From Neoconidiobolus thromboides FSU 785 (taxonomy: Eukaryota; Fungi; Entomophthoromycota), in the NCBI GenBank assembly GCA_025603075.1, contig MU626381.1, positions 1 through 62,102 of the forward strand: 62,102 bases of DNA. Reading direction: 5' to 3'. Shown here piece after piece: positions 1-62,102 of this stretch. A program made the position numbers and the translations under genes. Numbering within the stretch: the stretch's first letter is position 1; each line of letters begins with the position of its first letter. The notes beneath the pieces were generated by a model that did no database searches, was not told where the DNA came from, and saw only the letters and a list, made by a program, of their open reading frames with translations.

Positions 1-95
1 TAACCCTAACCCTAACCCTAACCCTAACCCTAACCCTAACCCTAACCCTAACCCTAACCCTAACCCTAACCCTAACCCTAACCCTAACCCTAACC
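1..95 (+). repeat. Telomeric repeat array (TAACCC)n, left chromosome end
   Basis: 15 perfect TAACCC units plus a partial TAACC from base 1. Confidence 0.99.
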
Positions 96-1271
96 TTTGT
101 GAAATATCGCTTTGTCAGTCCCATGGTTAACTATAGCATAATAATCCCTTAAACTGTTGTGTTCTCGAGTTCAGAGAAAATCAATCCCATGTTCTTATTT
201 TGATTTGCTATGAGAATTTCTATCTTCGTCTCAAAGGATATTCTCCTCCCGTTTTGATATTTATACTTTTCAGAGTATAAAAGAGTTTACAGAGTATAGT
301 AGTTCGAGGCTTTATAACTGAATCATTTCCTGATACCTCGAACATTTAATAAACCCACTAAGTTTTCTTAGTAGTATTTTATCCTATTACGTGGTATTCT
401 TCATAATTCAAGTCTATCTTAGTCACATAAAATAAGACTTTTCAATTTATAGTCTAGTCAATCAGATAATAGCTGTTTTTGACTCCAATCACCGAGTATC
501 AGATTTCACACAACAATAAAAAAATTAATAAAATTTTTAGAAAGTATAAAAAAAATGAGAAAATAATAATAATAAGATAATAATAAAATGACAAAAAAAG
601 TAAAAAAACAATAATAACAATAACAATAATAGAAAGTATTAAGAAATATTCATATTTATTAAACATAACTAAACTATACTATTACTAAATATCGGATAAA
701 TTGAAAAAAATCTAATATAATTTCAATTAGTTACAAGACCTATAAAAAATTAGCTTTAGCCTATTTTTTAGAAATAATTAAAAATTTAAAAGTTTTAACA
801 TTTACTAAGTAAATAAATAGTTTGTTAAATGATAAAAATAATTTCATTATAATGTAATTATAATATCAAAATTATTTATTTAATAACAAGTCTATAATAT
901 TAGCTATAGAGCAGTCAGTGATAAATACTTATCTATTTATATTTTATGTATTGCAACTTTAATTAATGCTAATACATAAGTTACCAATATTGTTTTTGCT
1001 AATATAACAATTTTTATCAAATTCAATAGAAATTCTGCTAACTTATAACATTATAATAAAGTTATTTAAAACTATGAAATATTCCTGGTTTTTAATATAA
1101 AAATTGTTCTAAATTCTAAGTAGTTTAAGTAATTAAAATTCTCAATTTTTTTAATCATTTTTTGCAAACTGAAAATTATTTTATTTTACTAATGGTTTTT
1201 AATATGTAAATCAAAGTTGAAAAATCGAATTAAAATGATCCCCCAATATCTGCTGAGTTTACTTGTTTTTG

Positions 1272-1843
1272 ATATGAGGGTGTTTTTTTTGATTTCACTA
1301 CTTTTTTTTAAGCGTTATTTGAGCAGAAAATTTACTAGTAAAACTCTTAAACATAAAAACACATCTCCATATGGGAGTGTTTTTTTTGACTTCATTACTT
1401 TTTCCATTTTTTAAGCGCTATTTGAGTGGAAAAGCTATTAATGAAATTCTTAAACACAAAAATACATCCCCATATTCACTCTTTTTATTTCTTAAACAGC
1501 TTTTGATTTTAAGAAAATGTATTCTTAAAATTATAGTTGTCAAATTTCTCTATGTTTTTAAACACTTAAAGATAGATTAAATCCACTTTACTATCAATTC
1601 AGTTTGACTTGAGAATCTTTTTATAGTACAAAATATGGGGGTGTTTTTTTTAGTTTCATCACTTTTTCTATCTCCTAAGCGCCATTTGAGTGGAAAAGTT
1701 ATTGCAAAATTCTTAAACACAAAAATACATCCCCATATTTTTATTTAGGATTGTTTTTATGTATAAGCATTTTATTAACAATTTTTCTGCTCAAATAGCA
1801 CTTAGAAGATGGAAAAAGTCCCAAAGCTAAAAAAATACCACCA
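1272..1843. mobile_element. Subtelomeric cluster of four ~105 bp MITE-like copies (1272-1372 +, 1369-1475 +, 1633-1738 +, ~1743-1843 - degenerate)
   Basis: Each matches consensus ATATGGG(G/A)(A/G)TGTTTTTTTTGACTTCATTACTTTTTCCAT..TTAAGCGCTATTTGAGTGGAAAA..TAGTAAAATTCTTAAACACAAAAATACATCCCCATAT; the first two copies share one ATAT. Confidence 0.8.
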
Positions 1844-2083
1844 ACCATTGCGAATTTTAAAAGTACCTAAGCAAAAAAATTGAAGTAGAGATTATTTTAT
1901 ATAATAATAAGGATAATATGCTTGATTATCTTAAAGCTTATATTAACCCTTATAATAATGTGTACTACATTAAAACTTAAAAAGAAGTAATGATTCATAA
2001 TTAATAAAGCTTATATTTATATAGTATTATAAGTATAACGTATATAAAAAAATAGAGCATTGTAATTCAAGTTATATTCTTTA

Positions 2084-3193
2084 TTACATAAACATGTATT
2101 TGTTACTTCCAAAGCTAGGATAGGTTTGATCAATAAAATAAATAAACTCAAGTAAATTATTTTGGTAATGTTGGTTGTTATGATTGTTACTATTTCTTTG
2201 TGTATGAATTTGTGAATATGGTAATTGCCCTAGTTTAAATTGATGTTGATATTTTGCTAAGCCAATATGCTTTAGAAATAATTTGATAGAATCCATGTTA
2301 AACGGAGTTGGGAACCAAATTTTAACTTGGTCTTTAAATAGTTGGATTTTCCATGAACCAAATTTGATTAATGTACTCATTAAAATCAAAACGCATTGGA
2401 TAGAACTTGAAGGAAATATTGTACTTAAACTTAATAAACTCTTTTGAGTTTCTTTATCTGCGCTTATATGACAAGTATTCGGAGAAGAGTTAAACATAAA
2501 CGTGTCTTTACCAAAATATGTTAGGAAATAATGAAAATGAATACTTTGGAGGGGATAGCTCAAATAATAATGTGACATTGATGGGTTTAACTCGGTCAAC
2601 TTAAACGATAATATATGCTCCCTTATTTTAAATAAATTGATAAAAGTACCCTTTAAGACTATATTTTTATCTTGAATAAAATCACTTTTTTTAACCAAAA
2701 GTGTCTTGTTTAGTCTTTTGACGCTTTTTAAATAAGACCCCAAGGCTCTGAAATTTTTTACATACGCTGATTTCTTTTTCTGTTGTAAATTCTCTTTGTT
2801 TATAACTACTTGCTTGTCTTTAGATTTGATATTTATCTGCTTTACAAAATAGGATGGTTCGCGTTTAAATTTCAATGAATAATTAATGGGTAAAAGGAGC
2901 TTCAAATGGAAAAGGTTCTTTTCAAATAACTTGTGCTGAGAAGGTTGTAATAGCTTTAATTGTGACATATAGTTTTCTCCCTCTCTTGTGTCTGTTTGTT
3001 GTGATGCATCCGTTACCAAAACTCTACCATAAAAGTGGTTATCGTTAACTGGTCTTAAATACTTTGAGCTAAATACTGCTCGTTTTATGGTCCTGAATAA
3101 ATGAATAATTTTTCCTGACATTGAAAAAGATAACAAAAGTAATTGCTTAGTTTTGAGTTTTAGGTGACTATTTTTGCATAAAAATTGCTTCAT
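2084..3193 (-). CDS. Hypothetical 369-aa protein, no recognised domain (start may be the second Met, MSGKII)
   Basis: 1.1 kb open frame in very AT-rich DNA; divergent from the helicase across 174 bp. Confidence 0.7.
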   Translation of the reverse strand: MKQFLCKNSHLKLKTKQLLLLSFSMSGKIIHLFRTIKRAVFSSKYLRPVNDNHFYGRVLVTDASQQTDTREGENYMSQLKLLQPSQHKLFEKNLFHLKLLLPINYSLKFKREPSYFVKQINIKSKDKQVVINKENLQQKKKSAYVKNFRALGSYLKSVKRLNKTLLVKKSDFIQDKNIVLKGTFINLFKIREHILSFKLTELNPSMSHYYLSYPLQSIHFHYFLTYFGKDTFMFNSSPNTCHISADKETQKSLLSLSTIFPSSSIQCVLILMSTLIKFGSWKIQLFKDQVKIWFPTPFNMDSIKLFLKHIGLAKYQHQFKLGQLPYSQIHTQRNSNNHNNQHYQNNLLEFIYFIDQTYPSFGSNKYMFM

Positions 3194-3367
3194 TCTCTAA
3201 ATTTAATTTTTATCATTTTTAAGGTATTTTATTTTATTTAATACTATTTAACAATAAATACAAATTTGATTTATTTCTACTTTTAATTTTTAAATAGCTT
3301 ATGAAATGTTTCATTTTTTCACTCACTAAATTATTAAAAAATAGACGACATAAAAGTTTAGATTGAG

Positions 3368-5814
3368 ATGGCATCTGAGCTATTAAAAAAGAGGCAGAGT
3401 TTGCCTGTTTATCCATATAAAGAAGAGTTTTGCTTAGCAATACAAAATGCTGATAGTTTGGTTGTTGTTGGGGAAACAGGTATATTCAATAGTATTTTAA
3501 GAAAAAAACAATTTAACCATCTACAGGCTCTGGAAAAACAACACAAATTCCACAATTTTTATTTGAAAAGATGAACGAACTCCAAAGTCAAGGCGATAAT
3601 ACAGCAAACTTTTCAATACAAAGCATATGTGTTACACAGCCAAGGTAAATTATTTATAAAAGAATGGTAAAAATAATATTTTTTATTAGACGTATTGCAG
3701 CCATTACAGTTGCTAAAAGAGTCTGCCTTGAAACAAATACAACTTTAGGAGATCAAATAGGATATACTATTCGATTTGAAGATAGATGTAGTAATAAAAC
3801 AAGATTACGCTATTTAACTGATGGGATACTTTTAAGAGAAGCAACCATGGATTTTCTTCTTCCCAAATATGATTGCATAATAATAGATGAAGCTCATGAA
3901 AGGTCGCTCGATACAGACATAATTATTGGATTAATTAAAAAAGCTCAAAAAGCAAGGAAAGAACTGGCACTAAGTGATCCATCAATAAAGCCTTTAAAGG
4001 TTATAATAATGTCAGCTACTTTAAACGTGAGTTTTATACGTTTATTTTAACATTTATTTATTATTTTTAAGGTTGAAAGATTTTCGGATTTCTTTGATGG
4101 TTGCCCAATCTTTACTATACCTGGACGTAGCTATGATATAATGATTAACCACCACAACAATTTAAGTATCGAGAAGTTAAAATCAAGCTATGTGGAACGT
4201 TCTGTTGAAACTGCACTTCAGATTCATTTTGATTCACCACCTGGAGATATTTTAATATTTTTAACAGGGCAACAAGAAATACATAAGGCAATGAAGCAAT
4301 TTTCAGAAACTCATCAGGAAATTTTAAAAGAGAAAAGTGAGAAAATTACAAATAAAGAGCTAGAACCCTACTTGGTTCCTATTTATGCTTCATTAGAGCA
4401 AATAGATCAAAAGGCAGCGTTTGAGCCAAGTCCAATCAATACAAGAAAAATAGTTTTTGCTACGAATATTGCTCAAACTTCTATTACAATACCCGGTATA
4501 GTTTATGTGATAGATTCTGGTTTTGTGAAACAAAAAACTTTTGAGCCCAAAACTGGTATGGATGCATTACTTGTGGTACCTATCTCTAAGGCGGCTGCAA
4601 TCCAGCGAGCAGGAAGAGCAGGAAGAACGCAAAATGGGGTTGTATATAGACTTTATTCAAGAGCTGCATTTCAAAACCTTATAGATGAAACTGTCCCAGA
4701 AATACAACGTAGTTCATTACTTAGTACTGTTTTGGCAATGAAATCAATGGGTATTGATGATATTCAAAATTTTGAATTCTTAGATTCACCAGGATTAAAT
4801 CACATAAACTCATCACTAAAGAAACTTACATTCCTTGGTGCCCTTGATCTAGATGGGATTATCACTGAGCTTGGATCTAAAATGGCTAGACTTCCTCTAT
4901 CACCTTACTTATCATGTGCATTAATAGATTCTTGCTTATCTGATATCCCTTGCTCTTATCAGATGCTTGTTATAGCATCAATGCTATCAACTGAGGATGT
5001 TATAGTCAAAGCTAAAACTGAAGAAGGACAAAAAGTCCAAAAAGATATCTTCTATCAGTTATTTTTTGATCAATCAGGAGATCATCTTACTTTATATAAT
5101 ATCTTTGTTTTAGCTGCGAGAAATAGGTTTGAAAAAGAGTGGTGTTATAATCATTATTTAAACCATCGTCTTTTACTCCATGCCTCTTCCATTATGGAGC
5201 AATTAAAACAAGTTTTAATTGATTTGAAATTTGAAATAGTTTCATTAAGTAAGTATGATATAAGGTCAAACATACTTCCGAGTAAACAATTCGATGCAAG
5301 TATAGTACTTAAAAGTTTATGTCGTGGTTATTTTTTAAATGTTGCAAAAAAGCATCCTCAAGGCAAAGCATTTTATCATTATGGTGCTACTTCAAATTCA
5401 AAATCATCTCATTTAGAAGTTATTCCCTCTTCTCGTATGCTAGCATTACATCTTCATCCCACTTCAAGTTTAAATAGCTTCAATACCAATACAAAATTAT
5501 CACGATTATCACATATTGATTGGGTTATATATTCCCAAATTATTTACACATCACAATGTTTATTAAGACATGTGTCTAATATAGACCCCAAATGGTTTTT
5601 ACCCTACCTTGAACAAGCTAAAGCCATGAATATGGCTACATCACAACCAAATTCGTTGCCAATAACCCCTAAATTAGAACACAATCAATTATCTCAATTA
5701 AAATCACCCTCTGGCTCATCCCCTTATAATTCAGATAGAAGTCCAGCACGAGTTGCTGAAGTCGAAGGCGCATTAAGTAGATATTTAGCTCGTAAAAAAT
5801 TGAAGAAAAAATAA
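3368..5814 (+). CDS. DEAH-box RNA helicase (Prp22/DHX8/DHX40-like), 4 exons
   Basis: Spliced GETGSGKTT, TQPRRIAA, DEAH, SAT, TNIAQTSITIPG and QRAGRAGR motifs; introns 3480-3526, 3645-3689, 4027-4071. Confidence 0.93.
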
Positions 5815-6305
5815 ATCAAATTCATTAGCAATATAAGTAGTTATATACGTATGGTTATTGTGGCTCAGCTTTAGCATTTAAGTCATTAAACATAAACTGA
5901 TAAAATAATGCAATATTCAAAATAAATAAAAACTATTATTATGAATCAAATTTCATTATCAAATAAAAGTATTACTTAATAACCATTGAATTAAACTTTA
6001 ATAAAAATAGTTAAGTTATTCTTATATTTTTATAAAGCTGTGACAAACAATCTACCAATGAATTTATATTGTTTCTACTTACTTTGATACCCTAGTCCCA
6101 ATACAATTTATAATATAAATATTAAAAAGTGTTTTCAATAATTTATTACAATATTTAAATTTAAAGCAGAAACAAATTTAGTTTAATAAAATCAAAACTC
6201 AGGAGCAAATAAAAAAATATATAATTTTACCTAACACAAAATGATAAAATTAGGTAGGTACAAATAAAACTACAGAATGAAACAGGACCAAGCGAAGGCT
6301 CCATT

Positions 6306-7920
6306 TCAATAATTCAAAGTATTAATAACATTAAAATCACGATCCCAGCCGAATCCTAAACCCGGAGATGAAGAGTTCTGATGAGAAAGTAAACTTGTGT
6401 TATTCTCTGATCCATTATGATTAATTGAGGAAATACGACGAGCGTTTGAAGATCGAATTAAAGCTTCCTCATCATCAGCTGATTTATCTAAATCCTTACG
6501 ACATGTTGGGCAATTTTGATGACTTTCAAGCCAAAGTCGAAGGCAACGACTAATTAAAAAATAAATGGTTCTACATCAAATTATTCATTGAACTTACCCA
6601 TGGAAAATATGAGAACAAGGAAGTTTTTGGGCAGAAATCATGGGCTCAAGGCATATTGGACAATTATCCCCAAGGTCTTCAAGCTCATTTTTTGTTGCAG
6701 ATGGGAATCTAAAATTTTACTTAAAACAGACATAAACAAAGTAAAACACGTACCTAGATTCCATGTAATTAAGTGCAGAACGATAACTTTTGTAAATATT
6801 GTATTTACGATGTAAACTTTTGAAAACAGATCGAATATTAAGGAACAATACAGCATCAATTAAAGTAAATGTGATTCCTTGAAGAAGCTTAAAGATATTA
6901 AAAAATAGTATTAGAAGTTAAAATATAAATGCTTACAACTATTTGTATATAATGGATTAATGTTACTACTAATATTGCTGCATCCGTATAAAACTCTGTT
7001 TTTCTTAAATATACATCTTTTTCTTCCCATATGTCTGACGATGAAATGTCTTTTATATGAATCAAATATTTTATAAGTGTTTGTAAAGTGTCTAATAATA
7101 ATGTAAAGCATTCAAAAATGAGTAAAAATAACATGGAACCAAATGAATTTAAACAAACAGTAAACCAAAGAATATCACAAATAATAATTAAAGATAGGAA
7201 TGAAAGAACTCTAAATTGACTTCTATTAGAAGAGGAAGAGATCTCCATTAGATATTCACAACGGTCACGGCAAAGCATAGAAAATACTCGAAGAAACCCA
7301 ATAACTGCGAACCATGAAACCCAAAGTATCATTTCATCATTATTGGTTTCCACTATAGCCCCAAGGAAGACAACTTTAAATAAAAGAAAGTTTAATACGC
7401 GATCATACATATGTTGGTTTTCTATATCCCTTAGTTCATCAAAGAATATTTTGATTAATATTGTTCCGAGTATGTAAAGAAATAAAAAACCAGAATTCAT
7501 AAATATTAAAGCAGCCACTTTTTGTTGATTTAAAAAAAGAGCTTCATTGGGGAATTTGGAAATATAATTTAATAATTGATTCAAGTCAAAAAAATCAAAA
7601 ACTCTTAAAGATCCATTAGTCTGATGTTGTATATTCCTTATAAAATCATCAGAGCTTCCTTCATCCTTTTTATGGTTTAACTTGATGTTGAATAATCCTT
7701 TTAAGAATAGAAAGTTATTTAATTTCTTTTCTAATACATTTTGTTTATCAGTAGTTGGATTATAATTAAGTGGAAATTCATTTGAAGTTAGTTCAAAGTT
7801 TGTATTTCCATTTACATTTACTACATCACGCACCAAATCTTTACTTAAATATATAATTGTCATAAAAGATATAAGTCCAGATAAAAACAAGTATCTCGCA
7901 ACTCCATTTAATATCATCAT
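6306..7920 (-). CDS. ERAD RING-H2 E3 ligase, gp78/AMFR-Hrd1 family, 4 exons
   Basis: Multi-TM N-terminus (DRVLNFLLFKVVFLG, WFAVIGFLRVF, RDRCEYL); spliced RING CPICLEPM..LPCSHIFH..CLRLWLESHQNCPTCR; first in-frame TGA at 6306-6308. Confidence 0.88.
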
Positions 7921-9153
7921 TTAATTTTAAAATTTTTAAAAAAACTGAAGTTATTCTGTTTAAATAGTCACATAAATGGATCATAAACTATTTAAAACTA
8001 GAATTTAAGCAAATAGCATTCTTGGCATTTTGATTGGCTAAACTATAGCCTCTTAACCCCATTTTCCTATTTCATTTTTTTGTTTTATTTAAAGATATTA
8101 ACGTTACTATTGGGCTTATCTTTGTTTAAAATAGCCTATACAATTACAGATATTTAAAATATATCAGTTTAGCCTAATAATTGTTACATTATCATAATAC
8201 CTAAAACGATCTCAAAAGTACTTTTAATTAGTTTAAATTATGTTATATTATATTATATTTTAATTTTAATTTTGATTTTAATTTAAAGCTAATATTAAAA
8301 AATATAATATTATAAATTAAACAATAAACATACATTTAAAGTTTACTATTGAAATAGCTAGATAATATTATCAAATTTAAAATCAATTTCAAAGTAGTAA
8401 GCTTAGTTTGAATAAGATCCTACATTAAAAGCATCAAAATGTGTTCTTGAAGCAACTTTTTGAACACTACCATTTTTATTTTGAGATTATTAAACAAACA
8501 TATAGTTTAAATATAGCTTCTATATTAACTATTATTTCTAAGCTATGATTTACATTAGGGTAAACTACTCATTTTAAATTTGATAAAGGTTCCTCTTTAT
8601 TAGTTTTATTTGAACACTATGCAGCATCCCTATTTTATTAAATAAAGCTTTATTTTTAATCTTCGTATCCTTTAATCACTATCTTTTGCTTTATAGAATA
8701 TATTATATAAATTTTACTTTTAGAAACAGTAACTACATTTACTTTGTGTGATTTTATAATGTGTATTTTAAGGAGTAGTAATTATATTATCTATATTCTT
8801 AATACTAGTTTGATGTTATTATAGCTTATTATTTTAACAAAATCAATTGAATTGGAATCCAATATGAAATTGATCAAATAGAAAGTAAATTTCCTTTATG
8901 AAAACGTGACTGTTGAGGATATTTGAAATATTTAGTGGAAATTTGCTTAGTGTAAAACGTCCCAATCAAAGTTATAGCTTAGAGAAATGTGGAATAATTA
9001 AATTTAATTGGAAATTAAAAAATTAAATGGCACTTCATTGGCTATAAGCTTATGTTTGGGTTTACTAGCATATTATTTAGCTTGGGAAAGTTAGTGACTT
9101 CTTAGTTTCATTCTTTATATTTTACCGCTTTATTATCTATATTATTTTTTACA

Positions 9154-9662
<509 letters not shown>

Positions 9663-10510
9663 CAAACCAAACAATTACTGTAAATTAGCTATTTTAAACA
9701 ATAAATTTGAATTTATGATTTTTTTATTACTACACGCTTTGTTTAAATATTACAGACCATAGATTATTTTGAATTGGTGATCTTAAATCTAATAAAAATA
9801 AAATGAAACTACTTTTAAAGAAGTCACTACATTGATGGTACAAAATTAAATGTTTCAAATAAATTTACAATCAAATTTTAAATATACAATTATATAAGTG
9901 AATGGTGCTTTCAACCATGAACCTATATTTTGAATTTAGTATATAGCTAGCTATAATGACTTAGTTTATACAAAAACCAAAATCATAATATTCTTTAATA
10001 TTAGAGTAATTTTTAATATTATTAGTAGAAGTATATTTATATTTAGATAAAAAAGTGTACTATTTTTTAGACTAAATATAGAAAATTTCAGGAATTATTT
10101 TATATTTATTTAATATTGTTATTCTATAAAACATTCTTACATTTTGATTATAACTATTATTCATTTTTTAACTGATTTTAAGAATTCAAGCTTGATTTAT
10201 TTTAAATGTAATAAATGTTTGAAATATCTGTATTCAAATGTTACGATTCATTATAATTAAATCTTGGCACAACTAAATAAATATTAAAAGGCATATATAT
10301 AATGATTAATTATATTGAATTCGTTAATCAATAACTTAAAATATACTTTTGATTTATACATGATTGCTAAAAATAAAAAGGTGGTGGATATTTACTCCAC
10401 CTAACTACATATTGAATTATGTTGGGGAGAAAAAGCTTAATTTGAAGTTTGTATGATACGTATATATAAAAAACACAAAAACAAAAAATTGGGGAATTAA
10501 AAAATTAAAA

Positions 10511-11458
10511 ATGTCATATCTATTATTAATACTCTACTATTTCATAAATCAATTACATTGTCATATCCAAATGAAATACCCTCCGCCTCGACGCTCAACT
10601 TTTAATAAAGTATATCCTGGTGAACCAGATTACGATATGAGCTCACCTATTAACCTATCACAATTTCCATGTAAAGGGTATGCTCCAGGACCAATAGTAG
10701 CAAGTTATACCGCTGGTGGTACTATCCCGGTAGAATTGTATGGTACTGCTACACACAATGGCGGCCATTGCCAATTTTCATTATCATATGATAACGGAGC
10801 TACTTTTGTTGTGATATCAACAATAATGAATGATTGTTTAACAAACAATAATATGAACTATAATATAAAAATACCTGAACAAGTACCACAAGCAGATAAG
10901 CTAATATTTTCATGGACATGGGTGAATAGATCTGGTAATAGGGAGTATTACATGAATTGTGCAGACATACAAATTAAAAATAGTTTGAAGGAATGTAGCT
11001 ATACTAATAAAAAAATGCTAGTAGCAAATTTACAAGGTTATCCAACAATCCCTGAATTCCCTAATGCAAGCTCATACTGTGGTGCTGATTTGTATGACAA
11101 ATGTGAAAATGTGACTGTAAATTCAAATAATATACAATCAAGTTATGTTCAACCTAATAATAACACAGAGAATTATAACAACTACAATTTATTAAGTTAT
11201 AACAAAAGCAATAAAAATAAAAATATAGCAAGCCATAGTAGCAGCAACCCAGGGAACTTTAATAACAGCATATCAAATACAAACCGTAATAGCTATTCTG
11301 ACCAGTTGCTATTGATCAAAAAGAAATTTGATATTCAAGTACAACAATTAAATGAGCAATATAATCAGGGTAAAATAGACCAAATAAATTTTAGTAATAA
11401 ATTAAATGACATGCAAAAAAAGTTTGATACGGATTGCTTATCATTAAAAAATATTTAA
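10511..11458 (+). CDS. Secreted AA11 chitin lytic polysaccharide monooxygenase (copy A)
   Basis: Signal peptide then His18; FPCKG, ATHNGGHCQFSLS, WTWVNRSGNREYYMNCADI; intronless. Confidence 0.88.
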   Translation: MSYLLLILYYFINQLHCHIQMKYPPPRRSTFNKVYPGEPDYDMSSPINLSQFPCKGYAPGPIVASYTAGGTIPVELYGTATHNGGHCQFSLSYDNGATFVVISTIMNDCLTNNNMNYNIKIPEQVPQADKLIFSWTWVNRSGNREYYMNCADIQIKNSLKECSYTNKKMLVANLQGYPTIPEFPNASSYCGADLYDKCENVTVNSNNIQSSYVQPNNNTENYNNYNLLSYNKSNKNKNIASHSSSNPGNFNNSISNTNRNSYSDQLLLIKKKFDIQVQQLNEQYNQGKIDQINFSNKLNDMQKKFDTDCLSLKNI

Positions 11459-11803
11459 ATAAATAATTATTTATAGCTTTTCAAATTTCGTTTTTTTTTA
11501 CTGTCAATTCCATTTTGATTTCTATTACCGATTTTATATTTATTTGTTGCTACTTCATTATTTATCAAATTTTAAAAATAGAGGAAAGTTTTATATCATT
11601 CAAGTACTAATAAAATTTAACAGTTTCTAAAAAATACTATTGTATAGTACAGATACTCTTAGTAGTGGCTGCTATTATGTTATTATTACACTACTATTTA
11701 ATGTTTTGAAAAGGGATTTATTGAAGAATAAAAAATTCTATTTTTTACGTCATCACTTTAGCTATAAATCGCTACTTTAAATTATAGTGTTTTTTTTAAA
11801 TCT

Positions 11804-12460
11804 ATGAGTCGTTCAATAAAATTTTGGTTTGAATACTCAAGCCCTTATTCTGCTATAAGTGTCTATGAAATATTAGCATTAGCTAAACGAGGTGATTTCT
11901 CAAAAAATAGTTTAATTATTGAACCCCGTCCTCTTTTATTAGGTGCTTTACTAAAAAAATTAGAGCTACCTGTTATACCTTTTGCAAGCAATGAACCAAA
12001 GTTCAATTATATGTGGCACGATTCTCAAAGACAAATAGCAAAGATAAAAAGCAAATATAATTTAAAAGACTCTTTCAATATAAACAAACCGAAAGATTTT
12101 CCAATAAATGGTTTGTTGGCAGCAAGAGCAACCATTTCTTTACAAAATGAGATAAAGGACACTAATAGCCAAAATTTATTAAATTTTATATTAAAAATGT
12201 ACGACTATTCCTTTAATAAGGATATTGATATTAATGACAAGGACTTGATTAAAGAAGAAATAAGCTCATATTTCCCAGATTTGAATCCCGATCTTATAGT
12301 AGATAATGCTACTAAATCTGAGATTAAGGAAAGCTTAAAGGCAAATACAGAGGAAGCTTATAATCTAAATATGTTTGGTGCTCCCACATTTACTGTATCT
12401 GGAGAAATTTTTTGGGGATCTGATAGATTACATGATGCTATTGAAAAAGCTCTAGAATAA
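11804..12460 (+). CDS. 2-hydroxychromene-2-carboxylate isomerase / DsbA-GST-kappa family protein, bacterial type
   Basis: FWFEYSSPYS, FPINGLLAARA, LKANTEEA, FGAPTF, EIFWGSDRL; intronless. Confidence 0.85.
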   Translation: MSRSIKFWFEYSSPYSAISVYEILALAKRGDFSKNSLIIEPRPLLLGALLKKLELPVIPFASNEPKFNYMWHDSQRQIAKIKSKYNLKDSFNINKPKDFPINGLLAARATISLQNEIKDTNSQNLLNFILKMYDYSFNKDIDINDKDLIKEEISSYFPDLNPDLIVDNATKSEIKESLKANTEEAYNLNMFGAPTFTVSGEIFWGSDRLHDAIEKALE

Positions 12461-12662
12461 TACTTTGACTTCAAATATTATTAAATCTCACTAGACATCA
12501 ATATATATGTTGTTAATTAATTTTTTACTATATTAGCTTTATGAGTTTATTTAAATATACATTAACTCTTTAATAACTTATAAGAAGTCCACTATTTTTA
12601 AACATCAGTATATTATATCTTATATTTAAATTCTGGATCTTTTTTAACATGATTTAACTAGT

Positions 12663-12768
12663 ATATAGGGATGTATTTTTGTATTTAAGGATTTTATTAC
12701 CAATTTTTCGCTCAAATAGCGCTTAAAAGATGGAAAAAGTGATGAAGCCAAAAAGACACTTCCTATAT
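12663..12768 (-). mobile_element. MITE-like copy (left arm of inverted pair 1)
   Basis: Full-length reverse copy of the consensus, ATAT at both ends. Confidence 0.85.
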
Positions 12769-12968
12769 GACTTATAATAGTCCAAATTTTAAAAACTCAA
12801 TATTACTACTGATATTTAACCTATTAGTTCTGCTTTTGTGGTCTTAGAATTTTTATGTGAGTAAAGGCAGTCAAAAAATAGTTAAACAGCCACTACACTA
12901 ATTGAAAAAGATAGCATTGGAATGAGCACTGTTTTTAGACATAAAGGCTATTTCCTGTGCAACTAACA

Positions 12969-13075
12969 ATATGTGGACGTTTTTTTTTGGCTTCGTTACT
13001 TTTTCCATCTTTTAAGCGCTATTTGAGCGAAAAATTGGTAATAAAATTCTTAAATACAGAAATACATCGCCATAT
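12969..13075 (+). mobile_element. MITE-like copy (right arm of inverted pair 1)
   Basis: Full-length forward copy, ATAT at both ends. Confidence 0.85.
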
Positions 13076-13471
13076 AGTATTTAATATGTACACGAAAAGT
13101 TCCGAAGATATAAAAACCGACATGCATTAAGCAATATCCCCCCATGCTACTAAACCATTATTATGTATAGCGGCAATAAATTTTATTATACACCATCAAC
13201 TAATAATTATAGAAAAAGCAAACATTTTGTTTTAATATTAATATAACGAAATATATCTCAATCTATGTGTAGTTGACCCTTTAAATTTACAAAATTGGTG
13301 ATTGACCCGAAAAATATCCTTATTTCAATTCTAGTTTATTTATCAATCAAATCATGAAGAATAATTGATTAGACTTAAAACCTTCAAGCTTTTATGAAAT
13401 ATATAATCGATATTGGTAAACAAATAAGGTATAAAAAGAAAAAAATATACTTCTTAAATTAAATTTGTAAC

Positions 13472-14925
13472 ATGACTATTTCAACTCCAACGATTATTTC
13501 TATCTCTCTTATTTCTGCTTATTTACTATATGTAGTAAGCAAAAAAAATGAATTTTTTCCTTGGTATTCAAGAATATTTGGACTATTTAAACCAACGTAT
13601 AAGATCAAAGGTGACGTAGATGAAGAATTTAAAGATGTAGAAGATATCTTCAAGAAAGCTTTTTTAAATGGTGAAGAAGTAGGCTCCTCAGTTTCAGTTT
13701 ATTCAAACGGTAAGCTTAAAGTTGAGCTATATGGCGGATATGCAAATTTTGAGAACGGAGAAGAGTATACTTCAAATACTCTTAACTTGGTATATTCTAG
13801 CTCAAAATTTATGGTAATAATTACACATTTATGTATTAAAAACACAATAACATCTTTATAGGCTACTTGCGTAATAGCAAGATTGGTGGATCAAGGACTA
13901 TTAACTTATGATCAAAAAGTGGTTGAAATTTGGCCTGAATTCGGTAAAAGCGGGAAAGAAGAAGTAACTATTTCAGATGTATTAAAACATGAAGCTGGGA
14001 TACCTTATTTTGATGACCCTCAACCATCTTTAGAAGAAGTATATGATCATAAAAAATTAAAATTAGTTTTGGAAAATCAGAAACATGTATTTGATGGAGA
14101 AAGAGTTCGATGCTATCATGGCGTTACAAGAGGGTTAATTTTGAATGAAATATCTCGCTTAGTTGACCCACAACATCGCTCTATTGGACAGATTTATAGA
14201 CAAGAAATAAATAAAGAGTTTGATATGGAATTTTATCTTGGATTAAATAGCCCTCAATTAGAAAGAAGAGCTAAATGGTATATGCCATCGATAGTCGATT
14301 TATTAGCTTCTTTATTTTTACCTAAAGTGTTAGTTGGGAATAAAGCTGTCAAAATAGATAAAAGAGTAGGAGGAAGCAACTCAAATATGAGTAAAGTTAA
14401 TAAATTTAAGTATTCTAAAGATAAAGATATACCAAACGCAACAGACTGGCATAAGATTGAATTGCCAAGTATAAATGGATTTACTAATTCAAAAACAGTA
14501 ATCACTATAATAGTAATCAAAGCACTAACTTGTTAATTAATTTTATAATCTTTTAGCTAGCTAAAATGGCAAATATTTTTGCAAACCGTGGTAAACTTGA
14601 TGATAAAGTATTTATATCAAAAGAAACTTTTATTACAGCTATGAGCGAACAAACAAAAGCTTTAGATCAAGCCGTTTATTTAGACTTTATTTTAACTAAA
14701 GGGGGATTTGGCATATTTACTTTCGACCAGCTTAAAGATGAAAAAGGCGAAAATATACCCTTCTATGGCTGGGGAGGCTTTGGTGGCTCAATAGTTGTCT
14801 TTAACCCGGACTATAACTTTTCTTTTGCATACGTTACAAATGGCTGTCAACTTGAAATGTTTGGGGAAGGAAGGGGCTCTAAGCTTATTATACCAGCTTT
14901 TAAAAGCCATTTGAAAACTATTTAG
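13472..14925 (+). CDS. Beta-lactamase-fold (class C/EstA-like) serine hydrolase with N-terminal anchor, 3 exons
   Basis: SxxK (YSSSK), LKHEAGIP, CYHGVTRG, GWGGFGGS, FAYVTN; two short GT-AG introns restore the frame. Confidence 0.9.
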
Positions 14926-14926
14926 C

Positions 14927-15029
14927 GTATAGGGCTGTCTTTTGTTTCACCACTTTTTCCATCTTTTAAACGCTATTTAAGTGGAAAAGCTATTAGTAAA
15001 ATTCTTAAACAAAAAATACATTCCTATAT
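14927..15029 (+). mobile_element. MITE-like copy directly after the hydrolase stop codon
   Basis: Matches consensus; begins 1-2 bp after TAG. Confidence 0.8.
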
Positions 15030-15210
15030 TAAAGTAACATTATTATTATACCCTTAAATTGATACTTGATCTTAATTTTATTATATTATATAGTCATATA
15101 TGGTTTAATGTAACAAACACAAAACTACTTGAGTTATTAGTAATGATAAAATTAAAATAAAAAACACTATTTCTTTTGTGAATTTTAATATTTAGGATAA
15201 AATACTATAG

Positions 15211-16119
15211 CTAACTAGATACTTTAGGAACATGACCAGAAGAATTTAAATCATGTATAAGATCTTTAAGACGATTAATATCTTTAACATTAGCATTATT
15301 TTTGGTATTGATATTATTTCCTGAAGTTAAAATAGTTGAAACCAAATCCCATTCAGATTTACCTTGATTTACGTCTTGATCATTAGAATAAACACTATGA
15401 AATACTTAGAATTATTGAATTAAAAATAAAGTGAATTTACCGTCCAATCTCATTAATTTTGCTCTCTTTTTTACTTTGATATTCTCTATAAAACTTATCA
15501 AGAGAGCGTTGAGCTTCCTCTTTGATATTTTGATGTTTTTCAATTTCTCTACGATCTTTGTCTCCCAAACGATCTTGAAATTGAACTTTCCAGTTTCTAA
15601 ATTTAACATTTAGTTTTATTTATTTAAGAACATTTGTAAATTACTTAACAAAATCGGATTCAATTTCTAAGTTTTGATAACTAGAACTAGGCGCTTGACT
15701 TAAACTAGAATATCTATCTGGTGATGTTACTCCAGTAAAGTTGTTGGAAACATTGTCATTGTTTATACTGAATGAGTTTGATGGACTAAAGAGTTCATTT
15801 TGGTTATTATTTCCCTAAACATTATTAAAACAAAAAAATTGGTAAAAAAATGTATTACCTGAGATTGAAATTTGTCTTCAGTTTTTGAAGAATTTGAAAA
15901 TATATTGCTTTCGCTAAAATCGCTATCTCCAAAGGGTAATGGCACATTTTGTGGCGAAGTATAATTATCCAAATCAATATTGGAGGTAGAAGGCATTTCG
16001 CTTGTACCAGCAATAAAATCAACATCATCCCCTAACATTTCTTTTTCTCTTGCTAAAAAATCTGCTGCTGGGTCTTCGAATTCAAAATCATTTGTACTAA
16101 AGTCACCAAATTCTTCCAT
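15211..16119 (-). CDS. CLC1: Clathrin light chain, 4 exons
   Basis: MEEFGDF..DPAADFLAREKEMLGDD, central helix (NWKVQFQDRLGDKD), EWDLV and INRLKDLI C-terminal motifs. Confidence 0.85.
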
Positions 16120-16427
16120 TTTATAAATAAAAATAATTTTTCTTGCTGTAATCGTTTTCTGTAAATATTGTTGTTGTTTACTAAGTCTTTTAACCAATCA
16201 CATTCGAACTTGTAATGTATAAAAACCTGTCATAATTTAAATCATAATAATTAAAAAAATATTGTATCAAGACTTATTAGTATATTATATATGTTGCGAT
16301 GTTTTTATTGAACTAAACTTAAACAACTATACATTAATTTTATTAGCATCCATAGATTGATATTTATACTCATGTGGTATTCACATTTGTAAATAAGGTA
16401 ATTAAAGATAAAGATTCTTAAATATCT

Positions 16428-16533
16428 ATAAGGGGATGTGTTTTTTTGTTTAAGAATTTTACTAACAATCTTTCCGCTTAAATAGCGCTTAAAAATGGAA
16501 AAAGTAATGAAGTCAAAAAAAACATCCCCATCA
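16428..16533 (-). mobile_element. MITE-like copy (left arm of inverted pair 2)
   Basis: Reverse copy of the consensus. Confidence 0.85.
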
Positions 16534-16716
16534 AATGATTTTAAACAATAGTTTTTTGTAGCAAAAAAAACATTTTTATTGTCAAACTATGGTTTTTCAA
16601 TATCATAGTTTTCTATTGCTTTGAATAATAAATGTGACCATAGTTTTTAATAAAGAATTGTTTTAAATTTCATATATGAGAAACGGACAAAGTACTAGAA
16701 CAGAAAACATTTTTAT

Positions 16717-16821
16717 ATATGAGGCTGTTTTTTTGGTTTCATTACTTTTTCCATTTTTTAAGCACTATTTAAGCGGAAAGATTGTTAGTAAAATTCTTAA
16801 ACAAACAAATAATATTCATAT
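16717..16821 (+). mobile_element. MITE-like copy (right arm of inverted pair 2)
   Basis: Forward copy of the consensus. Confidence 0.8.
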
Positions 16822-17984
16822 ATTATTACTATTTTGATACTATTCTTCGCTTATATGAGCAACTTCTTATAACAGGTAATAGTTTTAAATAGTGAAGTTG
16901 TTTAAAATAATAAAAAACATTTTAAAAGTTCAGTTTATCTTCAAACTGAAAAGTTTCAGGTCACATTTGATTTTTTTTCTTTCAAATATAAGTAGGACTA
17001 TATTTATATCAAAATTAATTAATCATTGACATGTTTTTTAAGAAAACAAAATATTTAAAAAATGAAACTAGAACTGCAAAGTCATATTTAAATGCTATCT
17101 TATTTTATTAAAAATTATCATTTATGTTTAAACATTTAACCTATTCAACTTATATAATCTTAGATGTCATAAATGATAACAAGTTTTAGCTATTAATACT
17201 GATGTTTATTGAATGAAAATACTTAGATAGTAAAGTTTGGGGATTTGACTATTATGATAAATTATATTAAACTTTCTCCAATATTATTTTAAGCATGATT
17301 TGGTAGAAATTAATTTATAATAATAATGGCTGCATAGAAAATGAATATAGATGATTCAATAGCGAAATTGAAATAAATCTAGAGATGAGAGATTAAAGCT
17401 TTATGGATTCCAAATTTTAAGGGTTTCTAAAACCAAAAATATTACTTTTTATCCCATAAAAATTTTAATTTTTACTATTTCAAGTTACACTAAATTATGC
17501 TAGAAGATTAATCGCCATTTAAAAAGATTAACCATATGCAAATTGTTTAAAAGTTGAACTAAGGAAACTTGGCAGTAGCAAATTAGCGATAATAACAATA
17601 ATAACAAACGGTGTTTAATAAATAACAATATGAACAATTGAAGGTTAAATGAGAATGAAATAAATATATATATTTTAAATTAAAAAGTGGATTTTTTACC
17701 GCCTAAATTTTATTCTATTTCTAGCATCTATACTTTATTTAGACAAAACCTAAACTTCACCTCTTGAAATTTATGCATAAACAGTGGATTTAATTGTTAA
17801 GACTAACTTTGCTTTAAGCCCCACAATGTGTTCAATTTAAATGGAAGTTGAGATAATCTTAGGGGTAAAATAAGTGATGATGAACTATATGCTTACCATT
17901 TCAATGGTATATAAATACCACTTTGGTTCCCTGTACAAATATTATAATTTCGATATACCCAAATTATTTACTTAATTAAACATA

Positions 17985-18953
17985 ATGAAATATACTTTGA
18001 GCAAAACTTTTATTTCCCTTAATCTTATTGCCACTTACCTTGCACATGTTGAGATGCAAAGTCCCCCACCACGTAAATCTCAATTTAATAAAGGCTATGG
18101 CCAAGCTCCGGACTTTGATATGAACTCGCCTTTGGGTGCTTTTCCTTGTAAAGGTTACGGCAAAGGACCTTCTGTTCAAAATGTAAGCGCTGGGAGCCCA
18201 ATCCAAGTAAAATTACTAGGAGAAGCTAGTCATAATGGTGGACACTGTCAGTTTTCATTGTCATATGATAACGGAGCTACTTTTGTTGTAATTAAAACAA
18301 TAATGTCTGAGTGTTTACGTGCAGATGGCTATGATTATAATGTTCAAATTCCTAAAGAGGCACCAAACGGCGATGTAATTTTTGCCTGGAGTTGGGTTAA
18401 TCGCACTGGTAATAGAGAATACTACATGAACTGTGCAGATATTACAATTACGGGATCAAGTTCAAATAGCTTGAGTGGACCTAAATTACTTGTTGCTAAT
18501 ATACCAGGATATCCAACTATTCCTGAATTTACCGACGGAGGTTATGATGGTTCTGATCTATACTCAAAATGCCCAAAAGTGGCTGTAAATGGAAGCGGTG
18601 CTTCTTCTCAAAATTCAACTGCCACATATCAATCCTCATCACGAAACAGTTATTCTTCTCAACATCTATCACAAAGTGGCTATTCTTCCCAAACTCCTCC
18701 ACAAAATAGCTCCTCCTCTCCTCAGTCTTCACCACAAAACGAGTACGCTTATGACAACTCTTCACCAAAGAATAACTACTCAGTTTCACAACCATCACCT
18801 CAAAGTATTGCTTACACAGCTACTCCAATAGCACCAAGCACTAACAGCTATGCTACTACACCAACTCCAACTCAAGGATATGCGCAAGTTAATATACCTT
18901 CAGGCGCAGTTGATTACAACACTATTTCATATCCACCATACAAAGGTAACTAA
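17985..18953 (+). CDS. Secreted AA11 chitin LPMO (copy B) with S/Q/P/T/Y-rich tail
   Basis: Signal peptide then His21; ASHNGGHCQFSLS, WSWVNRTGNREYYMNCADI; TATATAAATA at 17908-17917. Confidence 0.88.
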   Translation: MKYTLSKTFISLNLIATYLAHVEMQSPPPRKSQFNKGYGQAPDFDMNSPLGAFPCKGYGKGPSVQNVSAGSPIQVKLLGEASHNGGHCQFSLSYDNGATFVVIKTIMSECLRADGYDYNVQIPKEAPNGDVIFAWSWVNRTGNREYYMNCADITITGSSSNSLSGPKLLVANIPGYPTIPEFTDGGYDGSDLYSKCPKVAVNGSGASSQNSTATYQSSSRNSYSSQHLSQSGYSSQTPPQNSSSSPQSSPQNEYAYDNSSPKNNYSVSQPSPQSIAYTATPIAPSTNSYATTPTPTQGYAQVNIPSGAVDYNTISYPPYKGN

Positions 18954-19254
18954 TTCTAGTTCACTGAGGTAGCAGATGTAATGTGAAAAATGCCATGAAA
19001 TAATATAATCATTGTACTATAGTAAAAGTTTGTATTTAAGGCAGGTTCTTAAATTCAGAAATAAATATTATCATTTATAATTTTATTACACTTTTTCGTT
19101 ATTAACATTATTGCTTTATTTTAATTTTATGATATTCTAATGCTTTTATCTTAATGAATAATTATTTCAATGAAAAAAATATGCATTTCGGCTTAAAAAT
19201 TATTTGTAATGACTTTAGTTTAAAGATCAAAACTTCTTTTTTAATTATAACAAA

Positions 19255-21127
19255 ATGGAATCAGAATTAAATGAAAAGGAACACGTTGAATATCTCTTAA
19301 ATGAGTTACTAAAGCTTACTCCGGAAATGAAGAAATATTTGTAAGCTTTTTAAACTGATACTTACATTTTAATTTAATTAAACATACTAAAGTTATAGTA
19401 AGCTATGGAATGATATGAGCTCATATGATTTGTATTTAATTCAAAACCAACTTGATCCCTTAAATAAAATCAAGTTAGAAGATAAGGAAATTTTAAAAAA
19501 CCATAAAGGGTACAATCCTGTTGATATTGTTAATAAGCGGGCAAGGTTTGACATTCTATATGAGTTATCAAACTTTCCACATATATTAGATGCAATACTT
19601 TCTCACTTTAATTTAAAGGAATTACTAATATTAAAAATGGTTTCAAAATCTTGGAAAAACTTTATATTAGATGAGGTTATGGCTTATAAAAGATTAAAAT
19701 TTATATACTCAAATTTAGTACTATTAAATAAAGACCAAATAGACTCAAATAATAATATTATTCAGTACTATCCAACATTTTCATACAATGATTCTTTATT
19801 ACACTATTTTAAATCTCAAAAAACATTTTATAATAACCCAACTATAGAATCCCGCATATTATTAACTACAGATACTATTAATACTAATAAAGATAACGTC
19901 TTATTCATAAAGTTTATCTTCCCATATATAGTAGTTGTAACTAAAAAATATAATGGTTGTGGCGTCATTATTTGGAAAAGCAATTTGGAATATCCAGCAG
20001 CATATAACAGTGGTTATTTACCTTTTAATTGTCCATTGCTGAGTTTTATATTTTGCAAAGAGATTACAGTAGGTTTATCTCCAAGCTCAATAGATCTGTC
20101 ACTTTTTAAAAAAGGATCCAATCCATATTTGAGCATCTATTTGGGACTATATTTAAGAGGTCATATGCCTTTAATTTTACATGTCAATCTAAGCAGTTGG
20201 GAATACAAATTAATTCCTAACAAAAGTAGTTACAAAACTACATTTTCAGTTATTTCATTAATTTATGTTGATTTCTTTGAGTTTTTAGTATTAGGAAATT
20301 CGGAGGGCAGTATATCGATTTATCATACAATAGAAATGAATTTATTGAATAATGTTATAATAGACAATAAAAGAAATCCGGTAATAACTTTCAAACTAAA
20401 AGTTAACATTACTAAATAAAAAACATTTTAAACCTAGATAATAAGCATTGAAATCATCGACCATGATCATGTTTTAGCAGTTTCGAGCTCTGGTATTGTG
20501 AAACTCCTTAAAGTGGAAGTTACAAACTCTTATGTTATACATAGTTCCAATAATGAAAGTTCATTTAACTATATTACGCCCCAATTAAGTATGGAAACGG
20601 TTTTTGACTTTAGTATTACACCTTCAACAATGTATCCAAATGAAGGAATTAATCTTCATAAATCTATTTACAAATCGTTTAACCTTATACTTACGTCAGC
20701 ATCCCATATTTATTATATAATTATTATCCCATGTGATACCAAAACTTATGCTTTAAGATTAATCCATGATCAGCCATTACCATTTACACCCGCATCACTA
20801 GACTTTACAATCCAACCCCTATCGTTTTATTTGTTGAAACAAAATGTAATAATTTCAATAGATATAGCAAACCTAAGGGAGTCTGAGCGAAAAGTTCCGA
20901 TCTTCGGAATCATGCTATCTAATAGCATTAGTTCATCTCCATGTCTTATCGTGCTAAACTTAAAAAAGAACTCTAATAATGACTTTATATTGGAAAATAA
21001 AGAAGTAAAAGGGGTACTTACCAAACATACAAGGGTTGGTATTATGAAATGTCTAGGGCCAGATTTATTAGCAGTTTCAGACAAACATGGTTTATTATGG
21101 CTTATGAGAATAACAGAAATAAACTAA
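19255..21127 (+). CDS. F-box protein with divergent beta-rich C-terminus, 3 exons
   Basis: F-box motif FDILYELSNFPHILDAILSHFNLKELLILKMVSKSWK; two short introns join the ORFs in frame. Confidence 0.75.
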
Positions 21128-21268
21128 AGAGCATATTTTAAACAAAAACTCAAATTTTGCAAACACTTTGATAAAGTAAATTATTTTATAGAATATTTTT
21201 ATCTTTGGTGTTGATAATAATAGGATTAAACTTAACATTTTAGATTTTCACTTTATCAATATAGACGA

Positions 21269-23075
21269 ATGTCAACTACTCTCAAGAAAAACAACAATTT
21301 AAAAAAGAAAAATAATAACAAAAATAAAATTAATGACAGTAATAATGCAAATACGCTGTTGAATCTAAGTAATGAAGATGGCTCAAAAAGTAAAAGGGAT
21401 TTAGATAATGGAAGTGATAACTGGAGGACAAATAGGTTACCAAATTCCAATTTAGAAAACGATGTCAATAAGTTACTTAATTTAAATAATAAAGAAAATT
21501 TCGAAAAGAAGAAAAGCAGTAAACCAAAGAGAGAAGTGTTATTAGGATATATAGATGATTCAACTGAGCAACAACATTTGGATCCCTTTACTTCCAAACT
21601 AGGAGGAAAACCGGTATGATAATCTATTTATCATTTAAAGTGTATTTATTAAATATGTTTTAAAAGGATTGGATAACCAAAATGCCGCTTAAATTTGATG
21701 AGTATGGTAAATGCAAGCACTGTCTCAATTCAATGTGTTTCGTTACTCAACTTTACGCACCGTTAATGAATTCACCCTATGATCGCACATTATATGTATT
21801 TGCTTGTATTGAGCCAAAATGCGCCGGAAAGATGGAAAGGTAAATCTCAAGGTGTTTAAAATTAAGTTTTTAATTAAATTATTAGTATTAAGATCTTGAG
21901 GGGCATGAAATTAAATAAAGAGTATTCAGAAATCCTTACAAAGAAAAAGAAAAAGAAAGACAGCACTAAATCGATTAATAAAAACAAACCTAACATCGTA
22001 AGTTGTTTTATAATTCATTAATGACAACTAATATATTCAAAGAGTTTTGGCGATGTTTGGGGTAAAAATGTTAATTTATCAAACGAAAAAGATGATAGAG
22101 TAATGGAGGAGTTGAATGTAAATATGGAAAACCTTTTGATCGACAATAATAAAGTAAAAATTAACAATATCTATAAATACTTATATTTATTAACACTTTC
22201 CAGAAAGAAATAACAAAAAACAATGAAAACTTAGAATTAGATGGTAAATATATCTAAATATTCAGTAAACATATATATTAATCTCAAATAAAGATCATTC
22301 TGAAGATTGGTTCAACAATCTGTTATTATTACCAAGTTATTATATTGCAACTGAAGAGGAGTATATTGATTTAGGATTGGGCAACGAAGGTATCGAGGAA
22401 GATATATTAAACGATGATTTGGTAAAAAAATATAAGAATCTTATTGAGCAATTTCAAAATAATCCAAACATTGAGAATGAAGAGCAAGAAGAAGAAATTA
22501 CTTGGTCAGGCGAACAATACGAGAAATCTGTTAAATTAGTTGGAGCAGATAAAACCTTTTTGAAATTTTCTGCTAGGATTTCAAAAAATCCAGAACAGAT
22601 ACTAAGGTATTATATAGCGTTGTCATCTTATATCATACTATAAATAATATATAGTTATTTGACATTTATTAACTTTTGTAATAAAACTAGATACGATCTT
22701 GGTGGTGACCCACTATTGTATACACGCGTAGGTCAAGCGGCCGATTTACTTTTAGGCATTCCGAGTAACTTTAAAGGGAGTATTAAAAGAAATAAGTTGC
22801 CTATTATTTTAGATAACCTTGAAAAATGCTCAAGTTGTGGTGCAAATAGAGTGTTTGAGTTTCAACTTATGCCAAACATCTTAAGTAGTCTACCTTTTGA
22901 TGATATTAGCAACAAGAATATAGAGCAAAACCAAACCTTAAGTGAAAAGGAGGCAATATTGAATTCATCTTCATGGGAATTTGGTACAATCTTGATCTTC
23001 ACCTGTAAAAACAATTGTTTGCCTAAAAACGGAGGATATACGAGTGAGTTGGGTTTGATTCAATTAGAGCCTTAA
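21269..23075 (+). CDS. TSR4: Tsr4/PDCD2L uS5 chaperone, multi-exon
   Basis: VLLGY, SKLGGKPDW, QLYAP..DRTLYVFAC, NPEQILRYDLGG, CSSCGANRVFEFQLMP, WEFGTILIFTC. Confidence 0.88.
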
Positions 23076-23421
23076 TAAAATAGAACATTTGACTAATACT
23101 TTTGTTACTTTTTATTAGAAAAATAACTAACTATTAGTCTTTAAAAATTGTTTAAAGTTTTAGTGAAAAAGAAAGCCAAATTCGTAATATTACACATTGC
23201 ATTAAACTACGCTATATTTTTATCGTTTTGAAATAAACTTGTAATATTTATAGTTAATACATACTGTAAAAATAACTTCATTGTCTCTACCTTACTAAAA
23301 GTATAAATTATATTCTAGGCATACTAAAAAATGATAGTTTAAAATTTAAATAACTTTATTTATAGATTTATTTTTCATGATTAAGTTAGAATTACAAATA
23401 GATAAGTATGGTCAGTTTGGT

Positions 23422-23736
<315 letters not shown>

Positions 23737-23886
23737 TTATTAAATTTGAATTTTAGATTTGAGAGGAAATTAGACTCATTTTATACTTTTTAGCCGATTT
23801 AAATTTTCAATTTGAAATCAAAAGCTTTGAAAAAAATCATTTATATTTTCTATTTTTAGTAATTCATATTTTTTTAATTGAAAAAA

Positions 23887-23892
23887 ACGCGT
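23887..23892. promoter_or_regulatory. MluI cell-cycle box (ACGCGT) upstream of H4
   Basis: ACGCGT about 155 bp upstream of the H4 ATG in CpG-poor DNA. Confidence 0.5.
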
Positions 23893-25331
23893 AAATTTGA
23901 ATTGAATTAAATTATGGCGTTTTCATTTTATTGGCTATATACTTTTAGCGAATCATCAACTTTGAAGTCAACTCCCTGATTTAATTTTTGTCAAAATTTA
24001 CAACTTAGAGTTTCTGTATACCAATAAAAAGGCTTCTATATTCACTCGTCCAATAATTTTCCACTATAGTATAGCATTTTCAAAAATTGTTAAAAATCTA
24101 AAAGCAAAATTCCATCCAAATGATGCCCCAATTTAATTTAATAAAATATCACATCACAATTTATAGTTTAACTGTTATTTTTCAAAATTATTATCAACTT
24201 ACAACCCAAAGCTTCAATTTACAGCTGAAGCCAAAATTAATATTTGACTAACAATAACCTAACTACTTTAGTAACATGAGTGAGTTATGTTGACAGAATC
24301 TTTGTAGATCAGAATAAATTATGGTAAGGATTGCTTACATATAATTAAATCAATCAAATTAACTCTTTAGGTTTCAAATTTTTCGAAAATTTTTGATCTA
24401 ATTGACATAAAATTGATCAAATTATATCCAATCAAATATAATACTTTAGAATTCTACACCCAAAGGGCTAATTCAATTGAAGTTTAATATATTTTTCAAA
24501 AAAAATTTAACTTGTAAGTAATAGTCTTATTTATTTCAATATCCTATCCATTTTTATGAGACGTAAAAATTTAACAAATCCTCAAGAGAATTAGCAAAGA
24601 AAACCTCAAAAGCATAGTAAAGCAGGCAACATTTTCAAGCCACCACACAGTTGCCTTAGAAAATATTTGAGTAAATTGTTGTAAAATTTCTTCAACCCTT
24701 ATGCTTTATTTACTTTTGTTTTCAGTATTATTTATCTAAAACTGTTTTTTTATGATTAAACTACACCAACTACATCAATATTTTAAAGTATAATTGAAAA
24801 AAAGAGTGAGCAAAATTTAAAATATTACAACAGTTTTTAATTTGAAATAGCTGTAATGGGTTAATACTGTACTAAGCGAATTGAATAAGAATAGATTTAA
24901 GTACTTTTAAAAATTAAGATACTACAAGTTAAACAAGTATACTCTTTGTAGACTTATGTATTTCAAAAGTAAACAATTAAATAAACATATTTAATGGGCA
25001 ATTAAACTAATAACAACAATAGAAAATACAATTACATTTTAAATTAAATACAATTCCCAGAAACAAATTTATTAAAATCGGTTAAAATTAGGAAAGAAAG
25101 GGTTCTGGAAGAAGTGAGGTTAAACATAGCAAACGTACTTTTTTAGGGAGTAATATCTATAAAGTTTAAGCTTAAACAAAATAGTGCAGAATAAAATTAT
25201 ACCTTAGTTTTATATAATAGAATTATATAAGATGAAAAATGGAATTAAATAACTCATTATTCACAAATATAAATTTTAAATGGCCTTCAAAATGAACTTA
25301 TATTCATTTTAGCCTATACGGGTTAGAAAAC

Positions 25332-27008
25332 TTAAAATTGATATCCTCCCTGTGGAAGATTACTTTCAGTATCAAAGCCAAATTGTCCAGTTGATTCATC
25401 AATAGTATCGTCCATCATACCATCATCTTCAAAGTCTTCGTCGCCAAAGTAAGTTTCAAGAATACTTGTTGCTTTCTGGAAAATATCTTCTGGGGCAGCA
25501 TGTTGAAGTTCAATCAACCTATCAGCACATCTACATTCTTCAAAAATATTACGGTAAAGATTGTATCCATTATCAGCTCCACTCCAATGACCAATCTTTA
25601 AAACATTATCAATACCATCTAAAGCAACTTGAATGATTTTTGGATCACCTGAGCCCAAGATATCAACTAATGGAGGTACAATACCCATTTCAACGATAGC
25701 ATGCATAAGCTCAGGCTTTTGAATTAAACAGGTAGTAGCATTAGAAATGGCCCAACAAGCTTCCTTTTGAGTTTTGAAATCACCATGCTTTAATATTTCA
25801 ACAAGTGGAGGAATTAATCCAGCATGAACTACCGAAGTGACTTGGGTGAGGTTACCAGCAGTGATATTAGAAATGGTCCAACATGCCTCTTTCTTAATCC
25901 CTTCTTTTTTATTTGAAAGGAGGTGAAGAAGAGCTTCTAATGCGCCACAATTAATCACAACTTGAGTTTGGGTATCATCACCAGTAACAATATTACCAAT
26001 TGAACGTAAAGCTGGAGTTTGTAAAGAAGGGTTATCCTGCATTAAAAGTTCAACAAGGCGACGGGTAATACCAGTTTCAATGACACGTTGAATTTTATCA
26101 TTGGAGCCATCAGTAAGATAAGACAAACCCCAGCAGGCATCAGTTACAATTTCTAAATCAGAAGAGAAAACAAGTTTGGCAAGGGCATCAATAGCTGGGC
26201 TAATCATTTCCCAGGCAGGGGCAGGGTTTTTCCCACGGCAAAAGTTAGAAAGAGTCCAAGCAGCATTTCTAAGCATAGTAAGTTTATGATCTTCTTCAAA
26301 AATACGGATAAGTGGTTGAAGAGCACCCAATCTTAATACAAAATCACGACATGCAGGGCTATCACCAGAAATGTTACCAAGTGCCCAAACTGCCTGCTCG
26401 CGAACATCAACAACTGGGCTAGAAAGGAGTTTAATAAAAATAGGTACGGCACCAGCATCCATGACAACTGCTGTTTGTTCAGAGGTGCCTGATGCAATAT
26501 TGGTCAAAGCCCAAGCTGCTTCAAACTAAAAGTTTGTTAGTACAGAAATTTTATTAAGTGTACATTTTGTTTACCTGAACAAGAGAGTTGTCAAATTCTA
26601 AAAGCTCAACAAAACGGGCAATTACACCTGCTCTAATGACCTCTTCAATTGGGGGGTTTTTTTCTTTTGAAAGTAATTTACGGAAAGAAGTGATTGCTCT
26701 CAAAACAGCTTCCATATCATTGTCATAAAGCTCGGTTACTAACTAAAACTATATTTAGCAAAGCTATAACAATATTTTAAAAATAGGCTTACCTGATTGT
26801 TAATTGGAATAAGATAGCCATCTTCATCAGAATCATCAGAGGATTCGACTGTTTGATTGAGCATATTGCGTTTCTTTAAGAGACTTTCTTCTCTTTTCTG
26901 ACGACGTAAAATAATTTGATTTTCATCTCGACGACGACGAATTTCATCTGGTTTAAGATGAATATTATCTTTCAAGTTATCGGTCTTCTTGCTTCTGTCT
27001 CTATCCAT
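25332..27008 (-). CDS. SRP1: Importin alpha, 3 exons
   Basis: IBB domain ([24 protein letters not shown]), ARM repeats ([28 protein letters not shown]). Confidence 0.97.
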
Positions 27009-28637
27009 CTCAATATTGGTATAAAATTGATAACAAAAATAAAAGTAAATGAGATTAGGAATCTTCTAGATTATATATTACTACTCTAAGCAAATAATAT
27101 GTCCGACCAATCAGGTTAAAACTTAAAAGTAAGAAACTCTGATAAATGATTTGTTAATTTGAATTCAAATGCTCATGATTGAAAATTATTAGTGAAAGTT
27201 CCTTTTATTTGATTAAAAACTCATAAGTGTAGCTGATTGGCTAACTGTAATTCAAACAATTCGATCATTTTTATACTTGAGATAGCATTTGATGCTTTTA
27301 AGGGTTGAAAAAAAATAAAGTTAGATAATATAATATAGTTTAACTTAAAAGCATTTCTTTTTGATAATGAATCTGCTATACTAACTAGTTTCTAAGTATT
27401 ATTATTATTACGAGTTGTTTTTATATAGAGTCATTACAAAAAAACATTTATTTATTTTATTTTAATTTTCAAAATCATAGTTAAAGACAGCCGAAAAATA
27501 AGTTAATATTATATGATAAATTCACAAAAACGGGCTATTTTGGATTTATACAAGGACTATTCAAATGTTTGTAATAGTAAAATGTGTAATTTTATAGAAA
27601 TAATTGAAAAACTTTCAAATAGCAAGGTAAATTTTGATTTTTTTTTTTTTTTTATGATTTTTTTAAAGTGATCTGATCTTTTTAATTTATGTAAAAAATA
27701 GACAATAGACTACAGTAGCAATTTCAAAATCTTTAAAGAACTATTTTTGATATAAACTGTTTGATTTAATTTTCATTATAAAAAATTATTAATTAATTTC
27801 ACAATCACTAATATAAGACATTAACTACTTTATTATTAATTTATAATAACTGTTCAAAATATTAAACGTTAATGGTATAGTGGAGAACTATTTAACTATA
27901 TTAGTTAGGTCAATAATATTTATTCGATTGGAATTTATTTCTTCTAGTGATTATGCCTAATTTTATAAAAATTGGTTTTGTAATTGCAGTTGATTGCATT
28001 TGCAGCTTGAGTCACAAAAAAAGGTCAAATTACTTTAGAAAAGCCCTAATAACATCCTTGATTTTCGAAATTTCATACATGACTTATATAAGCGATTGCA
28101 TGAGATGAAGTCAACTGTCATTATTTATGCTATACGTGTCAGTTTTGAAAACTATCATGTTTATGATATTTTTCATTTTTGTTTTTTGTAACTTTAGTCG
28201 AAAAACCTTTTCTTCGGAAGCTTAAACTGCAATAAAAATAAACAAATGAATACATATAATAGTTTGTACTTAACAGTGGAGTAGGTTCTTTTATTACTAT
28301 CTATTATTAGTGTTAAACGTAAATATCAAAAAATGTGTTTAATCTTAAATTTCAGATTAATTTGTGTAAATATTAGTGAGCAAATTAGAGACAGTTCGAT
28401 CATCATAAAAGTATATTTATATTACGTAATGTTTATCTTTATTTGAATTTCGGTATTCGTGTTTGGTCAATTACTATAGCATCATGTAGTAGCATATATA
28501 AGCATCAAAGTAACAGGTACTAACTTATAAATCAAATGCTTCTTTTGGTTTCATCATAATTTAACTTTCCAATTAAATAATAATATGTAAATATAAAAAA
28601 AACAAGCAAGTTATTGTATATCTTTATATATTTTATC

Positions 28638-29001
28638 TCACATAAAAATACGATTAAGTGGTTTTTCATATTTTAAATATGAATTTGTTCCGAATTCTTT
28701 AGGAGCAATAGGTTCAGCCTTAATAAAATAAATAAAAGTTAAACAAATAACAATATAGTTTTACTGTTTGACCACGTCTGGTTCCAGTCAAACGTTCATC
28801 TCTATCTTGCATTCTATTATCCCAAATATCCATATTATAGCGTGGGTACTAAATCTGTTCAAATAAATTCTCAAAATAATTTAACAAACTTACCTTTCCT
28901 TCATTTTTATACTTTTGTGCAAGATAAAGGCCTCCTGAAGTTGCTCCAAACATAGCGGAGATGATTGCTAATGGCATTAACGCACCGAAATGTACTGGCA
29001 T
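28638..29001 (-). CDS. NDUFA1: Complex I subunit NDUFA1/MWFE, 3 exons (not in ORF track)
   Basis: Spliced MPVHFGALMPLAIISAMFGATSGGLYLAQKYKNEGK-YPRYNMDIWDNRMQDRDERLTGTRRGQT-AEPIAPKEF. Confidence 0.9.
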
Positions 29002-29171
29002 CTTTAACTAGTTTAAATTCTAAACAAAAAATAAATTTAGTGTTTATCCAAAATATAATTTTAATTAATAGTAGATTAGATCCTAAATATAATTGGTTAA
29101 AGGCAACCAATCAAATGTGATTCAAGGTAGTGAAAAGCTTAAGGTTTGATAGTAGTAATACCTTTTCAAAT

Positions 29172-30295
29172 ATGAGTTCAATTCAAAGTTTGTTGGATAA
29201 AATTAAGGAAAAAGAAGATGAAAAATTAAATAACTGGAAAAAGAGGATTGAAAAGAATAAAGAGGTATATAATAAAAATATACAAAAAGACAAGGATATT
29301 AATTCGAGTAGATTTGCGAGAGTAAAAAAACAAATTATTCAAGATATCAGGCTTTATTGAAATTAGTAAACACAGAACTTAACAAAAAAGAAATACAAAA
29401 TAAAGAGGTGCTTAAAATATTAATAATGTTTTAACGTAGTAATGAATTTTCGATAGGTTTTTTATAACAATATATCAAAGACCATTTCACTCAATAATCA
29501 AAGTAGTTTATCATTAAACAGTATAGAATTAGATTTTATAAAATATGGGGAAGTTAAAGAATTGACAGAGCTAATAGAGTTGAACTTAAAAGATAATGTT
29601 ATTAAACTTACGAAGTATTATTTTGGGAAGAGTTCAAACGAAGAGCTTTTAAGTAAGCAATTTGCTTATAATTTTTTTATTAACAATAATAGGGAATAAA
29701 AATAACGAAGAATGGCTAAAGAAAGGGTTCGAATTGCCGAAATTAATCAAAAACAAGACTAGAGATGAATTAAAACAAAAAGAAGAAGAATATTTTGATA
29801 GTATTAAGTTATTATTAATAGTAAGATTAATTTTGTTTATATATATATATTAAACTTTATGCAGTTAATTAAAGAAAATATCGAAATCATAATCGAGCTA
29901 ATAGTAAACTACAAAGTCAAAGGTATAAATAATTATTCGAAATCCCATTCAAATTATCTATTGTCTTTTTTAACCTCAATATTGCTTAAATTTCAGTAAG
30001 CTTAATAGTTTATTTAACATATTATCGTTCTAATATGTCTTTATTTAGATTAGTAAAATATCAAATACTTTTAAGTGTATACAATGATGATCAAATCAAT
30101 AGTTTAAAAGAATATCAAACTAAATTAATAGAGAATTACAATCTGACTAAAGTTAAAATTAATCAATATCAAAAAGAGTTAAATGGTTATAAAAGTTTAG
30201 GCAATGAATTTCATCATTTAGTAACTGTATATTCGGATATATTAGCTAAGATTGAAACAATATCAAACGATATAAAGAGACTAAAACAAGAATAA
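29172..30295 (+). CDS. Coiled-coil protein, augmin HAUS4-like, about 6 exons
   Basis: GT-AG introns give one frame; C-terminus LLKFQLVKYQILLSVYNDDQINSLKEY..YKSLGNEF..Y..I..IE..DIKRL resembles my recollection of the HAUS4 C-terminal pattern. Confidence 0.55.
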
Positions 30296-30837
30296 AGAGA
30301 TTGTTCAGTTATATTTATTAGAATATTTAAATTCGTGAAATAAAGCCAATTGTATTATAAACTTATCAGATTAATCTAGCTTAGTTTCCACTTATAAAAT
30401 GTTTAGTAGTCGCTTTTTCTGGCTAAATAATAAAGCTACTATTTTCAAAGTAATGTTATTTTTATTTTGTGCTTTAATTAGTAAAGGTGTTGATTATTTC
30501 ATTTTTAAATTTATTATATATTGGTGTTTAATTGATTTTTTTCAATAAATTTCATTTCTTAGTATTTACTATATCATAGTGTTACATTACATTTTATGCT
30601 TAAAAATACAACTAATTCCAACAAATCAAATTTAAAGAATACTTTGTTACATCAATATTAAGCATTTAATTGGTTAAATCTTTAATCATTTACTAAATAG
30701 CAGTAGCTTGATGGATGAGTAAAAATATACTGACAAATTGAATTCTACATGAACATCAAATTAAAGACTTCCTTTTCTTATACCTTCAGCGGTATCATAT
30801 ACACTTTCTTTCCACTTTAAACTTTTAATTATATAAA

Positions 30838-31589
30838 ATGTCCAAACGTGGTATGTATTTTTTTTGATTTGATATTAGCGAAGAAATAGATTCATCACAA
30901 GCCAACTGAGTATATAACATAAAATGGATTGAACTATAGAGACAATATAACATAATAAAATAGATATAACTATAACCAATTAATATAAGAATACAAAATT
31001 GTGATGGATGTAGACCATTAAATAATGAATTTACGACAAACTTTTAAAAACAATACTAAATGTTTATTTTTTTTTTAATCTTAATTAGGTCGTGGAGGAG
31101 GTAATTTAATTTTAGCATTTTTAATATAAAGACTAACTCTTCTAGCTGCCGGTAACAAATTCCGTATGGCACTTGGTCTACCAGTTGCTGCAACTATCAA
31201 TTGTGCTGATAACTCAGGCGCCAAAAATCTTTACATCATTTCCGTTTATGGAATTGGTGGTGTTTTAAACAGACTCCCATCAGCTGGTGTAGGAGATATG
31301 GTCCTTGCCACCGTAAAGAAAGGTAAACCAGATCTTCGTAAAAAAGGTAATATACTTTAAATTTAAGTTGCTTTTTTTTAAAATAAATTAAGTACTCCCT
31401 GCCGTTGTCATCCGTCAACGTAAATCATGGCGTCGTCGTGATGGTGTCTATCTTTATTTCGAAGATAACGCCGGTGTTATTGTAAATGCCAAAGGAGAAA
31501 TGAAAGGTTCAGCCATCACTGGACCAGTCGGTAAAGAATGCGCCGATTTATGGCCCCGTATTGCCTCTGCCTCAGGAACTGTTGTTTAA
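30838..31589 (+). CDS. RPL23: 60S ribosomal protein L23 (uL14), 4 exons
   Basis: [37 protein letters not shown]...; 13-nt and 12-nt first coding exons; 238-nt intron 1. Confidence 0.98.
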
Positions 31590-32169
31590 ATAGGAAAAAA
31601 GGCTAACCATAATAAACTCAACAAAATGAATATTTAAGAACATGCGAACTGAATATTAAAAGTATAATTTATGAAAGTTTATTTTTGTATTAGATTAAAA
31701 ACCAGGTAAATATAAGAATTCTTTTATTAATCTTTGAAGCAATAAAGGGATGCGTAAATGATATTATATATATGATAACTGACATAAAAGCAAATTAAAC
31801 AGAATTCTAGATAGTTTTATTAAAGTATAATTGAGGATATTATATTTATAAAAACACCATTTTATAAAATTTGCTATAGATTGCAATGCTTTATCAACTT
31901 ATTATAATTTAAAATAAACATTCTTTGTTTAAATTTTGCTTATATTTATGTTTTATTTGACTACTAATTTTTAATTCAATTGTAAATGAATTTATAAGAT
32001 ATTATGTAATGGAAGAACAATCTTTAGAGCATATTTTAAGCTACTGTAACTGTAAAATAATAGACATTAAATTAAAAATCAATATTTACTTATACGAACT
32101 ATCTTTTGCAAAAAAACAAAATTATAAATTTTAAAAAAGCTAAAACAGCTTATTTATTTTTATGCAATT

Positions 32170-32852
32170 ATGACAACAATACGTCCTTTTAGTTGTGATG
32201 ATCTTTTTAAATTTAATAATATGTAATTGATAATACAATCCTATTAATTTGTACTAAGCTATTTTAACTAGAAATTTAGACTCATTAACTGAAACTGTAA
32301 ACATTAAATAACTCTTTTAATATTTTAATTAAATTGTTTTTATTTAGTACAACATTTCTTTTTATCTAACCTATTTAGCACAATGGCCCGATTTATTTTA
32401 TGTCTCAGAATCTCCAAATAATAATCTTATGGGCTATAGTATGTCAATGTTTTTTTCGATGTATCTATATTAATAACTTTTAAGTGATGGGCAAAGCAGA
32501 AGGTAGAGGAATCAACTGGCATGGCCATGTGACAGCAATTACAGTAGCACCGCAATATCGTCGTTTAGGTTTAGCCAAGTTAATGATGGATCAATTAGAG
32601 GAGATCTCCGATAAGATTTATAAAGGATATTTTGTTGACTTGTTTGTACGAGCTTCAAACGCTGTCGCTATTGGAATGTATAAACAGTTAGGCTATTCTA
32701 TTTATCGTACAGTAATAGGGTATTATACCGGCGGTGGAACTATTGATTCTCCCGCTGAAGATGCGTATGATATGCGGAAAGCCCTTTCTAGAGATACTCA
32801 TAAAGAAAGTGTGGTTCCCTTAGGACGACCAATATATCCTCACGAACTTTAA
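32170..32852 (+). CDS. NAT3: NatB catalytic subunit NAA20, 4 exons
   Basis: MTTIRPFSCDDLFKFNN, NLDSLTET, YLAQWP, WHGHVTAITVAPQYRRLG, FVDLFVRASN. Confidence 0.96.
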
Positions 32853-33064
32853 TTTTTTAAAGCACAAGCATAACAAAATAATAAAAATACCATCTGTTAA
32901 AGTTAAAGGTTAATAAAGCTATTCGAACTTAATGTATATTTAAAAATTACTCAAACAAAAAATATCTTGAATTGTTATATTGTTTTTTCTGAGCTTTATT
33001 TAAATGTTTAAATGCATTTTAAATTAGTAAATTTATTATTATGGTTAGTAGTAGATACATAATT

Positions 33065-34661
33065 TCATAATATCCCAAAAGAATTAGCTACTTTAAAAAA
33101 TAAATAGGATAATATTGTCATAAATAAAAAATAATAATAAAACATCGATAATGACTTAAAGAATTGACCAGGCACAATAACATTAATGCCCATCAATGTA
33201 GAAACGAAAGTAAGCGGAATTCCAGACCAAGCCCAACCTTATAAAATTAATTTTAATATAAAAAATAGTAATAGGGATTATTATAGCACTTACCAGATAA
33301 TTTAGCCAATTCATTTGTTTGCTGCATTGAAGAATAAACTAGGGCTAATTCGGAGTTTGCTTTTTGAAGGCTTGAACATCTCTCTAAAAGCCTATTTAAA
33401 AGCTCATTTGAAATTTGTAGGCTATGGGTTTGGTGTAGAAAATTCATTGTCAATGTGTTAAATTCATTTAAATTAAATGCATCTAATTTAAATGCAGGCT
33501 CATCAAATGGAGAGCAAGATCGTGGTGTATTGCTCCTTGATGATATATATTTATTCTTCCTTTTAAAAAGCTCAAAATAAGAACTCTTCTGTGATGAACT
33601 AAGTGTTATATTGTTATGTAACCCGTTATGATTAGAAATAAAGTTGTACAGACTTTTAAACGCTCCAGGTTTATTTATAAATAATTCATCATAAGCTACT
33701 ATGATTTGTCGCAATTGATCCAAACGAACAGGTAAATTTGATTTATTGCTTAAATGTGAGCCATTATAATAAGGTTGTAAATTATTTCTTCCTTCTCCAA
33801 CTAAATAAAAGTTATCTATTTTATACACCTCTCTTTCAATTAATCTAAACTCTTTTTCCATATATTCATTTAAATTGTTTATTAATTTCAAATGAACTAA
33901 ATCTATTTTGTCTTTTTTGTTTGGTCTTTTAATTAAATTATTGATATCATTTTCTCCATAATGAAAACATAATATAAAATTCTTGAATACTATATTATAT
34001 ATTTTTCCATGATCATAATCGCCTATATCTTCTCCCAGAGTTTGTTCTGAATATTCATCTTGTTGTTCCAACAAAAGCTTAAAATACTCACTATCCTTTT
34101 TTCGAAACTTATACAAAAGTTGATCAACTTCCGTATTTTTAGGTATTGGCTTTAACTTTAACTCCATAGTTGTGTATGAAAAAAAATAATATCCATTAAA
34201 TATGTCCACTTTTTCATTGTTCTCTTTAAGTAAAATGTCTTCGATTGTCAAATCATGTAATGTCAATATCTATAATAAGATTAACATAAAGTAAATAAGT
34301 TAGACTAATGAATTTACTTTGCCAAATTTTTGAATAATTTCTTCCATTGGGTTATAAAAATAGACAATAAACTTTTCCCTTTCGCTGCTAATTTCTCTGT
34401 TCATAAACCACTCTTCGATTAACTCTCTGACATCTAAATACACCAGCTTTTCACTTTCCGAATACAGATAATATTTGTCTTGTTTATGGATAGGCAATAA
34501 ATACTATTGAAAATCAGCTTTTATTCAAATTTTATAATTTATAAATTTACTTTAGATTGAATTCTATGTGCTAATAGTGGCTCCCTTTCATCTAACCTAT
34601 CTTTTTTATTGTACTTTTGTCCAAATACATCTTGGAGTGTATTATAATTATTTTTATTCAT
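33065..34661 (-). CDS. CorA-family divalent cation transporter (Alr1/Mnr2-like), 4 exons
   Basis: LHDLTIEDILLKENNEKVDIFNGYYF matches the Alr/Mnr2 IHPLTxEDI..EKVELF.YY block; last exon gives PLTFVSTLMGINVIVPGQ and a second TM helix. Confidence 0.82.
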
Positions 34662-34960
34662 TATAAAACAAAAATCTCAGATTATTTTACTTTATTTTTA
34701 TGTAAGGAATTTTGTTACATGTTATTTTATTGGCTACTTATATAAATTATAACCAAGGAAGCTCTAATTAGCAGTCTATCATTAAATTTAAACAAACTAA
34801 AGTAATAATTACGGCACTACTTAAACCATATTACAATATGTAACAACATAATATTACATTATATTTTATTCCATTCAATAAATCTGAGTTGTTTATTTAG
34901 GATAAGGTTTCATTTTCAATCCACTATTACATAAAATAAATACCAATATTTCTAAATAAG

Positions 34961-35046
34961 AACAATAAAAATAAAATAAACAATAAAAATAAAATAAACA
35001 ATAAAAATAAAATAAACAATAAAAATAAAATAAACAATAAAAATAA
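34961..35046 (+). repeat. 18-bp AT-rich minisatellite (AACAATAAAAATAAAATA) x~5
   Basis: Direct tandem copies visible. Confidence 0.9.
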
Positions 35047-35246
35047 CAAAATCACTTATGAAATTAGAAAGCTTTACATGTAAATAATTATTTTTATCTT
35101 ATTAGATTTAAATACTGTTATTTAAAAAGTAAATAATTTGAATCTCGTCAAAATTATTTGTTTTTTTGAGGTTATTTTATTTTATTTATTATTTTTATTG
35201 TTTATGGATTATTTTTATTGTTTATGGATTATTTTTATTAAAAACT

Positions 35247-35352
35247 ATATATACATGTTCTTTTTAATTTCATCACTTTTTCCATTTTTTAAATACTATT
35301 TGAGTAAAATAAGTGTTAGTAAAATTCTTAAACAAAAAATATATTCACATAT
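35247..35352 (+). mobile_element. Degenerate MITE-like copy
   Basis: TTTCATCACTTTTTCCAT..CTATTTGAG..TTAGTAAAATTCTTAAACAAAAAAT..CACATAT. Confidence 0.7.
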
Positions 35353-35542
35353 CAATCTTTTAAAGTATCATAATTAAATAATAATAAATATTTATATTTA
35401 ATATTTAAGAATTAGACGACAAATATTTTAAACATATCATTTTTAATAAGCCAATACAAAATAAAAAAAATTATTTCATAATAATTTATTTAATGAATAT
35501 AAATAGATTAATAATAACTTATTGCTAAATAAAATAGTGTTC

Positions 35543-36559
35543 TTATTCTACTTTACCTTCAGACATTAATTCTGGATTCGGTTTAGCATCTGAAGATTTA
35601 AATTCAGGTGAATTTGGTACAGGTTTTAATGGTGGCTCTGCTTTGTCGCTAGGTGGTGGTGACGATTCACTACTGAGTGTTGGTGGCGGTAAAGTTTGAG
35701 TTATTGAACTTGGTTCTTTTTTATGCTCAATAGTTGTAGGTTGTGTAACTTCACTTTTTACTTCAGTAGAAGTAGGTTGTGTAACTTCACTTTTTACTTC
35801 AGTAGAAGTAGGTTGTGTAACTTCACTTTTTACTTCAGTAGAAGTAGGTTGTATAACTTCACTTTTTACTTCGGCAGAGGTAGGTTGTCCAGCCTCACTT
35901 TTTATTTCGGGAGGTAGAGATTGAGTTGTTTCATTTTTTACTTCAGGGGGTGGAGATTGGGTTGTTTCATTTTTTACTTCAACAGAGGTAGGCTGCGCTG
36001 AAGTTGGCTGGGCGGTTTCCTCTTTTGGTTGAGTAGGAGAAGCTTGGGGTGATTCCAAAGGCGGAGTATAATTAACTGTTGGTTGAGATGAAGCAGGAGA
36101 AGCACTAGTACTAGCTACTGCGTCTCCCTTGCCTTCTTCTACTTTTGGAAAATTTGTTGCTTGTGTAGTATTTGCTTCGACTGGAGTAGAAGCATTGATG
36201 CTGTTTACTTTGCTTATTATAGTATTTGATGCATTTGATACTACTGGGGCGGGAGTAGATGGTATTACTTTTGAAGCACTATTTTCAGATGCTTGAAGAG
36301 TACTTTGAGGAACATTGGCTGAGTTTACTTGTTTAGCAGGTTCTGTTATTAATGTTGGGGTACTTGCTGGTACTATAGCTGATACAGATAATGCGGAGGT
36401 TGTTGGTGCTAGTGAAGATATTGGTAACCCTTTTGCATCAAAACCAACAGTAAACTTCTCTGGATGCCACATACCATCATCAAAACTTAAACAATGTTTG
36501 AAATGGATTATAGTAATCAACAAATTAATTATAATCGATGAATTATGAATAAATTTCAT
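35543..36559 (-). CDS. Secreted Ser/Thr/Pro-rich mucin-like protein with 12-aa repeats
   Basis: Signal peptide; EVKSEVTQPTST (36-bp) repeats at ~35738-35990; no recognised catalytic domain. Confidence 0.85.
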   Translation of the reverse strand: MKFIHNSSIIINLLITIIHFKHCLSFDDGMWHPEKFTVGFDAKGLPISSLAPTTSALSVSAIVPASTPTLITEPAKQVNSANVPQSTLQASENSASKVIPSTPAPVVSNASNTIISKVNSINASTPVEANTTQATNFPKVEEGKGDAVASTSASPASSQPTVNYTPPLESPQASPTQPKEETAQPTSAQPTSVEVKNETTQSPPPEVKNETTQSLPPEIKSEAGQPTSAEVKSEVIQPTSTEVKSEVTQPTSTEVKSEVTQPTSTEVKSEVTQPTTIEHKKEPSSITQTLPPPTLSSESSPPPSDKAEPPLKPVPNSPEFKSSDAKPNPELMSEGKVE

Positions 36560-37578
36560 TGTATAGCAGATGTATTTTATTATAAATTTGCGAAACTTAA
36601 ATTGAAGTTCAAAGTAAAAATTGCTTATATTTATATTATTCCTTTATTTCAATATGTTGTTTTTAGTTTCCTCAATCGCTTGATCACTAACATATTTAGT
36701 TTGGATTCTATATTTTAATTTCATTCGAGTTATACTGTTGTTACAAATTATATTGCATCATTAAATTTAACTGTAAAACTTAAACTTTTTATACTACTAT
36801 TAAATAAAGAAATAGTATAGAAATTCCTATATTTGGATAAAAATGCAAGACTTGATACATCAAATTAATATTATTAATCAAAAAATCAAAATGAGTAAAA
36901 GAGTCATAATCAATATTTAAAAAAGACCTTTGCTGGCATTTGGTAAGATTTAATTATTAAAAATTAAGATAGTGAAAGTAATTATGATAACAAATTGCTC
37001 TAATATATAAATATATTGTAAAGTATAACGTAAATACAATACAATATTATATATATTTTAAAAATGAATAGCTGTTTTAAAAAGCTGCGGTTTGTTTATG
37101 GGTTTTAAATAACAACTTATTTTTAACATTTGAATTCTTTAGAATATAAATTTAAATAATTAAGATAGTTATTTAAAGGTATTAATTTAAATACAAATAA
37201 TACTTTATTGATGTATAGTTTAAGGATAAGCCTTTTGACTCAATAATTTTCCTTTATAATACACTTTTTTTAATACATATGAAAACTAGTAGTAAAATAA
37301 TAAGTTTATAAACTTCACAGTGCTTTATTTTAAATTAAACATCTTATTTATTTTGTAAAGTGTATTATTACTCTTCTATAAAAATTGAAGGGGAAGGAAC
37401 TTGACAGTTAATGATTGGTAGAAATTGGTAAAATTGGGATTGATAAATGATTCTAAATAAAAATTCGAAGCTAAGCAAAATAGCATATTGAAATAAATAA
37501 TTTGGTTCTCCTTTTTAAACTCAATTTAGCCAAAAAATTATATTAATAGCACTGATTTTATAATTATCTTTTATTAAA

Positions 37579-40056
37579 ATGATTGAGTTTTATAAATCTG
37601 ATAAGTTAATTATAGGTTCTTTTGAAGAGGAGGATAAAGAATTTCTTCTTTCAATTCCATTAATGAAAAACCCAAAATCAAATACAAGGTGGTGCATAAC
37701 TTCAGAACAAAGTAAAAAGAAAAAGAAGTCGAAAAACACAGTCAAAATTGAAGAAGTTGAGAGTGATGAAGCTAAGAGTGTCGAAATTAAAGATGAAGCC
37801 AAAGATATTGTTGGTGTTAAGGAAGTTGAAAGTGAAGTCGGAGATAGTATACTAATAAAAAAAGTCGAAAATAAGATAAGGAATAGTGTCAATAATGAAG
37901 TAGTAAAAAAAGAAATCGAAAAGCAGGTTAAAAGTGAAACCCAAAGAAGTGCTGATAATAAAGAAGTTGATAACAAAGAAGTTGAAAATAAAGCCCAAAA
38001 TAGTACTAGTAATAAAGTAATCAAAGGTGAAGTTAAAAGTAATGTTAAAAGTGAGGAAGTTAGAAATGAAGCTAAAAGTGAAGTCAGAAGTAGTGATAAT
38101 ATTAAAGAAGTTGGAAAAGAGATCAGAAATAGTAATGAAGCTAAAGAAGTTAAAAGTGAAGAAGCCAAATTAAACCCTAAGTCTGTAAAATTTTCGTTCG
38201 CAAACATCGTTTCAAAAAGCGATAAAAGAGAAGATATTAATAATAAACCAAAAGTAAACGGCAATAAGAATGAGTCAATCCCTAAAAACGATACTGAGAA
38301 TCCAGTTGATGTAATTAATGCTAAAAAGCAAAATAATAATTTAGATAAAAAAAGCAATCCTGTTAAAGCAACCAGTAGTAAAGTTAATAACGAGACCAAA
38401 GATATCAATAAAGATTCAAAACCAACTAATGGTGTAAAAAATGGTATACATAATAAAAACAACGTTTTAGAAAACCAAACAAGGATTGAATCCGAAAATA
38501 AACTGCAGAATGGTCAAGGTGTAAATAAGCCTTTAAAAACTGGACCAAAGGAAATAAATGGAAAAGATATTAAGGCGAAAGACGCTAAAAGAAAGGAAGC
38601 TAACGAGAAGGAAACCAACCTAAAGGAAGTCAACGGAGAAGAAAAAAACGATAAGGGAATAAATGCAAAGGAAATTAACGATAAGGAAGACAATGTAAGT
38701 GAAACTAACGGAAAAGAGGCTTCTAGTCCAAACCAACAAAAGAGTCCAGTTGGCCCTATCAAAAAAGCACCATTTAGTTGGGCAAAAGTAGTATCTAAAA
38801 CCCCTGATAATAAACAGTCCATTGTTATATCAGGAAATACTGTAAAATTTAATGAATCTACTATAGCACCATCAATTCCAAAAGGCTCTATCAATAAAAG
38901 AGCACAAAACATAGTTGAGCTTTTTAATGATGTTAAAATATTTACTAAAAATTCAACTATTGCTTCACGTGGAATCATAAATCATAATTTACTATGTTAT
39001 GCTAATTCTACTTTACAAGCTTTATTACATTGTCCACCTTTTTTCAATTTGCTACGTATGATAGCACCTGTCGTTAAAGTACCTCAAAATAGTAATACAT
39101 TAGATGCCCCTATATTAACCGCATTACTTGAATTCTATGAAGAATATAAAAACATACCAAAACATGGATACATTGAACCCATTCATCCCTCTTTTATCAT
39201 TAGTATTGTAAAAAGTTTAGGGGAACGATTTAAAACTCAAATTGGACAACAAGAAGATGCCCATGAATTTTTAGATATTTTATTGAATGGTTTAGATGAA
39301 GAATTTCTTTCAATTTTTAAAAAAGGGGATTTTAAAATGAATAGTAAAATATTACAACAAAAAGATATTGTTATTCACATTACTAAAGAAATGAATAGTA
39401 TGGATATAGAAGAAGATGGAGATGATTGGGTAGGTGTTGGTGCGAAAAATAAACAATTTATAGATCGTGGTTTTAAAATGGTTAATACTCCAATTACTGC
39501 TTTGTTCTCTTGTATTTACAGTAGCACATTAAAATGTACTGGAGAAAAGCCTAAAGTAAGTCATAATTCATCAATTTATTTGCAATTAGAAATAGAACCA
39601 TCGCATATTGATTCTGTTGAAGATGCTATTATTCATTTACTTGAACCTGAAACAATTGAAGAAAAAGGTTCTATTACAACAACAAAGCAAGTAAGTATTA
39701 AAGCCTTACCACCAATACTTGTATTGCAACTTAAAAATGTGAATTATGATCCGCTCTATGGTCAAGTTAAAATTAAAAAAGAATTAGATTATCCATTAGT
39801 ATTAACTATTCCACCTCCAGAAGTATCCTTAAAAAGTAAATCAATACCGCCAACACAATATAAATTAATTTCAGTAATTTATCACCATGGTAATGAAGCT
39901 ATGGCAGGTCATTATACATGTGATGTAAGATATGGCGATGATGCTTGGTTTTATTTCAATGATGAGTTAGTAGAAAAACTTAAACCAGAAAGCGTGGGTA
40001 CAAGTGAACATACCTATGATGGTTCCCCTTATTTATTATTTTATCAAAGGGTTTAA
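37579..40056 (+). CDS. UBP3: Ubiquitin C-terminal hydrolase, Ubp3/USP10-like
   Basis: Cys box RGIINHNLLCYANSTLQAL, QQEDAHEFL, His box YHHGNEAMAGHYT; long K/E/N-rich N-terminus. Confidence 0.88.
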   Translation: MIEFYKSDKLIIGSFEEEDKEFLLSIPLMKNPKSNTRWCITSEQSKKKKKSKNTVKIEEVESDEAKSVEIKDEAKDIVGVKEVESEVGDSILIKKVENKIRNSVNNEVVKKEIEKQVKSETQRSADNKEVDNKEVENKAQNSTSNKVIKGEVKSNVKSEEVRNEAKSEVRSSDNIKEVGKEIRNSNEAKEVKSEEAKLNPKSVKFSFANIVSKSDKREDINNKPKVNGNKNESIPKNDTENPVDVINAKKQNNNLDKKSNPVKATSSKVNNETKDINKDSKPTNGVKNGIHNKNNVLENQTRIESENKLQNGQGVNKPLKTGPKEINGKDIKAKDAKRKEANEKETNLKEVNGEEKNDKGINAKEINDKEDNVSETNGKEASSPNQQKSPVGPIKKAPFSWAKVVSKTPDNKQSIVISGNTVKFNESTIAPSIPKGSINKRAQNIVELFNDVKIFTKNSTIASRGIINHNLLCYANSTLQALLHCPPFFNLLRMIAPVVKVPQNSNTLDAPILTALLEFYEEYKNIPKHGYIEPIHPSFIISIVKSLGERFKTQIGQQEDAHEFLDILLNGLDEEFLSIFKKGDFKMNSKILQQKDIVIHITKEMNSMDIEEDGDDWVGVGAKNKQFIDRGFKMVNTPITALFSCIYSSTLKCTGEKPKVSHNSSIYLQLEIEPSHIDSVEDAIIHLLEPETIEEKGSITTTKQVSIKALPPILVLQLKNVNYDPLYGQVKIKKELDYPLVLTIPPPEVSLKSKSIPPTQYKLISVIYHHGNEAMAGHYTCDVRYGDDAWFYFNDELVEKLKPESVGTSEHTYDGSPYLLFYQRV

Positions 40057-40505
40057 TAATATAAAATTTAAGGCTGTAATGGCTGAGTAGTAGATATTTT
40101 TTTTATAATGTGATGTCAAGTAAAAATAAAGAATTAATAGTTATCATTTAAATAGTAATAATATTTTTAATTTATTTTATAAAATTATTAATTTTTGTAT
40201 TTTTTCATTCTAATAAAAAATTAATTTAATTCTACCTCCCATTTATCACATTTTGAGGATTGAGCCTTGATAAGATCAAAAAGATGTGCTACTTGCTATC
40301 CATGTGTAACAGTCATTAAATGGGACTTCATACTAGGACCTGCCTGAGGGCGTTAAATTAAATTGACATGAAATAAAATTGACTGCATAAACTTTGATTA
40401 AGTATACTTTAAAAAAATAATTCCATTGGTTAGTTACTAAAGCTTCAAAACTAAACTTAGCAACACACTCATTTTTTATTTTTTTCAAAAAAAACTCCAA
40501 AAAAA

Positions 40506-41198
40506 ATGCCCAAAATTATATTTTGTAGGAAATGTAATAATATGACCTACCCGCGGATAGTGCGGGAAACTTCTAATTTATGTTATTTTTGTATCAAATG
40601 CCAAGCGGCCGCTTTAGGTAGTGAAAATTGTGTTTATCATCATCAAATATCGCATGTACCTAGTGAGTCTAAAATGGTAGTACCTGAACTTGGTGCGGAT
40701 TTTACTTTACCTAGAAACTCAGGTGAAAAATGTCCAAAATGTGATGCACCAGAGCCTGTATTTTTCCAAAGTAATTCAAAACACAAAGAAACTACTATGG
40801 TATTGTACTATGTTTGTTCAAGAAATAAATGTTCTCATCGTTGGAATACTAAACCAGCTAAAAAGAAAGAAGAAAGAGAAGATAAAGACTTGGAAGAATT
40901 TGAAGGAGAGAATAACAATGAGGATATGAGAGGTAATGATACAATTAATGATATTGTCAATGAACCAGATTATGAAGATGATAATTACCAAGATGACGAT
41001 AATATTTTTGAACCAAACTCTCAAGATGAAGATATAATTCAAGAAGACATTATCAAAAAAGAAAAGGATGAAAAAGCGATAGAAAATAATGAAAATAATC
41101 CAATAATAAATAATGAAGCTGATGAAAGTCAAGAGTTAAATGAAGTGGATTTTGAAGATTATGATATTAAAGAAGAAGGTTATGGAGGTGATTTCTAA
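40506..41198 (+). CDS. RPB9: RNA polymerase II subunit Rpb9 with ~115-aa acidic C-terminal extension
   Basis: Two zinc ribbons (FCRKCNNMTYPR..CIKC; CPKC..VFFQS..MVLYYVC..C), DFTLPR; intronless. Confidence 0.88.
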   Translation: MPKIIFCRKCNNMTYPRIVRETSNLCYFCIKCQAAALGSENCVYHHQISHVPSESKMVVPELGADFTLPRNSGEKCPKCDAPEPVFFQSNSKHKETTMVLYYVCSRNKCSHRWNTKPAKKKEEREDKDLEEFEGENNNEDMRGNDTINDIVNEPDYEDDNYQDDDNIFEPNSQDEDIIQEDIIKKEKDEKAIENNENNPIINNEADESQELNEVDFEDYDIKEEGYGGDF

Positions 41199-41353
41199 TT
41201 CTTTTGACTAGGCAGTAGATAAAATTTAAAATATTTTCTTTTAAACTAATTTTTTAACTTAACTTATTTCTAATATATTATTATTTTTGTTTTACTTAAA
41301 CGTATATTCAATAATTTAAAATATAAACAAAATCAAATTATAAACAATAAAAG

Positions 41354-42477
41354 TTAAGCTTCTATTTTATTAAAATGAGAAAATAAATCAGTCAATAATT
41401 GTTGAATAGCAAATTGTATAATTTGATAAACAATAGTTTGTTGTTCTTCAGACAGCTTATCTAAAGATAAAATATCTTCATCATTCTTATTAATTAAAGT
41501 TGTAATAGATTTTGGAAGAAATTGCGAAAAGTTATAAATTATAGGTAATTTTAAGGCAGGATCATATAAAGTCAAACAAAACAAAATATCCGTTTCATTA
41601 TCTTCAATTACCTTCATATTGATAATTTGAATACATAAATAAAATATACTTTCTTTGGTTGGTATCATTAATTGAGTTTCTAAATTTTTAAATAAGTTAT
41701 TGTTCTTTTGTTCTTTATCTTCTTTTAATACTTGGTTCTCTTTTTGTAACTCATAGCTAATATTCGCTTTTTCAACTTTAAACTAAACAATTAATTAATT
41801 AATTAATATTAATATATAAATTAAGCTTACTTTAGCAACATTATAACCTTCATTTAAACCTGGAGCAGGAACATCCAATAATTTCAAAGTATCATTATTT
41901 AATCCACTTCCTTCATTAGTTAGTAACTTTCTACCATCTTTAATAACAATTTTTTTAAAGTTAGCTTTATCATCTAGTATATGATCCCATAACTGTTGAA
42001 TGTCATTTTGAATCATTGTAACGTCTTGATTACAAATTAGATAAATAGTTAATTGATTAATATATTCCGTTGGACTTTTTAATGTATTCATTACATTTGT
42101 TACTGACTCTTTTGTTAACTCTTTAATTTCACTCCCTAAAATATAACTTTCTTTAATAAAATAAAAAACAAAATCATAATAAACTTGCCTAATTTGTTGA
42201 TAGTTGTATTTAAATAAGCAGTATTCGGACTGGTTTGTACTTTTTCACTTAATTCATTAATAGCACTTCTTACTGAAGTTAAATTCGTTTGTAAATATTG
42301 CATATTTTGATTATCTTGAATCACTTTAGTAGCACTTCCCCACAACCCTGAAAAACTCCAATTATTTTGTGACATTTCATTGTCTTTTAGATCCTTTTTC
42401 TCGTCTTTTACATCTTTTATGTCCTCCTTTACTTGCTTTATCTCCTCTTTTACTTCTTTATTATTGTTATTTTCCAT
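41354..42477 (-). CDS. Mtc1-like protein, about 3 exons (second acceptor uncertain)
   Basis: WSFSGLWGSATK, VTNVMNTLKSP, GLNEGYNVAK and LTLYDP..FSQFLP resemble fungal Mtc1 blocks from memory. Confidence 0.45.
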
Positions 42478-43147
42478 TTTTTAGATTTAACTTGTTTATT
42501 TTTATTAAAATTAAAATGAAGTTAAATTCTAATATTTTGTGATATTTAATTGGATTAAACATTATTTGTAATTTATTTACCATTAACACTATAGTATCAA
42601 TATTTTAATAATATTGAGTTACTACTATTACTATTGAGTTACAAGTAATATTAACAAATCAACATTACTTGAACTATATTAGCTTAGTTTGTTAGTATTT
42701 ATAACCCATGATTTAGAATAATAGTAAATAATCAAGGTGGAACATTCTTTTGTTTAAAAATTAGACAAGATTTTTTTAACTTTTAACTTTAAAAAGTAAT
42801 CAGGTTTTTGAAAGAAAATACTTTCTAAGCCACTTAATTTTTAACATTTCAATGTAAAAGTTTAAATGATAAATTTTTTTTTTAATACTGTGTTTTATTT
42901 AAATAAACATATTTCTTAATATTGTGATATTATTTTATAATTTATTTATTTAACCTTGAAAATTAAATTAGATTAAATTTCTTTTAGCAATTTAAATAAT
43001 AGCATTAAAAACGTAATCAAATTGGGGTCCACAAAATGAGCCATTTGGCTCATTATGAATGATTGGTTCAAATCAATTAAAATTTTATCATAATTCCAAC
43101 TTAAGCCACCAGAAATTTATCTTAATTATTTTTATACTTTTAACAAT

Positions 43148-45690
43148 ATGGTAAATTAATTAAAATAAAGAATACAAATAAATAATAATATCATACTTAG
43201 GCGGGTGCTTTAGAAAACGCAAAAAAATATTTACCAAAGATTCAAGATGAAGAAAGAGAAAGTCGTTTCGGCTATATTTTTTCAGTTTCTGGTCCAGGTA
43301 AATTAAATTAATTATAAATTGTAAATTAATTTTAACTTTTATTTGATAGTTGTGGTCGCTGAAAAAATGTATGGCTCTGCTATGTATGAATTAGTATGTT
43401 TTATAACGACGTTATTTATCTATGAGTATATTTATTAATATTATCTTTTAAAATAGGTACGTGTAGGCTATGAAGAGTTAGTTGGTGAAGTTATTCGTAT
43501 TGATAGAGATAAAGCTACTATTCAAGTTTATGAAGAAACTTGTAAGGAATAATAAATTAGTTTCATAGAAGAGAAATATTAAAATTTGTTATTTTTAGCT
43601 GGTTTAACTATTGGTGATCCTGTATTAAAAACTGGTAAACCACTTTCGGTTGAACTTGGTCCAGGTAGATAGCAATTTAAGCTATAAACAATCATAATGA
43701 CTTACTAATTTTGTTTTATTTCAGGTTTAATGGAAAATATTTTTGATGGTATTCAGCGTCCATTAAAGGTAAGTTATATTTATATATTGATAGTGTAATA
43801 CTGATATAATTTTTTATTAGGCTATTCAAGATCAAAGTGAAAGTATTTATATTCCACGTGGTGTTGCTACTACTGCTTTAGATAAAACTATTTCTTGGGA
43901 TTTTTCTCCAACTGATTTTAAAGTAATTTGATATTGTAGCATTGTAATATATTTATTAATTTATTATAAATAATAGGTTGGTGATCATATTACCGGTGGT
44001 GATATTTTCGGCAGTATTTTTGAGAATTCTCTCTTGAAGAATCATTCAATTATTTTACCACCTAAAGCACTTGGTACTGTTACTTATATTGCTCCAAAAG
44101 GACAATATACTATTGATGTAAATATAAATCATAATTAATTTAATAACAATGACTAAATAATTACTCTTTAAACAGGATACTGTTTTAGAAGTTGAATTCA
44201 ATGGTGTAACTAATAAATATACTATGATGCATACTTGGCCAGTACGTTCCCCAAGGCCAGTAGCTGAAAAATTAGCAGCTAATCATCCACTTTTAACTGG
44301 GCAACGTGTACTTGATGCTCTTTTCCCGTAATTTGATTTGGATATTTTATTATGTATATTTTGTTTAAATAATTATTTAGTTGTGTACAAGGTGGCACTA
44401 CCGCTATCCCAGGCGCTTTTGGATGTGGTAAAACTGTAATTTCTCAATCCCTTTCAAAATATTCCAACTCTGATATCATTATTTATGTTGGTTGTGGTGA
44501 ACGTGGTAATGAGATGGCTGAAGTATTAATGGATTTCCCAGAAGTAAGAATATCACTTAGTTTAATAATACCATAGTTTATTAATTGATTTTAACTTAAT
44601 AATTAGTTATCTGTTGCCATTGATGGTCAACAAGAATCTATCATGAAGCGTACTACTTTAGTAGCTAATACATCTAATATGCCTGTAGCTGCCCGTGAAG
44701 CTTCTATTTATACTGGTATTACTCTTTCTGAATATTTCCGTGATATGGGACGTAATGTTGCTATGATGGCTGATTCCACTTCTCGTTGGGCTGAAGCTTT
44801 ACGTGAAATTTCGGGTCGTTTAGCTGAAATGCCTGCTGATTCTGGTTATCCAGCCTACCTTGGTGCCCGTCTTGCTTCTTTCTATGAGCGTGCTGGTAAA
44901 GTCACTTGTTTAGGTAATCCAAGACGTGAAGGTAGTGTTAGTGTAGTTGGTGCTGTATCGCCACCAGGTGGTGATTTCTCTGATCCAGTTACTTCAGCTA
45001 CTTTAGGTATTGTACAAGTGTTTTGGGGCTTAGATAAAAAATTAGCTCAACGTAAACATTTCCCTTCTGTTAATTGGTCCCAATCTTATTCTAAGTACAT
45101 GAAGGCACTTGAACCTTATTATGAAAAAGCAGATTCTGAATTCATTGGATTACGTACTAAATGTAAAGAAATTCTTCAAATGGAAGAAGATCTTTCTGAA
45201 ATTGTACAATTGGTAGGAAAGGTAAATTCGGTTTGTAATAAAAACAATGAATGTTTATTAATATTATTTTAATAGAGTGCTTTAGCTGAAAGTGATAAGA
45301 TTACTTTAGAAGTAGCACGTATTATTAAAGATGATTTCTTACAACAAAATGGGTATTCATCATATGATAAATATTGCCCATTTTATAAAACAGTCTGGTT
45401 ATTACGTAATATGATTAGCTTTTATAGAGAGGCTACTCACGCAGTTGAAGTAACTAATAACCAAATTACATGGGCTAAAATTCGTGATTCTATGGGTGAT
45501 TTACTTTATAAATTATCATCTATGAAATTTGAGGTAAAATCTATTGTTACAAAATTTATAAATATGCGATAATATTTAATATTTTATTTTATTAATTTAG
45601 GATCCTGCTGATGGTGAAGAAGTATTAGTTTCTCGTTATCAAAACCTTCAAAAAGAAATTGAAGAACGATTCCGTCAACTTGTAGATTAA
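43148..45690 (+). CDS. VMA1: V-ATPase catalytic subunit A, 13 exons, no intein
   Basis: ATG-only exon 1; [39 protein letters not shown]; 12 GT-AG introns. Confidence 0.98.
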
Positions 45691-45959
45691 ACAGTATGAA
45701 CTATTAATATTCTAAGTTGATTAATAGAATCCCATCGACCTGCCTTTAATCAATTTCTGTTTTTTTCTATTATTTCATAAATGATAATTTGAATCTATTA
45801 TTAAATACTTTAGATTATATATTATTACTATTTTGAAGGTATAAACTACTTTATTTTACTATTTTCATAAATTTATCATGAAATTAAATATGAGATATGA
45901 AAATACCTTTATTCTAATAAAACACAATGTTACTGCTGCAACACCTTATAAAAATCAAA

Positions 45960-47000
45960 CTATAAAGTATAGAGAGTACATGATGGTTTGAATCTGATTT
46001 AGTTTAACTAATATTAGATTAATGCAACTAGAGAAATTACATAACTATTATCCTAGCCTTCTAAATCGAGATTATATAAGCACATTTTTACTTAAACTTT
46101 GAATATCCAGTATTCATTGTGTTGTTCATGCGAGAATGCGAGTTGCAGGGGTTAGGAAGAGGTGAGGGTACTAACCAGACAAGCATTAGCTTTTTTACTT
46201 CAAAAAAACTCCTATTTCAGATAAGGCTTTGTTTCAGCTAAAAAAGGAATTATTTAGAAATAAAAAGTAGCTGTTATATGCTTTTAATAAGGTTAAGTTA
46301 GAGAAGCTAGGGTTAATGTTTAAATTTAACTAGATTTAATCAGCTATTTGTTTGATAAAAATCAATACTTTACCAAAAACGCTACCAACTCAGCCAGTAC
46401 ACTCCTACCACTGAAATTTAATTTGATTTTTAAGCTCGAAGTTAAAATGCTTTGGCTAAAAACCAAACAACTTGATGTGATTGCTTTTATTAGATTTTTA
46501 ACACACAGCTAAACCAAGCTGTTATTGATTTCGTAAAAGAACTAAAGAAATTGTAGAGTCAAATAAATTTAGATTATTTAGTATTCAAAACTTTAGAATA
46601 AACAATATCTAGCAACTTGAATAACCCAAAGGCAATGAAATCATTAAGAATCTCATATAAGAAATTCAAGTCCTGATATCAGTTTAATTACACTATATTA
46701 ATATAATAAAGCCACGAAACTATATCTTAGATCCTTTCCAAGCCTACCTGATTAGATTGAACTCCCTTACTCGGCTAATAAACAACAACTTGCTTCCCCT
46801 ACTTCTACTGAATTGCTTATGTAGTAGAGAGTTTGCCAGAGCGAGGATGTTAAAAATTAGAAATTAAGTTGATACTAAAAGCAAATCAACAATGTGTTCA
46901 TCTTATGCCCTGATCACCCTACAGGGTCAAACCCATCTAACAAAAACTTACCTTTGCTGACAGATCTGGGGTCAAGCAGGATGTAGCACTTCGTCAGAAT
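45960..47000 (-). ncRNA. Candidate telomerase RNA (ends approximate)
   Basis: No long ORF, raised GC; template UAACCCUA 46315-46308, core-enclosing helix, H-type pseudoknot with U-rich loop and bulged U, three-way junction; G-U pairs specific to the minus strand. Confidence 0.7.
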
Positions 47001-47845
47001 TGTTAAAAGGCTAAATAGTAAAGATGATTTCATTAAAAAAATTAGATCTTCTCAATAAAAAATATTTTATACTTAGATTTTACAAAATATACCCTAAATG
47101 GATTAAATAGCTATATGGGATTTGATTATATTTTTAGTCAAATTTGAGAATTGAGCATTTAGCTAAATAAGCAATCAAAAATGATTCTGGTTGTTTATTA
47201 AATTTTTAAAGCATAATTATAAACTTTTATTATAATTTTCAACAATTATTAATGGTGTTTTATTTCATTTAAAATAAACAAAAATCAATAGTATAAAATA
47301 TAGTAAGAATCGTGATATTATTCCTTTTCTTTTGATATCATTAAATATTCCGCTTATGTCTTTTTTGTATTAAAATTTATCGTATTGAGTTATACATTGA
47401 TTTCATGCGATTTGTTTTTTGTCTAGACAGTGATTTTAACTTTAAGTCAAGCTGACGAATTACTGTGATATACAACTTCAAGGTATACAAAATATTTTAA
47501 AGTAAGAAATAAAATCTCTAATTATTTTTATCCCTTTGAGTACTCATAAAAATCAACTATGGTCTACAAAAAGTTTTAAACACAGTTAGCTTAGTAGTAA
47601 AGAAATAACTAAATTAAAAAAACTTATTTTAATTTAGATGATAGCAGTCGTAAATTTTTAAAAATATATATTGTAATATAAATCATAATATCAAACAAGT
47701 AAATTTCCTAGTCTTATTTCATCTAAATGAAGCTTTTTTAGTTGATATTTTTGTTGACATTTTATTGAACCTTATACAAAAGTGTGGTATCTCCATTTTA
47801 CAAATTTGTTAAGCTAAAATTTTCACTAGGCTTGGATTAATGCTA

Positions 47846-47946
47846 TGAGAGGATGTATTTTTTGTTTAGGAATTTTATTAGCAATTGTTCTACTCAGATG
47901 GTGCTTAAAAATGGAAAAGGTGATGAAATAAAAAACACCTCCATAT
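47846..47946 (-). mobile_element. Diverged MITE-like copy (left arm of pair 3)
   Basis: Reverse match to consensus ending CACCTCCATAT. Confidence 0.75.
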
Positions 47947-48474
47947 ACAGGTTGTTTAATGTTTTAATGGTCAATATAAAGGTGTATAATCTAGTGAAAA
48001 ATACGATTAAACTAATAAAATTGATAAAAAATAATAGAAAAATATTTGAATTTTATTCTTTTTTATTTTATTTTATTCAAACTATAATAAAATGATAAAG
48101 CTATTATTTTTAAAGCAATTGTATACAATAGTCATTTTCTAAAATTTTGATCAAATTTTAATAAATTTTTCTAATTTACAATTAAAAAACATTAGTACAT
48201 ATTTCGAAGCCTTCTGTATCATCTAATATTGCTATATTAAAGGTTTATTTAATTTTTTTAATATGAATTGCTACTTTTATAAAACCGTGTACTCTAAATT
48301 AATTAAATCAACCAAAGATTTTTGAAAGCATATTAAAGAGGAATTTTTATAGATAGTATTCAAACTTAAATTTCAGTATAAATAATTTGTATTTCTGTTA
48401 AATCTCTGCTGATTTTGGTTTTGTTTTTTCTGCTAAAAACTTTTCCTGTATCTGTATTATATTTAAAAAAAATG

Positions 48475-48574
48475 AGATGAGGATGTTTTTTTTGGTCTCA
48501 TTACTTCTATTTTTTAAGGCCTATTTGAGCAGAAAAATTGTTAGTAAAATTCTTAAACAAATATATCCTCATAT
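48475..48574 (+). mobile_element. Diverged MITE-like copy (right arm of pair 3)
   Basis: Forward match ending ATCCTCATAT. Confidence 0.75.
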
Positions 48575-48973
48575 TATATATATTCAAGCATCAAATTATA
48601 TTATAGAAGCCTTTTAGTTTGCGTCTTTTAGGCTAAAAAATTTAAATTTTAAATGACTCATTTTAAGCCACTTTGTTTTAGTATTAATAACTCTAGTATT
48701 TTTGATATTATCGATACGGCTTAAGATCAGTAAAAATCAGATATTTTAAACCATGTTTATTAATATCCATTATCTTACTCCTCCTTCTTTCAAAATTATA
48801 GTACATTAAAAATACCCATAATAATTCTAAACATCCTGTATTAAAATAAAAGCAAGCTTATTCCTTTCTATTTTTATTTTTAAGTATTTTTATATAACTA
48901 ATAGTTCAGCTCAATTTTTTTTTTGAAAAATACACTCAATTGTAACTTTAAGTATCTGTTATTTAATTTTAAT

Positions 48974-51424
48974 ATGTCACTTCCGATAAGCAAATGGCCG
49001 GTACGTCATAAACTAATTTTGATCGAAGCAGCCAAAAAATACCAGTTTGAAGCATGGGAGCATGTACAATATTATTTAATGAATCATCCATGGACCAAGT
49101 TAGAAATCGATGTTAATGTAACTTTAAAAAATCACAAATTTTAATTTAAACTAAACCAAATTTTAGGATACAGAGCTAGCTCTCATTCAATTATTAGATA
49201 GCTTTTCAACTGATATTTCCGTGTTGAAGTAATTAAGTTTGAGTTTAAAAGTGAGAACACTAACAGTTTTTATTAGAAATGAAAATGATAATAAGATGTT
49301 TGATGAAATTTATCAAGCAATAAGGACAGAATATAAGAATGTCTTAAAGGAACAGCAAACAGAAGTCAACGAAATTTTCAAGGCTCTCAAACGTAAAGCA
49401 GATGATACGATTGCTAGTCCATTAAAAAATAGAAAGAAAAATGGTAATGATTTTTATAATCAGATTATCAATTGAAGTTCATTTTTTTTAGATAGTGACA
49501 GTGGTAATGAATCTGAAATCGAGGATAAAACTGAGAATAGTAAAATTAATTTTGAGCTGCTCAGGGACCCAGAGTATTTTAAAATGGTTAACCAAAACCT
49601 TAAAGTTTTATTTAAAAATGTTTTGGATAAGGAAAGTAAACAATCGAATGAATTAGAAAACGGTATTTAACAGTTTTTATTTTATTTCAATTAGTAATTT
49701 TTTTAGAAAAAATAATTGAAGATTATAATACCGTTGTTGAAATCAATGACGATACAGTTGGAACACCTACCACTTTAGAAGATCAAAATCAAAGTTTAAA
49801 CTTAACAGATAAGCCTACACTTGAGAAAACTAACTCTTCAAATAAAAAATCAGAATCTGTAATCTTAATCACAAATTCGGAAAAAGCAAGCGACCTAAGT
49901 GCTGAATCAACAAAGTTAACAAAAGGTCAAGCTATTGGAACATATGATATGGAATTAAAAGGAAAAGACTCGATGAAAGCATTAACTATTAAAGATATTG
50001 GGTTAGAAAACCAAACAGATGAAGGTAATTGTAACAAATTTAGTATTAAAACTAAATAATAATTTAAAAATTTTCAAGATAGCAATTATGAAAATATTAA
50101 TAATGAAGAAAGTGAACTTAATTCACAAAAGAATAATTCTGAGGAAATCATACCTTTAGGAGAAACCTTGCCAGAAGCAGCAATTGAAACAACAAATACA
50201 ACTGTGTCAGATGAAAATAAAGAAACTACTCACGAATTAGAAAGTAAAATTGAAACAATAGTCGATAAACAGAAGCCCTTATTAGATATACAAGAGCAAC
50301 CAAAGAGGGATATGGTATCTAACACTTCTGATATAGTTCAAGAATCGAATGATATGACCAATGAAGGTGAAAAAACAGGTAAAATAATAGAATGTCTAAT
50401 AGTGCATCTAACTTATTTTATAGTAAATGCTAGTGTTTCAATCAATGATAAAGAATTGTTTATCAAAGATAAGAAATTTAATGGAGAGAATGAAATAAAC
50501 GTTGAAAATAGCAATATTAAAGAAGCTCCTCAATCAATATCAATCGGATATTCGAATATACTCAATGATCCAGAAGTCATGAGCAAGGATGAAAAGAATA
50601 AATCACATGAAATTAAGGAGTATAATAATGAGAAAAATGATGCTCAAAAACATATCGAGGAAGAGGAAATAAATAACGGAGACATTGATGATAATGAACA
50701 AAAAGCTGTGATTGAAGTTGAAAATATTGAATACAGTGATTCTCAAGGTTTAGCAAAGGTGGAAGAAGAGATGGATGAAATAATAAAGAAGTTGAAAATG
50801 GAAGGAGAAAATGAAAAGGGTATCGAAATTAAACAAGAGAAGAAAGAAGAAAGAATAGGAACACCCACCATAAAAGGAATATTGAGCAAAAATAAAGAAA
50901 TTAAAGAAGAAAAGAAGCAAGTTAGCTTTATCAATATACCAACTGAAGCTAATACTACCTTCACATCTACAGTGAATACTCCCTCTACTATTGCAGATCA
51001 CACACCTTCTGAATTTTACGTTAAAGACAACCCAAAGAAGTGGAAAAAATTGGCTCTTATGGTCTTAAGAGAAATTTCAAATCATCGGTTAGCACCTTTG
51101 TTTCAGAAGCCTATTAAAGAAACAGTAGCACCAGGTTACTATGATATTGTATTAGAGCCTATTGATTTAAATAAAATAGCCAGAAAAATTAAAGAAGGGG
51201 TAAGTAATTTAATTATCATTTATCATATATTTACATTAATTAATCATAAATAGACAATTACAAATACTGAAGAATTTACACGAGATATTTTATTAATGTG
51301 TCAAAATGCTCTAATGTTTAATCGACAAGACACTGAGATTTATGCAATGGCTTTAGAAATGTTACAAGCTGTACAATCCAACCTTGAAACTTTAATGGAA
51401 ACGGATCTTTATCGATTAAATTAA
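48974..51424 (+). CDS. BRD8-like bromodomain protein (NuA4/TIP60-type), about 7-8 exons
   Basis: N-terminal W..RHKLIL..W SANT-like block; C-terminal bromodomain WKKLALMVLREISNHR..FQKP..APGYY..PIDL..F.RDILLMCQNALMFN; a 45-nt stop-free intron at 50379-50423 is probable. Confidence 0.8.
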
Positions 51425-51431
51425 TAAATTG

Positions 51432-52948
51432 CTAGTTTAAATATTCAACCCATTCTGAAGGTTTTTCACCATACTATAAACCAATATTAATATTTTATTA
51501 TATTGTTATTACTATTCTATTTACTTGTATTGATAAAATTTCATTAAATAATTTTGATGCCAATGGGCCAGCTTGTGCAGTACTATCATTTTCGTCTAAA
51601 GGAATCCTGATAATCTTAAAATAAACTAATTAAATTTCGCATAATATTTTATATTTCTTACATCTCCTTTGTAATAAATCTCTTTGATTGGCGATATAAT
51701 ACATGCTGTACCTGTGCCAAACATTTCTAAAAGCTAATATTGTATTATTAATATATTACATTTACTATTGTAATTATTGGTTTACTCTATTTTCAGCAAC
51801 TAATTGGATTACGTCCTTCATTGTAATACTCCCTTCTACCATTTTAATTTCAGAGTCTGAAGCCATAAGTTCAACAATTGAAGCACGTGTGACTCCAGGC
51901 AAAATAGTGCCATCCAATGGTGGAGTTTTTAAAACTTTATCTAATTTGAAAATGATTAAACAAGGTAGAACATTACATAAAAATAAAACTTACTCTTCTG
52001 CTCATCTATATAGTACAAAAACAAATTCATTGTACCAACCTCTGTAATACTTTCCTCTTCTCCAAACAGCCATAAATTCTGTTGACAGTTGTACTGTTTT
52101 GCTATATTTTGAGCTAAAAGTCCAGGGCCATAATTGCTAAATAAAGGTTAATAAGTATATTCTTCTTGTAAAATAAATTACATACCCTCCAATTTTTGAG
52201 CTTCCTGTACCCCCAGGCCAAGCTCTAACAAACTCTTTGGTAGCATACAAGCGAACCGCTTGAAATCCAGTGGGATAATATGGGCCTACTGGTGAGCAAA
52301 TGACATAGAGTAATGCTTTATTTGAGGAAGCAACGCCTAAATAACTCTAATTCCCATTAGCTTGATTACTTCATAGGATAAAAAAATCCTTACTTGTGTA
52401 GCAATAACAGTAGGTCTTATATATAATGAGTACCCTTTTTGATCTGGGATCCATCTTTGATCTGTTAGGATCAATTTTTTAATTACTTCGAGTAGTTCAA
52501 TTTCATTAAATGTAGGCAAAGTTAAACGTTTACAAGAGTCATTTAAACGTTTCATATTGTCTAAGGCTCTAAATAAAATGATTTTGCCTTCCTTTGTTTT
52601 ATACGCTTTTAAACCTTCAAAACACTTTTACGATCAATTTTAATTCATTAAAAAGATAATATAAATAATAAAGGTTACCTCAATACCATAATGAAATACT
52701 AAAGCTGATGGATCTAAACTTAAGTTTTGATATGGTTGAATCTTAGCTTGGTCCCAACCTGCAGTTGAGTCCCATTCTATGCTTAACATATGGTCACTAA
52801 AGGTTTTGCCAAATTGTAACTCTTCATTTGGGACTAATGGCTTCAATTCTTTTGATACTTCGATCTTTATATTATTTTTCTATAATATATGATTAATAAA
52901 CATAAATCATTATCTTGTTTAAAATGTAAATACGTTTATTTCTTGCAT
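51432..52948 (-). CDS. BAT1: Branched-chain amino acid aminotransferase, multi-exon
   Basis: [66 protein letters not shown]. Confidence 0.95.
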
Positions 52949-54587
52949 TTTAAGAATAAAATTTTGATTTTTTGTTGATAAAGTGAGTTGCTTTTATAAT
53001 CAAAGTATAGTCACGTTTTATGATTTTTTATGACTCAAACTGGATCAAGTGGAACCATTAAGAATAATTTCAAAGTATAGATAAGAGATAGAAGTAATAA
53101 TAATAATAATAATAAATAAAGCTAAGATTTTAATTTAAAAAAAGAATATGATACTAATGTTTTTAGTCAGTGTAATCAAGGTTTTATTAAATTTCAAGCT
53201 TAAAAAGTAAAAATCATGTATTGATAAGTAAAAGCTAATTCAAAAACTACTCATTTTTGAAAAATATTACATTTTCTGAAAATCCTTTACTTTACTTATG
53301 AAATAGACAAATAACATTATAAGCTACTGTATAGGATTCACTATCTGCCTAAAAAGTAAAAAATATTTTCTAGTAAGAAGTGCTTGATACCGAAATTCCA
53401 TGTCACTACGACTTTAGGTTGCTTAAAATACTCCCTGGATTTGTAATACTCCTTAATAGATAGACTGATTTATTATAATATCGTTTAAAATAATTAATAG
53501 CAGTGCTACTTAATATAAAATAGTAATAAGTAATTAAAAAAAATTCAACGTTCGAAAATGAGAAGTATTTTATTAAGCTTCTAAAAAACAAATAGTAATA
53601 AAATATATTCATTCTTTTTATAATAAAGTATCCTCGTAGTAAGTTTAATTTAATTTTAAGCTGAATTACTGAGTTTCCCATAGCAACTACTTCTAACATT
53701 GATTATTTTCAAATGATTTTCAAACTCAGGATAAAATTCGTGATTCTATATAATAAACAATCAATGCTTATTAATAATTTAAGAAGGAGTATAGTGAAAT
53801 AGAAAGTAGTCCTTTAAGTAGGAAAGAACGGATGATATGGATTTGAGATTAGTATGAAGAAAGAGGTTTTTACAGTTATTTTAGTAAAAATAAAGATAAT
53901 TAAACTATATATTATAATAAGATATTGAATAGATTGTTATAATGTTAATAATCATATTAGAATATTAAAGTACATGAATAAAAAACATTATAATTTATGG
54001 ACTAAAATCTTTATTGTGATACAAATATCATTTCACCTCCATATACCTTATAAAAATCCAATTACAAGATATAAAGTATTAAAGATCTAGATACAACGTT
54101 AGTTTAATCCACACTATAATAATAGAACCAAATTAAATTGCATCTTAGTTCTTTTGTTTATCTTATCAGCTCAGCAAAATATTTACATTAATGTTAAAAA
54201 TTGTCTCTACTGATTTCTTTTTTGGTTGAAAGAGGAACGAAGAAGCTAGAAAGGTTGAAGGTCAATAACTAAGTCAATACTATGAGCCAGTTAATAAACA
54301 TAATCTCTTTTCACTAAATTAACATACTGATTTGACTTGCTTTTTACATCCAGAAAAATTAACTTTTTATTAGACCGTCTGTAAGAGCCACCAGAGGTCT
54401 ATTATTTATGAATTATTAAAAAACTAGATGTAGAGGTATTTCCTTGTAAAAAGTAATTAAGATTGAGTCTTTTTAAATTAGATTCTCTAGTTTTAATTGG
54501 ACAAAATTAACGCTATTTAATTGGTTCTATTAAATTCAATTATTTTGAAAAATAAAATTGAAATAAGCTTCATTTAAACTTCATTAA

Positions 54588-57140
54588 ATGGGTAAAAAGA
54601 ATCGCAAGAATAAAGGAAACAACGGTGAAAGTAACCCTCAACCAAGTCAACCTCGAGGAAATTTTGGAAATGGTAAGATGGGAATAAAACAGATTGCCAA
54701 AGCCGCCGAGAAAAGAAACAGTAATCTTGGAAAAAAGACATTAGATGGTAAAAAAATGAAAAAAAAAACTTCAACTGCAGACATTCGAACTCCAAAAGAA
54801 CAACGTTTGTTCAATAATAGCAATGAGAAACTATTGTCATTTCCTGTTAACAAAATGGAACTTGGTTCAGAAATGGAAGATAATATTGAAGAAGAAGATG
54901 AAACTACAAAATTAGAAAAAGAACATATTGAGTTGACAAAGAATAAAAGGAAGGATGATAAAGATATAAAAAGCGAAAAACAAAGTTTAAAATTACCAAT
55001 TAAAGATGTCAAGGGTAAACTGATTCGTGCTAAAGACGTAGTAGAATCAGAATCAGAAAGCGACAGTGAAGATAAAGAAGAAGAGGAAGAAGTTTTTAGT
55101 GGCAGTGAATTAGAATTCGAAGATGAAAATGAAAATAATGGAAACAATGAAAATGAAATTGTGGACATTAATTCAAAAGAATATGTTACTGAAAAATTAG
55201 AACAGATGGCTACTATGGCTCAAGATATTATGAGTTCACCTGAAGATAATGTAATACTATTATTTGTTTGTTATATTGGGTTATATTTATACTAATTTGT
55301 TTTATTATTTATGATTGCTATTAGTATCCTCGACTTAAAGAATTAAAATTATTCTGTTTTGATAAAAACTTAATGGTACGTAAATATGGTTATTTAACTT
55401 TATTATCTTTATTTAAAGATATTTTACCAAGGTAAATTTAATTACTATAACTAGTAATAATTGTATAATTATTAAACAATTATTACTATATTAGTTATCG
55501 TATTCGTCCATTAACAGAAGCAGAAAGAAAGATGAAAGTATCTAAAGAAGTTAAAAAACAAAGGATTTATGAAGAATCTTTAGTCTCTTCTTATCAATCT
55601 TATATAAAAACTTTAATTAATCAATATAAAGGTAATTTCATTTATTATATAATTTATAATATTAGTATAATATTTTGTTTTATTTAGCTTCAGTTCAAAA
55701 TGATGAAAAATATGAAGGATTTAAGACAATAGTAATTAAATGCTTAACAGAGTTGATGGTATCAAAAGCTGGCTTTAATTTTGAAGATGACATTATTCAA
55801 TTTATAGCTCGTAAAATGAGTACCACTAATGAAGATATGGATTTAGATAGATGTATTGAATATAGTGTTAGATTATTCAAAGAAGATGAAATAGGTTATA
55901 GTAGCTTAAAATTAGTACAAAGTTTAACAAAAAGTATCAAACATAAAGAATATAAAATAGCAGCTAAAGTATTAAGGATTTTTATCCATTTAAAATTAAG
56001 TGATAATTTAATTAAAAAAGATTCAGATAATAAAAACAAAAAGGATAAAGATAATAAAAATAAAAGAAAAATAGTTGTTGATAAAAAATTATTAGATGAA
56101 CGTAAAGAACATTTATCTAAAAAGAGAAAGAAAAGAATGAAGGCTCAAAAAGAAATTGAAAGAGAAATGCAAGAAGCTGAAGCTGAATATACGGTTGAAG
56201 AAAAAGATAAAGTTCAATCCGAATTATTAAAAAGTATTTTTATTATTTACTTCCGTGTTTTAAAAGAAGCTCCAAGTACTCGTTTATTCCCTGTAACCCT
56301 TGAAGGTCTTTCAAAGTAATTTTTAATTTACTACTAATTTAGTTTATATATTAAAATTTATTTTTAGGTTTGGACATCTTATTAGTGTAGATTTCTTTAG
56401 TGATTTATTATTGGTATTAAAAAAAATACTTAAAGAGGGATTAAATTCTTCAAGTAATAACAAATCGGATATAGTTGATCCAATAGTTCATTCCTCAGTA
56501 GAAGTAATACGTTGCCAATTATTATGTATATTAACAGCGTTTAAATTGTTGTCTGGGCAAGGACAAGCTTTAAATTTAGACTTGAAGGATTTTTATACAT
56601 ATATGTATGATCTTATATTAAAAGTAGCATATTTACCTTCATGTGAAAATAATTTAGAAATTGAAAATGATAAAAATAATTCACAAAAAAAAGATCAATT
56701 TATTGCTCCATCAATTTATCACTTAGTTATTGATTGTTTAGATGCTTTATTTTTTAGACGTGAAAGGGTTAGTTTGTTAAGAGCTGCTTCCTTCTTAAAA
56801 AGATTATCTACCCTCTGTTTTTATTATCCTCAGCCTACAGCTGCCAAACTTATGGGTATGTGTAAGGCCTTTTTAATTGTAAGTATATTATTTATTTTTA
56901 AAATATAAGCACTGAACATTAATTTTCTAATAACAGAAATATCCTGGTCTTGATCGTATGCTTTCTTCTGAAGAAGTGGCTGGAGAAGGTTCCTTTCAGC
57001 CATTTGCTGTGGATCCAGATGCAGCCAATCCATTTAGTACACATCTCTTTGATTTACCTGCTTTATTCAATACTTATTATGATCCTAAACTTAAAAGTGC
57101 TGCTTTAGAAACTATTAGAGCTACTCAAATTAGAAAATAA
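54588..57140 (+). CDS. NOC3: Nucleolar complex protein Noc3, 6 exons
   Basis: SLFKDILPSYRIRPLTEAE..KVSKEV, IYFRVLK..LFPVTLEGLSKFGHLISVDF, RAASFLKRL, DPDAANPF. Confidence 0.95.
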
Positions 57141-57269
57141 CTTGTTGAAAAATAGATTCGATTTAATAAAATAAAATAGAATAAACAAAACAATATGTAA
57201 TAAAACAATAATTCTAGTATAACAACAATAGTAATAATAATAAATAACAAACAAATTTGGGTTTTATTT

Positions 57270-57921
57270 TTAAAGAGATTTTCCCATAAATTTACGTTTA
57301 GTAAACATGGTCCACCATTTAGATGGAATAGTTTCTTGGCCATAAACTCTTTCCAAAAATCTTAATACTGTTTCTTGTCTTAATTGAGATATATACTGAC
57401 GCAATAAATCTATAATAAGTTAATATAAATAACCATTGATTATTTCAGAAAACACTAATTCATAAAAACTACTTACCAGCTTCATGGCGGTCTTTTGGAG
57501 GTGAAAAAAGAGCATTTAATGGAAAACTTGGATCCCCGGGAATAGCAAAAGATTGTAAAGCAATATTATTTAAATGTTTTTGTACTTCATTTTGACTACT
57601 TGCACTTTTAGGTAAATTATTTAATAATTCGGAAATGAACAAAGTTAAATAAATCAAAGTTCTATCTGCTCCACCTTTAATTTCAAAATTTTTAAATAAA
57701 CAATTGGCACGAAATAAATTGAACGATTCATCAACAATGTCTTCTTCTTCTGAAGTAAAATTGGAGGATAAGATAGGTCCTCTTATCTTAGTTTTAAAAG
57801 GTAACATACTCATGTTACCTAATTGTTGTACCTCTTCTTCATTGAAATTAGAATGGTAAGCCTAACACAAAAATTAGTTGAAGTGTTTTGTTTGAATTGA
57901 TTTGATTAATCTTACTGGCAT
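57270..57921 (-). CDS. ARC18: Arp2/3 complex subunit ARPC3 (p21), 3 exons
   Basis: MP-AYHSNF, DIVDESFNLFRANCLFKNFEIKGGADRTLIYLTLFI, SKWWTMFTKRKFMGKSL. Confidence 0.97.
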
Positions 57922-58487
57922 TTTGAAGTTGTAAAAATAAAATGATTTTGTCTTTTTTTTGGATTTACCTGACACCTACCTACTCAAGTGGCTTTTATGA
58001 AGCATCCAATCAAATTTAATCAAAATTTTAGAACTTCAATATTATAGAGTTACAAAACTATAATATTATATATTATAATATCATATTATTATTATTGATG
58101 TATTTTTAATAGCATTAAATCAAAAACTGATATTAGCTTGTTTATATTCATAAGTAAAAATCTACCATATACAATATTATTAGTAATATCAAGTGCTCTC
58201 TTAAATTAGTTATTATTTTTAATTTGATATATTGCTGCTACTAGCTATTTACTCAATATCATGATTAAACTAATAGTTCGCATTTATTTTATTATAATAA
58301 CTAAGCTTAATTATTTGGTAAATTACTTATTGTCTTTATACAATATAATAATATTAATAATATAAGATTTTATATTAATATTTTAAATACAAATCAGCTA
58401 TGTCATGCCTTAATTTAATTGGTTCACTGTTTATAAAAACCAAGAAAATAATTATTTTTAAAATTATTAATCTTCTTTAATAACAAA

Positions 58488-58965
58488 ATGGGCAAGCAGG
58501 AAGGAGATACCACAATTACCACTGGGCAAGTCAATCTCAACGAAATAGTCAGCAAGGTCTGGGAATCCTACCAAAAGAGCACGACTAACAATCTAAAATT
58601 GATCGATGTTTATATGATGTTTATTTTATTAACTGGTATATTACAGTTCATTTATTTACTTTTAGCGGGTACTTTTCCATATAACGCTTTCTTAGCTGGG
58701 TTTATTTCAACTGTTGGGAGTTTTACATTGGCCGGTAAGTTATTTACCTTCGTGTATTTATATAGAGATGCTAATGTTTTTTTAATAGCTAACCTTAGGA
58801 TCCAAGTCAATCCAAAAAATAGTGAGTTTACTCATATATCTCCTATGAGGTAGTTTTAGTTTATAATATTCATACTAGTTTATTTAATTGATTTATAGAG
58901 CTTTTGGAGACTTTATTTTTTGTAACATAATTTTACTCTTTTTTGTTACAAACTTTTTAGGATAA
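58488..58965 (+). CDS. OST2: Oligosaccharyltransferase subunit DAD1/Ost2, 3 exons
   Basis: [47 protein letters not shown]. Confidence 0.96.
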
Positions 58966-59907
58966 AAAAGGACAGGTTATTGAAATATCTCGTTAACTTT
59001 AAATGCATTATTAATAAAATATTACAATCTTAACTATTTTAACTTACTTCATGCAGAGAAAGATGTTTATATAATAAAATTGTAAATAATATGTATCTTT
59101 AAATGCTTTAATGAAATTAGTAGTATGAGTAAAATAAATAAGCCCAAATGAATGATATATAATACAAAATTAGATGTTTAAATACGAATACCTTATAAAA
59201 GAAGCACATTGAACTGGATAATTTTTTTTGAAAAATGTATATTTACATATTCTTTACATTATTTTAACAAATTTAATTATAGATCAGTATCTTAAAATGT
59301 TGTTTAACTATTCGAATTTGAAGATAATAAGCTAAAAATGTATAAGTGAGACTGTACTTCGTAACATCCAGCTGTACTACCTCAATTATATAAGTACAAC
59401 CGGTGTAGCAACGCTATCAGTCAAAAGTTTCATGCCATATTTAATTAATTCTTAATTTGGAATCTTATATACATCCAATTAGTTAGAATTTATAAAACTT
59501 TAACTAGTTAAGCTTTTTAAATTTAACATTAAATAGCTTACATGGCCTTGTATAGAACTTAGCTCACTAAATATTTGAGATTTGAAAAATATTACTTTAC
59601 TTCAAATTATTGCGAAAAGCTAAATTTAGATCAAATTACTCATTGACAACAAAGGCTTAAAACCATAGCACTCATTTTTTATTACATCATTCTTTGCATT
59701 GTAAGCTAACTCGATTTAATTTCAACCAATAATAATGGCCAAGTATTAGCTAAAATTATGAGCTCCAGAACAATTGATTGGTTCTTAATGTGATTGACCG
59801 CCTAAAAATAATCGACAAATTATTGGTTGAAAGAAATTATAAATAGCTTTAGTAATTGCATTATTTTTAATTTTTAATTTTTTTTGAAGAACTTTAACTA
59901 ACATAAA

Positions 59908-61234
59908 ATGGGTACCCGTGTATATTTTGGTCGTTTACCACGCGATACTCGTGAAAGAGACATTGAAAAACTTTTACGTGGGTATGGTGAGCTTAGAGAA
60001 ATCCATTTAAGAAATGGTTATGGCTTTGTGGTATTATTGTTATTATTTTATTTATCATTCCAACTTATTAATTATTTTATTAGGAATTTCGTGACTCAAG
60101 AGATGCTGATGACGCAGTCTATGAACTTGACGGACGTGACTTCCTCGGTGAAAGGTAAACTATTATTTTAGTTAAATAAGATAAACCTAATAAATAAATA
60201 GAATTATTGTCCAATATGCTAGAGGTGGTGGTCGTACCTATCGTGAGTAAGTGATCTTATACTATATCATCTAATAATTACTTAATAATACTATTAGAAC
60301 ATCCTTTAATCGTCCAAACCCGCCAGTTCATACCAATAATCGAGTAATTGTGGATAATGTCCCTACTTCAGCTAGTTGGCAGGTAAGTAGCAATTATTAA
60401 ATTAAGTTAAAAAGTATACAAACAAGGAATAAGATATTTATTTTAAATGTCATAGTTTTCTTTGTTTGTCTTGGCCACGGCATAACCATATTTGACCAAG
60501 TGCCAAGACTTCAAGATCCATTGACCAATTCCAGTTTGAGTCCAACCAAGCCAATCCAACATTAAATAATTAAAATTTGTAGAGTTAAATTTAATTTTAC
60601 CATTCCAATTATTAGGATCTTAAAGATTTTATGAAAAAGGCTGGTGAAGTTGCCTTTGCCGACTGTCATAAACAAAGAGAAGGCCAAGGGTAATTTATAT
60701 CATTACCGTTATTAGTATTAATAATTTATTTAAATTTTAAATAGTGTTGTTGAATTCCATAGCCATGATGATATGAGATATGCTTTAGATCGTCTTCAAG
60801 ATGCTGAATTTAAAGGAAATAAACTTCGTTTAACTGATGTACTTTATATTAACCTATTTATTATTTATACTAATAATTTATAGGGTTCAACTAGAGGAGG
60901 ACGTTCTCATCGTTCTAGATCTCCATCCTACTCCCGTTCTCCACCACGTCGTCGTAGACGCTCCCCATCTCGTTCACGCTCCCCACCACGTCGTCGTGGA
61001 CGTTCTCCTCGTCGTCGCTCTTACTCCCGTTCATTATCTCCTCGTGGACCTGCACGTGATCATTCTATTGATCGCTCCCCACGTGGTTCTTTATCTCCAG
61101 AAGATATCCCTAAACACAAGGAAGATCTTTCACCAAGAGGTGAACGTGAACATGAAGAACATCGTGAAAATGATTTAGATACTCGTTCTCCAGTCCAAGA
61201 AAGAGAAGATATCCCACCATCAGTTGATGAGTAA
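59908..61234 (+). CDS. SR splicing factor, SRSF4/5/6 (Srp2)-like: two RRMs plus RS domain, 7 exons
   Basis: RVYFGRL..RNGYGFVEF.D.RDADDAVYELDG; pseudo-RRM SWQDLKDFM; RS/SP-rich tail. Confidence 0.93.
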
Positions 61235-61658
61235 TTATATTATTAATTTTATTCAATTGCTGTAAAACACAATTTTTAACTCAACCTTTGTTGATAACTA
61301 TTTTTGATTTATAAAACACTATCTAATAAAAAAATATTATTCTATCATTTACAAAATTGTAAAATATTTAGATAGTTTTAAATTTAATTACTTTAAGTTA
61401 TATTTAACATTGAATTATAATAGTTTAGTTAAATTGATATATCGAATTCTTATACATTTTATTTTATTTTTATATAATATAATATTTGGATTAAGTGCTT
61501 CAAAATATTAATTAATTTAAAAGTAATGAAAGTAATAAAATAAATGTAATTATTTTGCTAAAAGTTAAAAATTTAACATAATTAACAATTATATTATTTT
61601 TGAGTTGTAGTTGAAAATAAAATAATTAATATCATTTAAATTATAAATTTTAATTGAC

Positions 61659-61765
61659 ATATGGGGATGTATTTTTGTGTTTAAGAATTTTACTAATAAT
61701 TTTTCCACTCAAATAGCGCTTAAAAGATGGAAAAAGTAATGAAGTCAAAAAAAACACTCCCATAT
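61659..61765 (-). mobile_element. Near-consensus MITE-like copy (left arm of pair 4)
   Basis: ATATGGGGATGTATTTTTG...CAAAAAAAACACTCCCATAT. Confidence 0.9.
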
Positions 61766-62026
61766 ATATATCTGAGATATAGCTTAGTTTCTTATTTGTA
61801 AAATTATTAATTTAATAAAAAGAACTAGTTTGCTTAATAAAAATGATGGTAAATATAAAATAAAACACTACAATGGTTTATTAGTATTAAAATGTTGAAA
61901 AAGAGATGTTTAATGTATTTATATAATTTAATCTATAGATGACTAACTTCATATTTATAATAAAAATAAAAATAGTTTTAATATACAATTCCAAAATAGA
62001 TACTAAAATTCTAATAAATTTAAATT

Positions 62027-62102
62027 TAATGGGAGTGTTTTCCTTGACTTCATTACTTTTTCCATTTTTTAAGTGCTATTTAAGCGGAAAATTTGTTAGT
62101 AA
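62027..62102 (+). mobile_element. MITE-like copy cut by the window end (right arm of pair 4)
   Basis: ATGGGAGTGTTTT..GACTTCATTACTTTTTCCAT..GCTATTTAAGCGGAAAA..TTAGTAA. Confidence 0.85.

Follow-up and report, generated by a model that had tools for sequence, protein, structure and literature searches.

The locus lies in a 62,102-nucleotide stretch of the Neoconidiobolus thromboides FSU 785 genome (contig MU626381.1, positions 1 to 62,102), referred to here as the window. The genome has a G+C content of about 27%. VMA1 is encoded on the plus strand and ends with a stop codon at 45688-45690. When VMA1 exon sequence was used as a query, the best named matches were from the early-diverging fungi Coelomomyces, Nowakowskiella, and Coemansia. 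The next plus-strand gene begins near position 48900, which leaves a 3.2-kb gap downstream of VMA1. This gap contains no open reading frame of at least 60 codons on either strand and none of at least 40 codons on the minus strand. The original prediction placed the core of a telomerase RNA, a template followed by a pseudoknot, on the minus strand of the gap.

Transcription of the region was examined using Logan contigs from four RNA runs (X1-X4), which come from two studies and were aligned to positions 44800-49200. VMA1 introns are removed in all four runs and, therefore, these are RNA libraries. Three of the runs have a separate contig in the gap, covering 45907-47008 in X2, 45935-47034 in X3, and 45892-47010 in X4. 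The depth of these contigs is 10-17, compared to 444-877 for VMA1, or roughly 2-3% as judged from assembled contigs. In these runs, most of the remaining gap is silent. The contigs have their 5' ends at 47034, 47010, and 47008, and a TATAAAA box is present on the minus strand at 47065-47071, 31-37 nt upstream of the contig 5' ends. The sequence UUAGGGU occurs about 25 nt upstream of this box.

The strand of the transcript was established by its splicing. The X1 contig joins 45907 to 45807 and omits 99 nt bounded by CT..AC in the plus-strand sequence. Because this corresponds to GU..AG on the minus strand, the transcript strand is fixed as minus. The intron (45808-45906, minus strand) begins at the 5' splice site AAG|GUAUUU and has two acceptors, 45808|45807 for the 99-nt form and 45859|45858 for a 48-nt form. 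The shorter form was found in the X2 contig, which has ten extra letters before 45907, CTTTATTTTA, that are identical to 45849-45858; here, an AG acceptor at 45860-45859 is joined to the same 5' splice site. The joint in X1 and the loose end in X2 indicate that one minus-strand 5' splice site is used in two studies. A GUAAGU at 46951-46946 was also considered as the start of an upstream intron and is spliced in no contig. Exon 1 (45907-47034, minus strand), represented by the contigs from X2, X3, and X4, measures 1128 nt to the 5' splice site. Exon 2 starts at 45807 and is antisense to the VMA1 3' UTR, with an inferred lower bound of 45760. Since the X1 contig fuses exon 2 with the VMA1 3' end, exon 2 and the VMA1 transcript must overlap by at least one assembly word.

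The gap thus contains a minus-strand, TATA-driven, spliced non-coding RNA, which runs from about 47034 to 45907 and is followed by an intron from 45906. This separate minus-strand transcript, found in RNA contigs of two studies, is new here. The original prediction depended on the existence of such a transcript, and the one detected covers the 5' arm, the core, and the distal domain of the proposed RNA.

A transcript of this kind could be an ordinary spliced long non-coding RNA that is convergent with VMA1 and antisense to its 3' UTR. It might then regulate VMA1 or have no function, and any telomerase-like motifs and helices within it would be chance products of AT-rich DNA. We assign this explanation a considerable probability, somewhat short of even. 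The overlap of exon 2 with the VMA1 3' UTR and the complete splicing seen in both studies are in its favor, but the near silence of the remaining gap in these libraries shows that transcription here is not pervasive, and this counts against it.

A coding gene was ruled out since the longest ATG-initiated open reading frame in the transcript, spliced or unspliced, is 39 codons. BLAST of 45700-47100 against the window found no second copy, so the region is unique in the window and a repeat or mobile element was also ruled out. The locus is nearly unchanged in further DNA runs (X11-X14). A tRNA search of the transcript found none. Searching the whole window with Rfam at gathering thresholds gave no match to the transcript region, and at E ≤ 10 over 45600-47200 there were only sub-threshold, miRNA-like matches to a long hairpin. 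No match was found to the Rfam telomerase families (vertebrate, ciliate, Saccharomyces, and ascomycete), even up to E = 10 in 45600-47200. This result is on the side of an ordinary long non-coding RNA, but it says little, since it is expected for such a fast-evolving RNA.

The transcript could also be a host or precursor for something smaller, either a snoRNA encoded in the intron or a micropeptide translated from the 39-codon reading frame near the 5' end. This reading frame starts at nt 2 of the longest contig, and a weak SNORD121A-like match (E = 6) covers 46297-46377. However, two of the three contigs reaching this end begin downstream of the AUG, at 47008 and 47010. The SNORD121A-like match scores 17.7 bits against a threshold of 44 and is exonic, and no C/D or H/ACA boxes were seen in the intron. 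We consider a host or precursor role very improbable.

Positions in the RNA (r) are given as r = 47034 - w + 1, where w is the window position. The template candidate, T1, is UAACCCUA on the minus strand at 46315-46308 (RNA 720-727). It consists of 6 templating and 2 alignment nucleotides and would be copied as TAGGGTTA. A (CCCTAA)n telomere occupies positions 1-93 of the window; the telomere repeat is therefore TTAGGG, and UAACCCUA is a correct template for it. The proposed match of this 8-mer to the repeat of its own chromosome, with a 2-nt alignment region, was thus borne out. T1 is complementary to more than one telomere repeat, and 8 nt is the minimum length for this. It is unpaired in the minimum-energy fold of the full-length RNA, with a mean unpaired probability of 0.49, a value that falls only within the top quarter of 8-nt windows.

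The same RNA contains a second telomere-complementary 8-mer, T2, CCUAACCC, on the minus strand at 46149-46156 (RNA 879-886). T2 is 160 nt downstream of T1 and is an alternative template. Counting every register, the window has four C-strand 8-mers besides those of the telomere itself, and two of them fall on the sense strand of the 1.1-kb RNA. Shuffling the window yields about 2.6 copies of the 8-mer and, thus, a single 8-mer is not beyond chance. Based on composition, about 0.04-0.05 any-register 8-mers are expected per 1.1 kb of one strand. With this expectation, a single motif is unusual for any given non-coding RNA, yet such motifs are not rare when all the non-coding RNAs of a genome are considered, as the reading as an ordinary long non-coding RNA would have it. 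Any genome has many template-like loci, and that of U. maydis has 782 (PMC9564094). On the other hand, for one 1.1-kb RNA to carry two such 8-mers on its sense strand has a probability of about 1e-3, which counts against a chance origin. The two 8-mers strengthen a general link to telomeres; alone, they do not favor a telomerase RNA. The second 8-mer also makes the choice of template ambiguous.

Downstream of a 5' arm (RNA 1-630), the candidate core is enclosed by a closing helix. Its 5' strand is GAGUGUACUGGCU (46404-46392, RNA 631-643) and its 3' strand is GGUUAGUACCCUC (46176-46164, RNA 859-871), both on the minus strand. Direct reading confirmed the pairing of 12 out of 13 positions that had been described, including three G-U pairs. 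The helix is present in the centroid fold of the 249-nt core and in the full-length (1128-nt) minimum-energy fold, with a pair probability of about 0.38. The 3' strand begins with GGUUAG, which is like the telomere G strand, and in about 39% of the ensemble this GGUUAG pairs with CCUAACCC instead. We compared the core with 400 dinucleotide shuffles of a 420-nt piece. An enclosing helix of at least 12 bp was found in 15% of the shuffles and an unpaired 8-mer at the template position in 9%, while the two occurred together in only 2 of 400 (0.5%). This combination argues against the helices of an ordinary long non-coding RNA having arisen by chance. The fold z-scores were -2.55 for the 249-nt core, -1.8 for the 3' part, and -1.2 for the 5' arm.

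Both of the hairpins proposed as template-boundary candidates can be read directly on the minus strand. The stronger one, at 46384-46341 (RNA 651-694), is located 25 nt upstream of T1 and has an inner stem of 10 bp with two G-U pairs, and this inner stem appears in the minimum-energy and centroid folds. The second, at 46339-46320 (RNA 696-715), is a 6-bp, all-A-U hairpin that ends 4 nt before T1 and is a weak candidate. It is absent from the minimum-energy fold, where 689-694 pairs with 703-708, and we do not claim significance for it.

The helix 631-643/859-871 would have a different role if T2 were the template of a telomerase RNA. It would then be a template boundary of the yeast type, and the pseudoknot following T1 would be irrelevant. 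T2 is positioned 7 nt after this helix, the most G+C-rich long-range helix of the region, and the only boundary candidate close to T1 is the 6-bp, all-A-U hairpin. Nevertheless, a pattern scan finds no pseudoknot downstream of T2, and only about 240 nt are left after it for a pseudoknot, a distal element, and a 3' tail. T2 is also the partner of GGUUAG in the 39% of the ensemble described above, and the canonical order of template and then pseudoknot is obtained with T1. Since a pseudoknot follows only T1, we favor T1 and regard T2 as an improbable template.

The strands of the H-type pseudoknot (RNA 762-827, minus strand) can be read as originally described. The 5' strand of P2, CAGCUA (46273-46268), is directly followed by CUUUUU (46267-46262). 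The 5' strand of P3, AUUCCUUUU (46250-46242), comes next, and then the 3' strand of P2, UAGCUG (46240-46235). The 3' strand of P3, AAA-U-AGGAGU (46217-46208), has a single bulged U. The P3 pairing occurs within a long minimum-energy hairpin and is thermodynamically plausible. P2 has a pair probability of 0 in the ensemble, where the long hairpin (RNA 752-857), which contains P3, competes with the pseudoknot. This hairpin explains the weak miRNA-like Rfam matches. To estimate how often such pseudoknots occur, a scan was conducted for a first stem of at least 6 bp, a U-run directly after it, and a second stem of at least 9 bp that has no more than one bulge and a UUU/AAA end. The scan found 31 loci in 124 kb of the AT-rich window, or about one per 4 kb, which amounts to a chance of about 4% within 150 nt after a given point. 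The chance expectation of about 4% speaks for a telomerase RNA, and the frequency of look-alikes is a point for an ordinary long non-coding RNA.

The strain in runs X2-X4 differs from the window sequence by six SNPs in the transcript, which allowed the predicted structure to be compared with natural variation. The SNP at 46238 (G797A) changes the central P2 pair, C765-G797, to C-A without a compensating change. Relative to the predicted fold, three of the six SNPs break G-C pairs, one converts a G-U pair to A-U, and two are in unpaired positions. As a test of structure, these SNPs provide no support for the predicted pairs. When all six are introduced, the closing helix is lost from the minimum-energy fold and the template becomes paired, suggesting that the thermodynamic support is fragile. 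A fold that is unstable to six SNPs, which themselves ignore the predicted pairs, is what would be expected of an ordinary long non-coding RNA. Of the proposed pseudoknot, the strands are in place and P3 is plausible, while P2 is not predicted and is broken in this strain. Overall, the modeled structure is only moderately supported; it comes from one sequence in a genome with 27% G+C, in which such pairings are common.

The distal part of exon 1 contains a P6.1-like hairpin, UGAAUA-CUGGA-UAUUCA, on the minus strand at 46116-46100 (RNA 919-935), which has a pair probability of 0.84 in the full-length ensemble. Its inner portion, AAUA-CUGGA-UAUU (46114-46102), has 4 bp and a 5-nt NUNGN loop and fits the P6.1 consensus (PMC3592445). 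The stem can be extended to 6 bp. Hairpins with 4 bp and a NUNGN loop occur about once per 700 nt here, so this element too could belong to an ordinary long non-coding RNA. Folding predicted no three-way junction around the CUGGA hairpin. Exon 1 ends in a U-rich tail (45956-45914, RNA 1079-1121), within which GAUUUUUAUAAGG (45956-45944) and GUGUUUUAUUAG (45925-45914) are possible Sm/LSm sites. Neither tract fits the Sm consensus AU5-6GR (PMC3603654). The 5' splice site is 12 nt after a U4 run. From 5' to 3', the RNA has boundary hairpins, template, pseudoknot, closing strand, distal hairpin, U-rich tail, and 5' splice site. This is the canonical order, and the fact that it holds throughout argues against a long non-coding RNA with motifs assembled by chance.

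Published fungal telomerase RNAs are 1.2-2 kb, are transcribed by Pol II, and have core-enclosing helices; the upstream loop of their pseudoknot can hold an extra helix, and P6.1 consists of 4 bp with a 5-nt NUNGN loop (PMC3592445). In S. pombe, the 5' splice site overlaps the Sm site, and in S. cryophilus and S. octosporus it follows the mature end by 14 and 27 nt, respectively (PMC4299874). In Aspergillus, the 5' splice site adjoins a pyrimidine-rich tract (PMC3603654). The candidate, which is 1.1 kb long, non-coding, of Pol II type, and followed by an intron that begins shortly after the U-rich tail, matches the fission-yeast and Aspergillus telomerase RNAs in layout.

The TER1 RNAs of Schizosaccharomyces (S. 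pombe, S. cryophilus, and S. octosporus) are, like the RNA described here, Pol II non-coding RNAs of about 1.2 kb. They also have an intron right after a U-rich 3' tail, with the splice site 1-27 nt past the mature end (PMC4299874). Their spliced forms are detectable as by-products, a status that we propose for the spliced forms seen here. Unlike TER1, the candidate is without a canonical AU5-6GR Sm site, and ligated exons were seen. The S. pombe repeat is irregular, whereas the candidate template is of the regular TTAGGG type. No sequence similarity was found between the candidate and Schizosaccharomyces TER1.

The telomerase RNAs of Pezizomycotina (Neurospora crassa and Aspergillus) also have a TTAGGG-type template, and they resemble the structure proposed for the candidate. 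Their core is enclosed by helices, the upstream loop of the pseudoknot holds an additional element, the pseudoknot helices are contiguous and come with a U-run that forms base triples, and P6.1 has 4 bp and a NUNGN loop (PMC3592445). Their 3' ends are processed by the spliceosome (PMC3603654; PMC4299874), as is proposed for the candidate. In contrast, they are 1.5-2 kb or longer compared to 1128 nt for exon 1 of the candidate, in which the splice site is GUAUUU and full splicing occurs. The Pezizomycotina three-way junction has covariation support, while none is predicted in the candidate. In the basidiomycete Ustilago maydis, TER is about 1.3 kb, has the template UAACCCUAA, and contains a template/pseudoknot domain and a CR4/5 with P6.1 (PMC9564094), similar to what is proposed for the candidate. 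That RNA arises by processing of a protein-coding mRNA, from its 3' UTR, whereas the candidate is non-coding throughout and is preceded by a TATA promoter of its own.

The vertebrate core resembles the structure proposed for the candidate in several ways. Its P3 has one bulged U and a UUU/AAA end, P2 is followed by a U-rich loop, and the downstream loop is rich in A. The mouse template is 8 nt with a 2-nt alignment region, as proposed for the candidate. Vertebrate telomerase RNAs are 310-560 nt and have an H/ACA 3' domain. The Rfam Telomerase-vert model gave no match in the window, nor up to E = 10 in 45600-47200.

Telomerase RNAs evolve very fast, and each major lineage has needed its own discovery. 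We looked for an orthologous locus through the neighboring genes. Protein searches with UBP3 and RPB9 gave no matches, and the collection contained no exact RPB9 record. With VMA1 exon sequence, the search yielded proteins of at most 93% identity, spread over many eukaryotes. The contigs that carry seven of these VMA1-matching proteins show no synteny or belong to distant organisms; they have different neighboring genes or little sequence downstream of VMA1. The first ten VMA1-anchored contigs (L001-L010) have a G+C content of 34-43%, and BLAST of the transcript region against these ten found nothing similar. None of the VMA1-anchored contigs examined has a template-like 8-mer adjoining VMA1. 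A metagenome scan with the last large VMA1 exon gave 80 loci of at most 80% identity, and the sole match of low G+C content (L012) ends 318 nt past the VMA1 exon. Thus, no orthologue was found among the fetched contigs and the 80 metagenome loci.

To our knowledge, fungal telomerase RNAs are known experimentally only from Ascomycota and Basidiomycota. The earlier impression that none had been described from this part of the fungal tree agrees with the library we searched, which contains no report of a telomerase RNA from Zoopagomycota, Mucoromycota, chytrids, or Entomophthorales. The one tentative exception is Lichtheimia, for which there is an unconfirmed, ciliate-like candidate (PMC4133162).

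Weighing the chance look-alikes expected among the non-coding RNAs of the genome against a single true gene, we judge it about an even bet that the region is the template and pseudoknot core of the telomerase RNA of this fungus. This estimate includes the small share given to T2 as the template. The minus-strand non-coding RNA and the template match partly support the identification made in the original prediction, while the P2 part of it is contradicted by a SNP and the structure comes from one sequence. As a candidate for the first telomerase RNA of an early-diverging fungus, the locus is serious but unproven.

If the RNA is a telomerase RNA, it may work as follows. TERT would copy UAACCCUA (RNA 720-727), aligning by 2 nt, and in this way add GGGTTA repeats. 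The helix 631-643/859-871 would enclose the template and the downstream H-type pseudoknot, made up of P2, the U-rich loop, and P3 with its bulged U. The CUGGA-loop hairpin (919-935) would take the role of P6.1. The first step of splicing at AAG|GUAUUU would free exon 1, as in fission yeast and Aspergillus, and the freed exon may then be trimmed back into the U-rich tail to give the mature 3' end. If cleavage occurs at or just before the splice site, exon 1 would be the mature telomerase RNA, and the spliced, polyadenylated forms in the RNA runs would be by-products.

With the transcript bounds, a splice site, and two candidate templates defined, the locus is now directly testable. If this is a telomerase RNA, its 3' intron would be the most interesting part. 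The fullest version of the proposal is an authentic telomerase RNA from an early-diverging (zygomycete-grade) fungus with a vertebrate-like triple-helix pseudoknot and a 3' end released by the spliceosome. We put it forward only tentatively and would not expect all of it to hold. If true, the core common to animals and fungi and spliceosome-mediated 3'-end formation would both predate the origin of Dikarya. If validated, the RNA would root the fungal telomerase RNA tree and would test whether fungi and animals inherited P6.1 and a vertebrate-like pseudoknot from their common ancestor. Such an RNA would further reveal whether 3' cutting by the spliceosome is older than Dikarya.

A second 8-mer complementary to the telomere repeat, CCUAACCC (46149-46156, minus strand), lies in the same RNA as the first, template-candidate 8-mer, 7 nt past the closing helix. 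The non-coding RNA carries two of the four telomere-complementary 8-mers in the window. The 3' strand of the closing helix itself opens with GGUUAG (46171-46176, minus strand), which resembles the telomeric G strand and can be paired with either 8-mer.

Near the 5' end of the non-coding RNA is a 5' splice site of consensus appearance, G/GUAAGU (46946-46952, minus strand), with a possible acceptor near 46884. No splicing at this site was found in three of the four RNA runs placed on this region (X2, X3, and X4), whose contigs read through it. The contig from the remaining run, X1, ends exactly at 46946. At its other end, the non-coding RNA is transcribed toward VMA1, and the 3' parts of this convergent pair overlap (45690-45807). 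A single X1 contig fuses the two and contains introns of both strands.

Other RNA signal was seen in the gap between VMA1 and the next plus-strand gene. Pieces of 33-40 nt with a depth of 365-927 were placed at 48521-48560 in all four RNA runs, and these extend into sequence unlike the window. This stretch is a short word that also occurs in a highly expressed transcript elsewhere. Contigs of low depth (3-6) lie at 47224-47972 in X1 and X3 only, and this part of the gap is otherwise silent.

The best match to the last large VMA1 exon (80%) was a metagenome contig of 27.8% G+C, L012 (JGI Ga0138321_10004440), which may come from a relative and stops 318 nt past that exon.

UUAGGGU (47091-47097, minus strand) precedes the transcript's TATAAAA box by about 25 nt; this motif could be a site for a telomere-repeat-binding factor or could be due to chance.
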